In this document: one piece after another, positions 1 through 64,000 of the stretch
Position numbering within the stretch: the first letter of the stretch is position 1
Layout of the letters: every line of letters begins with the position of its first letter
IMG/VR virus record: IMGVR_UViG_3300029520_000002
Source of the DNA: a virus
Strand: one strand, 5' to 3'
DNA length: 64,000 bases
Made by a program: the position numbers and the translations under genes
The notes under the pieces: model-generated
Database searches by the model: none
What the model was told of the DNA's origin: nothing
The model's input: the letters and a program-made list of their open reading frames with translations, nothing else

Positions 1-152
1 TGCAACCTACAATAAGGAACAGGGCAAATTCAAAAGTTGGGTCAAAGCAAACAACTCCTTTCATTGCCCATTATTTGGGTATGAAAGAATTTTAACACAT
101 AGGAAAAATATTTTCAACACAAAACGGAATTGAAAATCAGATTAAGAAAGGA

Positions 153-974
153 GTGATAAACACGAACCAGTTAGTGCATATTGGAAATTCAGATATCTCA
201 ATAAAAGAGTATAGCGGTCAGCGAGTTGTTACATTCAAAGATATTGATATGGTACACGGCAGACCAGACGGAACGGCAAGGAAGAGATTCAACGACAATC
301 GAAATCACTTTATTGAAGGAGAAGATTTCTTCGTTATAACTCAGCCGTCCGAAATTCGGACGCTTGGTTTGGAAAGACCACAGGGCGGTGTTCCAGAAAA
401 AGTTATTCTTGCCACAGAACAAGGTTATCTGATGTTGGTTAAGTCCTTTACAGACGATTTAGCATGGGATGTTCAGAGACAGCTTGTAAATGGATATTTC
501 AAAACCAAAGAAACTGTAAAAAGAGCATTGTCACCAGAGCTTCAAATGTTACAGGGACTACTTTCACAGATGGTTGAAAAAGAACTTGCCGACAAAGAAA
601 GAGACAGGCAGATTTTAATTGCCAAAGAAACCGCAGATAAAGCTGTTGCAACTACAGAGAACATCAAAGAAGCGGTTAAGCCTGTATTTGATAACTGGCG
701 TTCAGAAATTAATTCTAAATTCAATCGCATACAAAAAGGTGCTGGAGCAGAGTTTAAAATGCTTAGAACAGAAATGTACACAGAATTGGAACGCCGGGCT
801 GGATGTGATCTGAATACAAGATTAAGAAATAAGCGAAAACGCATGGCTGAAAATGGTTGCACCAAAACAGAGATTAATTCACTAAACAAAATGGACGTCA
901 TCGATGACGATAAAAAGCTGCGAGAGATTTTCTCCAAAATCGTAACTGAATATGAAATTAAATATTGCGCATAA
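153..974 (+). CDS. ORF6N/KilA-N-type antirepressor-like DNA-binding protein
   Basis: 273-aa ORF. The N-terminus IKEYSGQRVVTFKDIDMVHGRPDGTARKRFNDNRNHFIEGEDFF fits my recollection of the ORF6N domain of phage antirepressors. The GTG start abuts the SD, so the exact start is uncertain. Confidence 0.6.
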   Translation: MINTNQLVHIGNSDISIKEYSGQRVVTFKDIDMVHGRPDGTARKRFNDNRNHFIEGEDFFVITQPSEIRTLGLERPQGGVPEKVILATEQGYLMLVKSFTDDLAWDVQRQLVNGYFKTKETVKRALSPELQMLQGLLSQMVEKELADKERDRQILIAKETADKAVATTENIKEAVKPVFDNWRSEINSKFNRIQKGAGAEFKMLRTEMYTELERRAGCDLNTRLRNKRKRMAENGCTKTEINSLNKMDVIDDDKKLREIFSKIVTEYEIKYCA

Positions 975-996
975 AAGAAAGGAGGAGAAATAGAAA

Positions 997-1154
997 ATGT
1001 CAGAGAAAGAAAAAAAATCGTAGAAAAGCTGAAAGAAGCAATCCCGAAAATGTCAGAGTTTGATAAAGGCTACATTCTCGGGAAAGTGGAAAGTTTTTCT
1101 GATAACAGTCTGGAGCAAAAAACAGATAAAAAAGAAACTGTTGATTCAGATTAA
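997..1154 (+). pseudogene. small protein gene whose frame breaks in an A8 run (MSEKEKK / IVEKLKEAIPKMSEFDKGYILGKVESF...)
   Basis: ATG at 997 has a strong SD (AGGAGGAG, 9-nt spacer) but stops after 8 codons. The -1 frame continues from the A8 run (1010-1017) to TAA at 1152-1154. An internal ATG at 1050 lacks an SD. Confidence 0.45.
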
Positions 1155-1169
1155 AAGAGAGGTTGGAAA

Positions 1170-1394
1170 ATGAGTAGTACATATAACGTTCTTTGCGCTA
1201 TTTTGGAAGAGCTCCAAGCTATTCACAATATCATGGAGCAGCCAAAAAAACGAGTTTCTAAAAAAGATAAGAAAAGCATCGAAAAACGCATTATTGATAG
1301 ACCTCTTCTTGAACCTCAAAATTCTATGATGATGGAAAGAAAGGAGACTAATGAAAACATCAAAAATCGAAATCCGGCAAGTAAATGGCAATGA
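1170..1394 (+). CDS. hypothetical protein
   Basis: 74-aa ORF with SD GAGAGG upstream. It overlaps the next ORF by 44 nt. No motif recognised. Confidence 0.4.
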   Translation: MSSTYNVLCAILEELQAIHNIMEQPKKRVSKKDKKSIEKRIIDRPLLEPQNSMMMERKETNENIKNRNPASKWQ

Positions 1395-1716
1395 AGGAAT
1401 CTTCACAGAAATCCTTGTAGATGGTCATAAACTTGAGGGAGTAAGAAGCTTTGAGTTGAAACAGGGAGTTGGAGATTCAGAACCTATACTTTCCATTGAT
1501 CTGAATGCTTTTGATTTATCTACAGATTTGCAAATGTTGCAGGTGAACCAGAAAGGAATTGGAGAAATTGAAGAAATCAAGTTCAAAGATTCGCAAAGGA
1601 TGCTGGAATTCAACATACAAAAAGTAACGCACACGGCAAAAGTTGATAAGAAAATAATAGCCGAATGCGTTACAAGTGGAATTACTTCTGCTGTTCAAAA
1701 CTCAATTGATGATTAG
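1351..1716 (+). CDS. hypothetical protein
   Basis: 121-aa ORF with SD AAGGAGA upstream. It loosely resembles the product of 37995-38393 (...DG.EV..VRS...). Confidence 0.6.
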   Translation: MKTSKIEIRQVNGNEGIFTEILVDGHKLEGVRSFELKQGVGDSEPILSIDLNAFDLSTDLQMLQVNQKGIGEIEEIKFKDSQRMLEFNIQKVTHTAKVDKKIIAECVTSGITSAVQNSIDD

Positions 1717-1738
1717 AAATTATGGAGAGGGAAACACA

Positions 1739-1957
1739 ATGAATGTTGAAAAATATTTATCTGAAAAGCTGTCAAGCCATGAGGGACAGAAATATTTAGA
1801 ATTTAGAAGAAGAAACGGACAGGAAGCAGACGAACTCTACAAAAAAGTAAAAAATGAAATTGCCGAATGCCATCTGTCCGTTACGGAAGCAAAAGGGTTC
1901 TTAGAATTTATGAAGTTGGTTATTGAAGAGCTTTCATATATTCCGGTCAAAGAATGA
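1739..1957 (+). CDS. hypothetical protein
   Basis: Internal ATG of ORF 1676-1957, preceded by GGAGAGGGA. Confidence 0.55.
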   Translation: MNVEKYLSEKLSSHEGQKYLEFRRRNGQEADELYKKVKNEIAECHLSVTEAKGFLEFMKLVIEELSYIPVKE

Positions 1958-2162
1958 CTTCTGTGGTAATGCTTTTAATATCAAAACCGTCAGAATCAAA
2001 TACATCTTGAATTTCATTTGCGGTATGAAGCATTGAAAGAATTTCTTTTGAATACGGATGTTCTTTTCCACAGTTTGGACACGAAATTTTATCCGCACTT
2101 ATTGCTTCATTCAAATAGTAGCTACAACGACAGTTACAGGAAACTTTTAATTTGAGAAACAT
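1947..2162 (-). CDS. small Cys-rich zinc-ribbon-like protein
   Basis: Start MFLKLKVSCNCRC... is preceded on the minus strand by GAAAGGAGGTG. Contains a CPNCGK motif. One of the few minus-strand genes in the early module. Confidence 0.5.
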   Translation of the reverse strand: MFLKLKVSCNCRCSYYLNEAISADKISCPNCGKEHPYSKEILSMLHTANEIQDVFDSDGFDIKSITTEVIL

Positions 2163-2236
2163 TTTAACACACCTCCTTTCTGAACACATTATACCATTCA
2201 GAGGGAGATAATAAAAGAAAACAGGGAGGAAAAACA

Positions 2237-2527
2237 ATGATTAAATTTGAAAACGGCTTACTTAACATTTCTGGTAAAGGGATTGATATTCTTTCAGAGT
2301 ATGCAGTTATTACCCATGAAATTAAAGAGATGTTTGTAAAAGATGGTGGAAAAGAGGAAGAAGTAAAAGAACAGCTTAGACATTCGTTCGAGCATGGTCT
2401 TATGAACGAAGAAGAACTTGATAAAGAAATCAAGGAAAAGTTCAAACGGGTAGATGCAATTATTCCGATTGTGTCGCTTCTGGAAGAAATGCTTAAAACA
2501 TTCGGTGCAAAAGACAAGGAGAATTAA
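2237..2527 (+). CDS. hypothetical protein
   Basis: 96-aa ORF with SD GGGAGGAAAA. Confidence 0.6.
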   Translation: MIKFENGLLNISGKGIDILSEYAVITHEIKEMFVKDGGKEEEVKEQLRHSFEHGLMNEEELDKEIKEKFKRVDAIIPIVSLLEEMLKTFGAKDKEN

Positions 2528-2529
2528 TC

Positions 2530-2718
2530 ATGGGAGAAACTAAAAGTACAGATTATATTCCAGAGAACGCCAATGAAGAATATGCACTTCTGGTTGGAAG
2601 ATTAAAGGCATTTGAAGCTTGGGCGAATAACGTGAACGATTATGATTTCACAAAGGATATGGCATTTAGAATGCTTGGGCTTGATGTGGACGAATCAAAG
2701 AAGGAAAAGAAAAAATGA
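2530..2718 (+). CDS. hypothetical protein
   Basis: 62-aa ORF with SD AAGGAGA, tightly packed with its neighbours. Confidence 0.55.
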   Translation: MGETKSTDYIPENANEEYALLVGRLKAFEAWANNVNDYDFTKDMAFRMLGLDVDESKKEKKK

Positions 2719-3665
2719 AATGCTTTAAAGGCTTTGATAAGAATTTAAAGTGCAGAGGTTTCCAGTATGAGGAGGGAAAAGAGTTTCATGTAGCAAAAGC
2801 GGATTGCTGTAATGAGGGATTTCATGCGTGTGAGTATCCTTTGGATTGTTTTGGTTATTATAATCCGGCTGAGAGTGTTTTCCATGAGGTAGAGTTATCT
2901 GGAGAAATGGATAAGAGTGAAGGTTATACTAAGGTATGTGCTACTGATATTAAGATTGGTGCAAGAATCTCTATTGCTGGATTGGTGAAAGCAGCTATTG
3001 AGTTTACCATGAGTAAAGTAAACAAAGAGGAAAAATCAGATGAAAGACACGGCTTTGCATCTGCGACAGGGTATCGTGGAGCCTCATCTGCGACAGGGAA
3101 TTTTGGAGCCTCATCTGCGACAGGGGATCGTGGAGCCTCATCTGCGACAGGGGATTATGGAGCCTCATCTGCGACAGGGGATTATGGAGCCTCATCTGCG
3201 ACAGGGGATTTTGGAGCCTCATCTGCGACAGGGGATTATGGAGCCTCATCTGCGACAGGGTATCGTGGAGCCTCATCTGCGACAGGGTATTGTGGAGCCT
3301 CATCTGCGACAGGGTATCGTGGAGCCTCATCTGCGACAGGGAATTTTGGAGCCTCATCTGCGACAGGGTATTGTGGAGCCTCATCTGCGACAGGGTATTG
3401 TGGAGCCTCATCTGTTAATGATCCTACTGGTGTTGCAATTGCATGGGGACATGAGGCAAAAGCTAAAGGTTGCTTAGGTGCTCACTTGATTATCTCTGAC
3501 TGGAGATACATTGGAGAAAAGTGGTCTAATGGAGAGTATAAAAGACCTTATGCATTAGAAAACTGGGAGCTTGCTGGTGCTAAAATGGTACGGGTAGATG
3601 GAGAAAACATTAAAGAAGATACTTTCTATACGTTGAAAGACGGAAAATTTGTAGAAGTAGATTAA
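2715..3665 (+). CDS. repeat protein: Cys/His-rich N-domain (DUF7666-like by recollection) plus about 13 nonapeptide repeats ASSATG-x-x-G
   Basis: 316-aa ORF. N-terminus is MKCFKGFDKNLKCRGFQYEEGKEF...CCNEGFHACEYPLDCFGYY. The central repeat is G-ASSATG-(Y/D/N)(R/Y/F/C). Confidence 0.7.
   Translation: MKCFKGFDKNLKCRGFQYEEGKEFHVAKADCCNEGFHACEYPLDCFGYYNPAESVFHEVELSGEMDKSEGYTKVCATDIKIGARISIAGLVKAAIEFTMSKVNKEEKSDERHGFASATGYRGASSATGNFGASSATGDRGASSATGDYGASSATGDYGASSATGDFGASSATGDYGASSATGYRGASSATGYCGASSATGYRGASSATGNFGASSATGYCGASSATGYCGASSVNDPTGVAIAWGHEAKAKGCLGAHLIISDWRYIGEKWSNGEYKRPYALENWELAGAKMVRVDGENIKEDTFYTLKDGKFVEVD
3057..3414 (+). repeat. 27-bp tandem repeat, about 13 copies, in-frame within CDS 2715-3665
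   Basis: The unit tcatctgcgacaggg-NATNNT-ggagcc repeats head to tail. Variation is confined to two codons per unit. Confidence 0.95.
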
Positions 3666-3750
3666 GTTGCCCTGGAAGGTGCGGTAACACCAACCAGGAC
3701 GGTATCTAACTAAGAATGAGTTAGTTAAATACAGGAATATTATAACACAA

Positions 3751-3793
3751 CCTCCTGTATTTGACAAACAAAAATATAACAGGAGGATTTTTT
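3751..3793 (+). terminator. putative intrinsic terminator
   Basis: Stem CCTCCTGT (3751-3758) pairs with ACAGGAGG (3779-3786), followed by a T-run. The 20-nt loop is large, and the 3' arm doubles as the SD of the next small ORF. Confidence 0.4.
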
Positions 3794-3928
3794 ATGCAAA
3801 AAAATGGCGAAAATCAGCCACTTTCCAGTGAAATCATTGCTGATCTGGAAGAAAAGCTGATGGCAAGAAATGTAATTATCGCTATTCTGGCAGCTGCACT
3901 TGCAGTAACCACATCCAGAAGAAAGTGA
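3794..3928 (+). CDS. small protein (44 aa) with hydrophobic C-terminus
   Basis: ATG lies 6 nt after AGGAGGA. C-terminal segment is VIIAILAAALAVTTS. Below the size cutoff of the ORF track. Confidence 0.3.
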   Translation: MQKNGENQPLSSEIIADLEEKLMARNVIIAILAAALAVTTSRRK

Positions 3929-3935
3929 GGACAAA

Positions 3936-4112
3936 ATGAAAGAGGTGGTAAAGACAATAGGAGAAATATTTGTAGGGATAGGGATGTTTACAGTAATCTT
4001 CTCAATCACATGGATGTTTACACCATTTGATGCCATCGGGGTGTTCTTTGTATCAACAGTCTTATTCTTAATGGTGTTTCTTCCTATTATATTAGGAACG
4101 GAGGAAAAGTAA
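3936..4112 (+). CDS. small membrane protein (58 aa)
   Basis: SD GTGAGGA. Two hydrophobic stretches (IGMFTVIFSITWMF, VFFVSTVLFLMVFLPIIL). The stop abuts the next ATG. Confidence 0.45.
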   Translation: MKEVVKTIGEIFVGIGMFTVIFSITWMFTPFDAIGVFFVSTVLFLMVFLPIILGTEEK

Positions 4113-4730
4113 ATGCAAAGATTAAATAAAGTAAGATTATCCGGCAGAGCCGGGGAAATAGTGTTCAGCCACGAACATTACGGAAGATACTATTACAAAT
4201 TTATGCTGACAGTCATTCGCAGAAGCGGTGCAGTGGATATGTTTCCAATCGTTATAGAAGATTCCGTTGTGCGTGACAACGATTACAACGGAAAAGAAGT
4301 TTTGGTAACAGGAGCAATAAGAAGCATGGACACTTCTAAAAATCCAAATAAGCACCACAATGTTAATTATATCGCAGCTGACAAGGTGGAAGTTCTGGAA
4401 GAACAAGTTCCGGAGGGCGATATAAACGAAGTAGAGTTTATTGCCAGAAGTTGCACGAAAGAACCATATGCAAAACTTACACCAGTAACGCACAGAAAAG
4501 TTTCAAATCTTTTTGTAGCAATTCCAAGAGATCATTCAGAAAGAGCAGATTTTATTCGCTGTACTTTATGGGGAAAAGGGGCTGATCTGGCGGTAGAGGT
4601 TAAAAGAAATGATTACATTAAAGTAAACGGAAGGTTAATGAGCCGTGATGTTTATGTTAATGGGGAAGAAACGGAAAGTGTATATGAGATTTCCGTAAAA
4701 GAAATGGAGAAATTGGAGGATGAAGAATAA
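4113..4730 (+). CDS. SSB-like protein with two tandem OB-fold-like halves
   Basis: Each half follows the SSB OB pattern, e.g. ADFIRCTLWGKGADLAVEVKRNDYIKVNGRLMSRDV. Paralogous to the next gene. No acidic SSB tail. Confidence 0.5.
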   Translation: MQRLNKVRLSGRAGEIVFSHEHYGRYYYKFMLTVIRRSGAVDMFPIVIEDSVVRDNDYNGKEVLVTGAIRSMDTSKNPNKHHNVNYIAADKVEVLEEQVPEGDINEVEFIARSCTKEPYAKLTPVTHRKVSNLFVAIPRDHSERADFIRCTLWGKGADLAVEVKRNDYIKVNGRLMSRDVYVNGEETESVYEISVKEMEKLEDEE

Positions 4731-5382
4731 TAAGAATGAAGTTCAGATATATGGCGTAATAATGGATATTCAGCCAGGAACGTTTTTCAAGGACGGAGAA
4801 AAATTCGTAAGATTCTATATTGGTGCAAAGCGTACCAGCGGGAACGTAGATTTACTTCCGGTAATTGTTGAAGAAAAGCAGACGGAGGGCTTAAAGATTG
4901 GAAAACACGTCTACGTTGAAGGGAGATACAGTTCTTCAAACAAACATGAAAGTGGAAAGTCACATTTGATTCTTGAAATCAAAGCGGAAACAATCTGGTG
5001 TGGAGATGGTGATGGGAGTGCAGAAGGTGAAAACAAAATCATTCTGGAAGGTTATCTTTGCAAGCCACCTGTATACCGAAGAACAACGAGAGGAAAAGAA
5101 ATCTGTGATTTGATGATTGCTTGCAATGAATATGACTTGCGAAGAACAGATTATATCCCATGTATAGCATGGTGGAAAGAAGCCAGAGAAGCTGCTAATT
5201 TCAAGGTCGGTGATTACGTAAGCATAATCGGAAGAATCCAGAGCCGAATTTATCAGAAAAAATTATCTGGTGATGAAATAGAGCTTAGAACTGCATATGA
5301 GGTATCAATAGGAAGGATAATCGAGCATGAAAGTGGAAGTAAAAAAGATTTCGTTGGAGAATTACAAGAAGTTTCCGAGTAA
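4720..5382 (+). CDS. SSB-like protein with two tandem OB-fold-like halves (paralog)
   Basis: Motifs: RTSGNVDLLPVIVEEKQ...GKHVYVEGRY and TDYIPCIAWWKEAREAANFKVGDYVSIIGRIQSRIY. Same architecture as 4113-4730. Confidence 0.5.
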   Translation: MKNNKNEVQIYGVIMDIQPGTFFKDGEKFVRFYIGAKRTSGNVDLLPVIVEEKQTEGLKIGKHVYVEGRYSSSNKHESGKSHLILEIKAETIWCGDGDGSAEGENKIILEGYLCKPPVYRRTTRGKEICDLMIACNEYDLRRTDYIPCIAWWKEAREAANFKVGDYVSIIGRIQSRIYQKKLSGDEIELRTAYEVSIGRIIEHESGSKKDFVGELQEVSE

Positions 5383-7354
5383 GTCTGTAGATTTGTTTCC
5401 GAGAACAGAGATTTCTGGCAGAAACAGAGAAGGAAAATCCACATTACAGGACGCATATTTGGACGTTCTGACAGGAAAGATGGCAAATGGTACAGAACCT
5501 ACTTCTATTCGCAGAAAAGAAAATGGCGTGGAAGTGCCAAAGGTTGATGTTGTAAGAGAGCTTACACTTTCGATTGATGGGAAAGAAAAAGTGATCCGCA
5601 AAATCACAAAGCAGAAGTGGAGAAAACCAAGAGGACAGTCAGAAGAGGTGTTTGATGGAAATGAAACTTCTTATGAAATTGACGGATTCCCGGCTAAATC
5701 AAAGGATTATACCGAGTTCATCCAGTCAATAGCAGAACCTTCAACGCTTCTGATGTGCAGTAACCCAAAACCATTTCTGGATACATTACAGAAGTCAACC
5801 GCAGAATCCAGGAAGGTACTGGAAAAAATGTCTGGTTTCGATATTGCTCGGTTTATGGAAGAGAATCCACAGTACGCTCATGTGGAAGAAATCACAAAGG
5901 GACATTCCGTAGAGGATACATTGAAGAAGCTCCGAAAGGAACTGAATGCACAGAAGAAAAAAGTTGATGCAAAAAACACAGAGATTGCATATGAAACCAA
6001 TAGAAGTGTTGAAGCAGAAGATACCTCCTCCTTGGAAGCCAAAAAAAAGGAGCTTAATGCAGAACTTTCCAAACTGGAAGAGCAGGAACGGGTTCTTGAA
6101 GATTCAGCAAAAGGATATGACAGCCTTACATATGAAATCCGAGGGCTGAAATCTTCCAGGGATGGTCTGGTCAGCAATGCGGATAAAGAGCTGAAAGACA
6201 AGAAAGCAGCCATTGTGAATACGCATTATGACCTTGCAAAAAATAAAATTGAAAAAGAATCAGCTATCCGAATGTTGGGAATGGAACTGGACAACCACAT
6301 AAGGAAAGCACAACAGGCAAAAGCTGACTTAGATAGAGCCAGACAGGACTATCCGAGAATCAAGGAAATGGAGTGGGATGATTCTGGACTGAAAGCTATT
6401 GAAACCGAAACATTCAATGATTCTGATGCCATTTGCCCGACTTGTGGACAAGAACTGCCGGAAGAACAGATTTCCAAGTTAAAAGCTTCCTTTGAAGAAA
6501 AAAAGAAAGCCCGAATTGAAGCACAGTTGAAAGCAAAAGAATCCTTTGAATCGGAGAAGCAGGAAAAGCTTAAATATGTCTGCGACCTTGGAAATACTTC
6601 CGCTGCAAAATTAAAGAAAACTAACGAGGAAATAAAAAAATTACAGTCGGAAATCAGTGCGGCACAGGATGAAGTTGCTGAACTTACTAAGCAGATCGAG
6701 GAAGAGCAGTCCAAATTTACGGAGCTTCCAGAATCTGTAGATATGACAAATGACGAAGAATATCTTGCAGTTACAGCGAGAATTGCAGAACTTGAAGAGA
6801 AACTGAAATCATTTGATGATGTTCCTGGAAAGAAACAGGAATTAAGAATGCAGATCAGCAATGTTATGAAACAGATTTCCAATGTGGATGCAGACATTAA
6901 GATTGCACAGGCAGCAGTCACAGAGAAAGAAAAGCGAGTAGCCGAACTGAATGAGGAACTGAAAATCCTTGGACAGGTACAAGCTGATATCGAAAAGAAC
7001 ATCGACACCGTTCTTAACTTCTCAATTCAGAAAAATAAGGCACTGGCAGAGAAAATCAATCCATTTTTCCAGCATTTCCAGTTTAGTTTTCTTGATTACA
7101 CGATTGAGGGAAATCCAGTAGAAACTTGCAAAATGATCTGTAATGGAATCGACTACAATAGCGGATTAAATCATTCCGACAAAATTCTTTGTGAGGTTGA
7201 TTTACTGAATGGATTACAGGAAATGAATGGGCTGAATCTGCCGATTTGGATTGATGATTCGGAGAGCATTGACAAAAGCAGAATTCCTGTATTAGACAGG
7301 CAGATGATTATTCTGAGAGTGACGGATGGGGATTTGAAAGTAAAAGGAATCTGA
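5327..7354 (+). CDS. SMC/Rad50/SbcC-like ATPase with zinc-hook-like CxxC
   Basis: Has an N-terminal Walker A (GRNREGKST), a long coiled coil, a central CPTCGQ motif, and C-terminal LPIWIDDSESID (Walker B/D-loop-like). Overlaps the upstream gene by 56 nt. Confidence 0.7.
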   Translation: MKVEVKKISLENYKKFPSKSVDLFPRTEISGRNREGKSTLQDAYLDVLTGKMANGTEPTSIRRKENGVEVPKVDVVRELTLSIDGKEKVIRKITKQKWRKPRGQSEEVFDGNETSYEIDGFPAKSKDYTEFIQSIAEPSTLLMCSNPKPFLDTLQKSTAESRKVLEKMSGFDIARFMEENPQYAHVEEITKGHSVEDTLKKLRKELNAQKKKVDAKNTEIAYETNRSVEAEDTSSLEAKKKELNAELSKLEEQERVLEDSAKGYDSLTYEIRGLKSSRDGLVSNADKELKDKKAAIVNTHYDLAKNKIEKESAIRMLGMELDNHIRKAQQAKADLDRARQDYPRIKEMEWDDSGLKAIETETFNDSDAICPTCGQELPEEQISKLKASFEEKKKARIEAQLKAKESFESEKQEKLKYVCDLGNTSAAKLKKTNEEIKKLQSEISAAQDEVAELTKQIEEEQSKFTELPESVDMTNDEEYLAVTARIAELEEKLKSFDDVPGKKQELRMQISNVMKQISNVDADIKIAQAAVTEKEKRVAELNEELKILGQVQADIEKNIDTVLNFSIQKNKALAEKINPFFQHFQFSFLDYTIEGNPVETCKMICNGIDYNSGLNHSDKILCEVDLLNGLQEMNGLNLPIWIDDSESIDKSRIPVLDRQMIILRVTDGDLKVKGI

Positions 7355-7437
7355 TAATTAGGAGGGGAAAATGCTAACAGCAACATGGGGAAAACATTTT
7401 TTCAAGGCAGATTCCACGTATAGTAAATAAAAAATCG

Positions 7438-7560
7438 GTGGCATATGAATCCGGGTGAATGCCCGGAAAGCACAACAGGAAAAAATAAAACAGTTAATGA
7501 AAGAACAGGAAATTACAATTCAACATAGGACAAATTATTTCATCCTGTTTCATATGCCAC
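7438..7560 (+). promoter_or_regulatory. structured leader element upstream of the RecT-like gene
   Basis: A perfect 12-bp stem GTGGCATATGAA (7438-7449) pairs with TTCATATGCCAC (7549-7560). It encloses the hairpin CCGGG-tgaatg-CCCGG. Two AACAGGAAA copies (7474, 7504) can each pair with the single TCCTGTT at 7543. Confidence 0.4.
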
Positions 7561-7592
7561 TGAGCATATAAATAAAGAAAAGGAGAATTAAA

Positions 7593-8699
7593 ATGACAGA
7601 AAACACACAGGTAGCAAATTTTAACACACAGCTTTCCTACTACACAAATCGTTATGTTGATTTAATGGAAAGAGATTTAACTTCAAGAGGAATGGAATTT
7701 GATTCCTACTCAAAGGATTGCGTAGTGGCAGCAATGGGATCTATTTTCCAGATGGTGCATGAGAGTGGAGTGAGTTTTGAAGCAATTAATGGCTCTAACC
7801 TTAAATTCATTCTGAGCAAAGTAGCAGCGTTAAAACTGAACGCAAACGCACAGCCGAGAGAGTGTTATTTCCAAATCAGAAACGTAAACATAGCGGCGAA
7901 AGGGCAGAAACCTCAGTGGGAGAAGAAAATCGAATTTGCGATTGAGGGCGATGGAAATGACGCTCTTGTAAGCAGATATGGTGTCGATGTAGCTAAAGTA
8001 TTCCCGTACTGGAAAGTCAGAGAAGGTGATAAGTATATCCCACCAAGACATAAGGGTGTGGAAATCACACCGCCAGAATGGGAAGAGTCTGGTGTAGGTA
8101 AGGTAGTGCGTATCGTATATCCGATTCAGTATAAGGACGGACATATTGAATATCTTTCTTGTGAAAGAGCAGATGTACTGAAGAATCTTGCAGCGCACAT
8201 CAAGAATAATCTCCAGAATGAAACGTTTGGAATTTGTGCAGACAGATATAAAGCTACAGATGCGCAGAAAGCTCAAATTGAAGCAAAGAAAAAAGAAATC
8301 ATGAAAAAGGTCTCTGACATTGGAGAACTGGAAGCAATCATTGACTGTGAGGAATTAAGACCGTATATTTCACCGTCTTATTATGAAACACAATCCAGAG
8401 AATCAATGATTATTCGTAAGATGCGAAACAACATTATGAAGTCTATTCCTAAGAAATGGGATAATCCGGTGCAGGCTTATGAATATAACATGATGGATGC
8501 TACGTACAGGGAAGTGCAGGAAGAAATCAAACAGAATGCCAATGTAGAAGAATTCATTCCACAGCCAGAAGCAATCGAAGAAAAGCCAAAGCAGCCAACC
8601 GTAGCCGAAACCGTAAAAACAGAAGAGAAAGAACCAATCCCGGCAGCAGAGCCAGTGGAAACAGAAATTCCGTCATTTATGAGCCAGGAGGAAATGTAG
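7593..8699 (+). CDS. putative RecT-like single-strand annealing protein
   Basis: 368 aa. Overall pattern (...QPRECYFQIRN..., VREGDKY..., acidic/proline-rich tail) and its position next to SSB-like and ATPase genes. Assignment is by recollection only. Confidence 0.45.
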   Translation: MTENTQVANFNTQLSYYTNRYVDLMERDLTSRGMEFDSYSKDCVVAAMGSIFQMVHESGVSFEAINGSNLKFILSKVAALKLNANAQPRECYFQIRNVNIAAKGQKPQWEKKIEFAIEGDGNDALVSRYGVDVAKVFPYWKVREGDKYIPPRHKGVEITPPEWEESGVGKVVRIVYPIQYKDGHIEYLSCERADVLKNLAAHIKNNLQNETFGICADRYKATDAQKAQIEAKKKEIMKKVSDIGELEAIIDCEELRPYISPSYYETQSRESMIIRKMRNNIMKSIPKKWDNPVQAYEYNMMDATYREVQEEIKQNANVEEFIPQPEAIEEKPKQPTVAETVKTEEKEPIPAAEPVETEIPSFMSQEEM

Positions 8700-8700
8700 G

Positions 8701-8862
8701 ATGGAAACTTCCACAATTGTGCTTATTATTTTGCTTTCAATAGCACTTTTGGTATGGATAGTATCTTTTATTCGAGAAAATGAATACAATCGAACCAATT
8801 TAATTATTCTTTTAAATGTTATTACATATGTGGTACTCATTATAATCCGACTTACAATGTAA
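8701..8862 (+). CDS. small membrane protein (53 aa)
   Basis: SD AGGAGGAAA. Two hydrophobic helices. Confidence 0.4.
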   Translation: METSTIVLIILLSIALLVWIVSFIRENEYNRTNLIILLNVITYVVLIIIRLTM

Positions 8863-8875
8863 AAGGAGAGCCAAA

Positions 8876-9160
8876 ATGAAGCATAAATGTATTAAGACAG
8901 CAGTATTAATCACAGGGATTACAGCAATCACAATGTTTAGCGGTTGTTCTTCCTGTAGCAGATCATTAAAATCACTGTCTAGTGATATTGACGGTGGTTT
9001 GAACCGTACCGTAACTGTTTACGATTACAACGGCGGTAAAATCAAGTCCTGGTCTGGGAAGTTCGATGTTTCTGAATCTGAAAATGAAGTTTATTTTGAT
9101 GATTCGGACGGAAAGAGGGTTATTATCCATGGCGGTATTGTAGTGAATGAGGAAAACTAG
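8876..9160 (+). CDS. lipoprotein
   Basis: Signal peptide with a lipobox (ITMFSGC). SD AAAGGAGAG. Confidence 0.65.
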   Translation: MKHKCIKTAVLITGITAITMFSGCSSCSRSLKSLSSDIDGGLNRTVTVYDYNGGKIKSWSGKFDVSESENEVYFDDSDGKRVIIHGGIVVNEEN

Positions 9161-9174
9161 GAGGGATAATAGTT

Positions 9175-9774
9175 ATGAATGAAATTTTAAAGAAAGCAAA
9201 AGAACTGGTTGAACTTTTAGAGAAGCAGGAGAAAAGTGGGAAAATCAAATTATCAGAGTTGAACCCTGGTGATGTATTCCAAACTACAGGTAAAAGAAAA
9301 TACAAAGTGTTGGAACAGTATGAAAATACCACCAAGATAGTTTCTTTTAACCTTGTAAAAGAAAATGTAAAATTCGGGGATAATGCAGATTATTTAGAGT
9401 CTGAATTAAAAGAACTTTGTGACACGGAAATTTTAGCGAATTTTGAAGAGGAATTTGGTGCGGAGAATATTGAAACACATGAAGCAGATCTTATTACGGT
9501 CGACGGTCAGAATACAGGCGTTTCGGTGAAATGTAAAATCAGACCTCTTACATTTGATGAAGCAAGAAAATATACGGAATTAACTCCGAACAAAAAACTT
9601 AATGACTGGTATTGGACATGTACATCTTGGTCAACAAAAGAACGCGGATGGAATAGCGTTGCCGTTGTTTCCTCCTCGGGTAACGTCCGCAACTATGTCT
9701 GCCTCGGTGTCAACGGTGTTCGCCCAGTTTGTATCTTAAAATCTAATCTCTTTGTATCTAAGGTGGAGGAATAA
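9175..9774 (+). CDS. DGR target protein 1 (DUF6273-like, C-terminal variable region)
   Basis: The C-terminus ...WYWTCTSWSTKERGWNSVAVVSSSGNVRNYVCLGVNGVRPVCIL contains VR1. Paralog of the next gene. No signal peptide. Confidence 0.85.
   Translation: MNEILKKAKELVELLEKQEKSGKIKLSELNPGDVFQTTGKRKYKVLEQYENTTKIVSFNLVKENVKFGDNADYLESELKELCDTEILANFEEEFGAENIETHEADLITVDGQNTGVSVKCKIRPLTFDEARKYTELTPNKKLNDWYWTCTSWSTKERGWNSVAVVSSSGNVRNYVCLGVNGVRPVCILKSNLFVSKVEE
9661..9735 (+). repeat. DGR variable region VR1
   Basis: 75 nt alignable to the TR. In the central 27 nt, 10 mismatches all fall at TR adenines. Confidence 0.9.
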
Positions 9775-9776
9775 AA

Positions 9777-10373
9777 ATGAAAAAAGATTTGAAATATTTT
9801 GAGTCAGAAATAAAAAGAATTACAGAGGAATTCGAGGATTACAAAAAGAAACACATGGGCACTCCGAAACCCGGGGAAGTGGTTGAAATTTCCGGTATGG
9901 AATGGATGATCCTGGACAAGCTTCCAGATGGATATTTTGCAATTTTAAATAGTTTTTATGGTAAAGCAAAAATGTTTGATTCAGATTCCAGCAATTGGAA
10001 AGAAAGTTCTTTAAGAGAAGAATTAAACACATCATTTTTAGAAAAAATTAATACGACTTTCGCTGGAAATGCAGTTGTTGAATTTGACCGTAACCTGTTG
10101 GCATTGGACGGGCAGACTGAATATGGAACTTGTAGAGATAAGATTTCACTCTTAACCGTTGATGAATACAGAAAATACAGGAAATATTTGCCAAATATGG
10201 ATAAATGGTGGTGGCTTATTACACCATGTAGTACACCTTGCAATGATTATTTTAAGAGCGTTGCCGTTGTTTCCTCCTCGGGTAACGTCCGCAGCAGTAA
10301 CTGCAGCAATGGCCTCGGTGTTCGCCCAGTTTGTATCTTTTCCTCTTCAATCTTTGAATCAGACGAGGATTAA
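9777..10373 (+). CDS. DGR target protein 2 (DUF6273-like, C-terminal variable region)
   Basis: The C-terminus ...WWWLITPCSTPCNDYFKSVAVVSSSGNVRSSNCSNGLGVRPVCIF contains VR2. Confidence 0.85.
   Translation: MKKDLKYFESEIKRITEEFEDYKKKHMGTPKPGEVVEISGMEWMILDKLPDGYFAILNSFYGKAKMFDSDSSNWKESSLREELNTSFLEKINTTFAGNAVVEFDRNLLALDGQTEYGTCRDKISLLTVDEYRKYRKYLPNMDKWWWLITPCSTPCNDYFKSVAVVSSSGNVRSSNCSNGLGVRPVCIFSSSIFESDED
10263..10337 (+). repeat. DGR variable region VR2
   Basis: 75 nt alignable to the TR. In the central 27 nt, 8 mismatches all fall at TR adenines. Confidence 0.9.
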
Positions 10374-10396
10374 TAATGGCAAATGAAGATTTATAG

Positions 10397-10747
10397 GTGA
10401 TAATAAAAGCCAAGCAGTTAGCAAAACACACGCTTATAGTAACCAGTAACGCGAGGAGATATCCTAAGAAATTCAGATTTTCTTTAGTTGATAAAATGCA
10501 GAACAAATCGCTCGAAATACACGCTAAGCTCTTTGAAGCCAATCGAACAGATTTGAAAGATTATAAGAGAGAAAGGCTAGAATTACAGACAAAAGCAATT
10601 ACATATTGTGATGAACTTCTCTTTTATATAGAGCTTTCATACGAGCTTAACATCATTAATTCGGGAAGTATGGAGGCATGGTCGAAAATGGTTACAGATA
10701 TTAAGCATATGGCGATTGCTTGGAGAACAAAAGACAGAAACAGATGA
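10397..10747 (+). CDS. avd: DGR accessory variability determinant (Avd-like four-helix-bundle protein)
   Basis: 116-aa basic helical protein between the targets and the TR. Size, position and pattern fit Avd. GTG start. Confidence 0.75.
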   Translation: MIIKAKQLAKHTLIVTSNARRYPKKFRFSLVDKMQNKSLEIHAKLFEANRTDLKDYKRERLELQTKAITYCDELLFYIELSYELNIINSGSMEAWSKMVTDIKHMAIAWRTKDRNR

Positions 10748-10771
10748 TTTTTATAGGTTATGCGTTGTAGA

Positions 10772-10846
10772 GCCGTTGTTTCCTCCTCGGGTAACGTCAA
10801 CAACAATAACTGCAACAATGACAACGGTGTTCGCCCAACCTGTATC
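10772..10846 (+). repeat. DGR template repeat (TR)
   Basis: Sequence: gccgttgtttcctcctcgggtaacgtc-AACAACAATAACTGCAACAATGACAAC-ggtgttcgccca-acctgtatc. A-rich AAC/AAT codons. Lies in non-coding DNA between avd and the RT. Confidence 0.9.
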
Positions 10847-10941
10847 ACAGGCAGACAGAGTAAGCAGAAAGCTGAAATCCGAATAGATACAAGCAAATGC
10901 ATAACCTTTCCGAAATGGATAAATATAAAGGAACAAAATAA

Positions 10942-11832
10942 ATGGATAAAGAAATTGTGGCAAATTTTGAAAACTTGTATTCATCTTACAAACGAGTTAA
11001 GGCAGATAAAAAATTCAATTCCGGCACTGCCAGGTTTTCTATTATGGCGTTGGAAGGAATCCAAACATTGAAAGAACAATTGGAAAATCAAACGTATTCC
11101 ATAGCACCGTATAATAAATTCAAAATATATGAGCCGAAAGAACGCATCATAGAATCGTGTTCTTTCAAAGACAAGACGGTACAGAGATGCTTTTCAGACT
11201 ACATTCTTACGCCGAAATTAAATAATATTTTTATAAAATGGAACACAGCAGGACAAATCGGAAAAGGTCATTATATGGCAATGGATGGTCTGCGAGATCA
11301 TATGTTGGAATTTTACGGTAAAAATGGTTTAAATGGCTGGATTGTAAAATGCGATATTCATAAATATTTTTACAGCATAGATCATGAAATCATGAAAGAC
11401 GTGGTGGATTACTATTTTGATGATGAATTTACAGTGTGGTTAAATCATCTATTTATTGACAGCGCCGAAAATCCAGGACTTCCACTTGGAAATCAAGTTA
11501 ATCAGAAATACGCATTGTTGTTACTGCATTCACTGGATCAAATGATAACAATTGAATACGGAATACAGCATTACGGAAGGTATAACGATGATTTCTATGT
11601 GATTTGTAAAAGTAAAGAAGAAGCCAGAGAAATACTTGAAGCTATCCAACTCATGGTTGAAAGCCTTAAATTAGAATTGAATACCAAATCACAGATTGTG
11701 CCATTTAAAATGGGATTGTGCTATCTTGGCTTTCACCATTATGTAACCTCCGATGGGAAATATATTAGAAAACTTCGAGGAGATAAAAAAGAAAAACACA
11801 CAGGAAGATTCGAAATTGGATTAGAGCTGTGA
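10942..11832 (+). CDS. DGR reverse transcriptase (main ORF, ends prematurely)
   Basis: RT motifs: EPKERIIESCSFKDKTVQ, CDIHKYFYSIDH, GLPLGNQVNQ, and the catalytic RYNDDFYV (YxDD). Confidence 0.9.
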   Translation: MDKEIVANFENLYSSYKRVKADKKFNSGTARFSIMALEGIQTLKEQLENQTYSIAPYNKFKIYEPKERIIESCSFKDKTVQRCFSDYILTPKLNNIFIKWNTAGQIGKGHYMAMDGLRDHMLEFYGKNGLNGWIVKCDIHKYFYSIDHEIMKDVVDYYFDDEFTVWLNHLFIDSAENPGLPLGNQVNQKYALLLLHSLDQMITIEYGIQHYGRYNDDFYVICKSKEEAREILEAIQLMVESLKLELNTKSQIVPFKMGLCYLGFHHYVTSDGKYIRKLRGDKKEKHTGRFEIGLEL

Positions 11833-11987
11833 ATAATGGCGAAATGACAGAAGAAAAATTTCAAGAAAAATATAATGCGTGTAAAAACAATATGCTGCAT
11901 GGGAATTGTATTAAATTATGCCACAGCATGGATTTGGATGTTAAGAAAAGAATGAAAAGAGGTGATGAAAAATGTTCATGCGAGTAG
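11787..11987 (+). other. -1-frame continuation encoding an RT C-terminal-like segment
   Basis: Open -1 frame reads KRKTHRKIRNWIRAVNNGEMTEEKFQEKYNACKNNMLHGNCIKLCHSM.... It resembles the usual DGR RT C-terminus and joins at the A6 run 11785-11790. Confidence 0.5.
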
Positions 11988-12739
11988 TAAACACAGGAAG
12001 TACCCATGGAAACTGCTATGTTCTGAAATCAAACACAGGAGAAATGCTTCTTCTGGACTGCGGATGCAGATACAAAGACATTCTGAAGGCTATTGATTAT
12101 AGGACAAGTGATGTTTCTGGTGTTCTTCTGACGCATGAACACGGTGATCACCGTGAATCATTTAAAAATCTGATGAATTTAGGTATTCAGATTTACACCA
12201 ATGATGAAACCGTGGAACATCTGCAAATCATCACTGGTGAGCTAATGAAAGGCGTTCCAGAAAAAAGACCGTTTCGTGTTGGCTCTTTTACAGTAATACC
12301 GTTTTATTTGCCTCATACCACAAGGGATAAGGACACAGGGCAACTTATTCCATGTTTCAATTATGGTTATATCGTGGAGCATGAAGAGATGGGAAAGCTG
12401 TTGTACATGACAGACTTTGAGTTTTGCCGATACAATTTCAAAGCAATGCGACTGAACCACTTAGTTATTGAGTGCAACTATTGTAAAGAATTGGTTGACA
12501 AAACAGCTGAAAATTACACGCACAGGCTTAAAGGGCATTGCTCCTTAGATACTTGCAAAAGCTTAGTAAATACAAACCATACGGCGGCATTACGGACGGT
12601 AACATTGGTGCATTTGAGTAATGAAGCAGCTGACCCGGAACAGATTTTGAGTGAGATACAAGAAACGTCTGGTGCTGATACAATCGTCCAGATTGCAGCA
12701 CCTGGACTGGAAATTAACTTGGACTTATGTCCGTTTTGA
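11972..12739 (+). CDS. MBL-fold metallo-hydrolase
   Basis: HxHxDH motif (LLTHEHGDHRES). SD GAGGTG. Confidence 0.8.
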   Translation: MFMRVVNTGSTHGNCYVLKSNTGEMLLLDCGCRYKDILKAIDYRTSDVSGVLLTHEHGDHRESFKNLMNLGIQIYTNDETVEHLQIITGELMKGVPEKRPFRVGSFTVIPFYLPHTTRDKDTGQLIPCFNYGYIVEHEEMGKLLYMTDFEFCRYNFKAMRLNHLVIECNYCKELVDKTAENYTHRLKGHCSLDTCKSLVNTNHTAALRTVTLVHLSNEAADPEQILSEIQETSGADTIVQIAAPGLEINLDLCPF

Positions 12740-12752
12740 AAGGAGAAAATTA

Positions 12753-13241
12753 ATGCCCAAAAAATTTAAAAACTATGTAATTAAAGGACAGGAGCATGTA
12801 GACCGTAAAACAGGAAAAACAATTCCTTCACTTAGTGCATGGCGTTCAGTAGAAGATGTGCTTCCAGAAACTCCAGTTGATGATACCGCATGTTTGTATT
12901 ATGTAAAGCTGAAAAACTCCGAAAAAATCATCATGCTTGCATATACTGGAAATGGCGAATGGACTGACACAGAAGGAAAAGAATACAAAGGTGTAGAGAC
13001 ATGGCTTGAATATATGCCGAAAATACATCCGATAGTCAAGAAAGAATTTTTCTTAAACGAAGAATTTCTGACAATGATTGTTTCTGACTACATGGAGAAA
13101 AATGAGGGAGTTACAGTTAATTCAAAAAATGTTCGCTTTAAAGTTGGAAGAAAAACTGTCGGCTATGGTATGAGTGAGCATGAAGAACTGGTATTCATTG
13201 GATGTGATGTAGTAGCTATGGGAGAGGAGGACTGTAAATGA
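12753..13241 (+). CDS. hypothetical protein
   Basis: ATG preceded by AAGGAGAAAA. 162 aa. Confidence 0.6.
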   Translation: MPKKFKNYVIKGQEHVDRKTGKTIPSLSAWRSVEDVLPETPVDDTACLYYVKLKNSEKIIMLAYTGNGEWTDTEGKEYKGVETWLEYMPKIHPIVKKEFFLNEEFLTMIVSDYMEKNEGVTVNSKNVRFKVGRKTVGYGMSEHEELVFIGCDVVAMGEEDCK

Positions 13242-13561
13242 GCGTATTCAGTGTACCAGTAACGATTGGTGTTAATGAGGAAGAAATTGCCAAGGAAATC
13301 CGTAAAAATGTTGAGGACAGGGTAGTTGAAAAAATTACCAAGGAGATTAAAGAGGTTATTTACGAAAAATCCACATACGGAAGTAGGGATACCAATGAGC
13401 CGTTGAAAAGAATGGTTCGTATGCAGATTGGAGAAATCTTAGAAAAGAACGAAAGCGTGATCGTACAGGAAGCGGCAAAAGCCTTGGCAGATAAGATGAT
13501 TAAAACCAAGGCTGTGAAAGAAGCAATAAAAGAAACTATTGAGAAAGTCAAGGAGGATTAA
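13238..13561 (+). CDS. hypothetical protein (Lys/Glu-rich helical)
   Basis: 107-aa ORF with SD GGAGAGGAGG and ATGA overlap. Confidence 0.6.
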   Translation: MSVFSVPVTIGVNEEEIAKEIRKNVEDRVVEKITKEIKEVIYEKSTYGSRDTNEPLKRMVRMQIGEILEKNESVIVQEAAKALADKMIKTKAVKEAIKETIEKVKED

Positions 13562-13564
13562 TCA

Positions 13565-13921
13565 ATGAAAATCTTCTTAAAAACACTTGACAAACTGAAA
13601 AAGTCAGAACCTTCCGAACAGGAATGCAAGTACGATAAAGGCTGGAATGATGCAATCAAGAAAGTTGAAGAATTAATTTGTTCCTACAGCTCTTCGGATA
13701 TGTGGATTCCAACAGAAGTGAAGCTGCCGCCAGAACCAGACAAAGGAGAAAATCCCGGAGATTGGAAAAAATATACAGTTACAATTAAGGGGGCTATTTT
13801 ACCAACAAGTCTTACTTATTTAGGAGACGGTAAATGGGGAAGTGTAGAAGCATATGGCTTTGCGTATTACCCAGTCATTGCATGGCAACCAATGCCACCA
13901 GCTTACAAACCAGGGAGGTAA
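13565..13921 (+). CDS. DUF551-like protein
   Basis: WIPTEVKLPPEP...VIAWQPMPPAYKPG resembles the DUF551 signature (W.P..e.LPe ... aWmPlPepy). Confidence 0.55.
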   Translation: MKIFLKTLDKLKKSEPSEQECKYDKGWNDAIKKVEELICSYSSSDMWIPTEVKLPPEPDKGENPGDWKKYTVTIKGAILPTSLTYLGDGKWGSVEAYGFAYYPVIAWQPMPPAYKPGR

Positions 13922-13926
13922 CACCA

Positions 13927-14115
13927 TTGGAAATTACAATCGGAATTTGTGCAGAGGAAATCAAAGAAATCCTTGTTGAGCACATCAAGACAAAAGGATT
14001 TGACGTAACAGAAGATGATATTTCCTTTGTTATCGGGAAAGAAGAAGTTGTAACAGGAAATACAAAGAAAATCAAACACGCGCTTATCAGATGTGATATT
14101 CAGATTGAGAGGTGA
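13927..14115 (+). CDS. hypothetical protein (TTG start proposed)
   Basis: The upstream part of ORF 13834-14115 overlaps the previous gene. TTG at 13927 follows GGGAGGT. Confidence 0.3.
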   Translation: MEITIGICAEEIKEILVEHIKTKGFDVTEDDISFVIGKEEVVTGNTKKIKHALIRCDIQIER

Positions 14116-14119
14116 TATT

Positions 14120-14545
14120 GTGAATATTGTTATTCTTTCTGGAAGATTAACTGCTGATCCAGATATCAGAATGGGAACGAATGACATCAAAATTGCAAGA
14201 TATATTTTGGCTGTCGAAAGAAGAGTGAAAAAGAACACGGAAAGAAAATCTGACTTTATCACTTGTGTGTGCCTTGGCAAAAATGCAGAATTCGCAGAGA
14301 AATATCTTAAAAAAGGCACGAAAGTAAATGTGCGCGGAGAATGGCAGACCGGAAGTTATACGAACAAAAATGGCGAAAAAGTTTACTCAAATGATTGCCT
14401 TGTTGCAGAACATGAATTTGCAGAAAGAAAGAGTCAGTCACCACAGACACAGGAAACAGATACACGACCAGTACCACCGCCGGAACCTAGTTTCATGGAT
14501 GTGCCGGATTTAGGTGGTATGGAAGATGAATTTCCGTTTAGTTAG
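14120..14545 (+). CDS. ssb: single-stranded DNA-binding protein
   Basis: VNIVILSGRLTADPDIRMG... OB fold, with the canonical acidic tail MEDEFPFS. GTG start after GAGAGGTGA. Confidence 0.85.
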   Translation: MNIVILSGRLTADPDIRMGTNDIKIARYILAVERRVKKNTERKSDFITCVCLGKNAEFAEKYLKKGTKVNVRGEWQTGSYTNKNGEKVYSNDCLVAEHEFAERKSQSPQTQETDTRPVPPPEPSFMDVPDLGGMEDEFPFS

Positions 14546-14555
14546 GGAGAAAGTT

Positions 14556-15182
14556 ATGGTAGAAGTTGCTGTTTATGATGCACTTAGAGAAATGGTTAAT
14601 TCCGAAATTGAAGAAGAGAAGCCCTTACTTACATTAAAAAGCAGTAAAGACGCAAAGACATATACCAATGGAAAAAACAAAAATTTCAGAATGACAGAAT
14701 ATTGCATTAATTGGTATGTAGCGTTGAAGTTTAATGCTTGGAGTGTAAGAACGGATAAGGCAAAAACTTATTACTGGTTCCATGAAAATGGAAAATATAT
14801 TCTTCAATTATGGTTGAAAGATACATTTGGAACTATTTCTAATGCAATTAATAATAGCAATACTTTTGATGACTTATTTAACAACTATTTGGATTGGTTC
14901 AATCGAAAAAGATTGGAAATGAGGAAGAAAATGGAAAATCAGTTAAAAGAAACTACCAACAACAAACTTGCAGAAATGAAAATCCCTCATTCTCATGGTG
15001 GAGTTGCAAATCTCCTTAAAGTTTTGACAAATACTATGAAAATGCAGGGAGCGGATATCCGTAGCATTGCTAAAGTACAATATGCTATTTGTAAGCAAGC
15101 TGGAATCTATATCCCAGATGAATTCATTGAAGATGTTGCAGTTGCTATGGAATGTGAAAATCCAGATGTTTTAGATAATTAG
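14556..15182 (+). CDS. hypothetical protein
   Basis: ATG after GGGAGAA. 208 aa. Confidence 0.6.
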   Translation: MVEVAVYDALREMVNSEIEEEKPLLTLKSSKDAKTYTNGKNKNFRMTEYCINWYVALKFNAWSVRTDKAKTYYWFHENGKYILQLWLKDTFGTISNAINNSNTFDDLFNNYLDWFNRKRLEMRKKMENQLKETTNNKLAEMKIPHSHGGVANLLKVLTNTMKMQGADIRSIAKVQYAICKQAGIYIPDEFIEDVAVAMECENPDVLDN

Positions 15183-15190
15183 GAGCATAC

Positions 15191-16564
15191 ATGAAAGACT
15201 TAATTATAGATTGCTTTGCCGGGGGCGGGGGCGCATCCGTAGGAATTGAAATGGCTCTTGGTAGACCTGTTGATATAGCAATAAACCATGATCCAGATGC
15301 AATTCTAATGCATAAGACGAATCATCCTGGAACACTACATTTGACCGAAGATATTTTCAAAGTAGATTTGCAGAAATATGTTAGGAATCAGCACGTAGCG
15401 TTGATGTGGGCTTCGCCAGACTGCACAAGCCATTCAAAGGCAAAGGGCGGGCAACCACGAAAACAAGGACTTCGTATACTTCCTTGGGCAGTATATAAAC
15501 ACGCCAAAGCAATTCTGCCAGATGTAATTATCATGGAGAATGTAGAAGAAATACAGCAATGGGGGCCGTTGGATGAGAAAGGGCATCCAATCAAGGAACG
15601 TATGGGCGAAGATTATAACAAATTCATTTCTGCCATGAAATCTATAGGATATGAGTTTGAAAGCCAGGAATTAGTAGCAGCGGATTATGGCGCACCGACT
15701 ACAAGAAAACGTTGGTATGCAATATTCCGTAGAGACGGGAAGCAGATTAAATGGCCTGCGCCAACAAACAATAAGCTAGGTTCGGATGGTTTGAAACCAT
15801 ATAAGCAGTGTGGAGACTATATTGACTGGACAGACCTTGGAAAATCAATTTTTGACCGTCCAAAACCGCTTGCAGAAGCAACTCAGAAGAGAATTGCTAA
15901 TGGCATTAAAAAGTACATTATCGAGAACCCAGAGCCTTACATTGTGAAAGATAAAAATGCACTTGCATTTATCATCCAGTATCACGGAGAAACCCGTGAG
16001 GGGGATTCCAGGGGACAATTGCTGACGGAACCTATAAAAACCATTGATACATCGAACAGATATGGTCTCGTGACAGCTTTTATCACGAAATATTACAAGA
16101 CCGGAATCGGTCAAGGATGTGATGAGCCACTGCATACGATAACGACATCACCCGGCCACTTCGGAGTGATATCTGCATTTTTGGTTAAGTATTACGGAAC
16201 AGGATGTGGACAGGTATTAAATGAACCACTTGGAACCATTACCACAAAAGACAGGTTCGGACTTGTAAATGTTTTGGTTGATATTCACGGAGAGAAATAC
16301 ATTATTTCGGATATTTTCCTAAGAATGTTAAAGCCGGAAGAACTAAAGGTGATGCAGGGATTTCCAAAAGATTACATCATTGATCGGGATTACAAATGGA
16401 GAAATTACCCGATTGCAAAACAGGTAGCAAGAATTGGAAATAGTGTTGTTCCGGTAATGGCAGAAGCACTTGTGAAAGCAAATTGCCCGTATCTGAAAGT
16501 CGGAGAACGCAAAACTGCTCCAATGATTTATATTCAGAATAACGGACAGGTAGCGTTCGGCTGA
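15191..16564 (+). CDS. DNA (cytosine-5)-methyltransferase
   Basis: Motifs: motif I DCFAGGGGAS, motif IV-like ASPDCTSHS, IMENVEE, MQGFPKDY, RIGNSVVP. Confidence 0.85.
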   Translation: MKDLIIDCFAGGGGASVGIEMALGRPVDIAINHDPDAILMHKTNHPGTLHLTEDIFKVDLQKYVRNQHVALMWASPDCTSHSKAKGGQPRKQGLRILPWAVYKHAKAILPDVIIMENVEEIQQWGPLDEKGHPIKERMGEDYNKFISAMKSIGYEFESQELVAADYGAPTTRKRWYAIFRRDGKQIKWPAPTNNKLGSDGLKPYKQCGDYIDWTDLGKSIFDRPKPLAEATQKRIANGIKKYIIENPEPYIVKDKNALAFIIQYHGETREGDSRGQLLTEPIKTIDTSNRYGLVTAFITKYYKTGIGQGCDEPLHTITTSPGHFGVISAFLVKYYGTGCGQVLNEPLGTITTKDRFGLVNVLVDIHGEKYIISDIFLRMLKPEELKVMQGFPKDYIIDRDYKWRNYPIAKQVARIGNSVVPVMAEALVKANCPYLKVGERKTAPMIYIQNNGQVAFG

Positions 16565-16581
16565 AAGAAGGTGATCTAAAT

Positions 16582-17160
16582 TTGAATTACGCACAAATAT
16601 TCGCAATAAAGCAAGAACGAGAAGAGCGAATAAAGAAGATATGTCCAGGGATTCCGAATACAAGTGGCATATATGCTTTTTACAGGGTAGATGAAGCTGG
16701 TATTAGACGCAGTTATGTGGGACAAGCACTCAGACTTCGTGAGAGATGTGCGAGCCATTTAGGCGAATATGACCACATAGCATTAAGCCTTAAAAAACAT
16801 AAGTTTTACAGTGAAAGTAATCCTACTGGTTGGAAACTTGCATACAGAACTTGTAAAAAGAGTGAACTTGACCAGAAAGAAATTGAAACAATCAAGGCTT
16901 TTGCAGATAAAGGTTTCCAGATGTACAATATTACAGCTGGTGGACAGTCAACAGGGAAACAAGTAACAGGACAATATAAACCGCCAAAGACATACAGACA
17001 GGGAATCCAACAGGGGAAAATAACCCTTTCAAGAGAACTAAAACACATCATTGATACTCACTTAAATGTATCAATCAGACCAGAAAAAGCAAATAACAAA
17101 GTATCTATTAAGGCGTTGGAAAAATTCAACGACTTACTCAATGAAGAAAACTATCACTGA
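16582..17160 (+). CDS. GIY-YIG homing-endonuclease-like nuclease
   Basis: SGIYAFYRVDEAG..RSYVGQALRLRERCASHL fits the GIY-YIG pattern. TTG start. Free-standing between two methyltransferase genes. Confidence 0.7.
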   Translation: MNYAQIFAIKQEREERIKKICPGIPNTSGIYAFYRVDEAGIRRSYVGQALRLRERCASHLGEYDHIALSLKKHKFYSESNPTGWKLAYRTCKKSELDQKEIETIKAFADKGFQMYNITAGGQSTGKQVTGQYKPPKTYRQGIQQGKITLSRELKHIIDTHLNVSIRPEKANNKVSIKALEKFNDLLNEENYH

Positions 17161-17333
17161 TTCTAACACACCAGTAGTTCTACTGGCTAAATTCCAAAGA
17201 TAAAAAATAAAAAAATGAAAGGAGCTTGCCTTCAGCTGATGTAAGGGTGCACCGGGCTTCTAAATTTAGAATGGTGTACAAATTCTCAAAATCAGTTACA
17301 TGCAGTATCGAATGGACTTTGTAAAGTTTCTAA

Positions 17334-17477
17334 AAAGTTATCTACGTAGAAACGTCAAAAATTTACAATAGTAGCGGAGAAGCAGAGCGTGAAACTGGAA
17401 TTTGTGCAAGAAATATAAGAAGTGCTTGTTCTGGGCACTATAAAACAGCAGGAGGATATCATTGGAAATGGGCTTAA
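17334..17477 (+). pseudogene. orphan NUMOD1/IENR1-like DNA-binding module without a start codon
   Basis: Stop-to-stop frame reads KVIYVETSKIYNSSGEAERETGICARNIRSACSGHYKTAGGYHWKWA. This is a typical C-terminal homing-endonuclease HTH. There is no ATG/GTG/TTG, and it overlaps the start of the next gene. Confidence 0.55.
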
Positions 17478-18301
17478 AATTAGAAATATATAGAGACTCA
17501 ATGCAAAATTTCAAACGTTACATGATTCCGAAAGCTCAATTAATTATTGCTGACGTACCATATTGCATAGGAAGCAATTTCTATGGTAGTAGATGCGATT
17601 GGTATATTGGCGGAGATAATAAAAACGGTGAAAGCAAATTAGCCGGGAAAGCAGCCTTTAACTCTGACTTCAATTTCAACCTGTATGAATACTTCCACTT
17701 CTGTTCAAAGATGTTGAAGAAGGAACCTAAAAAGGCAGGGGTAAGAGGAAGAAGTTCAGACGCACCATGTATGATTGTGTTCTGTTCGTTTGAACAAATT
17801 CAAACTTTGATCAATGCGGCTGCGAAACATGGCTTTGTTCACTATATACCGCTTGTGTTTATTAAAAATTATAGCCCACAGGTGCTTAAAGCGAATATGC
17901 GTGTGGTAGGTGCTACAGAATATGCACTTGTGTTTTACAGAGATAAACTTCCAAAATTCAGAAATGGAGCGCAGACGGATGAAAACGGAAAGACTATTCG
18001 TGGAACAGGAAAGATGGTTTTTAACTGGTTCCAATGGGAAAAAGACGGAAAGGGCATTCCGAAAATTCATCCAGCGCAGAAACCAGTAACAGTTCTAAAA
18101 CGGCTGATTGAAATATTTACAGACCCTGGGGATGTGGTAATTGACCCGTGTTGTGGAAGCGGTAGCACATTGAGAGCCGCCATGGAGCTTGGTAGAAGTG
18201 CATACGGATTTGAAATTGACAGGAACTATTATAGCAGAGCAAAAAACGAAATGCTTGTTTTTGAAAACGATAGTCAAATGAGCATAGGAGATTTTATATA
18301 A
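17462..18301 (+). CDS. beta-class N6-adenine/N4-cytosine DNA methyltransferase
   Basis: Motif IV-like ADVPY near the N-terminus. HPAQKPVTVLKRLIEIFTDPGDVVIDPCCGSGST (motif I) near the C-terminus. Start is TTG 17462 or ATG 17468. Confidence 0.8.
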   Translation: MEMGLKLEIYRDSMQNFKRYMIPKAQLIIADVPYCIGSNFYGSRCDWYIGGDNKNGESKLAGKAAFNSDFNFNLYEYFHFCSKMLKKEPKKAGVRGRSSDAPCMIVFCSFEQIQTLINAAAKHGFVHYIPLVFIKNYSPQVLKANMRVVGATEYALVFYRDKLPKFRNGAQTDENGKTIRGTGKMVFNWFQWEKDGKGIPKIHPAQKPVTVLKRLIEIFTDPGDVVIDPCCGSGSTLRAAMELGRSAYGFEIDRNYYSRAKNEMLVFENDSQMSIGDFI

Positions 18302-18314
18302 GGAGCGTGATTAA

Positions 18315-18623
18315 ATGTCAGAAAATACAAACGAATGTGTAATTGAATGGATTCCAGGAAGAGATTATGTAGGGCTTACTGCTAAGAATGGAAGTTCCTG
18401 GAAGAACAGATGTGAGGAATTAGAAAAGGAATTTCCAGACGATGTGAAAATTCTTGCCAGAAATAATGATGGATCTATTTTCGCTCACTTGCCGTATTCC
18501 TACATTAAAATCAATCCACCGAGAAAATATTCCGATGAAACGAAGAAGAAAGCTGCGGAAAGATTAAATAAAATGCGTGCAGAAAAAAGTAATACTGCGG
18601 CAGAAGAGCCGTTTTACGTATGA
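18315..18623 (+). CDS. hypothetical protein
   Basis: 102 aa with SD AAGGAGCG. Confidence 0.6.
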   Translation: MSENTNECVIEWIPGRDYVGLTAKNGSSWKNRCEELEKEFPDDVKILARNNDGSIFAHLPYSYIKINPPRKYSDETKKKAAERLNKMRAEKSNTAAEEPFYV

Positions 18624-19226
18624 ATTACCGTCAGAGGAAATATAACGAGGGGCAATCTGCCACCAACGATATTTTCAAGATATTGTTGTGCAGTATTAAA
18701 AGAAACTGGATGTCCTAATAGGTATATTGCCACAGGCGTTCGCTGGGCGGAAAGTCAAAAGCGACAATCGCGATCAGAATTTGAAAAATTAGGAAGTAGT
18801 ATTAAAACAAAAGAATCCTTTTCGACGGTTATGCTTATGAATGATAACGATGCAAAACGCCGAATGACCGAACATTGTATGCAACAAAAGAAAATGGTTG
18901 TCAATCCCATAATTGATTGGAAAGATTCTGACATATGGGAGTTTATTAATTCAGAGCATATAGAAACCTGTGATTTGTACGAATGTGGATATGATCGTGT
19001 TGGCTGTATCGGCTGTCCGATGGCTGGAAATAAAAGGTACAAAGAATTTTCAGATTTTCCTAAGTACAAACAGTCTTATATTAGAGCTTTTGAAAGAATG
19101 CTAGATGTTCGAAAAGAAAAAGGATTAGAAACCCAATGGGAGACTGGAGAGGATGTATTTAGGTGGTGGATGAATGATGACAATTTAGTTGGTCAGATGG
19201 AATTATCTGATTTTATTGAGTATTAA
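18624..19226 (+). pseudogene. N-terminally truncated PAPS-reductase-family gene
   Basis: Family-like sequence (YCCAVLKE...ATGVRWAESQKR...NPIIDWKDSDIWEFI...YDRVGCIGCPMAG) begins right after the upstream stop, in the same frame. The first ATG is at 18831. The PP-loop (SGGKDS) region is absent. Confidence 0.55.
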
Positions 19227-19283
19227 AATCATGGAGGATTGCACAATAGCGTGTCAGTTGCTTACATGGGGAAAGTGAGGAAA

Positions 19284-19739
19284 ATGAAAAAGATATTAGA
19301 CGCATGTTGTGGAAGCCGAATGTTTTGGTTCGACAAAGAGAATCCAGATGTACTGTTTGCAGACAATCGAGAGGTCCACACAACGCTGTGTGACGGGAGA
19401 GAACTTCTGATAAAGCCTGATATAAATATGGATTTCAGAAATATGCCGTTTGATGACGAAACATTCAAAATTGTAGTTTTTGACCCACCACATTTGATTA
19501 ATGCAGGAAGCAGTTCATGGCTTGCTCAGAAATACGGAAAATTGCCAAAAGACAGTTGGAAAGAATATCTAAAAGCTGGTTTTGATGAATGCATGAGAGT
19601 GTTAGAAAATGATGGAATTTTAGTTTTTAAATGGAGTGATGAGCAAGTTTTATTTTCAGAAGTGCTGAAATGTTTTGGTGCTAAACCGCTTTTAGGAGAT
19701 AAACGTGGAAAGACCAGATGGGTAATTTTTATGAAGTAG
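19284..19739 (+). CDS. small SAM-dependent DNA methyltransferase (DPPH motif)
   Basis: MKKILDACCGS (motif I-like) and VVFDPPHL (motif IV-like). SD GTGAGGA. Confidence 0.7.
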   Translation: MKKILDACCGSRMFWFDKENPDVLFADNREVHTTLCDGRELLIKPDINMDFRNMPFDDETFKIVVFDPPHLINAGSSSWLAQKYGKLPKDSWKEYLKAGFDECMRVLENDGILVFKWSDEQVLFSEVLKCFGAKPLLGDKRGKTRWVIFMK

Positions 19740-19750
19740 GAGGACACAAA

Positions 19751-20002
19751 ATGTTAATCAGAAGTCAGGATAAAACAGCATTGGTAAAGTTTGAAAACAT
19801 TGTAATAAATCTAAAACTTCCAGAATCATTAAAAGTTATATGTTGGAGTTTGCAGGATGCGCAAAGAAGCGGAGGATATTTTGTTTTGGGAGAATATTCC
19901 ACCAAGGAAAAAGCCATGAAGGTACTGGATATGATTCAGGAAGCTTATGTAAATGGACATATTGATTATCAGATGCCAGCAGACGGTGAGGTGGTTGTAT
20001 GA
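19751..20002 (+). CDS. hypothetical protein
   Basis: ATG after AGGAGGA. 83 aa. Confidence 0.6.
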   Translation: MLIRSQDKTALVKFENIVINLKLPESLKVICWSLQDAQRSGGYFVLGEYSTKEKAMKVLDMIQEAYVNGHIDYQMPADGEVVV

Positions 20003-20322
20003 GTAGAGTGAGAAAGCGTCTTGAGCAGTACAAAGCAGAATTGGAAAGGCAGACCCAGTATAAGGCTGGGCTGCCGGGATCAGCTTTGGACATTGTGAAG
20101 ATTCTTCTGGCTGATATGGAGGAGGATGAAAAAGAACATGGTTGGATTCCGGTCAGTGAGAGATTACCAGAAGATGGAACATATATCACTACTTTAGACG
20201 GAGAACTTGTCGGACAGGAAGAACCATTCACAGGAATGTGTGGTATCGAAAACGGGAAGTGGGAAGATGAGGACTCCGTTATTGCATGGATGCCACTTCC
20301 AGAACCGTACAAGGAAAATTAA
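19999..20322 (+). CDS. DUF551-like protein
   Basis: GWIPVSERLPEDG...VIAWMPLPEPYKEN. Confidence 0.6.
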   Translation: MSRVRKRLEQYKAELERQTQYKAGLPGSALDIVKILLADMEEDEKEHGWIPVSERLPEDGTYITTLDGELVGQEEPFTGMCGIENGKWEDEDSVIAWMPLPEPYKEN

Positions 20323-20356
20323 GGAATTTGTAATAAATGGAAGGAGATGGAGTTGA

Positions 20357-20626
20357 TTGAAATATCCAGAAGAAATGTATATTGATAGCCAGATATTTGC
20401 AGGAGACATGGATGGTTCGGAATCCAATTTGACAGAAAAAATCGTAAAAATAAGAGCTTCTCATTTATGCTGCGTATGCGAAAAACAGATACCTAAAGGT
20501 GAAAGAATGTTAAACCAAAAAGCAATAGTAGAAGGACAAGGTTGGTGCAGCTGCTATATTTGTCTACCATGTGTTGAAAATTGGTTAGAAGAATCGGGAC
20601 AAGTGGAGGATGGTGAAAACGAATGA
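20357..20626 (+). CDS. Cys-rich zinc-binding-like protein
   Basis: CCVCEKQIP...CSCYICLPC. TTG start after AAGGAGATGGAG (alternative ATG at 20375). Confidence 0.5.
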   Translation: MKYPEEMYIDSQIFAGDMDGSESNLTEKIVKIRASHLCCVCEKQIPKGERMLNQKAIVEGQGWCSCYICLPCVENWLEESGQVEDGENE

Positions 20627-21111
20627 GAGAAATTCTTTTTAAGGCAAAACGGATTGACGATGGTAAATGGGTTGAGGGGTATTATCAGAAAAGATATGAC
20701 CTCTTAGGCAACGAAGAACATTTAATCTTCCATGCTGATAGTTATAAAGTGTGGGAATATGCCGAAGTTGACCCAGAAACCATCTGCCAGTACACAGGGC
20801 TTACCGATAAGAACGGCAATGAGATTTGGGAAAATGACATTCTAAAATTGGAGGACGAAATTTGGATGTCTTCTCATACAAGTTGTGGGACAGAATATGA
20901 TTCCTTCAAAACAGAAAATTATGGGCTTATTGGCTATGATGAAAATTTTGCTAGGTATGATTTTGTTAGGTACAAATTTGGTGAAAATTCAGTAGAAGCA
21001 GATTTACACGAAAACAATGATATTGAATTTTCGGAATTTGTAAAAGAAAACGAAAAAATTGGAAACGTTTTTGATAATCCAGAATTATTGCAGGAGGAAA
21101 AACATGAGTAA
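20623..21111 (+). CDS. YopX-family protein
   Basis: MREILFKAKRIDDGKWVEGYY...QYTGLTDKNGNEIWENDIL...IGNVFDNPELL. Confidence 0.8.
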   Translation: MREILFKAKRIDDGKWVEGYYQKRYDLLGNEEHLIFHADSYKVWEYAEVDPETICQYTGLTDKNGNEIWENDILKLEDEIWMSSHTSCGTEYDSFKTENYGLIGYDENFARYDFVRYKFGENSVEADLHENNDIEFSEFVKENEKIGNVFDNPELLQEEKHE

Positions 21112-21322
21112 ATTACGCGCAAAAACATTGAAATCTCAGCTTACCAAGCAATACAACCTTCGGCCCGGAAAACGATTTAATTACAAAGATGAAGGGGTAG
21201 ACAAACTTTATGAGGTACAGAAACTTTATCCGAATTGCATCCTCTTGAAAGATGTTTTCGATGGAACCAAGTTTTGCCCTGGTTACAACAAGCTTTTACT
21301 AATGCTGGGAGGGATTGAGTAA
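21104..21322 (+). CDS. hypothetical protein
   Basis: ATG after AGGAGGAAAA. 72 aa. Confidence 0.55.
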   Translation: MSKLRAKTLKSQLTKQYNLRPGKRFNYKDEGVDKLYEVQKLYPNCILLKDVFDGTKFCPGYNKLLLMLGGIE

Positions 21323-21517
21323 ATGAAAATTCACGGAAAGTATACCCTTGATGAAGATAAAAATGTGGTATGCACTTGTGGAGAGAAAAATCTGTTTTGG
21401 ATGGTCGCACATTTCGATTTTCCTGATAAAGCCTTAACCAACTATAAGTGCATGAATTGTGGAAACGTTATTGAAACTGTAGTAGAAAGGGAGGAAACTT
21501 GGGATGACTATGCTTAA
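21323..21517 (+). CDS. small zinc-ribbon protein
   Basis: CTCGEKN...CMNCGN. SD GGGAGGG. Confidence 0.55.
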   Translation: MKIHGKYTLDEDKNVVCTCGEKNLFWMVAHFDFPDKALTNYKCMNCGNVIETVVEREETWDDYA

Positions 21518-21665
21518 AAGAGGAAAAGATATTTCAACCATGTTCACAAAAGAAGAAAACAAGAAGAACGGACGCCTTGGATATTACAATGCTACCCGTG
21601 AGAAGGACACAATTATAAGCCCGGCACAATATGGGATGTTTTTACAGAAAAGAGGGAGAAAATAA
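21504..21665 (+). CDS. small basic protein (53 aa)
   Basis: ATG after GGGAGGAAA. Below the size cutoff of the ORF track. Confidence 0.35.
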   Translation: MTMLKRGKDISTMFTKEENKKNGRLGYYNATREKDTIISPAQYGMFLQKRGRK

Positions 21666-21676
21666 GTAAATCAGTA

Positions 21677-21949
21677 TTGACGATAGATACCCCAAAAAAA
21701 GGATGCATTTCCTGCCATCTTAGCCAGGAAAAAACTGATTACTTAAAGGTTTGCATAGTAACATGTATGATTACAAACAAAACTATATTAAGGGCGCAAG
21801 CAGAAACAATTCCCGACTGGTGTCCGCTGCGACCGTTGCCAGAGAAAATGGCAATTCCAAGAGGTGCGAGAAATGTAGATGGCTTAGAGTATGCCGCTGG
21901 TTATAACACTTGCGTGAATGAAATTACAGGAGGTAATGTTGATGATTAA
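21677..21949 (+). CDS. hypothetical Cys-rich protein
   Basis: 90-aa ORF with a TTG start and poor SD spacing. Confidence 0.35.
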   Translation: MTIDTPKKGCISCHLSQEKTDYLKVCIVTCMITNKTILRAQAETIPDWCPLRPLPEKMAIPRGARNVDGLEYAAGYNTCVNEITGGNVDD

Positions 21950-22325
21950 TCTAGCAAATAAATGCGTATTAGTCAGAACACAGGAAGAGTATGAAAGCGT
22001 TCTGAAAGAAGCAAAGAGACAGGGATACAGATGGTACGGCGGCAAAGAAGCATATCCATATCCTTTTGAAGAACAGCAGATACCGGACATATTAAAGTTT
22101 TACGAATATAACAAAGAAATGACAAGAAATGCCGAGCTTTCGCCGGGGTATGAATTAGTAGAAGCATCAGATGTAGCTATGGATGAAAAGAAGCTCAAAG
22201 AGGCAATAAGCCTCGTTAGAGCATATGCGAAAAAACCGAGCAGAATAGCACTGACAGATACGTTTATTGAGTCTTTGAAGTTACTTGCAGATACCGTAGA
22301 AAGTCAGATGGAAGAGGTGAAGTAG
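21942..22325 (+). CDS. hypothetical protein
   Basis: ATG after AGGAGGT (alternative start at 21936). Confidence 0.55.
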   Translation: MINLANKCVLVRTQEEYESVLKEAKRQGYRWYGGKEAYPYPFEEQQIPDILKFYEYNKEMTRNAELSPGYELVEASDVAMDEKKLKEAISLVRAYAKKPSRIALTDTFIESLKLLADTVESQMEEVK

Positions 22326-22844
22326 GTGGAGAGATTAACACTTGAAGAAGCTATTTCTCATGCAAAAGAAGTAGCAGAAAAGAATTACAGAGGTGCAGAT
22401 TTTGAGTCAATTGATTCTATAGACGATGATATAAAGACTAATTGTATAAAATGTGCGGAAGAACATATGCAACTTGTAAAGTGGTTGGAAGAACTGAAGT
22501 CTTATAAAAACTTAGAAGAACAGGGCTTACTTGTGAGATTGCCGTGTAAAGAAGTATATTCACGATCAGGAGATTTCGTTTATCTTATTTATGATTATGA
22601 AATTATTGAATGCGTGCATTGTGGATTGGGAATTGACCCGTTAAGCGGAAAAGCCTACATTACGCTCGCAACAGATGAAAAGTTATTCCCTTACAGAAGT
22701 CCAGACCCAGAACAAGATTTAGACCCTACTGATTGGTGTACTAATGCGACAGATGTCGAGGTAAGTGAACTTGGTAAAACCGTATTTCTCACCCGTGAAG
22801 AAGCTGAGAAGAAGTTGGAGGAGCTGGGAAATGACAAGACCTGA
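22326..22844 (+). CDS. hypothetical protein
   Basis: 172 aa, GTG start, abuts the upstream stop. Confidence 0.55.
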   Translation: MERLTLEEAISHAKEVAEKNYRGADFESIDSIDDDIKTNCIKCAEEHMQLVKWLEELKSYKNLEEQGLLVRLPCKEVYSRSGDFVYLIYDYEIIECVHCGLGIDPLSGKAYITLATDEKLFPYRSPDPEQDLDPTDWCTNATDVEVSELGKTVFLTREEAEKKLEELGNDKT

Positions 22845-23334
22845 GATTACGGCAAAATTATCAGCCATGGTTGAAAAGAAAATTAATCCGCATAATGATC
22901 CACGTATTTATTGGGCACGAGAAGTTACATTTGATTACTATACAGATCATGCAATCAGAGTGGACTACATGAAATTTGTTCCAGCAAATAATAGCGTTTC
23001 TGGAATAGAAAAAGCGGATTGCTACTGCTATGAAATTAAGTCGTCTGTTGAAGATTTCAAATCTGGACACGGGTTAAATTTCATTGGCGATTTCAACTAT
23101 TTAGTTATGCCGCAAGATGTATATGCAAAAATATCTCTGGAAATTCCGTATTCTGTAGGGGTTTACATACCAGACGGAAGTGAGCTTTCATGCATCAAGA
23201 GAGCAGTGAGGAGATACAGAACAAGACCTGTATCTGAAATTCTTCTGATGATGTTCCGGTCAGCAAATAGAGATTATAGAAAAACTGCAAGGAAATTGGA
23301 GGAGATGAAGAATGCACAGTCATCAATGGATTAA
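22831..23334 (+). CDS. putative PD-(D/E)xK-fold (MmcB-like) protein
   Basis: IRVDYMKF...CYCYEIKSSVEDFKSGHGLNF suggests a D...E.K nuclease-like core. SD GGAGGAG. Confidence 0.4.
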   Translation: MTRPEITAKLSAMVEKKINPHNDPRIYWAREVTFDYYTDHAIRVDYMKFVPANNSVSGIEKADCYCYEIKSSVEDFKSGHGLNFIGDFNYLVMPQDVYAKISLEIPYSVGVYIPDGSELSCIKRAVRRYRTRPVSEILLMMFRSANRDYRKTARKLEEMKNAQSSMD

Positions 23335-23411
23335 ATATCACTCTCGCAGAAGAGGGCATATATACAGATGTGTAATTTGTAGAAAACTTTTTGGATAGGA
23401 GATGAAGGAAA

Positions 23412-23919
23412 ATGGATAAACCTGTTCTGGACGCTACATGTGGTTCAAGAATGATTTGGTTCAACAAAAAATAATGAATTTGCTGTTTTCGTTGATAAAC
23501 GCGAACTGGATGACGAAGCAATATGGACAAGCGGAGATGGAAAAGTAACAAGGTATTGCAACATCCATCCAGATATTATAGCAGACTTCACATGCCTCCC
23601 GTTTGAAGATAATACATTTTGCCATGTTGTGTTTGACCCACCACATCTTATCCAAAGAGGAGACAATGCCTGGATGGTAAAGAAGTACGGAAAACTCAAC
23701 AAAGATACATGGAAACAAGTGTTACATGATGGTTTTTCGGAGTGTATGCGTGTGCTTAAACCTTACGGCACATTGATTTTTAAGTGGAATGAGACACAGA
23801 TTTCTGTAAAGGACGTTATTGCAGCCATTGGGGCAGAACCATTGTACGGCAATAGATCTGGCAAACAGGGAAAAACACATTGGATGGCATTTATTAAGGT
23901 GGATGAAAATGATGGATAA
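23412..23919 (+). pseudogene. paralog of the 19284 methyltransferase, frame broken at an A6 run
   Basis: MDKPVLDATCGSRMIWFNKK stops at 23472-23474. The +1 frame then continues NNEFAVFVDKRE...VVFDPPHLIQ...THWMAFIK, collinear with 19284-19739. The break is at A-run 23466-23471. Confidence 0.7.
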
Positions 23920-24439
23920 TTTAGAAAATGTTTCTGCAAGAAGTGAAAAAGAAGAAAAAATTGAAAAAGAAAAAGTAACTGATTTGGAATTGGTTTTCGA
24001 GGTTTTTGACGGAAAACCGTACTATTCGATAAAATACAAAAATGTTGGTGAAGATGATTACCGCATAGGATATAGCTCATATTCTTTTGAGATTGTCTTG
24101 GCATATAAAGAAAAATATTTCGAACTGGTAGAAGAGGAAAAATCTAGCACAGAAATAAAATACAGAATTGACAGAAAAATTATATCAAACAGTATTCAAC
24201 ATTACGGCATGGACAATCAGAGTACCGTCTGCATGGAAGAATGTGCCGAACTTATCCAGGCAATCAGTAAGGCAAAACGCGGAAAAATCAACCGTGATAA
24301 CATGATAGAAGAAATTGCAGATGTGTTGATCTGCATCGAAATGCTAAAGCAAATGTATATGATATCCGATGAGAAAATTAATAAGTGGATTGAGAAGAAA
24401 CAGGCGAGAGAAGCAGAAAGGATGGAAAAGAATGAATAA
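23909..24439 (+). CDS. MazG-like NTP pyrophosphohydrolase domain protein
   Basis: C-terminal half CMEECAELIQAISKAKRGK...MIEEIADVLICIEML fits the MazG EExxE...E..aD pattern. Confidence 0.6.
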   Translation: MMDNLENVSARSEKEEKIEKEKVTDLELVFEVFDGKPYYSIKYKNVGEDDYRIGYSSYSFEIVLAYKEKYFELVEEEKSSTEIKYRIDRKIISNSIQHYGMDNQSTVCMEECAELIQAISKAKRGKINRDNMIEEIADVLICIEMLKQMYMISDEKINKWIEKKQAREAERMEKNE

Positions 24440-25553
24440 GAAAGAAATCGCAGAGATAAAGAAGCAGTTTACGCCAGCAAATTGTTCCATTACACGTATT
24501 TGTGGTTGTTATGTGGATGCAGAAAAGAACAAGAAAACAAAAATTAAAGAAGCATTCCTGTCTCTTCCAGAGGAAGAAATGTTTAAGTATTTTGACATTT
24601 TCAAGAAAACCATGTCTGGCAGACTTGGAAAGAACCTTATGAACCTTGATTTTCCATTAGCACAGGAAAAAGAGGGTGGAACACAGGAATTTCTTATGCG
24701 GATTAGAGCGAGTAAGCTTAAAGATGATGAGCTTTTGGACGAGTTCTACGACAAAGTAATTGAAAACTATGACTATCCAGAAAATTACTACATAGTTCTC
24801 ATTCATGCAGTATATGACATTCCAGGAAAAGCTTCTGATGGAACCGAAATGCACGATGCATCAGAAGAAATTTATGAACACATTCTGTGCAGCATTTGTC
24901 CAGTAAATCTTTCAAAGGCTGGGCTTAGCTATGATGTGGCTGAAAATAACATCAAAGACAGAATTCGTGATTGGGTAGTCTCAAGACCAGAAACAGGATT
25001 CTTATTCCCTGTATTCAATGACAGAAGCACTGATATTCATGGAACCTTGTATTTCAACAAAAACATAAAGAATATTCATCCAGACTTCATCGAAAAAGTT
25101 CTTGGCACACCAATTCCACGTATACCGGGAAATGAGGGCAATGTATTTTCGGATTTTATCATGGACAATTTCGAAGGAAATACAACATTCAATTTCACGG
25201 AAAGTCTAGTTGAATCATTACAGGAAGTGAAAGAACAGAAGAAAGACAGCCCGGAGATGATAACTGTGTCATGTGACGAAATGGAACAGATTTTTGGATA
25301 TTGTGGAGTTCCAGACGAGAAGTTATCAGATTTCAAGGAAAACTGGGAAATGTATTTCAGCAATGAGCCTGTTGCCATTGACAATATCCATAATTCAAAA
25401 ACTGCAAAAATTGTAACATCAGATGCAACAATCTGCATCCAGCCAGATAAAATTGCTCTGATTGAATTGAAAGAAATAAACGGCGTTCCATCCATTGTAA
25501 TTCCGGTAAACGGAGAACTGAAAATCAATGGAATTGAAGTTGAATTGAGATAA
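24432..25553 (+). CDS. DUF4317-like protein
   Basis: MNKKEIAEIKKQFTPANCSITRICGCYVD... matches my recollection of DUF4317 N-termini in Clostridia. Confidence 0.5.
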   Translation: MNKKEIAEIKKQFTPANCSITRICGCYVDAEKNKKTKIKEAFLSLPEEEMFKYFDIFKKTMSGRLGKNLMNLDFPLAQEKEGGTQEFLMRIRASKLKDDELLDEFYDKVIENYDYPENYYIVLIHAVYDIPGKASDGTEMHDASEEIYEHILCSICPVNLSKAGLSYDVAENNIKDRIRDWVVSRPETGFLFPVFNDRSTDIHGTLYFNKNIKNIHPDFIEKVLGTPIPRIPGNEGNVFSDFIMDNFEGNTTFNFTESLVESLQEVKEQKKDSPEMITVSCDEMEQIFGYCGVPDEKLSDFKENWEMYFSNEPVAIDNIHNSKTAKIVTSDATICIQPDKIALIELKEINGVPSIVIPVNGELKINGIEVELR

Positions 25554-25575
25554 ACACTTTTGAAAAATCCAGGAA

Positions 25576-26496
25576 TTGGAGAAAGGAATTTTAGAATTGG
25601 CAAGCGATGTAAAATGGATAAAAATATGTTCAGATATTTTCGACGATGAAAAAATAATGCTGATTGAAAATTTGCCAAGTGCAGACAGCATTATCGTAAT
25701 ATGGTTCAAATTATTATGCTTAGCCGGGAAAAATAACAACAGTGGTGTTTTTATTTTAAACGATAAAATTGCATATACAGATGAAATGTTGGCAACAGTA
25801 TTTAGAAGAGACATTAATACAGTTCGATTAGCGTTAAAAACATTTGAAAACTACGGAATGATTGAAATTGTTTCCGGTGTTTACACAATTCCGAACTGGG
25901 GAAAATATCAAAATCTTGATAAAATTGAGCAAAAAAGCCAATATATGCGAAACTATATGCAAGAATATCGAAAAAAGCAGAAAGACAAAATAGAGTGTAA
26001 AACTAACAGTAAACTTTACGGTAAAGTTAACAGTAAAACTAACGTTAGCTCGGCAGAAGTATATAATAAAGAACTAGATAATAAAGAATTAGATAATAAA
26101 GAAAAAGAAATAGAAGAAGAGAATGATTTAATAGTATCTTTAGATACTATTCGTCAGACTGACGTCCAACGAATCATTGATGAATGGAATACTCTGGAAG
26201 AATTCGGCATTACTCCTGTAAAAAGAATGACACCAAAACGAGAACAGGCAGTGAAAGCTAGAATCCGTCAGAACTGTGTTGAAGATATTCTGGAAGCGAT
26301 TGAAAATATTCGACGCAGCACATTCCTACAAGGGCAAAATAAAAATGGCTGGATGGTTACGTTTGACTGGTTCTTAAAGCCTGGAAATTTCGCAAAAGTA
26401 TTTGAAGGGCAATACGCAGACAAGTCTACGAATAGACCGTGCAGCTACATGGAGAAAATTCAAAACAGGGTAAGCGAGGTAGATAATTGGGTATGA
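25576..26496 (+). CDS. phage replisome organizer
   Basis: VKWIKICSDIFDDEKIMLIENLPSADSIIVIWFKLLCLAGKNNNSG... fits the replisome-organizer N-terminal domain. TTG start is uncertain. Confidence 0.7.
   Translation: MEKGILELASDVKWIKICSDIFDDEKIMLIENLPSADSIIVIWFKLLCLAGKNNNSGVFILNDKIAYTDEMLATVFRRDINTVRLALKTFENYGMIEIVSGVYTIPNWGKYQNLDKIEQKSQYMRNYMQEYRKKQKDKIECKTNSKLYGKVNSKTNVSSAEVYNKELDNKELDNKEKEIEEENDLIVSLDTIRQTDVQRIIDEWNTLEEFGITPVKRMTPKREQAVKARIRQNCVEDILEAIENIRRSTFLQGQNKNGWMVTFDWFLKPGNFAKVFEGQYADKSTNRPCSYMEKIQNRVSEVDNWV
26063..26107 (+). repeat. three tandem 15-bp repeats inside the replisome-organizer gene (candidate origin iterons)
   Basis: ataataaagaactag / ataataaagaattag / ataataaagaaaaag, contiguous. 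Encodes NKELDNKELDNKEKE. Confidence 0.8.
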
Positions 26497-27047
26497 CAAG
26501 GGAAGAATGGGCGGTACTGGTAAAGGCAATGAAAGCTGTGTACACTTCTCCATCATTTCTGCCAGATCAGAATGCTTTTGATACATGGTATGGACTTTTG
26601 AAAGACATAGATTACAAGCTTTTAAGTTTTGGCTTGAAGAAATATATGCAGACTGAATGGAAAGAACCTACAATAGCTGCATTACGGCAATGCGCGCAGA
26701 GCCTTCAGCCACAAAAAGAAGAGCTGAATGAAACGGAAGCATGGGAAAAGGTATGCAAGGCCATTCAAAATTCTACATATAATGCAGAAGCAGAGTTTGA
26801 TAAACTCCCAAAAATCATCCAGAAAGCAGTATCAAGCCCGGCACAGCTTAGAGAATGGGCGGTATCTGAAAATGTGGATGGTACATGGTGGAGTGTAGTT
26901 CAGTCCAACTTTCAAAGGACTTACCGGGCAGAAGTGCAAAGAGAACAAGAACGAAGAAAGCTAAGCCCAGACCTTTTGAAAATTATAGATTCTGCCAGAT
27001 TGGGAGGTGTGGAAAAATGCCAGATAGAAAACCATGGAGAGAATTAA
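26487..27047 (+). CDS. replicative helicase loader/inhibitor (G39P-like)
   Basis: MTREEWAVLVKAMKAVYTSPSFLPDQNAFDTWYGLLKDIDYKLL... and its position after the replisome organizer. Confidence 0.6.
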   Translation: MGMTREEWAVLVKAMKAVYTSPSFLPDQNAFDTWYGLLKDIDYKLLSFGLKKYMQTEWKEPTIAALRQCAQSLQPQKEELNETEAWEKVCKAIQNSTYNAEAEFDKLPKIIQKAVSSPAQLREWAVSENVDGTWWSVVQSNFQRTYRAEVQREQERRKLSPDLLKIIDSARLGGVEKCQIENHGEN

Positions 27048-27259
27048 AAAGCACTGAAATTATAGGCCTAAAGCGGAGACAATGCTCGAAATGCGACTAT
27101 TACAGCAAGAGTGAAAATGCATGGAGTACAAATGCAACCTGTGATTATATCTTGATCGAAGAGCATAGCAGAGGATGTGATCCGAGGGATTGTGTTAAAA
27201 ATGGTATCTTCAAAAAGAAAGCGAGAGGAAATTCAAGAGTAAAGCGAGTGATTCTATGA
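27017..27259 (+). CDS. Cys-rich hypothetical protein
   Basis: ATG after GGGAGGTG. 80 aa. Confidence 0.5.
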   Translation: MPDRKPWRELKSTEIIGLKRRQCSKCDYYSKSENAWSTNATCDYILIEEHSRGCDPRDCVKNGIFKKKARGNSRVKRVIL

Positions 27260-27468
27260 GAAAGATAAGCGAAATGTATAAGCGGTCTGGTGGTACAGCT
27301 TATCAGCATACCTGTTCAGATTGCAGATTCTTCCGTGGAAGCAAGCATCCGCAGTGCCTGCAATACGAACTGGAAATTGATTGGAATCCAGATTATATAG
27401 CTTGCAAATTTTACAATCTGGAAGAATCTCAGATTGATGGGCAACTCAATATCTTTGATTTGTTGTAA
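27256..27468 (+). CDS. Cys-rich hypothetical protein
   Basis: 70 aa, ATGA overlap. Confidence 0.5.
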   Translation: MRKISEMYKRSGGTAYQHTCSDCRFFRGSKHPQCLQYELEIDWNPDYIACKFYNLEESQIDGQLNIFDLL

Positions 27469-27596
27469 AACGTGATAATTGTGTATTTAAAATAGAACAG
27501 AATCATTCAAAATAGAATAATGGTAGAAATATAGGGCATACAAAAGATAAAGAAAAACAGCGTTTAAAATGAGATAATTATATGGAGGGACAATTA

Positions 27597-27704
27597 ATGG
27601 AAAAAGCTATATTGTATGCCATAAATGAAAGAATGTTCTCACTTGGTCTGATAGATGAGAAAACAAGGGACAAAATAAAAGCTGAAATTAGCATTAGAAA
27701 GTAA
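27597..27704 (+). CDS. small protein (35 aa) upstream of the recombinase
   Basis: ATG 6 nt after GGAGGG. Sequence is MEKAILYAINERMFSLGLIDEKTRDKIKAEISIRK. Confidence 0.35.
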   Translation: MEKAILYAINERMFSLGLIDEKTRDKIKAEISIRK

Positions 27705-27784
27705 CAAAATGTATTGAGTGGAGTTATGTGAAGTGTTATACTTTATATGATTCCACTCCCTGTATATTGAGGGAGAAATGCACT

Positions 27785-29497
27785 ATGAATATTTATTATG
27801 TCAGAGAAAAATTAAGGAGTTGTTCTATTTACGACATTGAACTGAATGTTGCTTATTACGCTAGGGTTTCTACGGAAAAAGTTGAACAGCAAGCATCCAT
27901 TAAACACCAGGAGGAACATTTCGAAGAACTGATACATTCTAACAACAGATGGAAGTTTGCAGGTTCTTACATTGATGATGGTATTTCCGGAATGCACGCA
28001 GATAAAAGAGAAGAATTTCAAAGAATGCTCAGAGATGCAAAGCTCGGAAAAATTGACATGATTATTACGAAAGAAATCTCAAGATTTGCACGAAATACTC
28101 TTGACAGCATCCAATATACCAGGGAATTGTTATCTTACGGCGTATGCGTGTGGTTCCAAAATGACGGAATCAATACCATTGATGAAGATAGTGAACTTAG
28201 GCTAACAATTATGGCTGGAGTAGCACAGGACGAAATCAGAAAATTATCTTCAAGAATAAAATTCGGCCATGCACAGTCAATTAAAAACGGTGTTGTACTT
28301 GGGCACAGAATGTATGGATACTCAAATCATCAAGGAAAACTTGAGCTAATCCCGGAAGAAGCAGATATGGTTCGAATGGTCTTTCGAGACTATGCTTCTG
28401 GAATGTCTACACCAAGAATCGAAAAAAAACTCTGGAATATGGGATATAGAAGTTTCAAAGGCGGTAAGATCAGTAGAGATGTCATAAAAAATATTATTCG
28501 GAATCCAAAATACAAAGGATACTATTGCGGAGGAAAAGTCAAGATCGTTGATATGTTCACAAAAAAGCAGGAATTTCTTCCACAGTCAGAATGGATAATG
28601 TTTAAGGATGATGGTTCCAGAGTACCGCAGATCATTGATGAAACTACCTGGGAAAAGGCAAACGCATATTTAAGAGAGCGTGGAGAAGCTATAAAATCAA
28701 GAAGAACCTCTTTTAAAAACGAAAATATTTTCACTGGAAAACTTTTCTGCGCAAATGACGGAGCTCCATACTGGATGAAGCAGCATTATATTCGAGGAAA
28801 AGAAGATGTTCGATGGGTATGCAGTTATAAGATAAAAAATGGAGCAGATTCATGTGATTCATTTGGACTGGCAGAATCAGAACTGAAAGAAGTAATCGCA
28901 GAATTAATAAATAAATCTTCTGAAAACATTGATAGCATTTTGGAGGAATATTTTGAAATTTTGCAGTCCTCGATCAAAAACATTCCAGACAATAAAAACG
29001 AAATCTCACGACTTGAAAAACAGATTGATCTGTTAAAACAAAAACGTGAAAAAATACTGGAATATAATCTGGATGGAAAAATATCTGATGATGAATTTAT
29101 TTCAAGAAATAAAGAATACGTGAAGCAGATAAAGCAGATTGAGAGCCATATTCTAGAAATCCAAAATACAAAAAGTCCAGAGCCAGTAGAAATACAATTA
29201 AGTGCTATTAAAGAACAGCTAGAAAAGTTTAAGGGCGTTAATCCAAAAGACATTAACAGGCAGATTGTCAATGAACTTTTTGAAAAAATTACCGTGGAAC
29301 CGTTGGCGGCTACATGTGCAACACTAACATTTCAATTGAGGTCTGGAAGCATTGAAAAATGGGGGTTTCCCTTGCGCCGTTCTGACGATATGATTTTAAC
29401 TCTACATTCAGAACAACACAAGATATTTAGTAGGAAAACTTGCATTAAGACACAAGATATGGTATTTTTCAAATATAAGTACCTTTTAGCACTATAA
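27785..29497 (+). CDS. large serine recombinase (integrase)
   Basis: Resolvase domain with YARVSTE. Recombinase domain (EEADMVRMVFRDYASGMSTPRIEKKLWNMGY). Cys cluster and coiled coil. SD GAGGGAGAA. Confidence 0.9.
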   Translation: MNIYYVREKLRSCSIYDIELNVAYYARVSTEKVEQQASIKHQEEHFEELIHSNNRWKFAGSYIDDGISGMHADKREEFQRMLRDAKLGKIDMIITKEISRFARNTLDSIQYTRELLSYGVCVWFQNDGINTIDEDSELRLTIMAGVAQDEIRKLSSRIKFGHAQSIKNGVVLGHRMYGYSNHQGKLELIPEEADMVRMVFRDYASGMSTPRIEKKLWNMGYRSFKGGKISRDVIKNIIRNPKYKGYYCGGKVKIVDMFTKKQEFLPQSEWIMFKDDGSRVPQIIDETTWEKANAYLRERGEAIKSRRTSFKNENIFTGKLFCANDGAPYWMKQHYIRGKEDVRWVCSYKIKNGADSCDSFGLAESELKEVIAELINKSSENIDSILEEYFEILQSSIKNIPDNKNEISRLEKQIDLLKQKREKILEYNLDGKISDDEFISRNKEYVKQIKQIESHILEIQNTKSPEPVEIQLSAIKEQLEKFKGVNPKDINRQIVNELFEKITVEPLAATCATLTFQLRSGSIEKWGFPLRRSDDMILTLHSEQHKIFSRKTCIKTQDMVFFKYKYLLAL

Positions 29498-29505
29498 GAG
29501 AAAAA

Positions 29506-30186
29506 ATGGGAGTGGAATCAATGATACATACAGCTTATGACGTAATGAAAGAGTTTTTAATCACGGATGCAGACCTCGATGGCAAGTACGGAATTCCGAA
29601 AATTCCAAAGACTTTTATCCATCCAGGGAAAGATACTGTAGACTTTGCGGAGAGTTTCAGTAGAAAGATAAAGAACCACCGGGAACTGGATGTAAATTTC
29701 TATGTGGACGATGTACAGTTTCAAAGATTATGGAATCAGCCAGACAAGTATATAGAGCATTTAAAATGTTTTCACGCAGTCATTATGCCGGATTTTAGCA
29801 TATCAGTTGGCAAGAATGGAATGCCGCTGGTAATGTGCCTGTGGAATAAATACCGCAATCATGCGTTGGCACATTATATGATCTTGAATGATATTCCAGT
29901 AATTCCGAACGTAAACATATTACCAGAATACTGTTGGGATTGGTGTTTTGATGGACTGCCGGAGGGAAGCACAGTTGCCTGTTGCACCAATGGAAGAGTA
30001 AAGAGCAAGGCAGCACGGTTGGAGTTTTGCGTTGGTTTCAAGGAAATGGAGCGCAGATTGAAGCCACTGCGAGTTATCATTGTTGGAAGAATCCCGGAAG
30101 AGCTGGAAACAGACACAGAAATTATAAACTTTGAAACCAGGAATCAGAAGATTAACAAGGAGGGCGTGAATGGGAACAACGACTGA
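29506..30186 (+). CDS. DUF4417-like protein
   Basis: VNFYVDDVQFQRLWNQPDKYIEHLKCFHAVIMPDFSI...WNKYRNHALAHYMILNDIPVIPNV... matches my recollection of DUF4417. Alternative start at 29521. Confidence 0.6.
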   Translation: MGVESMIHTAYDVMKEFLITDADLDGKYGIPKIPKTFIHPGKDTVDFAESFSRKIKNHRELDVNFYVDDVQFQRLWNQPDKYIEHLKCFHAVIMPDFSISVGKNGMPLVMCLWNKYRNHALAHYMILNDIPVIPNVNILPEYCWDWCFDGLPEGSTVACCTNGRVKSKAARLEFCVGFKEMERRLKPLRVIIVGRIPEELETDTEIINFETRNQKINKEGVNGNND

Positions 30187-30304
30187 TAATTACCAGAGAA
30201 AGAAGAAACTTTCCAAGTCCCAAATGAAGCGGACTGAACGATTAGAGAAATCATCCCACAGAAGATATGGAACACGGAAGAAAGAAGGATTAAATAAATT
30301 GTGA
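30170..30304 (+). CDS. small basic protein (44 aa)
   Basis: ATG 5 nt after AAGGAGGG. K/R-rich. Confidence 0.35.
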   Translation: MGTTTDNYQRKKKLSKSQMKRTERLEKSSHRRYGTRKKEGLNKL

Positions 30305-30362
30305 ATATTGAATCATTTAAAACTTTACGCTATAGAAATATTTGTGCAAAATTAAAATTTAA

Positions 30363-30407
30363 GTGGTAACTAGAAAATGCAAGATTTTTTCTGGTTGCCA
30401 CTTTTTT
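30363..30407 (+). terminator. intrinsic terminator ending the + strand early/integrase unit
   Basis: GTGGTAACTAG pairs with CTGGTTGCCAC (includes G-U pairs), followed by T6. Confidence 0.6.
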
Positions 30408-30409
30408 CT

Positions 30410-31134
30410 GGATTTCCTTGATTTTTGGCTGCCAAAATGATGTTTGAATTTGGATATCATTCACAAGTTAGTTGCAACTATTGAAGCCTTGAACAGCTGC
30501 GGTTATTTATTACCACAAATCAACCAGGGACAGCGCCTGGAGCCGATACCACGCCGAACCGATGAAGCCGGGAAACTGCCAGGAACGATTGAACACCAAC
30601 GAAGTCAACCGCCAGCCGTAGCTCTGGCAGATCAGAACCAATAGCCCACGGATAATAGGCCATAGCAACAAGTAACATACAACACGACGTTAAAATACAA
30701 TAATACTCTTGCAAAATAAGCCTTAAATGGCTTGTAACGTATTTAGCCTATATTTTATTGGCTACGATTATAAAACGCCTTAAAATGGCAAATACAGCGT
30801 TATACAAGCATATCACAATATAGTTGTATAGCCCTAATTGATATATAGCCCGGACAACCTACGCACATAAGCGGACAAAATGCACCAATTTACACGGTAC
30901 ACAAATAAAGCATAGCCGAACATAGCTATACAAGGCTATTATACACCCATAGCCGCAGACAGTCAATAAATCATGCAACACACTATAAAGCGTTTTAAAG
31001 GCTCATAAACGGCTTATAATGCAAACGTGGAATAAATCACCATTAACAGCATAAAAAAACGATTTACGGATAAAATAGCTCGTTAATTGATTGACTTATT
31101 ATATTAACTTTGCAAGGTGTATCTGGCAGAATGC
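30410..31134. other. ORF-free, strand-asymmetric (A+C-rich top strand), iteron-bearing region
   Basis: No credible ORF. Hand counts for 30841-30900 and 30901-30960 give A 23/25, C 17/16, G 10/9, T 10/10. ATAGCC(C/G) occurs five times in one orientation. GCCTTAAA(A)TGGC mini-hairpins are present. Confidence 0.6.
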
Positions 31135-31190
31135 CAAAAAACCGCTTGCACGCCGTGAACGTGCCGCCGGTCTAGAAACCGGGAAGCGGT
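31135..31190 (-). terminator. intrinsic terminator of the minus-strand operon
   Basis: In minus sense, ACCGCTT...AAGCGGT encloses two inner hairpins and is followed by T6. Confidence 0.65.
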
Positions 31191-31196
31191 AAAAAA

Positions 31197-31346
31197 TCAA
31201 TCAGTTATACCTAAATATTCCATAGTTTTTTTATCAATCTCTTTCCCAGTAATAGTCGGGGAATAAATACTTTCTAAAAATTCTATGTAATTGTCTAGCT
31301 CATCAACAGAAAGTGTTATTAATTTATTAAATATTTTATCACTCAT
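31197..31346 (-). CDS. small hypothetical protein (49 aa)
   Basis: MSDKIFNKLITLSVDELDNYIEFLESIYSPTITGKEIDKKTMEYLGITD. Last gene of the minus-strand operon. Confidence 0.4.
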   Translation of the reverse strand: MSDKIFNKLITLSVDELDNYIEFLESIYSPTITGKEIDKKTMEYLGITD

Positions 31347-31402
31347 GTTTTTATCTTTCTTCCCTTCACCCTGGGAACCAGGATATAAAAAGACGCGCCC
31401 TA

Positions 31403-31780
31403 TTATTTAAAAGTCATTTTTGTAACAGCTGGAAGACTGCGGAAAAATTCCCGGCGGTCGTAATCATCATTAATTCTAAATTGTTGGTCGCTTGTGGGGA
31501 TGATCTCGCCCTCGATAAGCTCCATACAGGAGAGCTGTAAACAGTCTGCATTTTTTGTTGATCTGTGCAGCGCATATCGCATCACAGACTTTTTACCATC
31601 CCGACGCTTTACCGGGGACATATCCCAATAAGCCAATTTAATAGCTCCATCGGAAACAGCCTTGAAGATTTCCATTGCTTCCTTTTCAGCTTTTCTGTTG
31701 ATTGTATCAACTGTGGAGAAATCGCCGCTTTTTATGGCGGCGATTGTCTGTGCTTGTGTTGCTTTCTTGATTGTTACCAT
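31403..31780 (-). CDS. hypothetical protein
   Basis: 125-aa ORF with an SD (GGAGGTG on the minus strand) upstream. Confidence 0.65.
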   Translation of the reverse strand: MVTIKKATQAQTIAAIKSGDFSTVDTINRKAEKEAMEIFKAVSDGAIKLAYWDMSPVKRRDGKKSVMRYALHRSTKNADCLQLSCMELIEGEIIPTSDQQFRINDDYDRREFFRSLPAVTKMTFK

Positions 31781-31791
31781 TTACGCACCTC

Positions 31792-32070
31792 CTACAGATC
31801 TTTCTTTCTCTTAACGTCAATGACTTCATAATCGTTTTCAGAAAGATCCTTTAACATTCTCAATGCTTCCATGGTATTCTCTGGAATATCATAACCATTT
31901 TCACGAAGGAGATCAGCGGCGGTAACAAGATACTGATTTCCATAGCCATACTGAATACTACTTTTTAAAATATGGCCATTTACGACAATCGTTACTGTGT
32001 GATAAGTATTTCCATATAATTTTTGAAACCATCTGCGGCCTCTAATTACTAATGTTTCGATTTTTTTCAT
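31792..32070 (-). CDS. hypothetical protein (RRWF...GNTYH...YGYG motif)
   Basis: 92 aa. SD AAAGGTGAAAAA on the minus strand. First gene downstream of a strong consensus promoter. Confidence 0.65.
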   Translation of the reverse strand: MKKIETLVIRGRRWFQKLYGNTYHTVTIVVNGHILKSSIQYGYGNQYLVTAADLLRENGYDIPENTMEALRMLKDLSENDYEVIDVKRKKDL

Positions 32071-32126
32071 TGTTTTTCACCTTTACCCCTGTTATAATGG
32101 GGTTGCCTTTCTTTTTTTAGTTTGGT

Positions 32127-32162
32127 GCCCGGTTTGGTTTGGAAGATCGCCGGGCTTTTTTT
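32127..32162 (+). terminator. intrinsic terminator (+ sense) upstream of the switch
   Basis: GCCCGG (32127-32132) pairs with CCGGGC (32150-32155), followed by T7. Would block + strand read-through that is antisense to the minus operon. Confidence 0.6.
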
Positions 32163-32191
32163 ATTTTGTTGTAATGTTTCTTTCTAGTATT

Positions 32192-32220
32192 ATAATAACA
32201 CTATATAGTAATACTGTCAA
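32192..32220 (-). promoter_or_regulatory. sigma-A-type promoter of the minus operon with embedded operator
   Basis: In minus sense: TTGACA (32220-32215), 17-nt spacer, TATTAT (32197-32192). The spacer contains the operator-like AACACTATATAGT. Confidence 0.6.
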
Positions 32221-32242
32221 GCACTATTATATTATTTCTTAA

Positions 32243-32272
32243 TTGACTTTTGATACTTTTTAGTGTTATCCT
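32243..32272 (+). promoter_or_regulatory. promoter of the XRE-like gene with embedded operator
   Basis: TTGACT (32243-32248), 18-nt spacer, extended -10 TGtTATCCT. The spacer contains ATACTTTTTAGTGTT (operator copy, 32253-32267). Confidence 0.5.
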
Positions 32273-32291
32273 GTTTCCAGGAGGTGAAAAA

Positions 32292-32495
32292 ATGGACGGT
32301 ACAAAAATCATTAAAAAATTACTTTTGGAAAAAGATATAAACACTGTAGAGCTTGCGAAGCGTTTAGGCTGCGGAACCGCTAACCTTTACAACAAGTACA
32401 AAAGAAACAACTTTTCTTTAAATGAACTTGAAGAGATCGCCGCCGCTGTTGGCTGTAATCTGGAAATAACTTTTTCCGATAAACAAGGGAACTAG
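32292..32495 (+). CDS. XRE-family HTH regulator (Cro-like size)
   Basis: INTVELAKRLGCGTANLYNKYKRNNFSLNELEEIAAAVGCNL. SD AGGAGGTG. Confidence 0.75.
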   Translation: MDGTKIIKKLLLEKDINTVELAKRLGCGTANLYNKYKRNNFSLNELEEIAAAVGCNLEITFSDKQGN

Positions 32496-32601
32496 AGTTT
32501 TTCAATTAATCAGTCCGTTTCCTTATGTCCTCATTGGCTTGAGTGGTTCGGGCGGTTCCGGTTGTTTGTTTCTTGTGTTCCTTTGTTGATGGTTATATAT
32601 T

Positions 32602-32641
32602 AACACTAAAATTAGTGCATGTCAACACTAAAAAGAGTGTT
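32602..32641. promoter_or_regulatory. two adjacent operator palindromes
   Basis: AACACTAAAATTAGTGCA (32602-32619) and AACACTAAAAAGAGTGTT (32624-32641). Confidence 0.65.
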
Positions 32642-32658
32642 TTTTAAAATATTTTATA

Positions 32659-32687
32659 TTGCTTTTTGATGTTAATTCAATTATAAT
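32659..32687 (+). promoter_or_regulatory. promoter of the second HTH gene
   Basis: TTGCTT, 17-nt spacer, TATAAT. Confidence 0.55.
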
Positions 32688-32716
32688 TATTTCATAAATA
32701 GTAGGGAGGGTTTGAA

Positions 32717-32944
32717 ATGTTTAAATATAAAATAGATGTAATGAAATCATTATCAGATCGTGGCTTTACGTCTACCAGAATGAGAAAAGAAAAGATATTA
32801 AGTGAAGCCACAATGCAAAATTTGAGAAAAGGCAAAGGGATTACAACAGAGACGCTAAATACAATATGCGTTATATTAAGATGCCAACCGTCTGACGTTC
32901 TGGAGATAATACCGACAGATGATGAAAAAATAAAATATTTTTAA
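32717..32944 (+). CDS. HTH DNA-binding protein
   Basis: ILSEATMQNLRKGKGITTETLNTICVILRCQPSDVLEII fits the short Cro/C1-type HTH proteins of Clostridia. Confidence 0.7.
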   Translation: MFKYKIDVMKSLSDRGFTSTRMRKEKILSEATMQNLRKGKGITTETLNTICVILRCQPSDVLEIIPTDDEKIKYF

Positions 32945-32988
32945 ACACTAAAAATAGTGTTTACATATATATAAAAATGTGCTATACT
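32944..32988 (+). promoter_or_regulatory. perfect operator palindrome overlapping a promoter
   Basis: AACACTAAAAATAGTGTT (32944-32961) overlaps the -35 TTTACA (32960-32965). A 17-nt spacer leads to the -10 TATACT (32983-32988). Confidence 0.6.
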
Positions 32989-33111
32989 GTAACCATAGAA
33001 AGGAAGTGGTTACAGAATGAAAAAACATATTATCGAGGTACCAGATATTGAAGCGGTTGGAGTTTATGCAATTCATAATAAGAAAAATGATAAGTATTAT
33101 ATAGGCTCTAG

Positions 33112-33988
33112 AGTGTGTTTGAAAAATAAAAGTTGCACAAAACATATATTCGTTTACCCTTTTTCATGTTAAAATAAAGAAAAAGGGGTGTTGATTATGT
33201 TGCGCCGATACGAATTAACCGATGATGAATGGAATCGTGTTGCTCCCTTACTGCCACCTGAAAATTCTGGAAAGCAAGGTCGTCCTTCAAAATGTAATCG
33301 GACAATTCTAAATGGAATTGTTTGGATTGCTCGCAGTGGGGCTCCCTGGCGGGACCTCCCAGAACGTTATGGGGCCTGGCAAACGGTTTATTCCCGTTTT
33401 CGTAAATGGATTGAAGATGGCATCCTTGATAATATTTTTCGTGTCTTGAGCTTAGAAGCTGAATTAACGGAACTATCAATTGATGCCTCTATCGTCCAGG
33501 CTCATCAGCATAGTGCTGGAGCAAAAAAAGGGGGCCATCAAACGAAATTGGACACAGCCGTGGAGGAGCCAGCACAAAAATCCATGCAGTTGTAGATGCA
33601 TACGGTTATCCGGTTTATTTTATGATCAGCGAAGGGCAGCGTAACGATATTAATTACGCAATCCCTTTGTTAGATCATGTCGACACAAACGGAAGCAATG
33701 TATTAGCTGACCGTGGATACGATAGCAACAAGCTGATTGACTATATTTATACCCACGGTGGAGAGCCAACAATTCCTTCTAGAAAAGGAGCTAAGTTTGA
33801 TCGTTATTGCGATTGGTGACTTTACAAAGAGAGACATTTAGTAGAAAACTATTTTCTCAAATTGAAAGCGTTCCGTCGAATAGCTACGCGTTACGATAAA
33901 CTGGCTTCAACCTTCTTAGGAATTATATGCATTGCCTCAATATTAATTTGGTTAAAATGAACAACTTAGAATGTTTTTCAAACACGCT
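33112..33988 (+). mobile_element. IS5-family insertion sequence (877 bp)
   Basis: Terminal inverted repeats AGTGTGTTTGAAAAAT and AGCGTGTTTGAAAAAC (reverse complement), 15/17 matches. Flanked by a 4-bp direct repeat CTAG (33108-33111 and 33989-33992). Confidence 0.85.
33197..33960 (+). CDS. IS5-family transposase (orfA/orfB -1 frameshift; internal TGA)
   Basis: orfA is MLRRYELTDDEWNRVAPLLPP...SGAPWRDLPERYG. The slippery site is A AAA AAA G at 33523-33530. orfB reads ...RGGASTKIHAVVDAYGYP...LADRGYDS...RIATRYDKLA. An in-frame TGA at 33817-33819 precedes LYKERHLVENYF. Confidence 0.75.
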
Positions 33989-34485
33989 CTAGTGTGAATG
34001 TTAAAACCAGATTAAAAACACATCAGCGAAACATGGAAAAGCTGCAAGGCTCAAATTTAAAAATTGATGAAGACTTGAAAACATTTGAAGACTTGAAAAA
34101 TTTTGAATTTATAGTTCTTAAAACTTTTCCAGATTTTACAATAACAGATTATGATCTGAGAGAAGCAGAAGAAGGATTTATAAAAAAATATAATGCTTAT
34201 CATGGTTATAATAACGCATTTTGCAAGCCTGTTTCGACTGGCTTTTATGGTAAAAACGAATTGCTGAAGTGCAAGAAGGCAAGAGCAAAAAGTTATAAAA
34301 AGTTAGAATTTTCAGATATTGAAAAAATGACAGATTATGAAATTGTAAATACTTTGATAATAGCGTGCGAAAAGCCAGAAGAATATAGAACATTAATATC
34401 TATGCTAAAATATCAAATACTGCATAGAATGGACAGTTAAAGAAAACCACGCAGCCCTAGGAGGGCAGATCAGGAGGAAAAGAAC

Positions 34486-34773
34486 ATGGAAATTAAAATT
34501 TATTGCAATTACGGAGTCTTAGGAGCGGAGAAAAGGAAGAAATACACTTTTGGAGCACCACATGCAACGGCTGATTGCTGGGAAGAAATGACAGTAGAAA
34601 CACCAGAAGGATGGGAGCCTTTTAAAAACGATATGGGCAAGTTAATGGTAAAAGCTCCATGGGGTTGGGACTACGAAATAAACGAAGTTTTACAGGGTGA
34701 CGAAAATCCTTGTTTTTATGCCTTAGACAAGAATATGGACGGGCATCGAAAATATTTGAAAATCATAGGGTAA
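34486..34773 (+). CDS. hypothetical protein
   Basis: 95 aa with SD AGGAGGAAAA. Confidence 0.6.
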   Translation: MEIKIYCNYGVLGAEKRKKYTFGAPHATADCWEEMTVETPEGWEPFKNDMGKLMVKAPWGWDYEINEVLQGDENPCFYALDKNMDGHRKYLKIIG

Positions 34774-34936
34774 CTTATAATTAAACTTTTAGGAGGATAA
34801 AAAATATATAGGCGAAACAGAAGCGTTATATTATCAATCTCAAACGGAAATTCCAAATATATTAGGCTGGCTAAATGGAACGCCGCGAAATGAAAAAGTA
34901 TGGGATAAATGGGAAAGTTTAACAAGGCAAATAAAT

Positions 34937-34967
34937 AAAGCCCTAGGAAATTAATCCCGGGGCTTTT
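34937..34967 (+). terminator. putative intrinsic terminator
   Basis: AAAGCCC pairs with GGGGCTTT, followed by a T-run. Confidence 0.5.
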
Positions 34968-35207
34968 AAAATGCTTATTTGTGGCGGCGTAACGACAATC
35001 GAGGGGTTAACAGCCCCACCGCCGAAGCTGTTAAGATATTAATAGCACAGGTTTTTAATTTTTGTCAAGGAAAATGTTTTTTTATTTTTGGCTTGACTTT
35101 CTGGAAAACTTACAGTAACGTTATTATCAACGACGGTCGCGGGAACTCATGGAGGGGTAGTTATTGCAAAATCGTTTGTACCTGAACAGAATAAAGTAGC
35201 AGTTAAC

Positions 35208-35252
35208 AAGCCAGATCAGCCAGGTATTGAAGTCCGGTAAGGTCTGGCTTTT
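35208..35252 (+). terminator. putative intrinsic terminator (possible 3' end of a small RNA)
   Basis: AAGCCAGA (35208-35215) pairs with TCTGGCTT (35243-35250), followed by Ts. The 27-nt loop is itself structured. Confidence 0.45.
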
Positions 35253-35455
35253 ATTATGTTTAAATATATTATATATAATATATCTTTTACCCCTCCATAG
35301 ATTCTTAAGACTAGAGTTTATTAAAAGATATGCTATACAGTACCGTATAATAATATATATAATATAAATATAAATGAAGATTATAATATAATATCACAAA
35401 TATTATTTATTAATTACTGACAAAATAAAGGGTTTTATTTTATGCAAAATTAAAT

Positions 35456-35485
35456 TTGACAAGATATTAAAAACTGTGTTAAGGT
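35456..35485 (+). promoter_or_regulatory. candidate promoter for the packaging/late operon
   Basis: TTGACA (35456-35461), 18-nt spacer, TGtTAAGGT extended -10-like. Follows an extremely AT-rich tract. Confidence 0.4.
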
Positions 35486-35526
35486 ATCAGCAACAAAGAA
35501 AACAGAATATTTTATTTTAAGTTTTA

Positions 35527-35593
35527 GAGAATGTACCCGAACACCCGGAAGTTTTCCGGGAATAAGCTTTACCTGGTGACATTCTCTTTTTTT
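35527..35593 (+). terminator. leader terminator-like structure upstream of terS
   Basis: GAGAATGT (35527-35534) pairs with ACATTCTC (35579-35586), followed by T7. It encloses CCCGG-aagtttt-CCGGG and lies 35 nt before the terS ATG. Confidence 0.55.
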
Positions 35594-35628
35594 ATTTGTG
35601 AATTAACGTGTTAAAGTGAGGTGATAAC

Positions 35629-36219
35629 ATGAAAGATAATACAGTAAATGTACAAGACGTAGATATCTATTTAGATAATATTAATATATATGCTGATGAA
35701 TATATAAATACTGTATTATGTATATCACCAGATAACGAAAACTATAAGAAAGAAGTATCAGACAGCTTTGTAGATATGATTTTTTATATTGCAGATCATA
35801 TACAAAAGCCAAGTAATGACAATATAGAGCTATTAGATAAAATGTTTAATACTTATGTGAGATTATGCAGTAAATATCATGTATTACCAACACTAGAAGT
35901 ATTTAGCTTTTTAGTTGGGATTAATCGTACAACGTTTACTGACTGGATGAATGGAGTGTATAGAATAAACTCGTCACATGGTGACACGGCTAAAAAATGG
36001 TTTGATATTTGTAAAAACTGCGCGATCAATAGATTGCATAATCAGACCGGAACAAATGCGAATTTGATATTTGTTGCAAAAGCCGCATACGGCATGGCAG
36101 AAACTGCACCGGTGCAAGCTACACAACAGTATGGCGTACCACAGCAGACCGCGCAACAGATCGCAGAGAAACACAAAGCAGCTTTGCAGCTTCCAGAGAT
36201 GGAAAAGCCGGAGCTTTAA
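35629..36219 (+). CDS. terminase small subunit
   Basis: PTLEVFSFLVGINRTTFTDWMNG...NLIFVAKAAYGMAE fits the TerS HTH-plus-oligomerisation pattern as I recall it. SD GTGAGGTGA. Confidence 0.6.
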   Translation: MKDNTVNVQDVDIYLDNINIYADEYINTVLCISPDNENYKKEVSDSFVDMIFYIADHIQKPSNDNIELLDKMFNTYVRLCSKYHVLPTLEVFSFLVGINRTTFTDWMNGVYRINSSHGDTAKKWFDICKNCAINRLHNQTGTNANLIFVAKAAYGMAETAPVQATQQYGVPQQTAQQIAEKHKAALQLPEMEKPEL

Positions 36220-36541
36220 AGCCTTGGAGAGTACAGAATCGGTAAAAATGTACATGAGTGACGGACAAAAGGCAGTAAACGCATGAAACCATACAATATG
36301 CACAATAATGACGATTATATTTGTACATGATGTATAGATTTTTAAAGGCATCTATAGAAAAAACAAGTGTTTATCAAACAGACTGAATATTCTGATAATA
36401 TAAGACGCTGGGCGGTTCAGCAGGACGCCCCGGGAGGGGTATATATAAAAGCCATCCAGGGCGTAGTCAGTTGCCCGAGTTTCTGAGAAAACAAAAAAAG
36501 ACTCTTTCACCATAGAGAAGCAATACTTAACGGAGCATGAT

Positions 36542-37087
36542 ATGAGAAAATGGTTGAGTCAAGAAGAAAAACAGAATATTGGTACTGTCTGTTGCAATTG
36601 TGGCGCAACAGAAGATATTGAATATCATCATATTGTGCCGCTTTTATTAGGCGGTAATGATGTTGAGAGTAATATTGTTCCTTTATGCTATAAATGCCAT
36701 AAAGCAGCTCATATGGGACAACACATTAACCATTACAGAAACAATAGCCGTGGCGGAAGACATTCAAAATCAAGTATTGAAAAGAATGCTCATGTATTCG
36801 ATCAATACATCAATGGAGAAATCGGATGCAGAAAAGCACAACAATTACTTGGATATTCTAATAGAACAACAATAGTTGGGCTTCCAGTTTTTAAACGCTA
36901 CATTCAGTCTATTGGGATTAAAAGTGTCAGAAATATTGTTGACGTAACAGCTACAAATAGTGTGGATGGGCTTTCTGATGGCTCATATGTTGGTGAAATA
37001 ATTTACCTAGACGGGAGAAAAGAAAACATCTACTACAAAGACACTGGCGCAAATGATATTGAGTATGTAAAACGCCAATGTTCATAG
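36542..37087 (+). CDS. HNH endonuclease
   Basis: CCNCGATEDIEYHHIVPLLLGGNDVESNIVPLCYKCHKAAH. Confidence 0.85.
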   Translation: MRKWLSQEEKQNIGTVCCNCGATEDIEYHHIVPLLLGGNDVESNIVPLCYKCHKAAHMGQHINHYRNNSRGGRHSKSSIEKNAHVFDQYINGEIGCRKAQQLLGYSNRTTIVGLPVFKRYIQSIGIKSVRNIVDVTATNSVDGLSDGSYVGEIIYLDGRKENIYYKDTGANDIEYVKRQCS

Positions 37088-37102
37088 AAAAGGAGACAGA
37101 AC

Positions 37103-37273
37103 ATGGGAAAATCAGAAAGAAAAGAACCAATTCAATCCGAATCCATCCGCATCCGATTTTCCGAAAAACAGAAAAAAAGGCTCCTGGAAGAGAAGAACCG
37201 AACAGGCAGGAGCGTATCGGATATTGTGAGACAGGCAGTTGATGAATATTTCGGGAGGAAAAGACGTGCTTAA
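37103..37273 (+). CDS. ribbon-helix-helix (CopG/Arc-like) protein
   Basis: SIRIRFSEKQKKRLLEEKNRTGRSVSDIVRQAVDEYF. SD AAAGGAGA. Confidence 0.6.
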   Translation: MGKSERKEPIQSESIRIRFSEKQKKRLLEEKNRTGRSVSDIVRQAVDEYFGRKRRA

Positions 37274-37667
37274 ATTTTTCTCAAAAAATAAAAAAGGTGT
37301 TTCGGAAACAAACCAAGCATATGAAAATGTTGGACAGGAATCCCCGGAAATTCGGAAACTGGTGAAGCCAATTCACGCAAAAGCAATATTAGCTGATGGA
37401 AGATTGTATGATACTCAAACTGCCACATATGTTTGCGAATACGGGAATCTTTCTTTGTTTGTTACAAAGAATGGCAGATGGTTTGGTGCAAAATCAAAAT
37501 CTGAATTAGCTGGTTATAGTGTTGATGAAAACGGAGACAGAACCGCCGAGTACAGAGTAATGTATTATGGTCTGAAATGTATTGATAAATTTTTTGTGAT
37601 GCAACATCTGTGGTATTACAACAATAAGCTTTACAAGAAATATTTCGGGGAGGTAGAAGAAGGGTGA
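37266..37667 (+). CDS. hypothetical protein
   Basis: GTG start after GGAGGAAAA, within ORF 37239-37667. Confidence 0.5.
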   Translation: MLKFFSKNKKGVSETNQAYENVGQESPEIRKLVKPIHAKAILADGRLYDTQTATYVCEYGNLSLFVTKNGRWFGAKSKSELAGYSVDENGDRTAEYRVMYYGLKCIDKFFVMQHLWYYNNKLYKKYFGEVEEG

Positions 37668-38032
37668 CAGATTACACCTTCTACAAAGATAAAGAAGACG
37701 TCGCTCCAGAAGGGACGGTTAGGGAAAAATACGGGGAATGCTTTTTGAAAGTAGGTGGAAAATGGAAACAGGTGATTGGTTCAGAAGGCAAAAATCTTTT
37801 GCAATCTCCTACAGATGTAGCTCCCATGATTATTAACGCGACTATAACATATGAGCCGCCAAAGCCATTTTCACCATTATCCCCATTATTGAAACGTGAG
37901 CCATGTGTAGTTCCAAGATACAGCATATATGAGCTTGAAGAAATCGCAAAACACATTCTTTTGTATTGTAAATTTCGAAGAAAGGGGTACGAAGATGCCG
38001 ATAGTGAAGATCACAAACCCCAACCCCTATGA
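37664..38032 (+). CDS. hypothetical protein
   Basis: 122 aa, GTG start, overlaps the upstream stop. Confidence 0.5.
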   Translation: MTDYTFYKDKEDVAPEGTVREKYGECFLKVGGKWKQVIGSEGKNLLQSPTDVAPMIINATITYEPPKPFSPLSPLLKREPCVVPRYSIYELEEIAKHILLYCKFRRKGYEDADSEDHKPQPL

Positions 38033-38393
38033 TTGGCTCGGCACAAAATATTTCATTGATGGAAATGAAGTTCCGAGAGTAAGATCAATAAATTTTCATA
38101 CAGCAGTAGATGAAATTCCGGTATTTGAGTTTGAAATGATGGCTGTTCCAGACATTGAGATAGACTGCCTTGCACAAATTAGTGTCACTTCTCAATCAAT
38201 TGCTGATGCAATTTTGGTTTTAAGGCACGAATTACTACAACATGGAGAAATTTACGATGGCTTCAAATCAAGCCTAAAATCGGCTTTAGAATCCTACAAT
38301 TACTGTGGAATGCCATTTGAGCCAGAAGAAGAGATTGCAGGAAAGATTTTGGATTTCCTGATAGGGGAGGAAAAATCAGATGAACGCACTTGA
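37995..38393 (+). CDS. hypothetical protein
   Basis: ATG after GAAAGGGG. 132 aa. Confidence 0.55.
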   Translation: MPIVKITNPNPYDWLGTKYFIDGNEVPRVRSINFHTAVDEIPVFEFEMMAVPDIEIDCLAQISVTSQSIADAILVLRHELLQHGEIYDGFKSSLKSALESYNYCGMPFEPEEEIAGKILDFLIGEEKSDERT

Positions 38394-38550
38394 ACTAATC
38401 GGAATTGCTGCAAACATTATGTTTTTCGTGATTATTATTGCTGGCGTTCTGGCAATGATGGATGAAAGAAAGATAAATCTTTTACAAGCGTTCTTCTACC
38501 TTCTGATGGAAATTGTATTTGCACTGAATATTTTCTTGATTATGAGGTGA
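38380..38550 (+). CDS. small membrane protein (56 aa)
   Basis: SD GGGGAGGAAAA. Two hydrophobic helices. Confidence 0.45.
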   Translation: MNALELIGIAANIMFFVIIIAGVLAMMDERKINLLQAFFYLLMEIVFALNIFLIMR

Positions 38551-38553
38551 CAT

Positions 38554-38691
38554 ATGTATCTACCGATTCCAATTGGAATTATCCCGATTGAGTTAATCGA
38601 ACGGGTTAAATTCATAAAAAAATCACTTCGACTTAATCCGCGCAGGTTAGGAAAAGCCTACGAAAGCGAAAAGTCGATGCATCCAGAGTAG
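38554..38691 (+). CDS. small protein (45 aa)
   Basis: ATG after GAGGTGA. Confidence 0.3.
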   Translation: MYLPIPIGIIPIELIERVKFIKKSLRLNPRRLGKAYESEKSMHPE

Positions 38692-38781
38692 CAAATAAGA
38701 ATTTAAGAAAATTTTATAGGTTAAAATGCTGGATGTTATATATCACGCCCCCTGGTTTGATGGTGCACCAGGGGGAATCAA

Positions 38782-38854
38782 TGGGCTATCGCCAAACGGT
38801 TAAGGCATAGGATTTTGGCTCCTTTATTTGTCGGTTCGAATCCGACTAGCCCCG
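38782..38854 (+). tRNA. tRNA-Gln (anticodon UUG)
   Basis: Hand-folded cloverleaf of 73 nt. Acceptor TGGGCTA/TAGCCCC (1-72 is a T-C mismatch). D arm GCC/GGC. Anticodon arm TAGGA-TTTTGGC-TCCTT. T arm GTCGG-TTCGAAT-CCGAC. Resembles Bacillus tRNA-Gln. No encoded CCA. Confidence 0.8.
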
Positions 38855-38857
38855 TTC

Positions 38858-38888
38858 GCAGCATCACCTTGCTGCAAGTTCTTTTTTT
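38858..38888 (+). terminator. hairpin plus T-run after tRNA-Gln
   Basis: GCAGCA-tcacct-TGCTGC, then aagttcTTTTTTT. Confidence 0.5.
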
Positions 38889-39060
38889 CATACTTTCACC
38901 TCCGGTCTTCTAGCCCAACGGGGCTGATTAAAGGGGCTTCAAATATCCCGGAAGGCTTATCTGAAGTATCAGGAGTATTTCAGAAAACCTTTGTTATAGT
39001 TGGTGGTTAAGAACTGTAACAGTGCCAGTTTGGTTACCAGTATTGCCAACTGGTATCTCA

Positions 39061-39133
39061 GGAAGCTTAGTTCAGCGGTAAGAGCAACGGCCTCATAAGC
39101 CGTAAGTCCTGGGTTCAAATCCCAGAGCTTCCA
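39061..39133 (+). tRNA. tRNA-Met/Ile2-type (anticodon CAU), elongator-like
   Basis: Acceptor GGAAGCT/AGCTTCC. D arm GTTC/GAGC. Anticodon arm ACGGC-CTCATAA-GCCGT. T arm CTGGG-TTCAAAT-CCCAG. The G1-C72 pair argues against an initiator. Confidence 0.85.
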
Positions 39134-40057
39134 TTTCTCCTAAATGCCATTCATCCGTAATATGGGTGGAAAAAACTTCCGGTTGAGCGTGTGGATCAGG
39201 TAAATTATAGGTGCGATACGGCGCAGCCTAAATGGATCTGGTTTCCCAGCTGGAATGCATCTTGGAGTTAAAGAAATCAGCGCAGCGCACGCTGATTAAA
39301 GGAGTTTTCAAAAGATGCGAACCATAAGCCATTAAAGTTGTGCATAAAAATACTCGTGGAGCATACCACGGTTATCAAAAAGCCGCCAGGGTTGCCAGTA
39401 AGCGTACCGCAAATAAAGAAAACTGGATAGTGGAAAGCATAACACGATAAACCTATTGCTAACCCGGTTTTTCCGGGTTATTCGGAAAGTGCAAGTAACT
39501 GGGAACGGCCTGGTCGTAGACTAGGTCTTAATGGTTCGAATCCATTCTTTCCGTTCCGTATAGTGGCGAAATATGTAGACGCTATTGTGGTAGCATAGGT
39601 TTCAACCCACAACTTAGGTGACCTAAGTCGACAGCATGATAGGTGTAAATCCTATCCTATACGGACGTTTGGCGTGTTGAGTGATAACACACCTGATTGA
39701 AAAGTGGCGGAACTATTGACGGTGATGAATCCGATACAATAGAAAGGCAGACGCAGAGGATAGTACATCATAATGGGTGAGTATGTGTCTTAGGACATGG
39801 GATGTACATAGAAGTTCAAATCTTCTCTTTTCAATTCTATCTACCAAGTGTAGATTGGAAATCTGACTTTAGCATAGCTATTGTTAGTTCTCGCACATAA
39901 ATGAGGATTTGTTTGTGTGCGTTCGTGCAGGCATATAGACGCAACTCACTAGCGATCTTGTGCAAAAACTTTTTAGAGAGATAAGACCAATGCCCGTGAG
40001 GAGTGATAGTCGGGGATTCTAAAAAAATCATCTTGTTTAGCGTTTGAGGATGAAAAA
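39134..40057 (+). ncRNA. candidate large structured non-coding RNA region between tRNA genes
   Basis: About 0.92 kb without a credible ORF. Many local hairpins, e.g. AATCAGCG-cagcgca-CGCTGATT at 39283-39305 and AACCCGG-tttttc-CGGGTT near 39461. Three T-arm-like modules. Confidence 0.4.
39483..39554 (+). tRNA. tRNA-like element, identity unresolved (possible pseudo-tRNA)
   Basis: Perfect 7-bp acceptor CGGAAAG/CTTTCCG and canonical T arm AATGG-TTCGAAT-CCATT. The anticodon arm CCTGG-TCGTAGA-CTAGG has C at position 33, and the D stem does not pair. Confidence 0.3.
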
Positions 40058-40129
40058 AGAAACATAGCTCAGTGGTAGAGCAATGATATCCAATATCATG
40101 TGACACAGGTTCGATTCCTGTTGTTTCTA
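40058..40129 (+). tRNA. tRNA-Trp (anticodon CCA)
   Basis: Acceptor AGAAACA/TGTTTCT. D arm GCTC/GAGC. Anticodon arm ATGAT-ATCCAAT-ATCAT. T arm ACAGG-TTCGATT-CCTGT. Confidence 0.85.
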
Positions 40130-40278
40130 TCTGGCAAATTGCCATTGCCAGAAGTTGTTTTTCCCCTGAAAGGTTCCAGTGTTTCTCGTTGGGAGATTTA
40201 TGCCGTTCAAGTCGGCACACTGGATTTTTGAATTTGAAGCGTTTGAACAATACTCTTTATTTCGGGAGGGCGTAGACG

Positions 40279-40590
40279 ATGACAGGACAAGAAATTGAAA
40301 AAATGCAAAAGGATTTATCTGATTACAAAAATGTGTTTTCAGAGTTAGAAAAAAGGTGCAGTCAAGAGGCACTAGAATACTGGGGACGCCATTTGTGGTA
40401 TGGGCTTACTATTCAGTCAAACACAGAAGCATTATCCCCAAAAGATGATGAACCGCCTACAGAGCCGATAAAATTAGCTGACTGGCTGATAGACAGAGGG
40501 TTAAAGGGAGGAATCCGATTGTATGGGAAAAGCGACCTTAGAAAGCTTGCGAATTATCTACTGATTTACTGTGGTGATGAGAATGATTGA
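40279..40590 (+). CDS. hypothetical protein
   Basis: 103 aa with SD GGGAGGG. Confidence 0.6.
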   Translation: MTGQEIEKMQKDLSDYKNVFSELEKRCSQEALEYWGRHLWYGLTIQSNTEALSPKDDEPPTEPIKLADWLIDRGLKGGIRLYGKSDLRKLANYLLIYCGDEND

Positions 40591-40759
40591 AGTATGTGGG
40601 AAAGAAATTAAAGACGAATGCTCCCGTTGCGGACAGATTCTTGAATGTGAATTGTTCTGCCAGGGACACGGCATAAAACAGGAACGTGAAAACATAACTA
40701 AAATGATTGCCTGCCAGATGCGGCACAGGCAGAAAAGGGAGGAATTAGGACATGCTTAG
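40571..40759 (+). CDS. small Cys-rich protein
   Basis: 62-aa ORF (start at 40571 or 40583). CGKEIKDECSRCG. Confidence 0.3.
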   Translation: MVMRMIEVCGKEIKDECSRCGQILECELFCQGHGIKQERENITKMIACQMRHRQKREELGHA

Positions 40760-40919
40760 AATTATCAGTGAAGGAAATTTAAAATTATCAAACTGTGAGA
40801 AATGCGGCGCTATTTTGATTTACGATGAAAAAGAAATAAAGCAAGAAAAAAATACAGGGCGAAATTATGTTTCCTGCGAAAATTGCAAAAACAAAATTAT
40901 TCTACACACAGTTCGATAG
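40752..40919 (+). CDS. small zinc-ribbon protein (55 aa)
   Basis: SD GGGAGGAA. CEKCGA...CENCKN. Confidence 0.45.
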   Translation: MLRIISEGNLKLSNCEKCGAILIYDEKEIKQEKNTGRNYVSCENCKNKIILHTVR

Positions 40920-40935
40920 TTCGGAGGTATTGAGA

Positions 40936-41277
40936 ATGAAATATGCAGACATGGCAGACTGGACGGAAGAGCAGCTGAAGAAAGAAGTTGTTCGCCTGTC
41001 CAAAGAGTGTGAGAAAAAGAAAAATACAATATCGGATTTGAAAGATAAACTTGATTCAGCCAATGCTCATATTATGGCGCTTACAAATGAAATGGATACT
41101 AAGAGAGCTTTAGTTGCATATATGGGCGTTGAGAATATACAAAATGATTCTTTCAAGGACGTTGATTATGAGAAACGCCACCAGGATGACTGCATCAGAA
41201 TCAACGAGTTAACTGTTACTGTTGACACATTGGTTGACCGATACGCTAATTTAAGGAAAAACAAAGGAATGTGCTGA
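40936..41277 (+). CDS. coiled-coil hypothetical protein
   Basis: ATG after GGAGGT. 113 aa. Confidence 0.55.
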   Translation: MKYADMADWTEEQLKKEVVRLSKECEKKKNTISDLKDKLDSANAHIMALTNEMDTKRALVAYMGVENIQNDSFKDVDYEKRHQDDCIRINELTVTVDTLVDRYANLRKNKGMC

Positions 41278-41278
41278 T

Positions 41279-41578
41279 ATGGGCGAGAAAGACGAATTAA
41301 AGCATTTCTTTACATGTAATGGTAAAGTGATTGAAGAAATACCAGAGATTTCAATTTCGGATGGTGTTGTTATCGAAGGTGGCATTCTTCACAAAAATGA
41401 GGACGGCACACTTTGTAGTATAGGCAAGCCATTAAGTATTGAATTTGAATGTAAATTCAGTGATGAACTGTTTTGGACACTGCTTTCCCAAAACCGAATA
41501 AAGCAAAATAATTTCCGTAAAATGCACGGTATTCCGAAACGGAGGAAAATTAATGGTACCAGGAAACGCAGATTATGA
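41279..41578 (+). CDS. hypothetical protein
   Basis: 99-aa ORF. Confidence 0.5.
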   Translation: MGEKDELKHFFTCNGKVIEEIPEISISDGVVIEGGILHKNEDGTLCSIGKPLSIEFECKFSDELFWTLLSQNRIKQNNFRKMHGIPKRRKINGTRKRRL

Positions 41579-41804
41579 CCTTGACGGAGCTTTATTGCGT
41601 GATGAAGCCGTATATCTAAAGAAACTACATTCAGAGTATCTAGTATGCGATGATTTAAAGATTGGAAATATTGAACCAATATCAAAAGAAGTGTTGAACA
41701 ATATAGAAATCACACAAAACAAAAAGATTGTTTACGGAACTTTTGGAACATTTTCCATTAATGATTTGCCAAAGCAATTGAGGGAGAAAATTAATGAGCA
41801 TTAA
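41553..41804 (+). CDS. hypothetical protein
   Basis: 83 aa with SD GGAGGAAAA. Confidence 0.5.
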   Translation: MVPGNADYDLDGALLRDEAVYLKKLHSEYLVCDDLKIGNIEPISKEVLNNIEITQNKKIVYGTFGTFSINDLPKQLREKINEH

Positions 41805-42027
41805 ATCAGCATTAGAATCCGAAGGGATAGATTTTTCTGAATACATGAACCCACCCGAGCCGTGGAATGGACAAGCATTGATACGGAATATTAACGGAAC
41901 GAAATACGCCTGTTGTCCTTTTTGCCAGAAGAAAGCACTTCTGATTAGCCCAAACACAAAGATTCAGCACTTAAAGCTGAAATGCAAGGGTAGCAACTGC
42001 AAGAAAGAGTTCGAGGTGAATGTATGA
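41794..42027 (+). CDS. Com/KTR-like Cys-rich zinc-ribbon protein
   Basis: CCPFCQKKALLISPNTKIQHLKLKCKGSNCKKEFEV. SD GAGGGAGAAAA. Confidence 0.45.
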   Translation: MSIKSALESEGIDFSEYMNPPEPWNGQALIRNINGTKYACCPFCQKKALLISPNTKIQHLKLKCKGSNCKKEFEVNV

Positions 42028-42284
42028 GTACTTGTTATGATTGTGCGTGTTCAAAAATTGAAACAGACGGCAGCGATGCGGAAGAACTTCAAAAGACTAA
42101 ACCTATGGAACTGGACGAACTTTCGGGAGAAACCAAGTTTAGAATTTATAAATTAATTGTAAATGAAATTGGAAAGCATTTTTACAATTGCGAGATGCGT
42201 ATGTCATATAAAGACTTTATACTTGTTGAGGATTGCATCAGAAAAGTTTTGCAAGGAGAACAAGATGAACACAAAACAGATTAA
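42024..42284 (+). CDS. hypothetical protein
   Basis: 86 aa with SD GAGGTGA. Confidence 0.5.
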   Translation: MSTCYDCACSKIETDGSDAEELQKTKPMELDELSGETKFRIYKLIVNEIGKHFYNCEMRMSYKDFILVEDCIRKVLQGEQDEHKTD

Positions 42285-42441
42285 ATGTATTTTGACAGGT
42301 GGATGTAAGTTCAAAAGTTCTGATACAGAATCTAAATGTAATGACAAAGAAAAGACTTGCACTATTACAGAAACTTGCTACAAATGTAGGAAGAAGTACG
42401 CTGCCATATTTACTTACAAACAGTTAGGGATTCCGGATTGA
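42265..42441 (+). CDS. small Cys-rich protein
   Basis: ATG after AAGGAGAA. 58 aa. Confidence 0.4.
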   Translation: MNTKQIKCILTGGCKFKSSDTESKCNDKEKTCTITETCYKCRKKYAAIFTYKQLGIPD

Positions 42442-42450
42442 GGTGAATGT

Positions 42451-43008
42451 ATGAAAGAATTAATCAGCCATGTTCCGATTGAAATTACTGATCTTGGAAT
42501 GGAACTTTATGCTCAAATTGAGATTGAAGAAATTCTTCTCACATCATATCCACCAATCCAAAAAACTATTTTAAAATTCATCACTGATTTCACCGTGCCC
42601 AGATTTGGAGATTATTCGATAAAAATAAAAAATGATGATGCGGTGATAAAATGTTACGTCGAAAACACTTTAGGCACTTTCATTCAGAAAGATGCAGGTG
42701 AAAGAACTGTTGCCGAATGGCATAAGGTTATAACACGTTCAGAAAAGCATGGAAGAGACAATCCGCTGAATTGCCAAATACTTCCACTATCACCTTGCCA
42801 AAATGCAAATAAGATATCTGAATGCGACCATGATTTTGAAAAATGCAAGATATCTAATCCTTATAATTATGATTTTGATGAATTTAAGTCATGCAACACT
42901 AATCAACGTTTCCATCCGTATCATTGTAAGAAGTGTGGGATGCTTATTTTGAAAAGAGTAGTTGATAACGCACGAGGAACAGACAAATTTTTGTGGGAGG
43001 ATAAATAA
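42451..43008 (+). CDS. hypothetical protein with C-terminal zinc-ribbon-like motif
   Basis: 185 aa with SD GAGGTGA. HPYHCKKCG. Confidence 0.55.
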   Translation: MKELISHVPIEITDLGMELYAQIEIEEILLTSYPPIQKTILKFITDFTVPRFGDYSIKIKNDDAVIKCYVENTLGTFIQKDAGERTVAEWHKVITRSEKHGRDNPLNCQILPLSPCQNANKISECDHDFEKCKISNPYNYDFDEFKSCNTNQRFHPYHCKKCGMLILKRVVDNARGTDKFLWEDK

Positions 43009-43011
43009 ATC

Positions 43012-43560
43012 ATGAAAAATGCATGGAAAGTATTATTAATTTCACTTGTAGGAGTTATAGCAATTGCAATATTTGGAATCTTTGGAGTACAGAGTTTCCA
43101 GAATCATGCAATATCATTGGAAGAACAGGTAGAATCAGCATCATCAGACATTAAGATACAGGAGAAACGTAGAGTTGATCTGGTGTACAACCTTGCGGAT
43201 TGTGTGAAACAATATGATAAGCATGAGAGTGAAACATTAAAAGCTATTGTTTCTGGAAGAACTTCTGGTTCAAACGATATTGAGAATGTTACTACTGCAA
43301 TTTCAGCTGTGAGTGAAGCATACCCGGAATTAAAATCTTCTGAGAACTACAAGCAGCTCATGACAGAACTTTCTATGACAGAGAATCTTATTGCAGAATA
43401 CAGAGAGAACTACAACAAGTCAGTCAAATCATATCGCAAATATGTAAAAGCATTTCCTCAGAGATCATTCTTGAATATGCTTGGATATGACAAAAAAGAA
43501 TTTGAATTACTCGATTTTGATGCACCAGAATCAGCACCACAGAATTTATTTGAGGAATAG
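43012..43560 (+). CDS. LemA-family protein
   Basis: N-terminal TM helix plus ...IQEKRRVDLVYNLADCVKQYDKHESETL...AYPELKSSENYKQLMTELSMTENLIAEYRENYN. Confidence 0.8.
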   Translation: MKNAWKVLLISLVGVIAIAIFGIFGVQSFQNHAISLEEQVESASSDIKIQEKRRVDLVYNLADCVKQYDKHESETLKAIVSGRTSGSNDIENVTTAISAVSEAYPELKSSENYKQLMTELSMTENLIAEYRENYNKSVKSYRKYVKAFPQRSFLNMLGYDKKEFELLDFDAPESAPQNLFEE

Positions 43561-43562
43561 CT

Positions 43563-44309
43563 ATGAAGACGAAAAGAGGTTGGAATTTTGGAGAATTTGA
43601 GATAACAAGAAGAGAGATTATCGCTAGTATTTCAATTATTGCAATAATGCTTCTTATTGGAGTATTAATTTCTTCCAAAATATCCGACTGGCAGATAAAC
43701 CAAAATGATAAATACAATAAAGCAGTAAAGATTGAGTCCGCGGATTTATTTCAGTATGGAATGGAAACCAATATTGGAAATGCTTTTGTATATGGCAAAT
43801 TAAAGGCTGTAGATACAGTTACTTACCCCGAAATCGGTGGCAAATACATTTATGTTAAGAAAGTAAAAGAAAAATACACCATGCATACCAGAAGAGTTTC
43901 ACATGGTTCTGGAAAGCATAAATATTACACCACAGAAACGTATTGGACGTGGGATTATGTAGGAAAAGAAAGCAAGAAAGCTAAAAAGATAAATTTCTGC
44001 GGAATTGATTTCAAAAGTAATAAAATTGTTCTTCCAGATGATGAGTACATTGATACGGTAAAAGAGTCAAGCCGTATCAGGTATAAGTACTATGGAGTTG
44101 GAACAAAGTACAAGGGAACAATCTTTACGTTGTTAAAAGACAAAACAATCAGCGATAAATCAGTGTTTTACAATAATAGAAATATCAATGAAACAGTTGA
44201 ACATTTAGAATCCGATATGCCGTTAATATTGTTTAGAATCGGTTGGATTTTACTAACCGGATTGGCAGTATTTGGATTTTATTACTTAAATAATGATTGG
44301 TTGGAATAA
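43563..44309 (+). CDS. membrane protein (N- and C-terminal TM helices)
   Basis: 248 aa, translationally coupled to the LemA gene. Confidence 0.6.
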   Translation: MKTKRGWNFGEFEITRREIIASISIIAIMLLIGVLISSKISDWQINQNDKYNKAVKIESADLFQYGMETNIGNAFVYGKLKAVDTVTYPEIGGKYIYVKKVKEKYTMHTRRVSHGSGKHKYYTTETYWTWDYVGKESKKAKKINFCGIDFKSNKIVLPDDEYIDTVKESSRIRYKYYGVGTKYKGTIFTLLKDKTISDKSVFYNNRNINETVEHLESDMPLILFRIGWILLTGLAVFGFYYLNNDWLE

Positions 44310-44331
44310 AAAAAGTCAGAGAGCCACATGA

Positions 44332-44377
44332 GAGCCAGACCAAATCCTAAGAAGAAAGGAGGTCTGGCTCTATTTTT
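44332..44377 (+). terminator. terminator-like hairpin whose loop contains the terL SD
   Basis: GAGCCAGAC (44332-44340) pairs with GTCTGGCTC (44362-44370). The loop carries AAAGGAGG, followed by tattttt and then the terL ATG. Confidence 0.5.
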
Positions 44378-46072
44378 ATGGGAAAAATTACAGAAGGCTC
44401 GCTTGAATGGTATCGGGCAGTGCTAAATCAAATTATCAATAGTGACATGACAATCTATCAAAATCAAAAAGATTGCCTCGATTTGCTCTTAAATATGAAT
44501 ATTGACCTTCCTTTCGACAAGAACCAAGAAGCACGGAAAATGGCTATGAAAGTAAGTCAATACTCACATAACATAGCAGAGAAGTGTGCTGCATTAACTG
44601 GTAGTGGTGACTTTGACGATATCTACTGGCAGTATTTGTTACTGGAAGCACCACATTTATTTGAAAGTTACTTGCTTTATATGGAAAAAAACAGACCAGG
44701 CAGCAAGAAATTTTATATTCCACGAAGAAAAACACTACATGTGGTAGCCCAAGACTTACAGGATTTGGAAGAAAGAAAAATAGAGTTTTATGGTTTATCG
44801 CTTCCAAGCCGTGTTGGAAAATCTACTATGTGTATTTTCTTTATGTCTTGGATAATGGGTAAAAGACCGAATAGCCATAGTGCCATGGGCGGTCATTCTG
44901 GAAAACTGGCAAAAGGATTCTATGGAGAACTTCTTAACCTCATTAATACACAGGAATACAACTACAGTGAAATTTTTCCGCAATCGAAACTTCAAAAACA
45001 GAGTGCTGATGATTTTGAAATAAACCTGGACAAGCCAGACCGATTTGCAACAATGACTTGCCGTGGTATTGAAGGTACTTGGACAGGTGCCGTTGATATT
45101 TCTTCTGATGGGTATTTGTACGTGGATGACCTTGTAAGAGATAGGCAACATTCATTAAGCCCTACCCGATTGGAAAATACATATCAAGAATATCTGAACA
45201 AGATGGTTGACCGTAAGATTGATGGTGCAAGAGAACTTATGGTTGGAACCAGATGGAATTTATATGACCCTCTTGGAAAAATCGAGAAGCTAAATCGGGA
45301 TAATCCAATGTATCGGTTTAGAAAAATTCCAGCTTTGAATGATGATGGTGAATCCAATTTCGATTATGAGTATGGCGTTGGATTTTCAACAAAATATTAT
45401 GTCGATATGAAAGCCAGGTTAGACGCTAACGAATGGGAAGCCAAATATCAGCAAAAGCCCTTCTTACGTGAAGGAATTGTGTTTGCAGCTGACGAATTAA
45501 GATATTATAACGGCGTTCTCCCAGAAGGTGGATTTGTTAAAAATGTTTCTGCTTGCGATGTTGCGTGGGGTGGTGGCGATAGCTTATCAATGCCAGTGGG
45601 TGCAGAATACGAAAATGGAGATGTATATATTTATGATTGGATTTTTAGCACAGCACCAAAAGAAGGAACATTGCCATTAGTTGTTGGAAGAATCATGGGA
45701 AATAATATTCAATCCATCAATTTTGAAGCAAATAATGGTGGAGATATGTATGCCTATTATGTAAATGAACGCTTGAAAGAACATAAATACGCTTGCAGCA
45801 CGACAAGTACAAAAGCACCTTCAAAACAAGCAAAAAAAGAAAAAATAAATCAATATTCCGGGGATGTTAAGCAAAATTTTATATTTTTGGCTCCGAAATA
45901 TCAAAATAAACAGTATCAAAAGGCTATGGATGAATTAACTACATTCGTCTATATTGGTGATAATGAACATGATGACGCTGCCGATGGAGTTACGCAGCTT
46001 GCAATAACGCTTGCCGGCAAAAGATTTGCAGAAGTAAAAGCAACCAAAAATTTTATGTGGGGAAGGAGATAG
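44378..46072 (+). CDS. terminase large subunit
   Basis: Walker A-like LPSRVGKST, Walker B-like YLYVDDLV, C-terminal nuclease-like acidic motifs (DVAWGGGDS, NEHDDAADG). 564 aa. Lies upstream of the portal. Confidence 0.8.
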   Translation: MGKITEGSLEWYRAVLNQIINSDMTIYQNQKDCLDLLLNMNIDLPFDKNQEARKMAMKVSQYSHNIAEKCAALTGSGDFDDIYWQYLLLEAPHLFESYLLYMEKNRPGSKKFYIPRRKTLHVVAQDLQDLEERKIEFYGLSLPSRVGKSTMCIFFMSWIMGKRPNSHSAMGGHSGKLAKGFYGELLNLINTQEYNYSEIFPQSKLQKQSADDFEINLDKPDRFATMTCRGIEGTWTGAVDISSDGYLYVDDLVRDRQHSLSPTRLENTYQEYLNKMVDRKIDGARELMVGTRWNLYDPLGKIEKLNRDNPMYRFRKIPALNDDGESNFDYEYGVGFSTKYYVDMKARLDANEWEAKYQQKPFLREGIVFAADELRYYNGVLPEGGFVKNVSACDVAWGGGDSLSMPVGAEYENGDVYIYDWIFSTAPKEGTLPLVVGRIMGNNIQSINFEANNGGDMYAYYVNERLKEHKYACSTTSTKAPSKQAKKEKINQYSGDVKQNFIFLAPKYQNKQYQKAMDELTTFVYIGDNEHDDAADGVTQLAITLAGKRFAEVKATKNFMWGRR

Positions 46073-46075
46073 AGT

Positions 46076-46498
46076 ATGATGACTACAGCTCAATATTTAC
46101 GACAAATTGAAAATTATGATAACAGAATCAAAAACAAGCTTATCGAAGAAGAACAGCTCAGTTCTCTTTCCACAAGTGTATCTGCAATTCCTGTTGGAGA
46201 AAAGGTACAAACTTCTGTAAAACGTGATCCGATGGGAGATATGGTTGCAAAGATATTTGATCTGCGAGAAGAGATTTCAAAAATGATATCCGAATTTTTA
46301 CAAAAAAGACAAGAAATAGTTCGAACTATAGAACAGGTTGAAGACCCGTTGCTATACGACATACTATTTAAGCATTATGTTGAGTACAAATCTTTGGTTC
46401 GCATTGCAGATGAGATGGGTTATTCAGAGATTCACATTAAAAAAAAGCATTTAAAAGCCATAGCAGAAATAAAAAAGATAAAAGGTTTCGAAAGATGA
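46076..46498 (+). CDS. DUF1492-like sigma-70 region-4-type transcriptional regulator
   Basis: MTTAQYLRQIENYDNRIKNK...DPLLYDILFKHYVEYKSLVRIADEMGYSEIHIKKKHLKAI. Confidence 0.6.
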   Translation: MMTTAQYLRQIENYDNRIKNKLIEEEQLSSLSTSVSAIPVGEKVQTSVKRDPMGDMVAKIFDLREEISKMISEFLQKRQEIVRTIEQVEDPLLYDILFKHYVEYKSLVRIADEMGYSEIHIKKKHLKAIAEIKKIKGFER

Positions 46499-46515
46499 TA
46501 CCGAAGTATACTGAA
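46493..46515 (+). repeat. 23-bp exact repeat, copy 1 (AGATGATACCGAAGTATACTGAA)
   Basis: Identical to 58103-58125. Overlaps the stop of the preceding gene and precedes a terminator. Confidence 0.9.
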
Positions 46516-46549
46516 AGATACTTTTAATATGTGTAAAATATAAAGTAGA

Positions 46550-46578
46550 GCATTGGATTAAAACATCCAGTGCTTTTT
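46550..46578 (+). terminator. intrinsic terminator
   Basis: GCATTGGAT pairs with ATCCAGTGC, followed by T5. Confidence 0.6.
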
Positions 46579-46592
46579 ATTTTGTAGAAAGG

Positions 46593-48089
46593 ATGGTTCG
46601 GCTCGTGAGAAATACAATGAATTTTGTAGATTTATGCCGAGGTGAGTTCGGGCGAAAAGTAGCCTACACAGGTGTTGACCGAATCACTCCACAAAATGTA
46701 GTAAAAGTAGTATCAGATACAATTGGCATACATAATAGAAACCGAACATTGATTGATTACTTGTATCGGTACATGAAAGGCGATCAGCCGATATTATACC
46801 GAAATAAAATAGTCCGTCCAGAAGTTAATAATAGAGTGGTAGAAAATCACGCATTTGAAACTGTAAAATTTAAAGCTGGACAGATTTGTGGAGAGCCAAT
46901 CCAGTATGTATGCAAAAAGAAAAATGCAGATGAAAAAATAAATGAGCAAGTTGACCTTTTAAATGATTATCTGGATGAAGCCAATGCAGATGCAAGAAAC
47001 ATCCAAAGGGCAATATACCAGAGCGCAACAGGAACTTCATATAAGGCTATTCTGAAAGAAGAGGACTGGACAAAAAACGGAGATTTACCACCGTTTAGAA
47101 TCTTCATTCCATATCCAGGTGATTGTTACATTGTATACTCACAGAGAAATGGGAAACCAATGCTTTCCGTGCAGATTTTAAAAGATGAAGATGAACAGCA
47201 ATATTATTTATGTTATTCAAAGAACCAGTTTTTTGAAATCAAGAATGGAAAAGTAACCAACTACGGCATCAATGGTTTTGGCGGGATTCCTATCGTTGAA
47301 TGTCCGAATAATCACGACAGACTTTCAGATGTTGAAATTGCAATCACCTTATTTGATGCAATTAATAAATATCAGTCTGATAGATTAAATGGCGTTGAAC
47401 AGTTTGTGCAAGCCTTTATGAAGTTTAAGAACTGCGAGGTAGATGAAAACGAGTTTTTGAAAATGGTAAAACTTGGTGCTATCTCTGTTAAAGATACTGG
47501 AAATGGCTGTCAGTCAGATGTTGAACTGATGACCGCTGAACTGAATCAATCAGAGAGCCAGGTTGCAAAGGACGATATCTACAATAATATGCTGATTGTG
47601 GAAGCAATGCCAAACCGCCAAAGCAATAGCGGAGGAGATACAGGAAATGCCGTATACCTTCGTAATGGATGGGACTTCGCAGAGAGAGATGCAAAATTGG
47701 TAGAAGCATTCACGAAGGAAGCTGAAAAGGAATCTGCCAGAATCATTCTGAATATTATTCGCGGCACATCAAATGATGTTAATATCTCAACGCGAGATTT
47801 CGATGTAAAGATAACCAGAAACCCGACAGACAATATGCTTGTAAAAGCACAGGCACTTGATTATCTGTTCAAAAATAAAATTCATCCGCTTATTGCACTG
47901 ATTACTTGTGGGCTATTTAGTGATCCACAGAAAGTTTATGAAATGAGCCTTCCTTATCTCGGAACAATTTATCCAGAACTGGCAGACCCAAAAGCAGAAG
48001 TGCAGAAAGCACAGCAATTACTTGACGGAAAGTTTCAAAATCCGTCCAAAACAGAACCAATGGAAAATTCTCCATCTAACGAAGAATGA
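46593..48089 (+). CDS. portal protein (SPP1 gp6-like)
   Basis: 498 aa directly downstream of terL. Has ...YLYRYMKGDQPILYR.... Alternative starts at GTG 46605 and ATG 46617. Confidence 0.75.
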   Translation: MVRLVRNTMNFVDLCRGEFGRKVAYTGVDRITPQNVVKVVSDTIGIHNRNRTLIDYLYRYMKGDQPILYRNKIVRPEVNNRVVENHAFETVKFKAGQICGEPIQYVCKKKNADEKINEQVDLLNDYLDEANADARNIQRAIYQSATGTSYKAILKEEDWTKNGDLPPFRIFIPYPGDCYIVYSQRNGKPMLSVQILKDEDEQQYYLCYSKNQFFEIKNGKVTNYGINGFGGIPIVECPNNHDRLSDVEIAITLFDAINKYQSDRLNGVEQFVQAFMKFKNCEVDENEFLKMVKLGAISVKDTGNGCQSDVELMTAELNQSESQVAKDDIYNNMLIVEAMPNRQSNSGGDTGNAVYLRNGWDFAERDAKLVEAFTKEAEKESARIILNIIRGTSNDVNISTRDFDVKITRNPTDNMLVKAQALDYLFKNKIHPLIALITCGLFSDPQKVYEMSLPYLGTIYPELADPKAEVQKAQQLLDGKFQNPSKTEPMENSPSNEE

Positions 48090-48254
48090 ACCAAATTTCG
48101 ATTATTTAAGGAGTTTTAGAGAAATCTAAGGCTTCTTTTTTAATACCCAAAATCAAATAAATTGCAACAGCCCGTGAGCGTAAATCGGGTACAGACCATG
48201 TGCGGAGCGAACCGTGTTGAAAAAGCGTATTGGACTGGAAGAAAGGAGATTTCA

Positions 48255-48902
48255 ATGACAAGAGAACAGGCAAAACAGGCACTTATCGGTATGGGAGTTG
48301 CAGAACCTTCCGAGGAACAGGTTTCTAAGCTTCTTGATTCTATTTCTGCTGAAACTAAGAAAGAGAAAGACAAAAATGTTTCTCTGAAGGAAAAAGCTGA
48401 AAAAGCAGATTCCCTGGAAAAAGAGTTGGAAGAGTTGAAAAAGCAGAACATGACCGAAGCAGAACGGCTAGAAGCTGAACGCAAGAAAGAAAAGGAAGCA
48501 GTGGATAAGGAGTTAGCTGATTTGAAAGCTGCGCTTGCAGAATCCAACAAAAAAGCCCTTACCAGTGAAATTACTTCTATGTTCGCAAATGCAGGACTTT
48601 CAACCGAAACATACGCGAGTGCTATTAAAGCATACGCATCTGCACCGTATGAGAAACCAGAAGATGCAATGAAAGAAGTCGAAACTTTTGTTAAGGGAGT
48701 TTCCGAAGCAAATAAAACAGCACTTGATACCGCAAAAGCAGCTTGGGAGAAAGAAGCATTGGAAAATACTCCTAATCCAGGAGGCGGTAGTGGTGGCAAA
48801 GCTACAGTAAAAAGCGATGCTGCTGAATTTGCAAAAGCTTACTCAGCAAAAATGAACCAGGAAACTAAATCAGCGGACGATAACGCCCCTGTAAATATTT
48901 AA
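48255..48902 (+). CDS. scaffolding protein
   Basis: Helical, Glu/Lys/Ala-rich. SD AAAGGAGA. Lies between the portal and capsid genes. Confidence 0.65.
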   Translation: MTREQAKQALIGMGVAEPSEEQVSKLLDSISAETKKEKDKNVSLKEKAEKADSLEKELEELKKQNMTEAERLEAERKKEKEAVDKELADLKAALAESNKKALTSEITSMFANAGLSTETYASAIKAYASAPYEKPEDAMKEVETFVKGVSEANKTALDTAKAAWEKEALENTPNPGGGSGGKATVKSDAAEFAKAYSAKMNQETKSADDNAPVNI

Positions 48903-48920
48903 GTAAAGGAGATATAAATA

Positions 48921-49265
48921 ATGGCTTTTATGAAAACAGAGCAGTATGAGTCCACTCCAAATATTCTCGAATCTGAGGTTGGACTTGTACTTAAAACCTA
49001 CACAGCAGACCAGACAAATGCTGAAACAGTTGGAAATAAGAAAATTATTAAAGCAGGTTCCGTATATCCAACAAATGCGACAGGTGCAATCGGAATTGTA
49101 TTTGAAGATGTTGATATGACAGATGATACTAAGAGACCAATTTCCGTGATTGTCGCAGGACGTGTTCTCGAAAAGAGACTTCCAGTAACAGTTGACACTA
49201 CTGCAAAAACAGAGCTTGAAAAAGCTGGAATTGTTTTTGTAGTCACAGAAGACCCAGTATTTTAA
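48921..49265 (+). CDS. head decoration protein (lambda gpD-like position and size)
   Basis: 114 aa immediately upstream of an E-like capsid gene. GAIGIVFEDVD...VIVAGRV pattern. Confidence 0.5.
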   Translation: MAFMKTEQYESTPNILESEVGLVLKTYTADQTNAETVGNKKIIKAGSVYPTNATGAIGIVFEDVDMTDDTKRPISVIVAGRVLEKRLPVTVDTTAKTELEKAGIVFVVTEDPVF

Positions 49266-49278
49266 GGAGGTATGACAA

Positions 49279-50316
49279 ATGCCATTTAATGTATTAGAAA
49301 CAATCACAGAGGAAGAGAGACTTAATTTCTCCCAGAGTTTTGATGTAAAAAGACCTGGTATCCTCGGTACCATTTTCCCGGATACAAAAACACAGTATTT
49401 GAAAGCTGAATACTACAGACTTATGGCTGGACAAAGACTGCCAGAGGTAGCTTTTGTTCATGCACTTGATACCGAAGCAGAAATTGGTTCCAGACCTGGT
49501 TTTGAAAAGGTACTGACCGAGAAGCTTTTCATTAAGAGAAAAATCAATCAGTCCGAGCGATTACAGCAAGCGATTGAAAATGGTGTTCCAGATGACAATA
49601 ATCTTAAAAAATTCGTATTTGATGATGCAGCCAATCTTTTTGAGGGCGTAGTTGCAAGAGCGAATGTAATGAAAGGTCAGTTCCTTTCAACTGGTGCTGT
49701 AAAAATCAAGGAAAATCATGTGGATATGAGCATTGATTACGGCGTTCCGTCCAGTGCAAAAGTAACAATGACGGACTGGTCTAAACCGGATGCAGATATC
49801 ATGGGTGATATCCAGAAGATGGTTGCCGTCGCAGAAGACAATGGTTTCGTGGTAAACAAAGCTCTTACTTCTCTCAAAATGATTAATTACATGAGAAATA
49901 ATACTGCAATGCAGACCGCAGTTCTTGGAGCTGCAAACAAGCGTCTTCTGACGAAACAGGAGCTTGCGAACCTTCTCATGCAGGAGTACGGAATTACAAT
50001 TGATCGCTGTGATGAAAAATATCGTTACAGAAAAGCAGACGGAACTCTGAAAACAGGAAGATACTTCAAAGAAGATGTGTTTACTTTGTATGAAGCAAAT
50101 GCGAATGGTTCCTTTGGTTCTGGTCTTTGGGGTGTAACGCCAGAAGAGCTTGAATACAGACAGTTTATCCAGGAAGAGAATCGTTCCTTTGTTACTCTTT
50201 CCATGTGGGCTACACCAGACCCAGTTGCAGTATGGACAAAAGCATCCGGCATGTTCGTTCCGGTCGCACCGAAAGCTAACGGCGGTATCGTAATCGGTAC
50301 CAAGGCGGGGGAATAA
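49279..50316 (+). CDS. major capsid protein (lambda gpE-like family)
   Basis: 345 aa. Position and size fit. SD AAGGAGGT. Confidence 0.75.
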   Translation: MPFNVLETITEEERLNFSQSFDVKRPGILGTIFPDTKTQYLKAEYYRLMAGQRLPEVAFVHALDTEAEIGSRPGFEKVLTEKLFIKRKINQSERLQQAIENGVPDDNNLKKFVFDDAANLFEGVVARANVMKGQFLSTGAVKIKENHVDMSIDYGVPSSAKVTMTDWSKPDADIMGDIQKMVAVAEDNGFVVNKALTSLKMINYMRNNTAMQTAVLGAANKRLLTKQELANLLMQEYGITIDRCDEKYRYRKADGTLKTGRYFKEDVFTLYEANANGSFGSGLWGVTPEELEYRQFIQEENRSFVTLSMWATPDPVAVWTKASGMFVPVAPKANGGIVIGTKAGE

Positions 50317-50411
50317 CCGGGCATAGTCTCGATGAAAACAGCCAGTCACCATCTGTAGTAAGTGCTTATGATACATCAACACACAAGTATACAGAAAACG
50401 AGTTGTCTAAT

Positions 50412-50516
50412 ATGACTGTATCTCAGTTAAGACAACTTGCAAGTGATAACGGCTATGCCCTAGCAGCAACTAATAAGGCTGGAATAATATCAGAGATTTT
50501 ATCTCAGCAAAGGTAG
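50412..50516 (+). CDS. small HeH/SAP (Rho-N-like) peptide
   Basis: MTVSQLRQLASDNGYALAATNKAGIISEILSQQR. Weak SD. The frame is also open upstream back into the capsid 3' end. Confidence 0.4.
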   Translation: MTVSQLRQLASDNGYALAATNKAGIISEILSQQR

Positions 50517-50524
50517 GTGATTAA

Positions 50525-50845
50525 ATGGACGAACAGCTTATAGAGGACTTGACAAATTATCTTGAAGATGATGCAGAAACTGCGAGGATGATTCCTCTTT
50601 CAGCAAAGAGGGCTATTCGTTCATTTAAGAAGAAAAGGAATTATCCTTCATCTTACAGTGATGAGAAAATAAATTCCGATATGGAAAACTGCTATGATTG
50701 CATTTTTGATTTGGCTCTTTTCTTTCTGGTGAAACAGGGAGCTGAATTTCAAGGATCACATTCCGAATCTTCTGTAAACAGAAATTGGACTTCTGAAACT
50801 GAAATATATGTAAATCATGGTGTTTTTCCATTTATCGGATTCTAA
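50525..50845 (+). CDS. head-tail connector (gp6-like) candidate
   Basis: 106 aa. N-terminus is MDEQLIEDLTNYLEDDAE.... Lies after the capsid. Confidence 0.4.
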   Translation: MDEQLIEDLTNYLEDDAETARMIPLSAKRAIRSFKKKRNYPSSYSDEKINSDMENCYDCIFDLALFFLVKQGAEFQGSHSESSVNRNWTSETEIYVNHGVFPFIGF

Positions 50846-50952
50846 GATGGTGTGTGCGTGATACGTCAATCCTCCCACGTATCGCAGGGGTGCTTCAAAT
50901 TAGGTGGGTAGAAGCAATATCTAAAAAATGGGAGTGATGGAAAGGAATAGCG

Positions 50953-51264
50953 ATGGGATGTGAACACGAGTGTATCAATGAACACCGCTTAAAAGAATTG
51001 GAAAGTGCCGTCCATGAGATGAAAGAAAAGCATTCCAAAAGGGATGGAGTTTTTTTTGAACGTATCAATGCTTTGGAACAGAAAATTGCTTTATACAACA
51101 ATGACCTGGGACACATTAAGGATACAGTTGACGAAATGAACGACAATTTAAAATCACTCATGGAAAAGCCAGGAAAGTTACAGGACAAAATAATTGCTTA
51201 TGTCATAACTGGCATAATTGGTATTGTTTTAGGCTTTGCCCTAAAAGGCATTTTCCCGGTGTAA
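50953..51264 (+). CDS. XhlA-like protein (coiled coil plus C-terminal TM)
   Basis: CEHECINEHRLKELESAVHEMKEK..., with C-terminal IIAYVITGIIGIVLGFALKGIF. Confidence 0.5.
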   Translation: MGCEHECINEHRLKELESAVHEMKEKHSKRDGVFFERINALEQKIALYNNDLGHIKDTVDEMNDNLKSLMEKPGKLQDKIIAYVITGIIGIVLGFALKGIFPV

Positions 51265-51296
51265 ATATTGATTCCACTAACAGGGAGGACAGTGGA

Positions 51297-51533
51297 ATGG
51301 ATGATTATAAAGACTTTTCAGAAGATGAAAGAATCTTCTATTTGCGTGAAGCTGGATTTGATTCCAGAGAAAAAGAGTTATTCCGATTGCGTGTTTATGA
51401 AGAAAAAACGCTTGCAGAAGCTTCAGAAATCATGGGGTACAGCACGAGAACCGTAGACCGCATAAACAGAAAATTAAAAAAGAAAATTATGAAAGTTGCC
51501 CCGATGTATTGTCGGGGCTTTTCTTTGTATTAA
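51297..51533 (+). CDS. sigma-70 region-4-like HTH regulator
   Basis: REKELFRLRVYEEKTLAEASEIMGYSTRTVDRINRKLKKK. The 3' end overlaps the terminator hairpin GCCCCGA/TCGGGGC. Confidence 0.6.
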   Translation: MDDYKDFSEDERIFYLREAGFDSREKELFRLRVYEEKTLAEASEIMGYSTRTVDRINRKLKKKIMKVAPMYCRGFSLY

Positions 51534-51539
51534 TAGAAA

Positions 51540-51568
51540 ATGGCGTATTTATGGCGTTATCATGGCGT
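51540..51568 (+). repeat. three direct ATGGCGT repeats at 11-bp spacing
   Basis: Copies start at 51540, 51551 and 51562, followed 22 nt later by TAAAAT (a -10-like element). Confidence 0.85.
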
Positions 51569-51626
51569 GTCAATCAACCTCTTATTATTGTAAAATATAG
51601 TTATAAAAACAAGGGAGGTTTGAGAT

Positions 51627-52124
51627 ATGCAGTATGGTAATCCGTATTTTGCACAACCATTTCAACAAATACAGCCGTATCAAGATAGATTAGCACAATT
51701 ACAGAATAGTTATCAGCAGGCAATTCCATACGGGCAGGCGCAGATTCAGCAACCAATACAACAAATGCCACAAGTACCACAAATCCCCATGTTGCAAGGA
51801 CAGATGGTCGATGGTATTGATACCGTAAAGGCAAAAGACGTAGATATGTCTGGAAACCCTGTTTATTATCCAAAAACAGATGGAACAGAAATATATAGAA
51901 AACAATTACAGGCAGATGGAAGAAGTAGAATTTTTGTTTATCGACTTATAAATCCGGAAGAACAACAGCAACCAAAGGCAGAAGAAAAACCAATTGACAT
52001 AGAAGCTATGTTTAATCAGCTTCGGAACGATGTTTGTTCTGAGATTTCCGAAATAAAGAGTATGTTTCCGACACAAATGTCGGGAACACCGGAACTCAAG
52101 CAGAATGGAGGTAAACAGAGATGA
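51627..52124 (+). CDS. Gln/Pro-rich protein of unknown function
   Basis: MQYGNPYFAQPFQQIQPYQDRLAQLQNSYQQAIPYGQAQIQQPIQQMPQVPQIPMLQGQ.... SD AAGGGAGG. Confidence 0.6.
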   Translation: MQYGNPYFAQPFQQIQPYQDRLAQLQNSYQQAIPYGQAQIQQPIQQMPQVPQIPMLQGQMVDGIDTVKAKDVDMSGNPVYYPKTDGTEIYRKQLQADGRSRIFVYRLINPEEQQQPKAEEKPIDIEAMFNQLRNDVCSEISEIKSMFPTQMSGTPELKQNGGKQR

Positions 52125-52366
52125 ATTTTAGTCCAAACGCCATGATGAAAAAGCAATTTGAGAAAATGATTACTCAGAGGTTCGGAAGTGTTGATAACAT
52201 GATAAACGATATGAGTAAATTTGCAGGGAATAATCCAACATTAAAAAATGCGTTGGATTTATACAAAAAAGGTGATACAGACCAGTTGCATCAAATACAG
52301 CAAAATGTATTTAATGAAAAACACTTATCACCAGATGGAATTATACAGAAATTCCTTGGATTATAA
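52121..52366 (+). CDS. hypothetical protein
   Basis: 81 aa with SD GGAGGT. Confidence 0.55.
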   Translation: MNFSPNAMMKKQFEKMITQRFGSVDNMINDMSKFAGNNPTLKNALDLYKKGDTDQLHQIQQNVFNEKHLSPDGIIQKFLGL

Positions 52367-52462
52367 CACTTCCCCATAATTGGGTGATTAAGAATCGCTA
52401 CAATTTGGGACGACAGCCGCGGATGTCTCCTATTGTAAATAAAATTTAAGGAGACTAAAAAC

Positions 52463-53272
52463 ATGATGAATGGTTCAAATTACAGCCTTAGCGACATTGC
52501 AGCTGCTACAGGCTCTAATAACCGTGCCAATGATATGTGGGGCGGTGATGGCTTTTCACTTATCTGGCTCGTCCTAATCTTCGCAATCTTCGGCTGGGGA
52601 GGTTTTGGCGGCTGGGGCGGCGGCTTTGGTGGTAACGGTGGAAACGGTGCGAACGGTGCCGGCTTCCAAGGATGGGCTACCCGTTCAGATATTAATGAGG
52701 AATTCGCCCTTAATGATATTCAGAATGGTATCAGAGGTATTCAGCAGGGTATCTGTGACAGCACATATTCTCTTAACAATACCATGCAGAGTGGCTTTAA
52801 TGGTATGAATGTCGGAATGCTTCAAGGCTTTAATGGCGTTCAGCAGGCAATCAATGCTGATACTGTAGCCGGTATGCAGAATACCAACGCATTACAGTCT
52901 CAGTTAGCAAATTGTTGCTGCGAAACAAGAGAAGCAATCCAGGGCATCAATTATAACCTTGCCACTAACACTTGTGCTCTCCAGAACACAATGAACAACA
53001 ACACAAGAGATCTTCTGGAAAACCAGAACAGCAACACAAGAGCAATCCTTGACTTCCTGACTAACGATAAGATTGCAACATTACAGGCAGAGAACTCTGA
53101 TCTGAAACGTGCTGCATCCCAGGATCGCCAGTCTGCATTGCTTACAACAGAGATGTACGCACAGGCTCAGAGATTAATCAATGCAATCAACCCGGCTCCG
53201 ATTCCTGCATTCCAGGTTCCAGCTCCATATGCATACGCAGGATGTAATACATATGGTAACGGTTGTTGCTAA
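52463..53272 (+). CDS. Gly/Trp-rich membrane-anchored protein with Asn/Gln-rich coiled region and Cys-rich C-terminus
   Basis: FSLIWLVLIFAIFGWGGFGGWGGGFGGNGGNGANGAGFQGW...CCCETREAIQ...GCNTYGNGCC. Confidence 0.6.
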   Translation: MMNGSNYSLSDIAAATGSNNRANDMWGGDGFSLIWLVLIFAIFGWGGFGGWGGGFGGNGGNGANGAGFQGWATRSDINEEFALNDIQNGIRGIQQGICDSTYSLNNTMQSGFNGMNVGMLQGFNGVQQAINADTVAGMQNTNALQSQLANCCCETREAIQGINYNLATNTCALQNTMNNNTRDLLENQNSNTRAILDFLTNDKIATLQAENSDLKRAASQDRQSALLTTEMYAQAQRLINAINPAPIPAFQVPAPYAYAGCNTYGNGCC

Positions 53273-53302
53273 GTAACTCACCCTTAGAGGTTGACTAAAT
53301 TC

Positions 53303-53334
53303 TAAGAGGTGGGTTGCGGCTCACCTCTTATTTT
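53303..53334 (+). terminator. intrinsic terminator
   Basis: TAAGAGGTG pairs with CACCTCTTA, followed by T4. Confidence 0.6.
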
Positions 53335-53351
53335 GATTGAGAGGTAGAAAT

Positions 53352-53777
53352 ATGAGTTGTAAAAATGTTTGTAAGCTCTGCAACCGTCTTGTAATAAGCC
53401 AAGCTGTTGCGTTTACAGGAGGTAATCTTGTAATCACGCTCCCAGAAGGCAGTTACAACAATGGAGAGAAATATTGTATTGTTGTTGCACAAAGTATACC
53501 AGAAGCCACTACAATTACTGCTCCGGTAATGATTCAGATAGGAACAGGAACAACTTTGTATCCGCTAGAAAATCGTTGCTGTGCACAGATTACGGCTTGT
53601 GGAATAAGAACCAGAACGAAGTACGCAACCAGAGTAGCTACAAGTGCAACTGGCGGAGTATTCAAGATGTTAGGAAATCCGGCTTGTAGTCCGAGCAACA
53701 ATTTGAAAGCAATTAATGGTACAGCCCCAACGACAGAAGCACCTGTTACGCAGGCTGTTAGAAAGGGGGCACTGTAA
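53352..53777 (+). CDS. Cys-rich protein of unknown function
   Basis: MSCKNVCKLCNRLVISQAVAF...ENRCCAQITACG.... ATG after GAGAGGT. Confidence 0.55.
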   Translation: MSCKNVCKLCNRLVISQAVAFTGGNLVITLPEGSYNNGEKYCIVVAQSIPEATTITAPVMIQIGTGTTLYPLENRCCAQITACGIRTRTKYATRVATSATGGVFKMLGNPACSPSNNLKAINGTAPTTEAPVTQAVRKGAL

Positions 53778-54409
53778 TGCATAAAGTTGCAATGGAAATG
53801 GGAAAATGGGCTATGGAAAAAGCCAAAACACATGGCTTTGATAATCTTAGTGCTCAAGACTGGGACGATTTGAAAGACTGCATGGAAGCAGTAAAATGTG
53901 CGATTTGCGCTGATAAAGATTATCGTATTGTGGAAGCTATGGATGAATGCGAACAGGAAGAAAAGTATCTTGGACGCATGGGATATGACCGTTACCGCTA
54001 TTCAAATGGGCGTTTCGCTCCAAAAGGTAGGGGAACCAGAAAAGGCTATAGACCGTATCTGTATATGCAGGATGATGACTGGATGGATGAGTATTTAAAC
54101 AATCCAGAATTTGAGCGCAATATGTACCGCATGGGATATCATCCAGATCGTAGTGATATGGAAAATGATGGTATGAATATGAATTGGAAGAAATCCAGAT
54201 ATGGCGAATCCTATGATAAATACGATGAGAATCGTAGACACTATCATGATTCTAAGGATACTGAATCCAAGAGAAAAATGGATGATTCCATGAAAGAATA
54301 CACATCAGATATTATTCGTAACCTCACGGAAATGTGGTCTGATGCAGATGCAACCCTCAGACAGTCAATGAAAGCTGATCTGACCAGACTTGTACAGCAG
54401 ATGAACTAG
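53777..54409 (+). CDS. low-complexity Asp/Arg/Tyr/Met-rich protein
   Basis: 210 aa. ...RMGYDRYRYSNGRFAPKGRGTRKGYRPYLYMQDDDWMDEY.... Confidence 0.55.
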   Translation: MHKVAMEMGKWAMEKAKTHGFDNLSAQDWDDLKDCMEAVKCAICADKDYRIVEAMDECEQEEKYLGRMGYDRYRYSNGRFAPKGRGTRKGYRPYLYMQDDDWMDEYLNNPEFERNMYRMGYHPDRSDMENDGMNMNWKKSRYGESYDKYDENRRHYHDSKDTESKRKMDDSMKEYTSDIIRNLTEMWSDADATLRQSMKADLTRLVQQMN

Positions 54410-54428
54410 AGCAATAAATGAATTAAGT

Positions 54429-54462
54429 CCTTGTCGCAAATTAATGCGGCAGGGGCTTTTTT
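54429..54462 (+). terminator. intrinsic terminator
   Basis: CCTTGTCGC pairs with GCGGCAGGG (includes G-U pairs), followed by T6. Confidence 0.55.
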
Positions 54463-54485
54463 CGTAGAAAGGATGGTAAGAAACC

Positions 54486-54872
54486 ATGCTGAAACAATTC
54501 TATATGAACGGGTACTTATGGAGAGTTCGCTTTGTTTCTTCCCATGATAATGTTTTGATTGACCGCACAGGAAAACGCACACTTGCTGTATCTGATTACT
54601 CTACAATGATAATTTCGATTGCAAGCAACTTGCATGGAGAACTTCTGAACCGTGTATTTATTCATGAGTTAGGGCATTGTGTGATGTTCAGCTATGGTCT
54701 ATTACCAGAACTTCATCGTATGGTTAAGAAACGGTATTGGGTGGATGCAGAGGAATTTGTATGCAATATTCTGGCAGACTATGGACAGTTTGTTATTGGC
54801 ACAGCCAGAGATATTTTAGGAAACCAGTTCACATATGTAGCTCCCATTGGGGCAGAAAGGATGATTGCGTAA
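54486..54872 (+). CDS. putative zinc metallopeptidase (HExxH)
   Basis: VFIHELGHCVMF motif. 128 aa. Confidence 0.55.
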   Translation: MLKQFYMNGYLWRVRFVSSHDNVLIDRTGKRTLAVSDYSTMIISIASNLHGELLNRVFIHELGHCVMFSYGLLPELHRMVKKRYWVDAEEFVCNILADYGQFVIGTARDILGNQFTYVAPIGAERMIA

Positions 54873-55115
54873 ATGGCAAAAGCAGAAAACACAATTATTT
54901 TTGATGGCATTCAGTATAATCCAGGTGATGAATTGCCGGATTTAGGCAGTTGGGTATGTACAGATGCAAAAGGTATGGTTCGTGATTACGAGGGGCTTTC
55001 AAAAGATGTATCAAAGCTCCCACATTATGTACAGAGCGGTTCTTCGGCGTTGTGCCTTGATACCTCTGAATTATACGAGTATCACAAACCTACAGACACA
55101 TGGTACAGGTTGTAA
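54873..55115 (+). CDS. hypothetical protein
   Basis: 80 aa, abuts the upstream stop. Confidence 0.5.
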   Translation: MAKAENTIIFDGIQYNPGDELPDLGSWVCTDAKGMVRDYEGLSKDVSKLPHYVQSGSSALCLDTSELYEYHKPTDTWYRL

Positions 55116-55126
55116 AGGAGAAGCGT

Positions 55127-56806
55127 ATGGCATTAACAGCAAAGAAAGTATATGCAATATTAAAACGCCAGATTTCCGATATGGAATCACAACTGAATCA
55201 TCCAGTTAGATATAAAGGAACAGTCGCTACAGCAGATTTACTCCCACTAAATCCAGCCATTGGAGACATGTACAATATCGAATCCAAATCCATCTATGGC
55301 GGAGCAGGAATGAATGTGGCATGGAACGGCGTAGTTTGGGACACTATGGGCGCTCCAATTGATATGTCACTGTATCTCACAAAAGAAGAATCAGAGACGG
55401 TAATACAAAGATTAGTTACGGAATATTTTGAAAAGAATCCAGTCAAGCCTGGAGCCACGACAGAACAGGCACAGCAGATCGAGCAGAACAAGACAGACAT
55501 TGCTTCACTGAAAACGGAAACTGGTTCACTAAAGGAAGACATGATATCTAAAGCCGATAAAACATCCCTTGTTAAAACTGACAGAAAACTCGATGCACTC
55601 TGGAAACTTAATCAGGGTATCAGCTATGAATTTCAGACAGATGATGCGGAAGCTTATCAGAAAACGGTTCCAAGTGGTGCGAAAGTAGCAAGCATTAAAA
55701 GTATCGGAGGTAAGACAATTGTTTGGAATCAGTTGAATTTAAATAGCGGGAAATCTATTACGAAAAATGGTATTTCTTTTATAAACAATAAGGATGGTTC
55801 GTGGACAATAAATGGAACTTGCAGTGCATCTAACGATTATGGAATTGATACAATCGTATATTTATTTGCAAAAAAATATGTATCAGGTCATAAATATTTA
55901 GTTAAAGCCGATAAATATTCTGATGGAAATTATGGTTTTGCAATTAACAGCGGTTCTTCCCCACTAAAAAAAGCAGTAATTTATAATTACGCTTTTAATC
56001 CAATAATATTTGCAAAAGACAAAGTAACCGTGGATAATGTTACGATGCGAATGAATATTTTTGATCTCACACAAATGTTTGGTACTGGCAACGAACCATC
56101 CACCCAAGAGGAATTTGAAGCTATGTTTCCAGCAGACTATTATCCGTATAATGCAGGAGAGTTGATGAGCGCTTCTGTGAATGAAATTACATATTCAGAT
56201 ACCAAAACTCAAGAAACACATTACTCTATTTCACAAGCCATTCTTAATCTTCCTGGTTACGGTTGGTCAGCTGGGGATGTGAGAAATGAAGTGAATTGGG
56301 AGAATAAGCAGTATATCCAGAGAGTTGACAAAGTGGATTTGGGGACGTTGAATTGGATGGAGTCTGGTGACGCTCAGCGTGATGGCAATGCAACATATAA
56401 AAGCGGCAGCCTTAACACAGTCATAAGAAGATATAGCACATACAGTGGAAATTCAATATGTGAGAAATTTAATATCGTAAAAGTAAACGATATTAATAGA
56501 AATGAATACGAATATAGTATAGGTAATAGTGAAATGGCATACCCGCTTCAGTTCACGGTGAAATCAACATTTTGTACCGATGAAAACGATTTCAAAAACA
56601 AGATCAATGGAATCATGCTCTGCTATGAACTTGCCGAACCAATTGTTTCTGACATCTCGGATATCATAGGCAATACATTCCAAGAACCTCTTGAAGTTGA
56701 AGTAGGCGGTACACTGACGTTCAAAAACAGCAACGGTAATGATTACAGAATTCCTGTACCAAGTTCTGAGGAATATGTAATATCTTTAGCGGAGGTGGCA
56801 AAATGA
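55127..56806 (+). CDS. fibre-like structural protein
   Basis: The N-terminus YKGTVATADLLPLNPAIGDMYNIES...MNVAWNGVVWD resembles the conserved N-module of Gram-positive phage fibre/hyaluronidase proteins. A coiled coil and a large C-terminal domain follow. Confidence 0.55.
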   Translation: MALTAKKVYAILKRQISDMESQLNHPVRYKGTVATADLLPLNPAIGDMYNIESKSIYGGAGMNVAWNGVVWDTMGAPIDMSLYLTKEESETVIQRLVTEYFEKNPVKPGATTEQAQQIEQNKTDIASLKTETGSLKEDMISKADKTSLVKTDRKLDALWKLNQGISYEFQTDDAEAYQKTVPSGAKVASIKSIGGKTIVWNQLNLNSGKSITKNGISFINNKDGSWTINGTCSASNDYGIDTIVYLFAKKYVSGHKYLVKADKYSDGNYGFAINSGSSPLKKAVIYNYAFNPIIFAKDKVTVDNVTMRMNIFDLTQMFGTGNEPSTQEEFEAMFPADYYPYNAGELMSASVNEITYSDTKTQETHYSISQAILNLPGYGWSAGDVRNEVNWENKQYIQRVDKVDLGTLNWMESGDAQRDGNATYKSGSLNTVIRRYSTYSGNSICEKFNIVKVNDINRNEYEYSIGNSEMAYPLQFTVKSTFCTDENDFKNKINGIMLCYELAEPIVSDISDIIGNTFQEPLEVEVGGTLTFKNSNGNDYRIPVPSSEEYVISLAEVAK

Positions 56807-56955
56807 CTGAAATGCAGAAGAAAATGATTGAGAAACTTGGTCTGGTTGAATCAGACTTTGAGAAAAAAGAAACGGTGGTAAGCAATGAAGAACGTATCAA
56901 TGACCTTGAGATTGCTGTCTGCGAACTGCTTGAAACACTTGGAAATGCTGAATAA
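56803..56955 (+). CDS. small helical protein (50 aa)
   Basis: ATGA overlap with the fibre gene. SD GGAGGTGG. Confidence 0.4.
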   Translation: MTEMQKKMIEKLGLVESDFEKKETVVSNEERINDLEIAVCELLETLGNAE

Positions 56956-56971
56956 GAAAAGGAGAAATAAA

Positions 56972-57148
56972 ATGATGGCAAAAGTATTTTTTAACAGATT
57001 GATTGTAGGAACTATTACATATGATGCAATTCCTGAGAAATATCAGGATAAAGTAAGAGAATATGGTATTGAGTATGTGAAAAAAGGAAAACTTCCTGTG
57101 GAAGAATATGAAATGCTGTATAAAGAGGAATATCCAGATGGTAAGTAA
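56972..57148 (+). CDS. small XkdX-like protein
   Basis: 58 aa with SD AAAGGAGAAA. Its position after the fibre gene resembles fibre-XkdX arrangements. Confidence 0.35.
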   Translation: MMAKVFFNRLIVGTITYDAIPEKYQDKVREYGIEYVKKGKLPVEEYEMLYKEEYPDGK

Positions 57149-57198
57149 TTAACTAAAAGAAGTTTTAGTTAATCAATCAAATTTAAGAAGGAGGAAAT

Positions 57199-57591
57199 AT
57201 GAGAGGATTAGTCCGTCAAAAGCAAAAGGTATACTGGTCACGAATATCCGAAAAGACAGAAGGATTAGACCGAATTAAGGTTTATGAGAAACCAGCTTTG
57301 TACTCTTTTTCCGTATCATCTACAGCCGGAACACCGGAAGAAATCGCAGCCGGAATAGTGCCAGATTATGACAGATACATTACAAGCTTTAATCGAAATT
57401 TTCACCCACAGGAAGCAGATATATTTTGGATAGACAGAATCCCACAAATAAGCGAAGATGGAAGCCTTATTTTGGACGAAAATGGAGAACCTACAGTATT
57501 GCCAGATTATGTACTAAAGAAGATTTTAGATACAAAAAAAGGCAATATTGCCAGATATGGAATTTCTAAGAGAGGAAACGAGGATGGGTAA
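57199..57591 (+). CDS. head-tail joining/morphogenesis protein candidate
   Basis: 130 aa with SD GAAGGAGGAAA. Assigned by position. Confidence 0.45.
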   Translation: MRGLVRQKQKVYWSRISEKTEGLDRIKVYEKPALYSFSVSSTAGTPEEIAAGIVPDYDRYITSFNRNFHPQEADIFWIDRIPQISEDGSLILDENGEPTVLPDYVLKKILDTKKGNIARYGISKRGNEDG

Positions 57592-58102
57592 GACAATAAA
57601 ATGCGACTTATCAACGAAATCTATTCAAAATGCCATCAAAAAATTAAAAGCTTACCAAAATGAACTACAGAGGAAAAATGAGATTTTTGTAAAACGATTG
57701 TCTGAAATCGGGTTGGATGTTATTCAAACGACCATGGAGTCAATCCCGGATGAAGAAAAAGGCTCTTACTATACAGAAATCATTAATGATCAAAACGGAA
57801 ATATCGTCGGGGCTTCTGTTAGACTATCTGGTGAAAAAGTGTTGTTCATTGAATTTTCAGCAGGAATAACATACGGTATAAATGATTATCCTTTATCTAG
57901 TGGAAATTCTTACGGAATGGGAACATATCCTTCCAAAAAAGAAAAATCAGACTGGGACAATCCAAACGGCTGGTGGTACACAGACGAAAGCGGACGACCG
58001 CACCATTCATATGGAAATAGAGCGTATATGCCTATGTATCACGCAGAACAGGCCGTTATTATTGCTGTTCGTAAAATTGCCAAAGAGGTGTTCTCTTCTT
58101 GA
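57584..58102 (+). CDS. head-tail joining/morphogenesis protein candidate
   Basis: ATG after GAGGAAACGAGG. 172 aa. Confidence 0.45.
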   Translation: MGKTIKCDLSTKSIQNAIKKLKAYQNELQRKNEIFVKRLSEIGLDVIQTTMESIPDEEKGSYYTEIINDQNGNIVGASVRLSGEKVLFIEFSAGITYGINDYPLSSGNSYGMGTYPSKKEKSDWDNPNGWWYTDESGRPHHSYGNRAYMPMYHAEQAVIIAVRKIAKEVFSS

Positions 58103-58125
58103 AGATGATACCGAAGTATACTGAA
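58103..58125 (+). repeat. 23-bp exact repeat, copy 2 (AGATGATACCGAAGTATACTGAA)
   Basis: Identical to 46493-46515. Starts right after the stop of the preceding gene. Confidence 0.9.
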
Positions 58126-58228
58126 TGATACCAACCAATTATGTTATGATTACAGTGTTAAATTGTAGCAAGATATGCAATGCGTTCACTATGAAAGTGG
58201 GCGCATTTTTTATTGTGAGGTGACAGAT

Positions 58229-58630
58229 ATGCCAGACACAATAGAATCTCCTGTATTGGAAGTTTTTTCAAGATGGGGAGCGGCTGTTTCTAAGATTACT
58301 GGCGCAGACAATTATTCCATGGACGGAAGCGAAACAAATGCTTCTGGCAAAAAGGCATATGCACAGCTTTATATGCTTGGAAATCCAATTACGAGAGGTG
58401 ACCTTGAAGGGGATGAATGCGCAACAATGCCATCGTTTCAAGTAAATTGCTTCACCTCTGGGAGTAAAGCATTAACCAGATTGTATGAATTGGACAAGAT
58501 AAGTCACAAAGCTATGGTGAGCATGGGATTCCGCCGCACATACGGGCCGGAACCCATGTTTTTTGGTGACAGTGGAATTAAAAAGCTTGTGAGCCGATAC
58601 AGCCGAATATATACAGGAAAATTACTTTAA
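58229..58630 (+). CDS. tail-completion/morphogenesis protein candidate
   Basis: ATG after GTGAGGTGA. 133 aa. Confidence 0.45.
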   Translation: MPDTIESPVLEVFSRWGAAVSKITGADNYSMDGSETNASGKKAYAQLYMLGNPITRGDLEGDECATMPSFQVNCFTSGSKALTRLYELDKISHKAMVSMGFRRTYGPEPMFFGDSGIKKLVSRYSRIYTGKLL

Positions 58631-58688
58631 ACCCAATGAACGCATAGACGTTCTTTTTTTATGCCTAAAACGAAAGCGAGGTGAGATT

Positions 58689-58982
58689 ATGGATCAGATT
58701 TTAAGCTATGTAAAGCCGGAATTACTTGTTGTCGTTGTATTTCTTTATTTCATCGGAGCAATGATTAAAAAATCAGAGAGTATTTCTGACAAATTTATTC
58801 CGATGATCTTAGGGATTCTCGGCGTGTTAATTTGCGGTCTTTATGTTTTTGCAACATCTAAAGTTTCCGGTTCACAGGAAGCTGCAATGGCACTGTTTAC
58901 CGCAATTACACAAGGCGTTATCGTTGCCGGATTAAGTAATTATGTAAATCAAATTATTAAGCAAGCAGGAAAAGAAGAGTAG
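58689..58982 (+). CDS. holin-like membrane protein
   Basis: MDQILSYVKPELLVVVVFLYFIGAMIKKSESISDKFIPMILGILGVLICG...GVIVAGLSNYVNQIIKQ resembles a Firmicutes phage holin family as I recall it. Three TM helices. Confidence 0.5.
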   Translation: MDQILSYVKPELLVVVVFLYFIGAMIKKSESISDKFIPMILGILGVLICGLYVFATSKVSGSQEAAMALFTAITQGVIVAGLSNYVNQIIKQAGKEE

Positions 58983-59057
58983 GAAGGCGGTGATCCGCTA
59001 TCTCCCGGCACAGGGTTACGTGCATAAAGCTTAAATTAAAGAAAGGAGCCTATTAAA

Positions 59058-59588
59058 ATGGCAGATTTAACAACACTTGGCGTAACTTTTCATTACGGTG
59101 TTGAAACCGTTAAAGGAACGAAGCCAACTGCATTCACCTGGTTAAAAAGATGTAGTTCTATTGGTGGAATTTCTCTTGATACAGAACAGATTGACGTATC
59201 CGCACTAGAAGACTTCATTACACAGTACGCATCTGGTAGACAGGATACTGGTGGTACTTGGGATGTAACCTTCAATCTTAACGCTGATGTTATCACAGCA
59301 TTAAAGAAGCTTATGACTGATACGGCAACAGGAAAGACAAAAGGATTTAGAGTTTGGTTTGAAGTTGTATTTCCAGACCTCGAAGATGCATTCTTTGTTA
59401 TCGCAGACCCTGGAAAAAATATTCCACTGTCTGACATTGGGCAGAATGAAGCAGCAACAATTCCGCTGTCTCTCATTATTCAGGAATACAAAGGTCTTGA
59501 TACAAAAGTTGTTTCCGAAGAGCTTGCACAGGCTTTAGACACCGCAAAAGCAGTAGCAGATTCCACAGGCGCAATGGCACTCAGCTAA
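59058..59588 (+). CDS. major tail protein
   Basis: 176 aa, immediately upstream of the chaperone and tape-measure genes. SD AAAGGAG. Confidence 0.6.
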   Translation: MADLTTLGVTFHYGVETVKGTKPTAFTWLKRCSSIGGISLDTEQIDVSALEDFITQYASGRQDTGGTWDVTFNLNADVITALKKLMTDTATGKTKGFRVWFEVVFPDLEDAFFVIADPGKNIPLSDIGQNEAATIPLSLIIQEYKGLDTKVVSEELAQALDTAKAVADSTGAMALS

Positions 59589-59612
59589 TAAATATATCGG
59601 GAGGATTATAAA

Positions 59613-60041
59613 ATGGTAACTTTTAATGTACATGGAAAAGAATATAAGGTTGTATTTGGATATGGACTTCTTACAAAAACAGATGTGCTGGACAAGGTAC
59701 AGGGGATTACAGATGGAAAAGAGAGAAGCCTTCAGAAGATGATTTCTCTTCTCCCGGAACTGCTTCTTGCCGGACTTCAAAAGAAGCACAAGGAAGAGTT
59801 TGGGTATGAAAGTGATTCTGAAAAAGAAGCTGCTCTTGATAAAGTCTGTGACCTTTTGGATGATTACGAAGATGAAGGAACTGAGGAAAATCCAAAAAGC
59901 GGATTTGATTTATACCAACTTCTCGACAAAGAATTGGAGAAAAATGGTTTTTTATCCGGTCTACTGAATGCAGTAGCAAAAGCACAGGCATCGGAGAAAA
60001 ATGCAACGAAGATTCCACAGGATCACAAAAAGAAAAATTAA
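59613..60041 (+). CDS. tail assembly chaperone (G-like)
   Basis: 142 aa, acidic. Lies before the tape measure. Confidence 0.65.
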   Translation: MVTFNVHGKEYKVVFGYGLLTKTDVLDKVQGITDGKERSLQKMISLLPELLLAGLQKKHKEEFGYESDSEKEAALDKVCDLLDDYEDEGTEENPKSGFDLYQLLDKELEKNGFLSGLLNAVAKAQASEKNATKIPQDHKKKN

Positions 60042-60439
60042 CTTTTCGAGAAGTTGTTTACCAAGAGATTCTTCCTTTATACCTCTCTATTGGTGTATCT
60101 AAAGAAGAATTTATGGATTCTACTCCAGCAGAGTTAAAACCTTATCTCGAAGCTGAAAAGATACGCCAAAAGAGAAAAGACGCTGAACTTTGGCAAGCTG
60201 GCATTTACGAAACATCAGCCACATTCACAGCTGTTGCAAATGCTTTAATGGGGAAAAAATCCAAAGCAGAGTATTTGAAAAAACCTTTACTGGAATCAGC
60301 AGAGGAAGAAAAGCGTAAACAGGAAGGCATACTTTCCGAAGAAGAAAAGAAAAAACAGAGAAACGCACTTTTGGCAAGCTTGCAACTCATGCAGGCAAAC
60401 TTTGAACTTAACCATGAAAAGGGCAGGCAGGATGAATAA
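60032..60439 (+). other. -1-frame extension of the tail chaperone (GT-like product)
   Basis: The -1 frame is open from 59909 to 60439. A shift near C AAA AAG (60026-60032) would give ...IPQDHKK-EKLTFREVVYQEILPLYLSIGVSKEEFMDSTPAELKPYLEAEK.... Confidence 0.55.
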
Positions 60440-60485
60440 GTCTTGTCTGCCCTTTATTTTTTTGTAAAAAAGGAGGGAGATAAAA

Positions 60486-63400
60486 ATGGCTGACAATACC
60501 ATTGATACCCTTGATATAAAAATTAGCAGTAGTACAGAAAAAGCAGTACGTGCGCTGACTAATCTTTCAAATAAACTCACAGAAGTTAATTCCGCATTAC
60601 GCGGAGCTAATACAAACGGATTACGTAGTTGTGTAAGGGAACTTGGAAAACTAAAAGAACTTGATGTCGGGAAAATGACAAGCATTGCTGATGGAATTGG
60701 AAAATTCTCAAATTCCATAAAGACAATGGGTGGAGTAGATTATAAAGGTTCTGGTCTGAATGCAGTTATCAACTCAATCAACAGGCTTAGCCAGGTTGAT
60801 GTTAGTGGATTTGATTCTGGAAAACTTGGAGAAATAATCCGTCAATTAAGCAATTTGACAGAGATTCCAGATGTATCTTCCGGTGTTAATCGTTTTGTTA
60901 ATTCAATGGCTAGATTAGCCAATTCTGGTGAATATATTGCAAATGTATCGGCTGAATTACCTGCATTGGGAAGTAACTTGAAATTTATCACAGAAAGCTT
61001 TATTGGTGTTGATGGAATTTCAGATTCCGTAAATAGGTTTGTTCAGTCAATTGCACAATTGGCAAGCGCTGGGAATAAAATCGGGCAAACATCAAGCCAA
61101 CTTGGAACACTAGCGAATGAAGTATTGTCGTTCTTCAATGTAATGAAAACTGCGCCAAGAATCAGCGAAAATACAATAAGAATGACAGAAGCTTTGGCAC
61201 AGTTAGCTACTGCAAGCGTAAAAATAAATAAAGCCACAAATTCTCTTTCGAATTCATTTTCGAGATTATCAAATTCCACAAACGGACTTGGAAATGCTGG
61301 GAAAAAGTTATCATCCATGATTGGAGCTGCTAGTTCTGCTTTAACTGGATTTGGAAATAATGCAAACGTAACTTCAAAAAAAGTTGGTTCATTAACTTCA
61401 CAACTTGCCGGATTATATGCGAAATTCTTCACGGTGACAAGAGGAATTAAAGCACTTTGGAATTCTGTAAAGTCTGCATCAGATTATGTTGAAACACTTA
61501 ATTATTTTAATTCTGCGTTCGATCAAGTTACTGATGGATTAGATATCAGCAAATGGCAGAATGCAGGAGTAAAATCCGCAGAGGAATATGTCGGTTCCTT
61601 TGAAAAGCGTGCAAAAGAGCTGACAAAAAAAATGACCGGATTTGAAGTATCAGATGCAGGTGATCTGACTAGAACAAAAGGCGTGAGCCTTGGACTTGAT
61701 CCAAAACAAACGATGAACTATCAAGCTACTTATGCACAGATGGCGTCATCAATGGGGGCAACAGCAGATGCATCAACTAAGGTTTCACAAGCTTTAACAG
61801 AAATCGGAGCAGACCTTGCTTCTGTAAAAAATCTTGAATTCAACGATGTTTGGAATGATATGGCTTCTGGCATAACCGGAATGAGCAGGGCACTTGATAA
61901 ATATGGTATTAATATCCGTGTAGCAAATTTACAACAGGAACTTTATAATCTTGGAATTGACGCTACTGTATCAAGTCTAAGCCAGTCAGATAAAGCTATA
62001 TTAAGAACAATTACAATATTGAATAGTTCTAAATATGCATGGGCTGATTTGGCTTCAACAATTAATCAACCAGCCAACCAGGTTCGTATGTTGAAATCTA
62101 ATTTCGAAGCACTTGGTAGAAGTATCGGAACATTGTTCCTCCCTATTGTTGCAAAAGTACTTCCATATATTAACGGTCTTGTTATGGCATTGGAAAGAGC
62201 TTTTTCTTGGCTCGCAAAACTACTTGGCATTAAGCTATCGGATTATGTATCTTCAACTGGAAAAGCTTCAGTCGATATGGGAGATATTGCAGACAGCACA
62301 GATAATGCTGCATCCGGGCTCGACAATGCAAACGACAATGCGAAGAAATTACAAAAAACTCTTTCTGTTCTTTCCTTCGATGAATTGAACCAGTTGAATG
62401 ATAACAAGACATCAAGTTCAAGTGGAAGCTCGGGCAGCGGGGCTCTGGGAAGTGCCCATATACCAGAACTGGACGCTGCTTTCGATAAAGCACTTTCTGA
62501 TTATCAAAAAGCATGGGATCAAGCATTTGCAAATGTTGAGAATAAAGCGCAAACTGTATCTGATAAGATTATCAAGGCATTTAAACAAATCAGAAAGAAT
62601 GCAAAGCCAACCACTGCCGCAATAAAGAAGCTTTATAATGAAGGTCTAAGCAGACTAGGAAATTTTTCGATTAATGCTTTGAAAAATTTGTGGAAGAATT
62701 ACCTACAGCCAATCGGTAAATGGTCATTATCAAACAACTCAGGACTTCCAAGATTCTTTAACATTACAAATGATTTGCTGACAAAAATCAACTGGTTAAA
62801 GCTCCAAACTTCTTTAGAAGGATTGTTTACTATGCTCCAAAAGCCAACACAATTTGTTTGGACGGGACTTATGGATTTTTACGAGCATTTTCTCGTTCCA
62901 GTCGGAACTTGGACGATGAACGGCGCAATTCCACAATTAGTTGATGCGTTGACCAGTTTCGGAAACAACATTCATTGGGAAGAACTTAATAAATCACTGA
63001 AAAATTTCTGGGATGCATTGGCTCCATTTGCAAAGAATGTAGGACAAGGCATTGTGGATTTTTATAAAGATTTACTTAATGTCGGAGAGAATTTCATCAA
63101 TTCAACTGTTCCTGGAGGTCTAAATTCTATCGCAGAAGCAATAAAAAATATAAGTCCCGAAACAGCACAAGCTATAGGAAAGAGTCTCGGCCAAATTTCT
63201 TTGGCGATTCTAGGATTCAAAGGATTAACCTTTATTGGTGGAATCATTGGAAAAGACAGCCCATTAGGAAAAGGACTTTCTTTACTGGCAAAACATCCTT
63301 ATGCGTCAATGGCACTTGGCATCGGTGGAATCGTACTTGCACTTGATAATTTCGGAGTTATTGATGTTGACTGGGAGTGGATTTGGAGCAGTATTGACCG

Positions 63401-64000
63401 TGTAAAAACCTCAATACAGAATTTTATTGATAAGGTTGATTGGAATGCTGTTGGAACTGCTCTTGGAAATTTATGGTCTGCATTCCAACCATTTGCAGAG
63501 GGATTTGCAGATGCGTTGATTACCGGGCTTGAAGGAATAATTAATATCGGAGCGGATTTAATTAACGGTATTGCAAATGCAATTAATTGGTTGGCTGAAA
63601 AATTAAGTGGAATTGATCCAGAATTTATAAAACAAGTTGGTGCTGCATTTGGAACATTGTTTGCAATCAAAATAGCCAAAGATATTGCCACCAAAATCTT
63701 TTCCTTTGCTAGCGGAATCGGTTCATTAGCTTCAAAACTTTTAAATTTCCCACTTGATACCGCATCTTCTCTTCCCACTATCATCGGTGATATTGGTGGA
63801 GCAGCGGAAACGGCTGGAAATGGCGGGTTTACTACACTTGCAGAAAAGATAAAAAATCTCGGTGATGTCGCACAAACAGCTGGTGGACAATTCCAAGGAT
63901 TTTGGGGATACGCAACTAATTTAGGCGCGACTGCATTTGTCGTGGAAGGTCTTGGACAGGTAAAAAAAGCTATGGACTTTAAAGATTCCACAGCTGACGC
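60486..64000 (+). CDS. tape measure protein (partial, continues beyond the window)
   Basis: ATG after AAAGGAGGGAGA. The frame is open to the window end. Helical, Ala/Ser/Asn-rich repeats (...RFVNSMARLANSG..., ...RFVQSIAQLASAG...). Long antisense shadow ORFs. Confidence 0.8.
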   Translation, partial: MADNTIDTLDIKISSSTEKAVRALTNLSNKLTEVNSALRGANTNGLRSCVRELGKLKELDVGKMTSIADGIGKFSNSIKTMGGVDYKGSGLNAVINSINRLSQVDVSGFDSGKLGEIIRQLSNLTEIPDVSSGVNRFVNSMARLANSGEYIANVSAELPALGSNLKFITESFIGVDGISDSVNRFVQSIAQLASAGNKIGQTSSQLGTLANEVLSFFNVMKTAPRISENTIRMTEALAQLATASVKINKATNSLSNSFSRLSNSTNGLGNAGKKLSSMIGAASSALTGFGNNANVTSKKVGSLTSQLAGLYAKFFTVTRGIKALWNSVKSASDYVETLNYFNSAFDQVTDGLDISKWQNAGVKSAEEYVGSFEKRAKELTKKMTGFEVSDAGDLTRTKGVSLGLDPKQTMNYQATYAQMASSMGATADASTKVSQALTEIGADLASVKNLEFNDVWNDMASGITGMSRALDKYGINIRVANLQQELYNLGIDATVSSLSQSDKAILRTITILNSSKYAWADLASTINQPANQVRMLKSNFEALGRSIGTLFLPIVAKVLPYINGLVMALERAFSWLAKLLGIKLSDYVSSTGKASVDMGDIADSTDNAASGLDNANDNAKKLQKTLSVLSFDELNQLNDNKTSSSSGSSGSGALGSAHIPELDAAFDKALSDYQKAWDQAFANVENKAQTVSDKIIKAFKQIRKNAKPTTAAIKKLYNEGLSRLGNFSINALKNLWKNYLQPIGKWSLSNNSGLPRFFNITNDLLTKINWLKLQTSLEGLFTMLQKPTQFVWTGLMDFYEHFLVPVGTWTMNGAIPQLVDALTSFGNNIHWEELNKSLKNFWDALAPFAKNVGQGIVDFYKDLLNVGENFINSTVPGGLNSIAEAIKNISPETAQAIGKSLGQISLAILGFKGLTFIGGIIGKDSPLGKGLSLLAKHPYASMALGIGGIVLALDNFGVIDVDWEWIWSSIDRVKTSIQNFIDKVDWNAVGTALGNLWSAFQPFAEGFADALITGLEGIINIGADLINGIANAINWLAEKLSGIDPEFIKQVGAAFGTLFAIKIAKDIATKIFSFASGIGSLASKLLNFPLDTASSLPTIIGDIGGAAETAGNGGFTTLAEKIKNLGDVAQTAGGQFQGFWGYATNLGATAFVVEGLGQVKKAMDFKDSTAD

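Follow-up and report, generated by a model that had tools for sequence, protein, structure and literature searches.

A diversity-generating retroelement island with two small lectin-like targets in the RecT module of an uncultured gut phage

Introduction

What is being diversified at a phage locus where two small paralogous genes, rather than a tail-fibre gene, lie directly upstream of an avd-like gene and a reverse transcriptase (RT), and is the machinery still at work? The question is raised by IMG/VR record IMGVR_UViG_3300029520_000002, of which we analysed a stretch of 64,000 nucleotides (the window). The phage is an uncultured, temperate gut phage of ~80 kb whose host is probably a member of the Lachnospiraceae. 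Its TerL is at most 50% identical to that of any deposited phage, and the exact sequence of its RecT turns up in 938 blocks of the assembly index, which indicates that the phage is very prevalent. A megablast search of the cassette against deposited phages and a search for the exact template repeat (TR) in GTDB representative genomes each gave no match.

A first-pass annotation, made from the letters alone, had described a complete diversity-generating retroelement (DGR) with one TR and two variable regions (VR1 and VR2) in non-structural target genes. We conclude, with a probability of roughly 0.85, that the region is a DGR island in the RecT recombination module whose TR rewrites both targets, that the core is most likely off in this genome, and that a tail-fibre role for the targets is unlikely.

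Results

Differences between the repeats fall on template adenines

The features of the island are collected in Table 1. TR, VR1 and VR2 are co-linear without gaps, and our ungapped comparison reproduced the coordinates, the shared 27 nt and the adenine-only differences reported earlier. The 5' 27 nt and GGTGTTCGCCCA are the same in all three repeats. In the central block, the TR differs from VR1 at 10 positions and from VR2 at 8, and every one of these (10/10 and 8/8) lies on a TR adenine (one-sided Fisher test for A-site enrichment, p = 2e-7 and 8e-6). The remaining differences are confined to TR index 66-68, where the TR reads ACC and both VRs read GTT, followed by a common TGTATC. The proposal that this boundary separates IMH from IMH* also stood up: the VRs carry GGTGTTCGCCCAGTTTGTATC, the TRs carry GGTGTTCGCCCAACCTG(T/G)ATC, and the split is kept across the 10 TR variants found in relatives. 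The variable codons (8 AAY and 1 GAC) are in frame with both target ORFs, and the TR itself occupies a non-coding gap with avd on one side and the RT on the other. The 27-mer has 3 exact copies in the window against 0 expected; allowing up to 3 mismatches still returned only three sites in the window, that is, no third or remote VR, and no related contig held more than 3 matches to a relaxed VR pattern.

Table 1. Features of the DGR island and its flanks (window coordinates).
Feature	Position	Strand	Evidence or description
Flanking lipoprotein gene (DUF5052-like), 94 aa	8876-9160	+	Pfam DUF5052 E=1e-6; phrog_2316; lipobox-type N-terminus
Target gene 1 (T1), 199 aa	9175-9774	+	phrog_9958 E=2.5e-26; N-terminal helix + DUF6273 C-type-lectin-like domain
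VR1	9661-9735	+	Within target gene 1; IMH at 3' end, 9715-9735, = GGTGTTCGCCCAGTTTGTATC
Target gene 2 (T2), 198 aa	9777-10373	+	phrog_9958 E=2.6e-49; Pfam DUF6273 E=1.5e-7; T1 paralogue
VR2	10263-10337	+	Within target gene 2; IMH at 3' end, 10317-10337
avd accessory gene	10376-10747	+	phrog_3206 'Avd protein of DGR' E=1.8e-20; ancestral ATG 10376
Duplex 5' strand, brackets TR (cPRT-Stop-like)	10755-10768	+	RNAalifold, 14 diverged loci
Template repeat (TR)	10772-10846	+	75 nt; 20 adenines; 8 AAY codons + GAC
IMH*	10826-10846	+	3' part of TR, = GGTGTTCGCCCAACCTGTATC
Hairpin CCTG-TATCA-CAGG	10839-10851	+	TR 3' end into spacer; 4 pairs
Duplex 3' strand	10893-10907	+	In TR-RT spacer; RNAalifold, 14 diverged loci
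Stem-loop TTCC...GGAA (10908-10933), then A-rich run CAAAATAA	10908-10941	+	Abuts RT start codon
DGR reverse transcriptase gene	10942-11987	+	RVT_1 E=6e-11; phrog_1423 E=2e-74; frame broken
Flanking MBL-fold hydrolase gene	11972-12739	+	Lactamase_B; phrog_392 E=4e-55; start overlaps RT 3' end

The same pattern was seen on a larger scale in related IMG/VR phage contigs. Among close relatives the TR is identical in 24/24, and 19 of 20 VR1 and 20 of 21 VR2 sequences are distinct. Substitutions hit 186/342 A sites in VR1 and 183/360 in VR2 versus 5/912 and 7/960 non-A sites, or ~52% versus ~0.6% overall. Diverged lineages, with their 10 TR variants, show the A-only pattern likewise. Related genomes also revealed that rewriting of one VR does not depend on rewriting of the other. 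Constancy of the TR together with turnover of the VRs shows that the element works in these related phages.

Could the three repeats instead be an ordinary gene-family repeat, made of the 3' ends of two paralogues and a pseudogene fragment that diverged by chance with an A bias and without retrohoming? T1 and T2 are indeed paralogous, and common descent might in principle account for a shared 3' segment. Outside the 75-nt repeat, however, they are only 31% identical in amino acid sequence, yet within it identity at non-A positions is 100%; the TR moreover sits in the non-coding avd-RT gap, and differences among relatives are ~90 times commoner on A sites than elsewhere. Repeat geometry, the population A bias, the 10 TR variants and the Fisher tests together refute this explanation, and we give it virtually no chance.

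A hairpin or cruciform downstream of the VR is not universal in DGRs. None was detected here when the 76 nt spanning each VR end were folded as DNA (VR1, z = +1.3; VR2, z = +0.2), the sole stem being a weak 5+5-bp one after VR2. In BPP-1-type elements, such a structure just downstream of the VR is the target recognition element (PMC3240598).

A conserved RNA duplex brackets the template repeat

Across 14 diverged loci, the long-range duplex that encloses the TR comprises 13 pairs, 9 of them invariant and 4 varying on one side only. Only 1 cell in 182 is unpaired (99.5% paired, versus 30-39% in slid controls), and no double-sided compensatory change was found in the duplex among these loci. The small hairpin at the TR 3' end does show a compensatory change, C-G to A-U at one pair, in two loci (L118 and L125); the VRs lack this hairpin, their IMH being different at that point. 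Most columns of the TR-RT spacer are invariant, and the whole alignment has 90% mean column identity versus ~80% amino acid identity for the adjacent RT. By analogy, the bracketing duplex resembles "cPRT Stop" in the Bordetella phage, whose DGR RNA contains a duplex, a stem-loop and adenosines (bioRxiv 10.1101/2023.10.23.563531). A BPP-1-like template:primer pairing of TR TGTATC (10841-10846) with GATACA (10886-10891), which ends 1 nt (A10892) short of the stop duplex, has an attractive geometry, but we do not claim it since T10843 changes to G or C without compensation.

These observations suggest the following route. The transcript of the avd 3' end, TR and spacer would fold so that the 13-bp duplex loops out the TR and is followed by the stem-loop and adenosines, a step suggested by conservation of the duplex and by analogy to 'cPRT Stop'. 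RT-Avd would then copy the TR into cDNA and misincorporate opposite adenines, as homology and the A-only substitutions imply. The cDNA replaces either VR1 or VR2, with the IMH (GGTGTTCGCCC-AGTT in the VRs, -AACC in the TR) as the 3' limit; comparison of related phage genomes shows this replacement, one VR at a time. As a result, 9 codons (8 AAY + GAC) on the predicted DUF6273 beta-hairpin are randomised, giving ~1e10 possible proteins per target, in the form of two paralogous 'helix + lectin' proteins of ~200 aa each.

The core is interrupted in this genome

Profile and PDB matches confirmed that the cassette contains an Avd-like gene and a DGR RT. Besides the match in Table 1, avd hit NCBIfam DivGenRetAVD (NF033474; E=4e-9) and Pfam bAvd/23S_rRNA_IVP, all under the curated cut-offs, and Avd gave no PDB sequence match. 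For the RT, with its frame repaired (348 aa), the best PDB match was 8ub7_A 'Reverse transcriptase' (E=3.7e-23), in an alignment that extends past the shift point and outranks group II, retron and Drt RTs; we take 8ub7_A to be the bRT of Bordetella phage BPP-1. The motifs LGNQVNQ and YNDD are present in the sequence.

The cassette is not, however, "complete" as first described. The RT runs in frame 1 from 10942 to 11832 (296 aa), and the -1 frame then encodes its C-terminus as far as 11987, owing to a 1-nt deletion in a run that is A6 here (11785-11790) and A7 or CA6C in relatives. In avd, a window-specific TAG at 10394-10396 interrupts the frame at codon 7, and the open frame restarts at GTG 10397. 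Both lesions are missing from all relatives examined: avd codon 7 is CAG, AGA or AAG in 59/59 relative copies (one copy, L109, stops at codon 11), and 38/38 complete relative RT ORFs, drawn from two overlapping locus sets, are intact at 339-348 aa. With the RT split and the avd frame interrupted, this genome does not carry an intact cassette. The lesions most likely switch the machinery off, so VR1 and VR2 are probably frozen products of earlier activity.

Since relatives keep a sense codon in avd and an intact RT, the stop and the frameshift are not conserved recoding signals. We rejected a programmed RT frameshift, as the RT is in frame in every relative. TAG-to-Gln recoding of the avd stop was likewise rejected: the phage has three tRNAs (Gln-UUG, Met and Trp), none of them a CUA suppressor; TAG read-through extends the open frame less than the TGA or TAA controls; and 14/80 long frames end in TAG.

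We think it rather unlikely that the cassette is fully functional here, with the lesions either sequencing or assembly errors or bypassed by A-run slippage (ribosomal or transcriptional) and by reinitiation at the GTG. The RT lesion is a single nucleotide in a homopolymer (A6 versus A7), where an assembly error is possible; the in-frame GTG directly after the avd TAG might yield a slightly shorter Avd; both VRs are fully diversified relative to the TR; and the RT of the gut phage Quimbyvirus, coded in overlapping frames, reportedly appears to be active (PMC8008677). Against this stand the uniformly intact RT and avd sites of relatives, and the C-to-T change in avd is unlike a homopolymer-type error. 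Both disruptions also fall within the 1.4-kb core, whereas the flanking SbcC, RecT, lipoprotein, T1, T2, MBL and SSB ORFs (~5 kb of coding sequence) are intact, and independent core inactivation is common in the clade (RT Y125* in L138, deletions, and one replacement).

The island is accessory among relatives and lies in the early module

The island has the order target1 - target2 - avd - TR - spacer - RT and is bordered by the lipoprotein gene on the left and the MBL-hydrolase gene on the right, both conserved. In relatives with an empty site these two genes abut, the lipoprotein stop lying 38 nt ahead of the MBL start. The lipoprotein gene is outside the element, because relatives without the island also carry it. 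The cassette was found in 22/80 relatives. Relatives as a whole include empty sites, intact islands, islands reduced to the targets, and cores broken by point lesions; time and again the DGR core has gone and the targets have stayed. In one relative (L004), avd-TR-RT is replaced by a 157-aa ORF without a Pfam match, possibly homing endonuclease-like.

Placement of the targets in the early/replication module was upheld, with RecT and the lipoprotein gene on one side and the MBL hydrolase on the other. A promoter and terminator scan of 8600-12800 gave no signal above shuffled background, and an Rfam search of the whole window returned three tRNAs only.

Both targets are predicted to be small C-type-lectin-like proteins

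T1 and T2 are indeed paralogues of 199 and 198 aa. Neither has a hydrophobic N-terminus, consistent with the earlier remark that they lack signal peptides; the upstream 94-aa protein does have a lipoprotein-type signal. T2 scored 31.9 bits against Pfam DUF6273 (PF19789), over the gathering cut-off of 23.5, and T1 scored 19.6 bits, under it, with the same predicted fold. Both AF2 models (pLDDT 94.8 for T1 and 92.5 for T2) consist of a single helix and a single globular domain, and place variable residues 170-180 on strands 171-175 and 179-181, which form a beta-hairpin. The best Foldseek match of both was 9qa6 (E=5e-7 for T2), a protein with an N-terminal domain annotated as DUF6273; C-type lectins came next, their CRDs matching weakly (E 0.07-1). 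T2 matches in BFVD were DUF6273 phage proteins. No Mtd or TvpA structure was among the top 50 Foldseek PDB matches of either target. The suspected CLec/FGE-type fold is therefore predicted to be a DUF6273 C-type-lectin-like one, and together with the VR hairpin it agrees with models already published for DUF6273 targets (PMC10743442). Hydrophobic residues recur in a heptad-like pattern along the N-terminal helix, and the whole fold is reminiscent of collectin neck + CRD units. From these models, T1 and T2 are predicted to be ligand-binding proteins.

Discussion

Where the targets act is a separate matter. Small DUF6273 homologues lie in early modules of four other phage records (FP_Toutatis, Lelie, nd4 and FP_Brigit), and across five unrelated gut phage lineages their neighbours are regulators, RecT/exonuclease, methyltransferases or replication genes. 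This location favours the non-structural role suggested in the first-pass annotation. A classical tail-fibre role is unlikely because the early-module location is consistent and the T1/T2 models contain no virion-attachment domain, that is, no N-terminal beta-prism, beta-sandwich or Ig-type domain. Judged by synteny and fold, it is roughly even odds whether T1 and T2 are still on the virion or act elsewhere.

The virion-borne alternative holds that T1 and T2 are receptor-binding or adhesion proteins with an Mtd-like role, attached to the tail or capsid through the N-terminal helix, and that the gene position merely marks where the mobile cassette landed. For most phage DGR targets the annotation is tail protein (PMC8144416), and receptor binding has been proposed for the small DUF6273 class by the authors who described nd4/nd12 (PMC10743442) and Toutatisvirus (bioRxiv 10.1101/2024.10.15.618418). 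The heptad-like helix and collectin-like architecture would suit such a role, as would the missing signal peptide, which virion proteins would not have. The lack of an attachment domain speaks against it, as do early/replication neighbourhoods in five separate lineages, which are hard to ascribe to one chance landing, and the close packing on one strand with RecT, the lipoprotein gene and MBL, where neither a promoter nor a terminator rose above background. We put this alternative slightly below even.

At the other end, the helix + DUF6273 lectins might be early, hypervariable, soluble binders that never join the virion, an antibody-like repertoire acting within the infected cell or released at lysis. 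We regard this as quite unlikely. If true, it would explain the early-module neighbours across five gut phage lineages, the independent diversification of two paralogues, and the repeated loss of the mutator with a fixed binder pair kept; targets inside the cell could then include, for example, variable host defence or takeover targets.

The features first called unusual have precedents. Small single-domain DUF6273 targets, DUF6273 pairs and targets off the structural module have all been published (PMC10743442, PMC11792537, bioRxiv 10.1101/2024.10.15.618418, PMC8008677), and this DGR, with its gut phage DUF6273 C-lectin and its double, off-module targets, adds little new in kind. Its value is that of a clean natural data set, in which the phage is very prevalent, all island states are visible and the acceptors are rewritten singly. 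It is thus a good system in which to ask what small early-module lectin targets do, why the mutator is so often lost after diversification, and whether a TR-bracketing RNA duplex is a general DGR requirement.

Of the known systems, Bordetella phage BPP-1 (mtd-avd-TR-brt) shares the order target-avd-TR-RT, A-specific AAY mutagenesis, a GC-rich IMH that has an IMH* counterpart in the TR, a homologous RT (8ub7_A), and a TR enclosed by an upstream:downstream RNA duplex, with a stem-loop and adenosines after it. Unlike BPP-1, the island has two targets rather than one, lacks the N-terminal Mtd beta-prism/beta-sandwich, by which a C-lectin trimer is docked on the tail fibre, and any hairpin/cruciform after the VRs, lies outside the tail module, and is damaged in its core in this genome; its TR is only 75 nt, with a spacer of ~95 nt. 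Quimbyvirus (Benler et al. 2021, PMC8008677) is also a gut phage, with two C-lectin targets of which one was judged non-structural by its neighbourhood, and with an RT coded in more than one frame. There, however, the multi-frame RT occurs across near-identical genomes and was read as programmed, whereas the frameshift here is in one genome; host phylum, target family and gene layout differ as well.

The small DUF6273 targets of gut Firmicutes phages, namely nd4_tgt2 and nd12_tgt2 (Baykov et al. 2023, PMC10743442), those called 'small' in the Faecalibacterium phages Lelie and CP11 (PMC11792537) and the target in the core genome of Toutatisvirus (bioRxiv 10.1101/2024.10.15.618418), share with T1 and T2 a lone C-lectin-like domain with short helices and a C-terminal VR on a beta-hairpin. 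They are ~30% identical to T2, their genes lie apart from structural genes, and there too targets outlast loss of the DGR core. Tentaclins, in which an N-terminal VR-bearing DUF6273 domain precedes Ig-like/Fn3 domains (Baykov et al. 2023, PMC10743442), have a different layout: T1 and T2 are single-domain proteins with a C-terminal VR and no Ig-like domain. Unlike nd4, nd12, Lelie, CP11 and Toutatisvirus, the island lacks both a large Ig-domain 'tentaclin' partner and a remote target, and it belongs to a distinct phage lineage (~80 kb; TerL <=50% identical to deposited phages) in which both targets are small, tandem paralogues directly upstream of avd-TR-RT.

Two acceptor repeats vary at the adenines of one template

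The three 75-nt segments that the first-pass annotation had read as one template repeat (TR) and two variable regions, VR1 in the first target gene (T1) and VR2 in the second (T2), align without gaps, and its statement that the central differences are restricted to TR adenines held for all 10 in VR1 and all 8 in VR2 (one-sided Fisher test for A-site enrichment, p = 2e-7 and 8e-6, respectively). Counting repeat positions from 0, TR, VR1 and VR2 do not differ at index 0-26 or 54-65 in the ungapped comparison, and the shared 27-mer has three exact copies in 64 kb vs. 0 expected. Index 66-68 reads ACC in TR vs. GTT in both VRs, followed by TGTATC in all three. Reading this 3' boundary as IMH (in the VRs) versus IMH* (in TR) agrees with the wider alignment, in which GTT vs. 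ACC is fixed in all lineages and index 66 is G in 39/39 VRs; the difference is thus the IMH/IMH* distinction and not mutagenesis. Among the TR codons, in the frame of both target ORFs, are eight AAY and one GAC. Such an AAY-based TR is the classic design, in which stop codons are impossible, and the computed theoretical repertoire is 15^8 x 4 = ~1e10 proteins per target.

An IMG/VR scan with TR carrying N at the variable adenines found 25 related phage contigs (~80 kb), and a relaxed TR pattern found four more. Among the related contigs TR was identical in 24/24 copies; 19 of 20 VR1 and 20 of 21 VR2 sequences were distinct. Substitutions in the relatives occupied 186/342 (VR1) and 183/360 (VR2) A sites; among the other sites the counts were 5/912 and 7/960. 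Relatives also vary at the AAC of index 21-22, where the window has no change. More diverged lineages, reached by RecT anchoring (targets 62-74% and RT about 80% identical), contributed nine more variants of TR, in which the layout and the A-only pattern recur. Genome pairs with a common VR1 (≤4 of 17 A sites different) were unrelated in VR2 (7-15 sites different), and pairs with a common VR2 were likewise unrelated in VR1, which indicates that one acceptor is rewritten per homing event and that both acceptors are used.

VRs of closely related genomes lie 1-4 positions apart, nearly all at TR-adenine sites (VR1 of the window and contigs L023, L004 and L009; VR2 of L008/L020/L011 and of L047/L123). 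Across the window/L023/L004/L009 clade the 600-nt T1 gene varies solely at VR index 27 and 42, and the VR2 differences of L011 from L008 form a contiguous patch, index 42-49. Replacement of a whole VR by fresh cDNA should not leave such differences; they could come from a cDNA:VR heteroduplex being repaired in patches, from variants recombining with each other, or from an assembler merging mixed populations into a consensus. Another contig, L043, has the VR1-type 3' flank (TGTATCTTAAAATCTAATCTC) on both VRs, which points to T1-T2 recombination or conversion. L014 lacks 3 nt within VR1, and L021 lacks 1 nt within VR2, a loss that would put its target out of frame; both deletions may have arisen in the assembly of heterogeneous VRs.

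Predicted RNA structure around the template

In the alignment of the avd 3' end, TR and spacer (218 columns, 90% mean column identity), most columns do not vary among lineages, although the RT proteins of these lineages are only about 80% identical. RNAalifold predicts a 13-bp duplex between the sequence just upstream of TR and the spacer, with nine invariant pairs and four varying on one side. Only 1 of 182 cells is unpaired (99.5% paired, vs. 30-39% with partners slid), and double-sided covariation within the duplex was not found in this alignment. A stem-loop follows 3' of the duplex, and then CAAAATAA before the RT ATG. A small hairpin across the TR 3' end, in which one change is compensatory, is precluded in the VRs by the IMH difference. 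These putative element assignments are by analogy with the DGR RNA of Bordetella phage BPP-1, for which a TR-enclosing duplex ("cPRT Stop"), a stem-loop and adenosines have been described; such a duplex was predicted in 207/278 DGRs, averaging 13 bp (bioRxiv 10.1101/2023.10.23.563531).

Features of the window and of related phage loci (rc, reverse complement)
Feature	Location	Remark
Collagen-like/tail-fibre-like gene	2715-3665	316 aa
recT	7593-8699	368 aa
Lipoprotein gene	8876-9160	
T1; VR1	9175-9774; 9661-9735	199 aa
T2; VR2	9777-10373; 10263-10337	198 aa
avd	10376-10747	ATG 10376 is the start in relatives
avd codon 7	10394-10396	TAG
Predicted duplex	10755-10768 with 10893-10907	13 bp
TR	10772-10846	
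Small hairpin	10839-10851	
Stem-loop	10908-10933	
RT	10942-11987	frame 1 ends at 11832
RT A run	11785-11790	A6
MBL-fold hydrolase gene	11972-12739	
tRNA-Gln-UUG	38782-38854	
tRNA-Met-CAU	39061-39133	
tRNA-Trp-CCA	40058-40129	
Core deletion	L023/L062, L047/L049, L139 (8781-8885)	L139: MBL gene directly after T2
RT Y125*	L138 9350-10375	TAC GGT -> TAA AGT
RT lost, TR kept	L114	
TR and RT replaced	L004 rc 10970-11436	unrelated 157-aa ORF (MGNRYNKKHGCSH...); same contig as L053
VRs of L043	rc 4240 and 4842	
Alternative cargo	L136 and L140 7570-8533	
Split MBL gene	L134 10382-11157	58 + 189 aa
T2 homologue, FP_Brigit	L133 3948-4559	
T2 homologue, nd4	L132 30965-31669	
T2 homologue, FP_Toutatis	L026	gp24
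T2 homologue, Lelie	L027	orf58

The core is damaged in the window and recurrently lost in relatives

The cassette had been called complete; avd and RT are both damaged in the window. The avd assignment draws on phrog_3206 (E=1.8e-20) and a sub-threshold DivGenRetAVD match. The repaired RT is 348 aa, and its best solved relative, aligned past the frameshift point, is 8ub7_A (E=3.7e-23), labelled merely "Reverse transcriptase", which we take to be the Bordetella phage bRT. Because the window has A6 where relatives have A7 or CA6C, RT frame 1 stops early, leaving the final 52 codons in the -1 frame. The complete RT ORFs of relatives are intact in 38/38 cases (339-348 aa; 16 + 22 from two locus sets with many contigs in common). 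The avd TAG, in place of CAG, is found in the window alone, with a sense codon in 59/59 relative copies; stop-codon recoding was excluded as its explanation. Since both unique lesions fall within the 1.4-kb core and the flanking ORFs checked are intact, the sequence favours real decay over sequencing error; the homopolymer RT lesion on its own could be an artefact.

We compared the RecT-MBL interval in 80 contigs with RecT ≥92% identical. The full cassette was present in 22, both targets with RT absent in 8, T1 alone in 2 and nothing in 47, and one locus ended before MBL. At the empty site, several contigs have 38 nt from the lipoprotein stop to the MBL start; with the two genes abutting there, the lipoprotein gene is a neighbour of the island (targets plus core), not a component. 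Core loss is recurrent and independent, taking several forms (see table). The L138 and L139 RecT proteins are identical to the window's, as in all of its closest relatives. L004 keeps both targets, with avd cut after 32 codons, and its replacement ORF had no Pfam match. T1 in L023, L004 and L009 differs from the window at one or two VR A sites only, and of these three contigs the core is intact in one and lost in two. Target retention after core loss has been noted for Toutatisvirus too (bioRxiv 10.1101/2024.10.15.618418).

L136 and L140 carry other cargo at the lipoprotein-MBL site, a CxxCxxCC-domain protein (PF03692) and two small ORFs, so the site is a general variable hotspot. The MBL gene itself, intact in the window and weakly similar to the anti-Pycsar Apyc1 family, is called as two ORFs in many relatives (tblastn covers residues 58-255 only).

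The targets are DUF6273 proteins

T2 matched Pfam DUF6273 above threshold and T1 just below; both matched phrog_9958 strongly. Homologues comprised 4306 matches (1412 representatives of 50%-identity clusters), mostly about 200 aa. In confident AlphaFold2 models (pLDDT 92.5 and 94.8) a helix at the N-terminus (residues about 3-26), its hydrophobic residues spaced in a heptad-like pattern, leads into a single globular domain. The residues that vary, 170 and 172-180, fall on a beta-hairpin made of strands 171-175 and 179-181, and DUF6273 DGR targets modelled in earlier work agree with this (PMC10743442). The single strong PDB match was 9qa6, the IgA peptidase of Thomasclavelia ramosa, which carries a DUF6273 annotation on its N-terminal domain (PMC12402451), followed by many C-type lectin CRDs with weak E-values and a Legionella Lcl domain. 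The targets are DUF6273 proteins, neither tentaclins nor Mtd-type proteins. Neither sequence has a signal peptide or membrane segment.

Genomic neighbourhood and target function

The window is a phage genome, and all genes annotated in it lie on one strand, in the order antirepressor, two SSB-like genes, SbcC-like ATPase, RecT, lipoprotein gene, island, MBL hydrolase, SSB, methyltransferases, DnaD-like loader, serine integrase, three tRNAs, terminase, portal, major head protein and a weak major-tail-protein match. The 316-aa protein with collagen-like/tail-fibre-like PHROG matches (phrog_4433, E=4e-104) has its gene between the antirepressor and the SSB/SbcC/RecT group, at a great distance from the head genes, which occupy 44-50 kb. 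No close deposited phage was found (TerL ≤50% identical); TerL relatives at 53-64% are mainly in Lachnospiraceae genomes. The exact RecT occurs in 938 blocks of a public assembly collection, one a 329-kb contig, making the lineage extremely prevalent, and it is probably seen there as prophage.

T2 homologues about 30% identical occur in FP_Toutatis, Lelie, nd4, nd12 and FP_Brigit. At the four loci inspected, which represent three separate lineages (Lelie and FP_Toutatis share 87% identity), the gene is found with regulators, exonuclease/RecT, methyltransferases or genes of replication and not with those of the tail. This recurrent early-module synteny and the absence of an attachment domain support the first-pass proposal that T1 and T2 are not tail fibres; non-structural status, which it also assigned them, does not follow from these observations. 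Published authors assume a receptor-binding role for the small DUF6273 class (PMC10743442; bioRxiv 10.1101/2024.10.15.618418), and that the class is instead an early, non-virion hypervariable binder seems to us unlikely.

Comparison with known systems

Each defining DGR feature examined was found apart from a VR-proximal hairpin, for which both VR ends were checked. Earlier publications describe each of the points first singled out as unusual: DUF6273 targets that are small or that come in pairs (PMC10743442; PMC11792537; bioRxiv 10.1101/2024.10.15.618418), and, in a phage DGR, a target whose neighbourhood is non-structural as well as a multi-frame RT (PMC8008677). What is particular to the window is that both targets are small tandem paralogues adjoining the core, that the island occupies a hotspot between RecT and MBL in a very prevalent phage, and that this copy bears two fresh lesions.

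Follow-up and report, generated by a model that had tools for sequence, protein, structure and literature searches.

We report that a gene-free block in a temperate phage genome, positions 30410-31134 of the window analysed here, combines a GC-rich segment that is losing its composition with a predicted promoter that is conserved throughout a family of gut phages, and that it lies next to a probable attachment site. We propose, with a probability of about one in two, that the block is the non-coding flank of this attachment site, made up of a decaying relic and a regulated promoter unit that would fire toward attP. It is, on this account, a known and fairly ordinary kind of phage region. By the window we mean the whole 64,000-nt stretch of IMG/VR record IMGVR_UViG_3300029520_000002, which holds most of the phage's genome of ~80 kb. 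Here we describe the anatomy of the block, its conservation across the family, the att core beside it and its lack of any coding or conserved-structure signal.

Results

A gene-free gap shared by a family of gut phages

To the left of the block, all on the plus strand, are a replisome organiser gene (25576-26496) together with a helicase-loader-like gene, a large serine recombinase gene (27728-29497), the gene of a DUF4417 protein (29506-30186) and, directly flanking the block, a 44-aa ORF with a very basic product (30170-30304). On the right, three small minus-strand genes without an assigned function (49, 125 and 92 aa; 31197-32070) form an operon that diverges from a Cro/CI-type HTH gene at 32250; this operon is a cargo unit whose content varies among relatives. 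A Firmicutes host is indicated by strong Shine-Dalgarno sequences and by promoters of the TTGACA/TATAAT type. The window also contains a DGR that is unrelated to the block, which itself has neither a second copy nor a DGR partner in the window.

Relatives of the phage were located in human-gut metagenomes and viromes by means of the 125-aa neighbour protein. The search gave over 100 related contigs, 40-90 kb long, from a family of ~80 kb. All carry the same gene-free gap, which aligns end to end across the family at 80-100% identity and occurs once per contig. Alignments of 51 and of 100 distinct sequences were built from them. The family is seen almost solely as unit-length contigs of ~80 kb, not within long host contigs, and the 125-aa neighbour led to no prophage copy in 185,579 reference genomes. 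Blastn of the block returned zero matches in 50,697 phage records and 72,556 plasmids. In the distant relative MT835477, whose DUF4417 protein is 66% identical, unrelated DNA occupies the position of the block, and neither its 400-nt gap nor its 712-aa gene has any similarity to the block. The blastn check that had been suggested earlier thus finds nothing among phage records and plasmids, while the gap is conserved in more than 100 related gut contigs.

Composition and coding tests

The base content of the block is A 36.4%, C 21.5%, G 17.8% and T 24.3%. Its A+C fraction is 0.579, compared with 0.516 +/- 0.026 over all windows of 725 nt in the 64 kb; the top five of these by A+C all begin within 30451-30551. 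The GC skew is negative and the AT skew positive, and both flanks differ in this respect. An earlier note on this DNA, made from its sequence alone, had called the block strongly A+C-skewed; it is the most A+C-skewed stretch of the window, but "strongly" is generous, as the skew is mainly an excess of C over G.

The same note found no credible ORF, and comparison with relatives bears this out. The longest ORFs within 30410-31134 span 53-66 aa, and none of them is intact across the 51 distinct relatives; by comparison, 50 of the 51 have an unbroken copy of the flanking 44-aa ORF. Substitutions in the block lack codon periodicity, the largest share of any one phase being 0.34-0.49 in 90-nt windows versus 0.82 in the 44-aa ORF, and across the six frames pN/pS stays within 0.5-1.0. 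Just 5 of 100 relatives have an open minus-strand frame of 116-133 aa, which runs through the hairpin of the plus-strand terminator. For the 133-aa version of this frame in one relative, homologues among 5.8 billion proteins are confined to the phage family, and scans of the block's ORFs with Pfam and PHROG gave no family match. The block carries no coding signal by any of these measures and is non-coding.

A GC-rich segment that appears to be decaying

As a neutral yardstick we took third codon positions in the three closest conserved genes, where nucleotide diversity is 0.10-0.18. Diversity along the gap amounts to 0.15 at 30410-30499, 0.19 at 30500-30699, 0.08 at 30700-30799 (0.081 over 30693-30800), 0.09 at 30900-30979 and 0.07 (0.073) at 31040-31134, and it falls to 0.05-0.06 in the two terminators that border the gap. 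It follows from this gradient that the left third of the gap is neutral and the right two-thirds are moderately constrained. The constraint on 30700-31134 is modest, since values of 0.07-0.09 lie only slightly under the 0.10 of third positions in the adjacent 44-aa ORF.

The neutral part corresponds to a fast-evolving segment at 30440-30699 that is GC-rich (52%), C>G-skewed and without a conserved frame, and whose diversity of 0.15-0.19 equals the third-codon-position level of the neighbouring genes. It has undergone indels of 7, 10, 17 and 43 nt, and among its rare alleles changes from GC to AT outnumber those from AT to GC by 117 to 45. When the segment is considered as a pseudogene, the neutral rate, the frameshifting indels and the decay toward AT are all seen, and no intact homologue exists outside the family in the searches above. 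We read 30440-30700 as foreign or relic DNA that is eroding toward an AT-rich equilibrium and whose composition does not seem to be held by selection. This segment supplies much of the A+C skew of the block.

Within the constrained part, two AT-rich stretches are conserved in addition to the promoter region described below. At 30693-30800 column conservation reaches 94-95%; this stretch is nearly free of indels, contains two GCC...GGC mini-palindromes and has no significant conserved fold. The other (31040-31134) adjoins the terminator of the minus-strand operon and contains an inverted repeat, GTTAAT-N15-ATTAAC, but no conserved promoter-like site. The mini-palindromes had been reported before and are present at 30720-30731, 30777-30789 and 30990-31002; their arms do not covary, and variants such as GAC...GAC break the pairing.

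An invariant predicted promoter beneath ATAGC palindromes

The five ATAGCC copies listed earlier (30641, 30828, 30845, 30912 and 30949, plus strand) are all there, together with an extra inverted copy at 30934 (minus strand). ATAGC as such occurs 8 times on the plus strand, where 0.6 are expected (p 2e-7), and twice on the other strand. The motif that had been taken for a set of iterons is therefore truly enriched, but just 3-4 of the eight copies are conserved in the family. Those at 30922 and 30949 are found in nearly all relatives, the one at 30912 in ~45 of 51, and the inverted copy at 30934 in most or nearly all. Conservation is lacking for 30641 and 30662, which only a few genomes have, and is partial for 30828 and 30845, which roughly half of the relatives share. 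This last pair lies in two TATAGCCC direct repeats, 17 nt apart (30826-30852, plus strand), at an indel hot spot: the first repeat copy is missing in 10 relatives, and a 30-nt segment after 30848, carried by 47 of the 51, is missing in the window and three relatives.

The conserved copies overlap a predicted sigma-A/sigma-70-type promoter on the minus strand, TTGACT-17-TATAAT at 30966-30938 (-35 box 30966-30961, -10 box 30943-30938), which matches the consensus at 11 of 12 positions. Its predicted start lies near 30931 and its direction is toward attP. The promoter is present at the homologous position in all 100 distinct family sequences, with TATAAT in 98 and TATGAT in 2, and in the 51-sequence alignment both hexamers are invariant while the spacer varies. 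With both strands scanned, it is the sole promoter-like site found in every relative; the runner-up, a plus-strand site in 30693-30800, is found in 60 of 100, and in many relatives without it the TAAAAT -10 box reads TAAAAA. The promoter scan gave 10 promoter-like sites versus 7.9 in shuffled sequence, and it is conservation alone that singles out 30966-30938. The predicted site has what defines a sigma-70/sigma-A promoter, namely near-consensus hexamers, a spacing within 16-18 nt and conservation among relatives.

Four conserved ATAGC half-sites are arranged as palindromes over this promoter, within 45 bp (30912-30954). They lie in the spacer, across the -10 box and start, at +3..+10 (palindrome ATAGCTAT) and at +15..+20. 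The sequence ATAGCCgaacATAG|CTATacaaGGCTAT forms an imperfect palindrome of 28 bp with its centre at 30925/26, and the -10 box and the spacer are spanned by GGCTAT-N9-ATAGCC; such palindromic arrangements of the half-sites are unique within the 64 kb. Operator-controlled promoters of temperate phages carry palindromic repressor sites over -35, -10 and +1. The present arrangement resembles them in having half-sites in palindromes over the spacer, the -10 box, the start and the early transcribed region, and we suggest that it looks like an operator for a dimeric DNA-binding protein. Unlike those systems, it yielded no candidate for the cognate regulator, and the operator motif is absent from the rest of the 64 kb, including the Cro/CI-like lysis-lysogeny switch region at 32070-32290.

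The attachment site, the host and the integrases

The integration site was recognised from a 691-nt phage-host junction contig, which was traced via an odd 188-aa protein with a glucosaminidase domain, a homologue of the long minus-strand ORF. The contig follows the phage from 30531 to 30308 and then passes into AT-rich host DNA, which matches the 3' part of a Clostridium sp. CAG:343 hydrolase gene at 97% identity. In a three-way alignment of the phage, the junction contig and the intact host gene, exactly 19 nt are held in common, with divergence on both sides. These are TTGAATCATTTAAAACTTT (minus strand AAAGTTTTAAATGATTCAA) at 30308-30326, 84 nt left of the block. The host gene encodes a 425-aa cell-wall hydrolase with G5-like, SH3b-like and glucosaminidase regions, the integration point falls in the linker before the glucosaminidase domain, and relatives of the gene are found in dozens of uncultured gut Clostridia genomes. 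Among the phages of the family the middle of the core is hypervariable between otherwise conserved flanks, and several of the variants are synonymous in the host frame (TTA, CTA and CTG for Leu; GTT and GTG for Val), which is the pattern that exchange with host attB sequences would produce. From a core that is identical in phage and host and a junction that switches at it, observed in this one junction contig, we conclude that 30308-30326 is the attP core. A second att junction was sought by a protein search for the host-phage fusion tail and by two junction patterns in JGI metagenomes, and none was found. With the attP core at this position, outside the block, the block would constitute the outermost ~0.8 kb of the prophage in a lysogen.

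The integrase cassette is swapped between relatives, with breakpoints at 27491 and 29523, and the block lies outside it. The flank is kept alike with serine enzymes (106 loci) and with tyrosine enzymes (66 loci). Since the block is retained with either integrase type, its body is not attP. The same att core variants accompany serine and tyrosine cassettes, which makes it a puzzle which recombinase acts. Nothing ties the block itself to a recombinase, and the sole candidate arm that remains is at 30385-30435 (plus strand), where three TTTYTGG repeats in a 17-nt phase (30388, 30405 and 30422; repeat family D1) overlap and follow the plus-strand terminator, 62-115 nt from the core. They occur nowhere else in 29900-30800 and may be arm sites for the recombinase or RDF. 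The ATAGCC cluster is 500-630 bp from the core and its conserved copies 585-630 bp. Thus, of the earlier suggestion that the block is an integrase or RDF binding region with attP, one part is right, in that attP adjoins the block, and the other is not, as the block with its ATAGCC cluster is not attP.

Terminators and RNA structure

The block had been described as boxed in by convergent terminators and as not an obvious UTR; both terminators are real, and the statement about the UTR stands. On the plus strand, the intrinsic terminator of the int-DUF4417-44aa operon (30361-30409, hairpin 30361-30403; 17-bp stem, U6 tail, -22.3 kcal/mol) sits across attP from its operon. Read as minus-strand RNA, its hairpin reaches just -12.9 kcal/mol and its U tail is interrupted. 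On the minus strand, the 92aa-125aa-49aa operon ends in a branched intrinsic terminator (31141-31190; -24.5 kcal/mol, U6 tail). The pairs of both terminators are kept in 51 sequences, in the minus-strand terminator with compensatory changes. A further terminator-like match lies at the beginning of the predicted minus-strand transcript (+1..+32), where an 8-bp hairpin at 30910-30931 is followed by UUUAUUUGUG (-9.6 kcal/mol). This hairpin is not essential, because its 3' arm is deleted in 3 of the 51 relatives.

Apart from the terminators, we found little sign of a structured RNA. Single-sequence folds of the block are unremarkable (z -1.5 and -1.7). When folds of the alignment are compared with those of column-shuffled alignments, the only outlier is the part that includes the plus-strand terminator (z -4.5), and the remaining parts, on both strands, range between +2.4 and -2.6. 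RNAalifold on the plus strand recovers mainly the two terminators, and covariation is seen in 7 of 94 predicted pairs, mostly in the terminators; the predicted minus-strand transcript has no significant conserved structure and no covariation. The Rfam scan proposed earlier, run on the whole window at gathering thresholds and on 30100-31500 at E up to 10, returned only tRNAs and noise. A search for targets in trans found 11-mers in common with the rest of the window at chance level. Like the ROOL and GOLLD RNAs, the block is a conserved, gene-free phage region in the range of 0.6-0.8 kb; unlike them, it matches no Rfam family, has hardly any covariation and yields no consensus fold of significance, and we reject a structured RNA of the ROOL/GOLLD type or of any other Rfam family.

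Discussion

Proposed organisation of the attachment-site flank

We propose that the phage integrates in the cell-wall hydrolase gene of a gut Clostridia host, of the Clostridium sp. CAG:343 clade, and that the flank of its attachment site consists of four parts. Next to attP would come the integrase-operon terminator (30361-30409) with the overlapping TTTYTGG repeats (30385-30435). It would be followed by the GC-rich relic (~30440-30700), apparently neutral and eroding toward AT, and then by AT-rich DNA under moderate constraint (30700-31134), whose core would be the invariant minus-strand promoter beneath the ATAGC palindromes. The terminator of the neighbouring minus-strand accessory operon would close the flank.

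On this reading the promoter would be active and its RNA would have a function. As no conserved ORF follows it, the product would be a non-coding, G+U-rich RNA. Termination at a weak hairpin with a U tract (30733-30712) would make it ~0.2 kb long, and termination at the 30407-30363 hairpin ~0.6 kb. The latter folds far less stably as minus-strand RNA, so a fraction of the transcripts would be expected to continue across attP. In the circular genome such transcripts would be antisense to the 44aa-DUF4417-integrase operon, and in the lysogen they would enter the severed 3' half of the host gene. This leads to a more speculative notion, which we regard as distinctly unlikely to be correct in full: that the region produces a topology-dependent non-coding RNA, acting as anti-integrase antisense when the genome is circular and, once integration has separated the promoter from the integrase operon, running outward into the catalytic half of the hydrolase gene and the genes beyond. 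By analogy, this would be a promoter-based counterpart of lambda sib retroregulation that possibly doubles as polarity relief on host genes. Regarding the latter, no terminator separates the host hydrolase gene from those that follow it, but a promoter-like site at chance level is present. Literature searches on outward promoters and on retroregulation gave nothing directly relevant.

Alternative explanations

Morons are cargo units of promoter, gene and terminator at prophage ends, and the block could be a fossil of one, of which a promoter (30966-30938) and a hairpin (30407-30363) remain, while a GC-rich foreign gene on the minus strand (~30715-30330) has decayed and any RNA is functionless. 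We consider this unlikely, though it is the main alternative. The block resembles morons in its place at the extreme prophage end beside an accessory operon of variable content, and in having its own sigma-70-type promoter, a downstream hairpin and a body of foreign base composition. The neutral rate and frameshifting indels of the GC-rich segment, its distance from compositional equilibrium and the minus-strand frame still open in a few relatives all fit. A dead unit, however, should lose its promoter, and here the hexamers are unchanged in 98 of 100 sequences though 8-19% of the sites around them differ within the family, so that the body decays while the promoter does not. Furthermore, the open frame extends through and past the terminator hairpin, variation within this frame does not peak at third codon positions, and the 133-aa ORF has no homologues beyond the family and no Pfam or PHROG match. 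The conserved cargo gene that would make the block a moron is missing, as no ORF is kept between promoter and terminator. An extended attP arm is improbable. It would turn the flank into an array for integrase, RDF and host factors, with ATAGCC and TTTYTGG as arm-type sites. The core is merely 84 nt away, the TTTYTGG repeats keep their 17-nt phase at a short distance from it, and the ATAGC copies are enriched in one orientation. Against it, arms of a lambda-type attP span ~250 bp, and the conserved ATAGC copies at 585-630 bp are well past that; a neutral, indel-rich stretch separates them from the core. The same flank moreover accompanies both serine and tyrosine integrases, and serine integrases use sites of ~50 bp without arms.

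Two further readings have less in their favour than the attachment-site flank that we prefer. One assigns the function to the plus strand, where a C-rich, G-poor and unstructured RNA, either a rut zone that loads Rho or a regulatory RNA rich in CA, would halt read-through from the integrase operon before it enters the convergent minus-strand operon. Rut sites require composition, not sequence, and the plus strand of the block has that composition: C exceeds G throughout and the RNA folds no better than shuffled sequence. A need for composition only would also fit the fast evolution at 30500-30699, and the plus-strand intrinsic terminator at 32130-32165 shows that plus-strand transcription across the minus-strand operon is guarded against. 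What makes this reading very improbable is that a strong plus-strand terminator (30361-30409) already lies upstream of the block, that no plus-strand promoter is conserved (60 of 100 at best), that the GC content is decaying instead of being maintained, and that the invariant minus-strand promoter and its palindromes are left unexplained. The unstructured CA-rich RNA of the earlier note is possible, but the sole universally conserved promoter points the other way. Last, and hardly credible, is an iteron-type replication origin or a plasmid-like partition site. Short repeated motifs do occur here in AT-rich DNA free of genes, the replication module is just 3-5 kb away on the left side, and unit-length contigs are nearly the only form in which the phage is seen. 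Iteron origins, as we define them, combine several direct repeats of 17-22 bp, regularly spaced and conserved, with an AT-rich unwinding element and a cognate initiator. The motif here is 5-7 bp long at spacings of 10, 17, 27 and 67 nt, with two copies specific to the window and two partly conserved; it is absent from the replisome-organiser gene, and no initiator gene is adjacent. No gene for Rep, ParA or ParB appears among the neighbours and larger ORFs scanned. Similarity of the DUF4417 protein to a nuclease profile is confined to the C-terminal half of that profile, and the protein lacks the ParB-like N-terminal half present in fusion proteins (bioRxiv 10.1101/2025.10.10.680097). Nothing similar to the block exists in 72,556 plasmids, and one relative is missing 30647-30841. 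Neither the origin nor the partition site that had been considered is thus upheld, and a pac region finds no support either, the terminase gene being 13 kb from the block.

Comparison with known systems and implications

The attachment-site flank that we propose is best compared with lambda attP and sib retroregulation, in which control of the integrase depends on the topology of the genome. As in lambda, a non-coding region and the terminator of the int operon lie across the core from int. Integration would disconnect that terminator, so elements of the flank would reach int transcripts only in the circular genome. Unlike lambda sib, the block contains no RNase III-type sib hairpin that we could identify; its conserved element is a predicted promoter facing attP, which implies antisense or outward RNA instead of int mRNA processing.

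These results give an uncultured and widespread family of ~80-kb gut phages a predicted host clade, an integration target and an attP core, that is, an attP/attB pair. What looks like an iteron origin appears instead as a mosaic in which relic DNA adjoins a single conserved regulatory promoter. The finding of one att core with either a serine or a tyrosine cassette is a puzzle of interest by itself. If the RNA acts across attP, the region would be a simple example of integrase control that senses the state of integration.

Integrase cassettes and att core variants

By comparing the window with the related contig L002 and other relatives, we found that the segment at 27492-29522 is polymorphic on one common backbone, where either a serine or a tyrosine integrase cassette is carried. 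The serine-type cassette consists of a 35-aa ORF and a large serine recombinase and was counted at 106 loci, versus 66 loci for the tyrosine-type cassette, which is made up of a tyrosine integrase and a further 324 nt. A third cassette type, also present among the relatives, encodes a distant tyrosine integrase. The main tyrosine integrase gene is approximately 100 % identical between backbones that are 10-20 % divergent.

The att core (30308-30326 in the window, and its counterparts in relatives) differs at its centre from phage to phage; no fewer than 8 variants are common, and part of this variation falls on positions that are synonymous in the host gene. Every variant of the core was found with the serine as well as with the tyrosine integrase.

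In the phage-host junction contig L222 (ENA, 691 nt), a TAG triplet sits at the junction. The deposited protein, P0139, has Gln at this position, and the L222 locus translated under table 11 therefore does not yield P0139. The gene call behind P0139 apparently used a TAG-recoding genetic code.

Genome unit and other gene content

The ENA scaffold L112 measures 158,776 nt, about twice the unit genome length, and is the sole contig far above 90 kb among those inspected. Rather than representing an integrated prophage, this scaffold probably arose by head-to-tail assembly of a genome that is circular or terminally redundant.

Both the window genome and the related contig L004 carry a fragment of an IS4/IS5-family transposase (DUF4096; 33188-33595 in the window), which is replaced in relatives by GIY-YIG or other genes. 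Several assemblies end within the variable zone around this fragment.

Elsewhere, the window encodes a DUF7666 protein (ORF 2715-3665) with a collagen-like repeat of thirteen 27-nt tandem units (3004-3495), and three phage tRNA genes, Gln-TTG, Met-CAT and Trp-CCA (38782-40129). A complete diversity-generating retroelement occupies 9175-11832 and comprises a reverse transcriptase (10942-11832), an Avd-like protein (10397-10747), an A-rich template repeat (10772-10846) and two variable repeats, at 9661-9735 and at 10263-10337, located 3′-terminally in two neighbouring target genes.

Minus-strand operon

The minus-strand operon opens with variable cargo genes, as seen when 31792-32070 of the window is compared with the related contigs L111-L117. 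Four versions were found, encoding proteins of 92 aa; DUF4121 (318 aa) and 67 aa; 121 and 122 aa; or 132, 147 and 67 aa. Beside this cargo, the gene-free gap (30410-31134) and the 125-aa gene stay constant. The region of the 49-aa ORF is hypervariable, with a nucleotide diversity of 0.34 and all codon positions alike.

Within the 5′ UTR of the operon lies a strong intrinsic terminator on the plus strand (32130-32165; GCCCGG...CCGGGC followed by T7). This terminator would halt antisense plus-strand transcripts that have run past the minus-strand operon, ahead of the promoter of the divergent Cro/CI-type HTH gene at 32250.

Follow-up and report, generated by a model that had tools for sequence, protein, structure and literature searches.

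The ORF-free 924 nt between tRNA-CAU and tRNA-Trp in this viral DNA forms the inner part of a ~1.3-1.5 kb tRNA operon, and is a chain of modules that fold separately rather than a single RNA. Within the window analyzed here, meaning the entire 64,000-nucleotide stretch, this operon contains at least five tRNA-derived units beside three decoding-type tRNAs. All of its features lie on the + strand, to which the coordinates below refer. In all five units, an acceptor-like stem stacked on a T arm is kept. The rest of the tRNA differs from one unit to the next: the near-tRNA has no D stem; the anticodon arm is missing altogether from sp1-mini and R2-mini; and in units 1 and 2 the arms are greatly enlarged. 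Structured spacers lie between the units, and a hairpin is found a few nucleotides upstream of most of them. The best explanation, to which we assign a probability of roughly 60%, is that one tRNA-operon precursor is cut into decoding tRNAs and stable, non-decoding tRNA mimics.

The operon is carried by a temperate, tailed human-gut phage whose host is probably a member of the Lachnospiraceae. When the GTDB representative genomes were searched for a prophage copy, an exact 21-mer from the left anchor of the variable slot was not found, and the host was therefore deduced from relatives of the terminase. At 53-64% identity, these derive mostly from assemblies of Lachnospiraceae and other Clostridia (Roseburia, Lacrimispora, Hungatella, Clostridium sp.), with a single relative from a Bacteroidaceae MAG. 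Comparison of the locus itself uses >300 related gut-phage contigs, with 328 loci entering the count of DUF2828 genes.

The three tRNAs folded by hand in the preliminary description are all called by ARAGORN and by Rfam RF00005 (53-71.5 bits). These are: tRNA-Gln (UUG) at 38782-38854 (53 bits); a tRNA of Met or Ile2 type with anticodon CAU at 39061-39133 (71.5 bits), which is not an initiator because it carries G1-C72; and tRNA-Trp (CCA) with discriminator A73 at 40058-40129 (65.8 bits). Only these three combine an ARAGORN call at default settings with an RF00005 score of ≥29 bits. The presence of Gln and Trp tRNAs raised the question of stop-codon recoding, which was rejected: reassignment of TGA, TAG or TAA increases coding density non-specifically, and relatives with a UCA anticodon in the Trp-body tRNA have 2 in-frame stops per 20,830 aligned residues, not above other classes.

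Between tRNA-CAU and tRNA-Trp, the claimed lack of a credible open reading frame is borne out, with the longest + strand ORF in 39134-40057 reaching ≤36 amino acids. A candidate small protein gene at 39232-39327 (31 amino acids) was discarded. It is broken by frameshifts or stops in most relatives (48 distinct), and conservation at this position is therefore at the RNA level. One relative, L001, has an apparent match to the ORF in this interval, LELK..RTLI.GVFKR.

A custom scan for a T arm followed directly by a 7-10 bp closing stem identifies 5 units in 1.8 kb, as compared to 0.03 per shuffle. Across the rest of the window (~125 kb, both strands), the same scan gives only 3 loose matches. A T loop of the form UUCRANY, together with a 7-bp acceptor on a 5-bp T stem, is present in the near-tRNA (TTCGAAT), unit 2 (TTCAAAT), and R2-mini (TTCAAGT). 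Unit 1 (TGTAAAT) and sp1-mini (9-nt loop CTTCAAATA) match this T-loop consensus only in part.

The near-tRNA at 39483-39554 has the following architecture: a perfect 7-bp acceptor; a T arm with loop TTCGAAT; no D stem; and the anticodon loop UCGUAGA. This loop has C33 in place of the canonical U33, and the arm fails to combine a 5-bp stem, a 7-nt loop and a conserved anticodon. ARAGORN misses the unit at default settings and calls it 'Tyr-gta' only at relaxed thresholds or in mitochondrial mode; the Rfam tRNA model does not match it even at E ≤ 10. Among ~31 relatives, the acceptor and T stem are kept through double changes, and the anticodon loop is varied or has lost 3 nt. The near-tRNA is probably non-decoding.

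The two mini units reduce the tRNA shape further. sp1-mini (38904-38957) is a three-helix unit in which an 8-bp closing stem, GGTCTTCT/GGAAGGCT, surrounds the hairpins AGCCC/GGGCT and GGGG-CTTCAAATA-TCCC. RNAalifold analysis of 34 distinct relatives supports this fold through compensatory changes: the closing stem shows UA↔CG, and two pairs of the AGCCC/GGGCT hairpin show CG↔UA. R2-mini (40175-40224, 50 nt) consists of an acceptor (TCCAGTG/CACTGGA, 7 bp), a D-like hairpin (TCTC-GTTGG-GAGA), and a T arm (TGCCG-TTCAAGT-CGGCA). Across 14 distinct sequences, 99.6% of cells are paired, as opposed to 24-55% when the partners are slid, and 5 pairs distributed over all three helices show double changes.

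The two longer units with acceptor-like 5′ partners are also real. Unit 1 spans 39555-39665 (111 nt; MFE z = -3.6) and unit 2 spans 39695-39836 (142 nt), and the sequence motifs first noticed within them map to 39613-39627 (CTTAGG-tga-CCTAAG), 39639-39655 (ATAGG-TGTAAAT-CCTAT), and 39811-39827 (AGAAG-TTCAAAT-CTTCT). Unit 1 is composed of a closing stem, a D-like stem (GCG/CGC), internal hairpins including CTTAGG/CCTAAG, and the T-like hairpin ATAGG-TGTAAAT-CCTAT. Among 21 distinct relatives, compensatory changes affect three helices: AU↔GC and UA↔CG are seen in the closing stem, CG↔AU in the D-like stem, and GC↔UA in its T-like counterpart. The 9-bp closing stem of the window is not conserved as such: one subgroup retains just 5 bp, and an alternative inner fold is favored by RNAalifold. 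The T-like loop, TGTAAAT or TGGAAAT, deviates from the tRNA consensus.

Unit 2 is a paralogue of unit 1, with AGTGGCGGAA...AGACGC common to both. It has an acceptor-like stem of 9-10 bp, a 30-nt hairpin in the D region, a 46-nt arm where the anticodon arm would be, and the T arm AGAAG-TTCAAAT-CTTCT. In units 1 and 2, arms of 30-46 nt thus replace the 5-bp anticodon stem with its 7-nt loop. Among 21 distinct sequences of unit 2, 98.7% of cells are paired (30-53% with partners slid) and 6 pairs show double changes (0-2 in slid controls), with the T stem occurring as AGAAG/CTTCT, GGAAG/CTTCC, and GATGG/CCATC. Most other pairs never vary because the alignment is 97% identical, and the covariation for the units comes from few independent lineages. 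No other segment of the region is as well conserved as unit 2, which has a median identity of 94.9% among relatives compared to 76-80% for the flanking ORFs and 78-81% for the tRNAs; this could reflect recent horizontal spread of a cassette instead of purifying selection. An nhmmer search of all collected loci for distant homologues of units 1 and 2 recovered only near-identical copies, and both units are rejected by ARAGORN at default settings and by the Rfam tRNA model.

Among the related contigs, 39483-39850 is a swappable cassette slot whose contents differ from phage to phage. Relatives share 38751-39300, 39401-39500, and 39850-40250, with 39550-39800 present in only ~19. The conserved left anchor (39401-39482) is found in >200 loci, and R1, the conserved right anchor and structured spacer (39850-40057), in ~90. 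The anchor-to-anchor distance takes values of 91, 149, 161, 317, 369, 447, 504, 560, 967 or ~2000-2200 nt (>200 contigs). In relatives, the slot contains a second tRNA-CAU, tRNAs Tyr-GUA, Arg-CCU or Ser-GCU, or a DUF2828/VWA gene. The cassette of units 1 and 2 itself sits behind three different tRNAs in different phages.

This exchange of contents bears directly on the proposal, made in the preliminary description, that a single large ornate RNA of the ROOL, GOLLD, HEARO or raiA kind spans the 0.9 kb from tRNA-CAU to tRNA-Trp in one fold. Prophages are known to carry large ornate RNAs close to tRNAs, and the stretch is both ORF-free and more stably folded than dinucleotide shuffles (MFE z = -3.1 for the 924 nt). 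Nonetheless, the modules fold locally, each with its own closing stem, and relatives keep the flanks and swap the interior for cassettes (91 nt to ~2.2 kb), one of which is a protein gene. Since cassettes replace 39483-39850, the interior is incompatible with a single conserved large fold. In addition, cmscan with all 4227 Rfam families over the whole window returns only the three tRNAs at gathering score. A second run over 38400-40500, with the same 4227 families and permissive filters, gives no ROOL, GOLLD, HEARO or raiA match at E ≤ 10, nor any relevant match outside the tRNA family; such an absence had been named in advance as counting against the large RNA. The reading is already largely refuted and is now scarcely credible. 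Other known RNA classes fare similarly. A tmRNA is not called by ARAGORN at default settings, with only implausible permuted calls at an 80% threshold; group I and other intron families are absent from 38400-40500 at E ≤ 10 in Rfam; and the intron mode of ARAGORN yields just a weak 'Ser-gct with 37-nt intron' at an 85% threshold.

The preliminary description offered a decayed tRNA array, or intron-containing or permuted tRNAs, as alternatives. What holds of this is that tRNA-derived modules lie in a tRNA operon. The modules are not permuted and no intron model matches them, and the argument for decay also weakens on inspection. If the units were functionless pseudogenes left by turnover of tRNA genes, their rejection by tRNA detectors would be expected. 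The near-tRNA, which lacks a D stem and shares its acceptor sequence with a scaffold family (family B), would fit as well, as would the intact tRNAs that occupy the same slot in other phages. Ordinary tRNAs at matching positions had been put forward as evidence for simple decay; they are found in the near-tRNA slot (tRNA-CAU, Tyr-GUA, Arg-CCU) and not elsewhere. Pseudogenes are, however, expected to decay evenly. In these units, double substitutions preserve the acceptor and T stems and the anticodon parts vary; unit 2 exceeds the flanking ORFs in conservation; and the mini units are kept in >100 loci. Conservation, compensatory substitutions and the standing of unit 2 above neighboring genes therefore argue from sequence comparison that the units are not simple decay, making this account quite unlikely.

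The same division between a constant and a variable part is seen in the scaffold families of the related phages. tRNA-Trp is a member of family A, in which the anticodon varies among phages: over 99 copies, the body is nearly invariant and nucleotides 33-35 are UCC, UUG, CUG, CUC or UUC. Family B has a hypervariable anticodon arm, with variants that include 13-nt arms and 6-nt loops, on a body whose acceptor, D and T portions do not vary.

The spacers between the units are themselves structured. The perfect 9-bp hairpin described ahead of tRNA-Gln is present exactly as given, at 38748-38775 and 6 nt 5′ of the tRNA, and is the first case of a recurrent order in which a hairpin precedes a tRNA or tRNA-like unit. 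L001 has a different, 8-bp hairpin at the same site, GGCTCCTC/GAGGAGCC. Further along the locus, the hairpin CCAGTTTGG/CCAACTGG (39025-39053), also read from the sequence, lies 7 nt 5′ of tRNA-CAU. The left anchor ends in AACCCGG/CCGGGTT (39461-39479), 3 nt 5′ of the near-tRNA, and in relatives its stem is kept and its loop varies. A short hairpin with a GTGTT/AACAC core (39668-39694), seen in the sequence and in the MFE fold, directly precedes unit 2; and R1 ends in TCATC/GATGA (40028-40053), 4 nt 5′ of tRNA-Trp.

Downstream of sp1-mini, two spacer hairpins, CTGAAGTAT.../...ATTTCAG and TTTGTTATAG.../...CTGTAACAG (38958-39024), show compensatory changes such as AU↔GC at alignment pair 150:171. 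The conserved spacer sp2 (39134-39320) contains three hairpins with many compensatory pairs (CG↔UA, AU↔GC) among 48 distinct relatives. One of these is the helix AATCAGCG/CGCTGATT, correctly recognized in the preliminary description and placed there at 39283-39305; it lies ~8 nt to the left, at 39275-39297. For R1, the structure consists of a computed fold plus a few GU/AU switches. A consensus scan locates two terminator-like sites: GCAGCA/TGCTGC with a T run 3′ of tRNA-Gln (38858-38890), and TCTGGCAA/TTGCCAGA with a T-rich tail 3′ of tRNA-Trp (40130-40160). A sigma-70-like promoter was not found on the + strand.

Taken together, these spacers raise the question of whether the units serve mainly as processing punctuation, with RNase P and RNase Z releasing functional spacers (the sp1 hairpins, sp2, R1) or, in relatives, mRNAs. 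Nearly all units have a hairpin 3-8 nt upstream, which after RNase P cleavage would leave the spacers with a protective hairpin at the 3′ end. The sp1 and sp2 spacers have compensatory changes of their own, the units conserve only the part recognized by processing enzymes, and in relatives a protein gene is embedded between units. What such a role leaves unexplained is why the long internal arms and loops in unit 2 hardly vary, and why family A varies only at nucleotides 33-35 of the anticodon loop. As the main function of the units, punctuation is unlikely; it is compatible with the best explanation and does not exclude it.

If the operon is processed in this way into decoding tRNAs and non-decoding mimics, the pathway would likely involve: rightward transcription of the locus as one or two precursors; cleavage of each acceptor/T-arm unit by host RNase P and RNase Z, as for true tRNAs; and completion of the unit ends by the CCA-adding enzyme, which is invoked because no unit encodes CCA. 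The anticipated products are the three tRNAs, spacer RNAs capped by hairpins, and several stable mimics, 50-142 nt in length, that do not decode. The final step, and the weakest, concerns what the mimics do. Only the part recognized by enzymes and by tRNA-binding or tRNA-cleaving proteins is constant and the anticodon domain is free to vary, which is why the mimics are placed in the phage-host conflict over tRNA. There they may act as decoys or inhibitors of tRNA-targeting defense nucleases; alternatively, they may be cofactors of an RNA-binding protein. Counter-defense decoys and protein cofactors are the leading guesses for their role.

A bolder extension is that this gut-phage family maintains a hypervariable 'library' of tRNA scaffolds. 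The top half (acceptor, T arm and elbow) would be held constant and the anticodon domain deleted, shortened, point-diversified or replaced by a large insert. The products would be decoys or inhibitors of tRNA-targeting immune nucleases or, where the DUF2828-VWA gene is present, RNA subunits of a Ro-like RNP that binds a TACAGCAA motif. This is put forward tentatively, as a possibility well short of even odds.

The protein gene also underlies a narrower proposal, in which the units would partner a Ro60-like protein in the manner of Y RNAs, this protein being either the DUF2828-VWA protein encoded within the arrays of relatives or a host homologue. Of 328 related loci, 55 have a DUF2828+DUF7788/VWA gene within the array. 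Two expanded tRNA-scaffold units precede the gene in every case, and its product matches PHROG 850, 'RNA-binding protein' (E = 1e-138). TACAGCAA occurs 2-3 times in the expanded unit and the leader of the gene, against a background of 0.058 per kb, and bacterial Y RNAs mimic tRNA and adjoin rsr (PMC4201824). In the present window, these associations do not carry over. The DUF2828-VWA protein is not encoded here (tblastn with the protein of relatives, best E = 3.5), only 7 loci out of 49 combine units 1 and 2 with the gene, and the stretch does not contain TACAGCAA. The Ro-binding motif GNCGAAN0-1G is absent from both strands of 38700-40280; Rfam Y-RNA models, including YrlA if it is in the release, give no match at E ≤ 10; and Y RNAs are permuted relative to tRNA, which the present units are not. 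For the protein itself, Pfam gives no TROVE match at E ≤ 10 and the PDB no sequence match. An AlphaFold2 model is poor (pLDDT 62), with Foldseek matches to vWA/MIDAS domains only, and a literature search on DUF2828 returned nothing relevant. A Ro60 partnership of the units is accordingly very improbable.

Phage tRNA clusters have recently been recognized as anti-defense loci and, to our knowledge, only the decoding tRNAs within them have been studied so far. Here, a widespread gut-phage lineage (>300 contigs) has a tRNA operon packed with conserved RNAs that keep just the part seen by enzymes and tRNA-binding proteins. If the units accumulate in infected cells, they would be naturally occurring 'tRNA-scaffold' RNAs, would indicate new targets in the contest of phages with tRNA-cleaving immunity, and would offer a way into the function of the phage T4 species 1 and 2 RNAs, to which, as far as we know, none has been assigned over decades. 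Were the scaffold library real, those T4 RNAs would be the first-seen members of a broad class of counter-defense tRNA mimics. Such loci escape both tRNA finders and Rfam, and phage annotation thus leaves blanks where they lie.

Several known systems share parts of this architecture. In the vtRNA-miRNA units of murine gammaherpesvirus 68 (MHV68) and in mitochondrial tRNA punctuation, tRNA-shaped elements that are not aminoacylated act as RNase P/RNase Z signals in polycistronic RNA; these differ from the present locus in being eukaryotic or organellar systems. YrlA, the partner of Ro60 (Rsr), resembles the present units as a non-coding RNA that imitates the elbow made by the T and D arms of tRNA, and the arrays of relatives encode an 'RNA-binding' protein with helical repeats and a vWA domain. 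RNase P cleaves the YrlA of Mycobacterium smegmatis, and CCA is added to this RNA (PMC4201824). In contrast to the present units, YrlA has its ends in a Ro-binding helix with GNCGAAN0-1G, its 'acceptor' is a closed stem-loop, and its order is permuted. Here, the RNA ends form the acceptor, the motif is absent, Rfam gives no match, and the window encodes no TROVE protein.

Closer in biological setting are the phage tRNAs that neutralize tRNA-cleaving systems, such as tRNA-Lys of T5 against PARIS and tRNA-Tyr against Retron-Eco7/PtuAB and Septu (PMC11464382, PMC11555353, PMC13096335). Like these, the present operon is a phage tRNA cluster between early and late genes with variable content, and its variation centers on the anticodon loop. 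The known cases are functional decoding tRNAs, whereas most units here lack the anticodon arm or have it shortened or replaced, and so cannot decode.

The closest analogue appears to be the pair of T4 RNAs known as species 1 (rnaC) and species 2 (rnaD), as an analogue class and not a homology family. The T4 tRNA cluster gives a primary transcript of ~1.75 kb that yields eight tRNAs together with the species I and II RNAs (PMC2330249). Directly 3′ of tRNA-Arg comes rnaD (119 nt), followed head to tail by rnaC (139 nt). In both phages, two non-tRNA RNAs of ~110-140 nt thus follow head to tail, directly 3′ of a tRNA and on the same strand, with units 1 and 2 here following the near-tRNA. The predicted fold of rnaC (z = -4.6) has a canonical T arm, a terminal closing stem, and expanded inner arms, all of which are features of unit 2; the MFE fold of rnaD has no clear T arm. 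Homology to rnaC and rnaD does not extend past an 11-nt T-loop motif, and the hosts are unrelated (Enterobacteria in the case of T4, probable Lachnospiraceae here). Relative to T4, the present array adds structured spacers, mini units that lack the anticodon arm, and a cassette slot whose contents vary among relatives.

The sequence features on which the preliminary description built are real and lie far above chance. ARAGORN calls three tRNAs and no others in the 64-kb window, those already recognized by hand: tRNA-Gln-UUG (38782-38854), tRNA-CAU (39061-39133) and tRNA-Trp-CCA (40058-40129). The Rfam tRNA model agrees, with scores of 53-71.5 bits. The stretch between tRNA-CAU and tRNA-Trp had been described as free of ORFs, and this is upheld: + strand ORFs there are all ≤36 aa, and no credible gene is found in 38692-40278. 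All of the helices named earlier are present in the sequence; only the position of the AATCAGCG/CGCTGATT helix was off, by ~8 nt, and its true position is 39275-39297. This 924-nt stretch folds with z = -3.1 as compared to dinucleotide shuffles. A purpose-written scan, which required a 5-bp T stem with a T-like loop and a closing stem of 7-10 bp immediately after, identified five units in 1.8 kb: tRNA-CAU; a near-tRNA (39483-39553); two longer tRNA-like units, unit 1 (39555-39665) and unit 2 (39695-39836); and tRNA-Trp. The same scan gave 0.03 matches per shuffle of the sequence, and three loose matches only in the remaining window on both strands. As read from the sequence, hairpins recur 3-8 nt upstream of tRNA-Gln, tRNA-CAU, the near-tRNA, unit 2 and tRNA-Trp. 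Terminator-like sites are located after tRNA-Gln and after tRNA-Trp, and an encoded 3' CCA is absent from every tRNA and unit of the array. Together with the comparisons between phages, the data show that tRNAs, tRNA-derived units and structured spacers are arrayed on one strand, that cassettes turn over between phages, and that the helices are under selection.

A large ornate RNA of the ROOL or GOLLD type, as originally proposed for this stretch, is unsupported. When 38400-40500 was compared by cmscan with all 4227 Rfam families (E≤10, permissive filters), the output comprised the three tRNAs, the remainder being antisense or microRNA noise; there was no match to the ROOL, GOLLD, HEARO, raiA, Y RNA, tmRNA or intron models. 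The related phages bear on the same question. Two exact-word scans of IMG/VR yielded >200 loci on gut-phage contigs of 40-85 kb, and further scans brought the total to 328 related loci (numbered with the prefix L). Coverage by these loci is high at 38751-39300, 39401-39500 and 39850-40250, and falls to ~19 loci over 39550-39800. The distance between the conserved left anchor (39401-39482) and right anchor (from 39850) takes discrete values: 91 nt is the commonest; 369 nt is that of the window type; and the others are 149, 161, 317, 447, 504, 560, 967 and about 2000-2200 nt. The slot of the near-tRNA is occupied in other phages by a second tRNA-CAU, a class II tRNA-Tyr-GUA or tRNA-Arg-CCU, and 39555-39837 behaves as a discrete cassette, found behind three different tRNAs in different phages. 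Over 39481-39860, the record IMGVR_UViG_3300045988_084782 matches the window without a difference. The longest cassette versions encode a 486-aa protein with DUF2828 and DUF7788/VWA domains. As the interior of the stretch is exchanged in modules between phages, a single conserved large fold is ruled out.

A second reading holds that the stretch is a decayed tRNA array. The tRNA origin of the units stands, but decay does not: the units are instead maintained. In the near-tRNA (39483-39554), the acceptor and T arm are perfect, the D stem is missing and the loop reads UCGUAGA; ARAGORN sees this unit only with relaxed thresholds or in mitochondrial mode. Across about 31 relatives, its T stem AATGG/CCATT becomes GATGG/CCATC, and its acceptor is altered on both sides; the anticodon-like loop is mutated in relatives, or has lost 3 nt in 11 loci. 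In unit 2, the consensus fold consists of a 9-bp closing stem, a 30-nt hairpin insert in the D region, a 46-nt arm at the place of the anticodon arm, and a canonical T arm. Pairing is retained in 98.7% of cells, versus 30-53% when the partners are slid by 1-3 columns; six pairs are changed on both sides, versus 0-2 when slid; and the observed pairing values were reached by 0/500 shuffles. Its T stem is found as AGAAG/CTTCT, GGAAG/CTTCC and GATGG/CCATC, and an inner helix as CGG/CCG or CAG/CUG. Median identity of unit 2 to the window is 94.9% (48 loci), as compared to 83% for unit 1, 78-81% for the tRNAs and 76-80% for the flanking ORFs in those loci.

Units 1 and 2 are paralogous: in both, the initial closing stem precedes AGTGGCGGAA...AGACGC. 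Recombinants of the two exist (L213 and L206). Unit 1 shows compensatory changes in the outer 5 bp of its 9-bp 'acceptor' (AU<->GC, UA<->CG), in the D-like stem (GCG/CGC <-> GAG/CUC) and in the T-like stem; conservation is lacking in the inner 4 bp of the 'acceptor', and the loop of the T-like hairpin is unusual.

Selection on helices extends to smaller elements. In R2-mini (40175-40224), a unit without an anticodon arm, a 7-bp acceptor is combined with a D-like hairpin (loop GTTGG) and a T arm (loop TTCAAGT). Among 14 distinct sequences, 99.6% of cells pair, versus 24-55% when slid, and five double-change pairs are distributed across all three helices. Another unit without an anticodon arm, sp1-mini (38904-38957), has the same three-helix plan, again with compensatory changes. 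The structured spacers hold further hairpins, two more in sp1 and three in sp2 (39134-39320), the latter including the AATCAGCG helix; all of them show CG<->UA and AU<->GC switches. A 31-aa ORF overlapping the sp2 hairpins (39232-39327, +) was considered as a protein gene and rejected: it looks conserved in comparison with L001, and is frameshifted or stopped in most of 48 distinct relatives. Conservation across 39232-39327 acts at the RNA level.

Two scaffold families place variable anticodons on fixed tRNA bodies. Family A is the body of the window's tRNA-Trp (40058-40129), with homologues in L002-L204; its 99 copies comprise 10 distinct sequences that vary essentially only at nt 1 and anticodon-loop nt 33-35. 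The latter read UCC (anticodon CCA), UUG or CUG (anticodon UGA), and CUC or UUC (anticodon UCA). Many copies carry C33, and the discriminator is A73, which differs from that of bacterial tRNA-Trp. Loci with the UCA version, which resembles an opal suppressor, show no TGA read-through in conserved genes. Stop-codon recoding in the window was likewise discarded, as standard-code coding density shows no sign of it. Family B ([CT]GGAATGTAGCTCAGTGGTAGAGC...GCAGGTTCGATTCCTGCC[AT]TTCCG), found in related loci such as L004, L010 and L250-L302, shares its acceptor with the near-tRNA. In this family, the acceptor, D and T parts do not vary and the anticodon arm is hypervariable, with at least 10 anticodons, including UGU, UAU, UGC, UCU, UAC, CAA, GCA and AUC. 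Some arms have 6-nt loops and some are just 13 nt long; the commonest variant, found in 40 loci in a wider scan, combines a 3-bp stem with the loop TGTAAAT. This combination of fixed acceptor, D and T parts with a hypervariable arm suggests that the general rule of the array is a scaffold with a free anticodon domain.

The DUF2828-VWA gene occurs in 55/328 loci, every time within the array (for example, L001 1573-3393), and its product matches PHROG 850, 'RNA-binding protein', with E = 1e-138. Upstream of the gene there is, in every case, an expanded tRNA-scaffold unit whose acceptor, D and T parts are canonical and which carries a ~60-nt insert, then a second tRNA-like unit and a ~140-nt leader. 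In 54/54 upstream regions, the octamer TACAGCAA is present in 2-3 copies at fixed positions, in the first expanded unit and in the leader; relative to a background of 0.058 per kb per strand, this is an enrichment of about 100-fold. This arrangement suggests a protein that works with an RNA partner and whose own leader contains an autoregulatory mimic. The window lacks both the gene and the motif. The units could also be read as cofactors resembling Y RNAs, a role they may have. Sequence and structure comparisons did not establish a likeness of the DUF2828-VWA protein to Ro60, and units 1 and 2 occur together with its gene in only 7/49 loci.

The window derives from a temperate tailed phage with almost all genes on the + strand; a large serine recombinase/integrase (27728-29497, +; PHROGs) indicates the temperate lifestyle. 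Other PHROGs matches are an SbcC-like protein, RecT, a DNA methyltransferase, a portal protein, a major head protein and the large terminase (44378-46072). The RNA region lies with early/replication genes on one side and packaging genes on the other. A separate segment, 30200-36500, is sparsely coding, carries short ORFs on both strands, and is probably a lysogeny/regulatory module; GC content reaches its minimum for the window, about 0.30-0.34, around 32-36 kb. Terminase relatives with 53-64% identity come mostly from assemblies of Lachnospiraceae and other Clostridia (Roseburia, Lacrimispora, Hungatella, Clostridium sp.); one is from a Bacteroidaceae MAG. In most of them, the terminase gene also has a tRNA array upstream, which in some cases includes odd tRNAs. 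An exact 21-mer of the left anchor is absent from 185,579 GTDB representative genomes. At 36542-37087 (+), 1.7 kb upstream of the array, there is a gene for an HNH endonuclease. In T4, the homing endonuclease SegB, encoded within the tRNA cluster, is directed at the T-arm motif and causes segments of the tRNA region to be exchanged; by analogy, a SegB-like process could drive cassette turnover here.

The array would be transcribed as one or two precursors, in which host RNase P and RNase Z would cut at every acceptor/T-arm unit, with CCA added after cleavage. Such processing is expected because of known RNase P/RNase Z recognition and the precedent of T4, whose tRNA cluster is a ~1.75-kb precursor for eight tRNAs and the species I and II RNAs (PMC2330249). 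The units may serve purely as processing punctuation. We favour a role as non-decoding mimics acting in conflict over tRNA, since processing enzymes, like proteins that bind or cleave tRNA, see the part that stays constant, and the anticodon domain is free to vary. This is the weakest step of the proposal. Phage tRNAs are known to counteract nucleases such as PARIS and PtuAB/Septu (PMC11464382, PMC11555353, PMC13096335).

The closest comparison is with T4 itself. In the T4 record (L329, AF158101, 1909-2172, minus strand), rnaD (119 nt) and rnaC (139 nt) are arranged head to tail directly after tRNA-Arg. The fold of rnaC (species 1) has a canonical T arm, CCGGG-UUCGAAU-CCCGG, and a closing stem (z = -4.6); a clear T arm is absent from the MFE fold of rnaD (z = -0.8). 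Units 1 and 2 (111 and 142 nt, after the near-tRNA) share this arrangement, although they have no sequence homology to rnaC or rnaD. We know of no earlier description of mini units lacking an anticodon arm, of cassette turnover, or of anticodon-domain hypervariability on fixed scaffolds. As predicted here, the locus belongs with the known, poorly understood non-tRNA stable RNAs of phage tRNA clusters.
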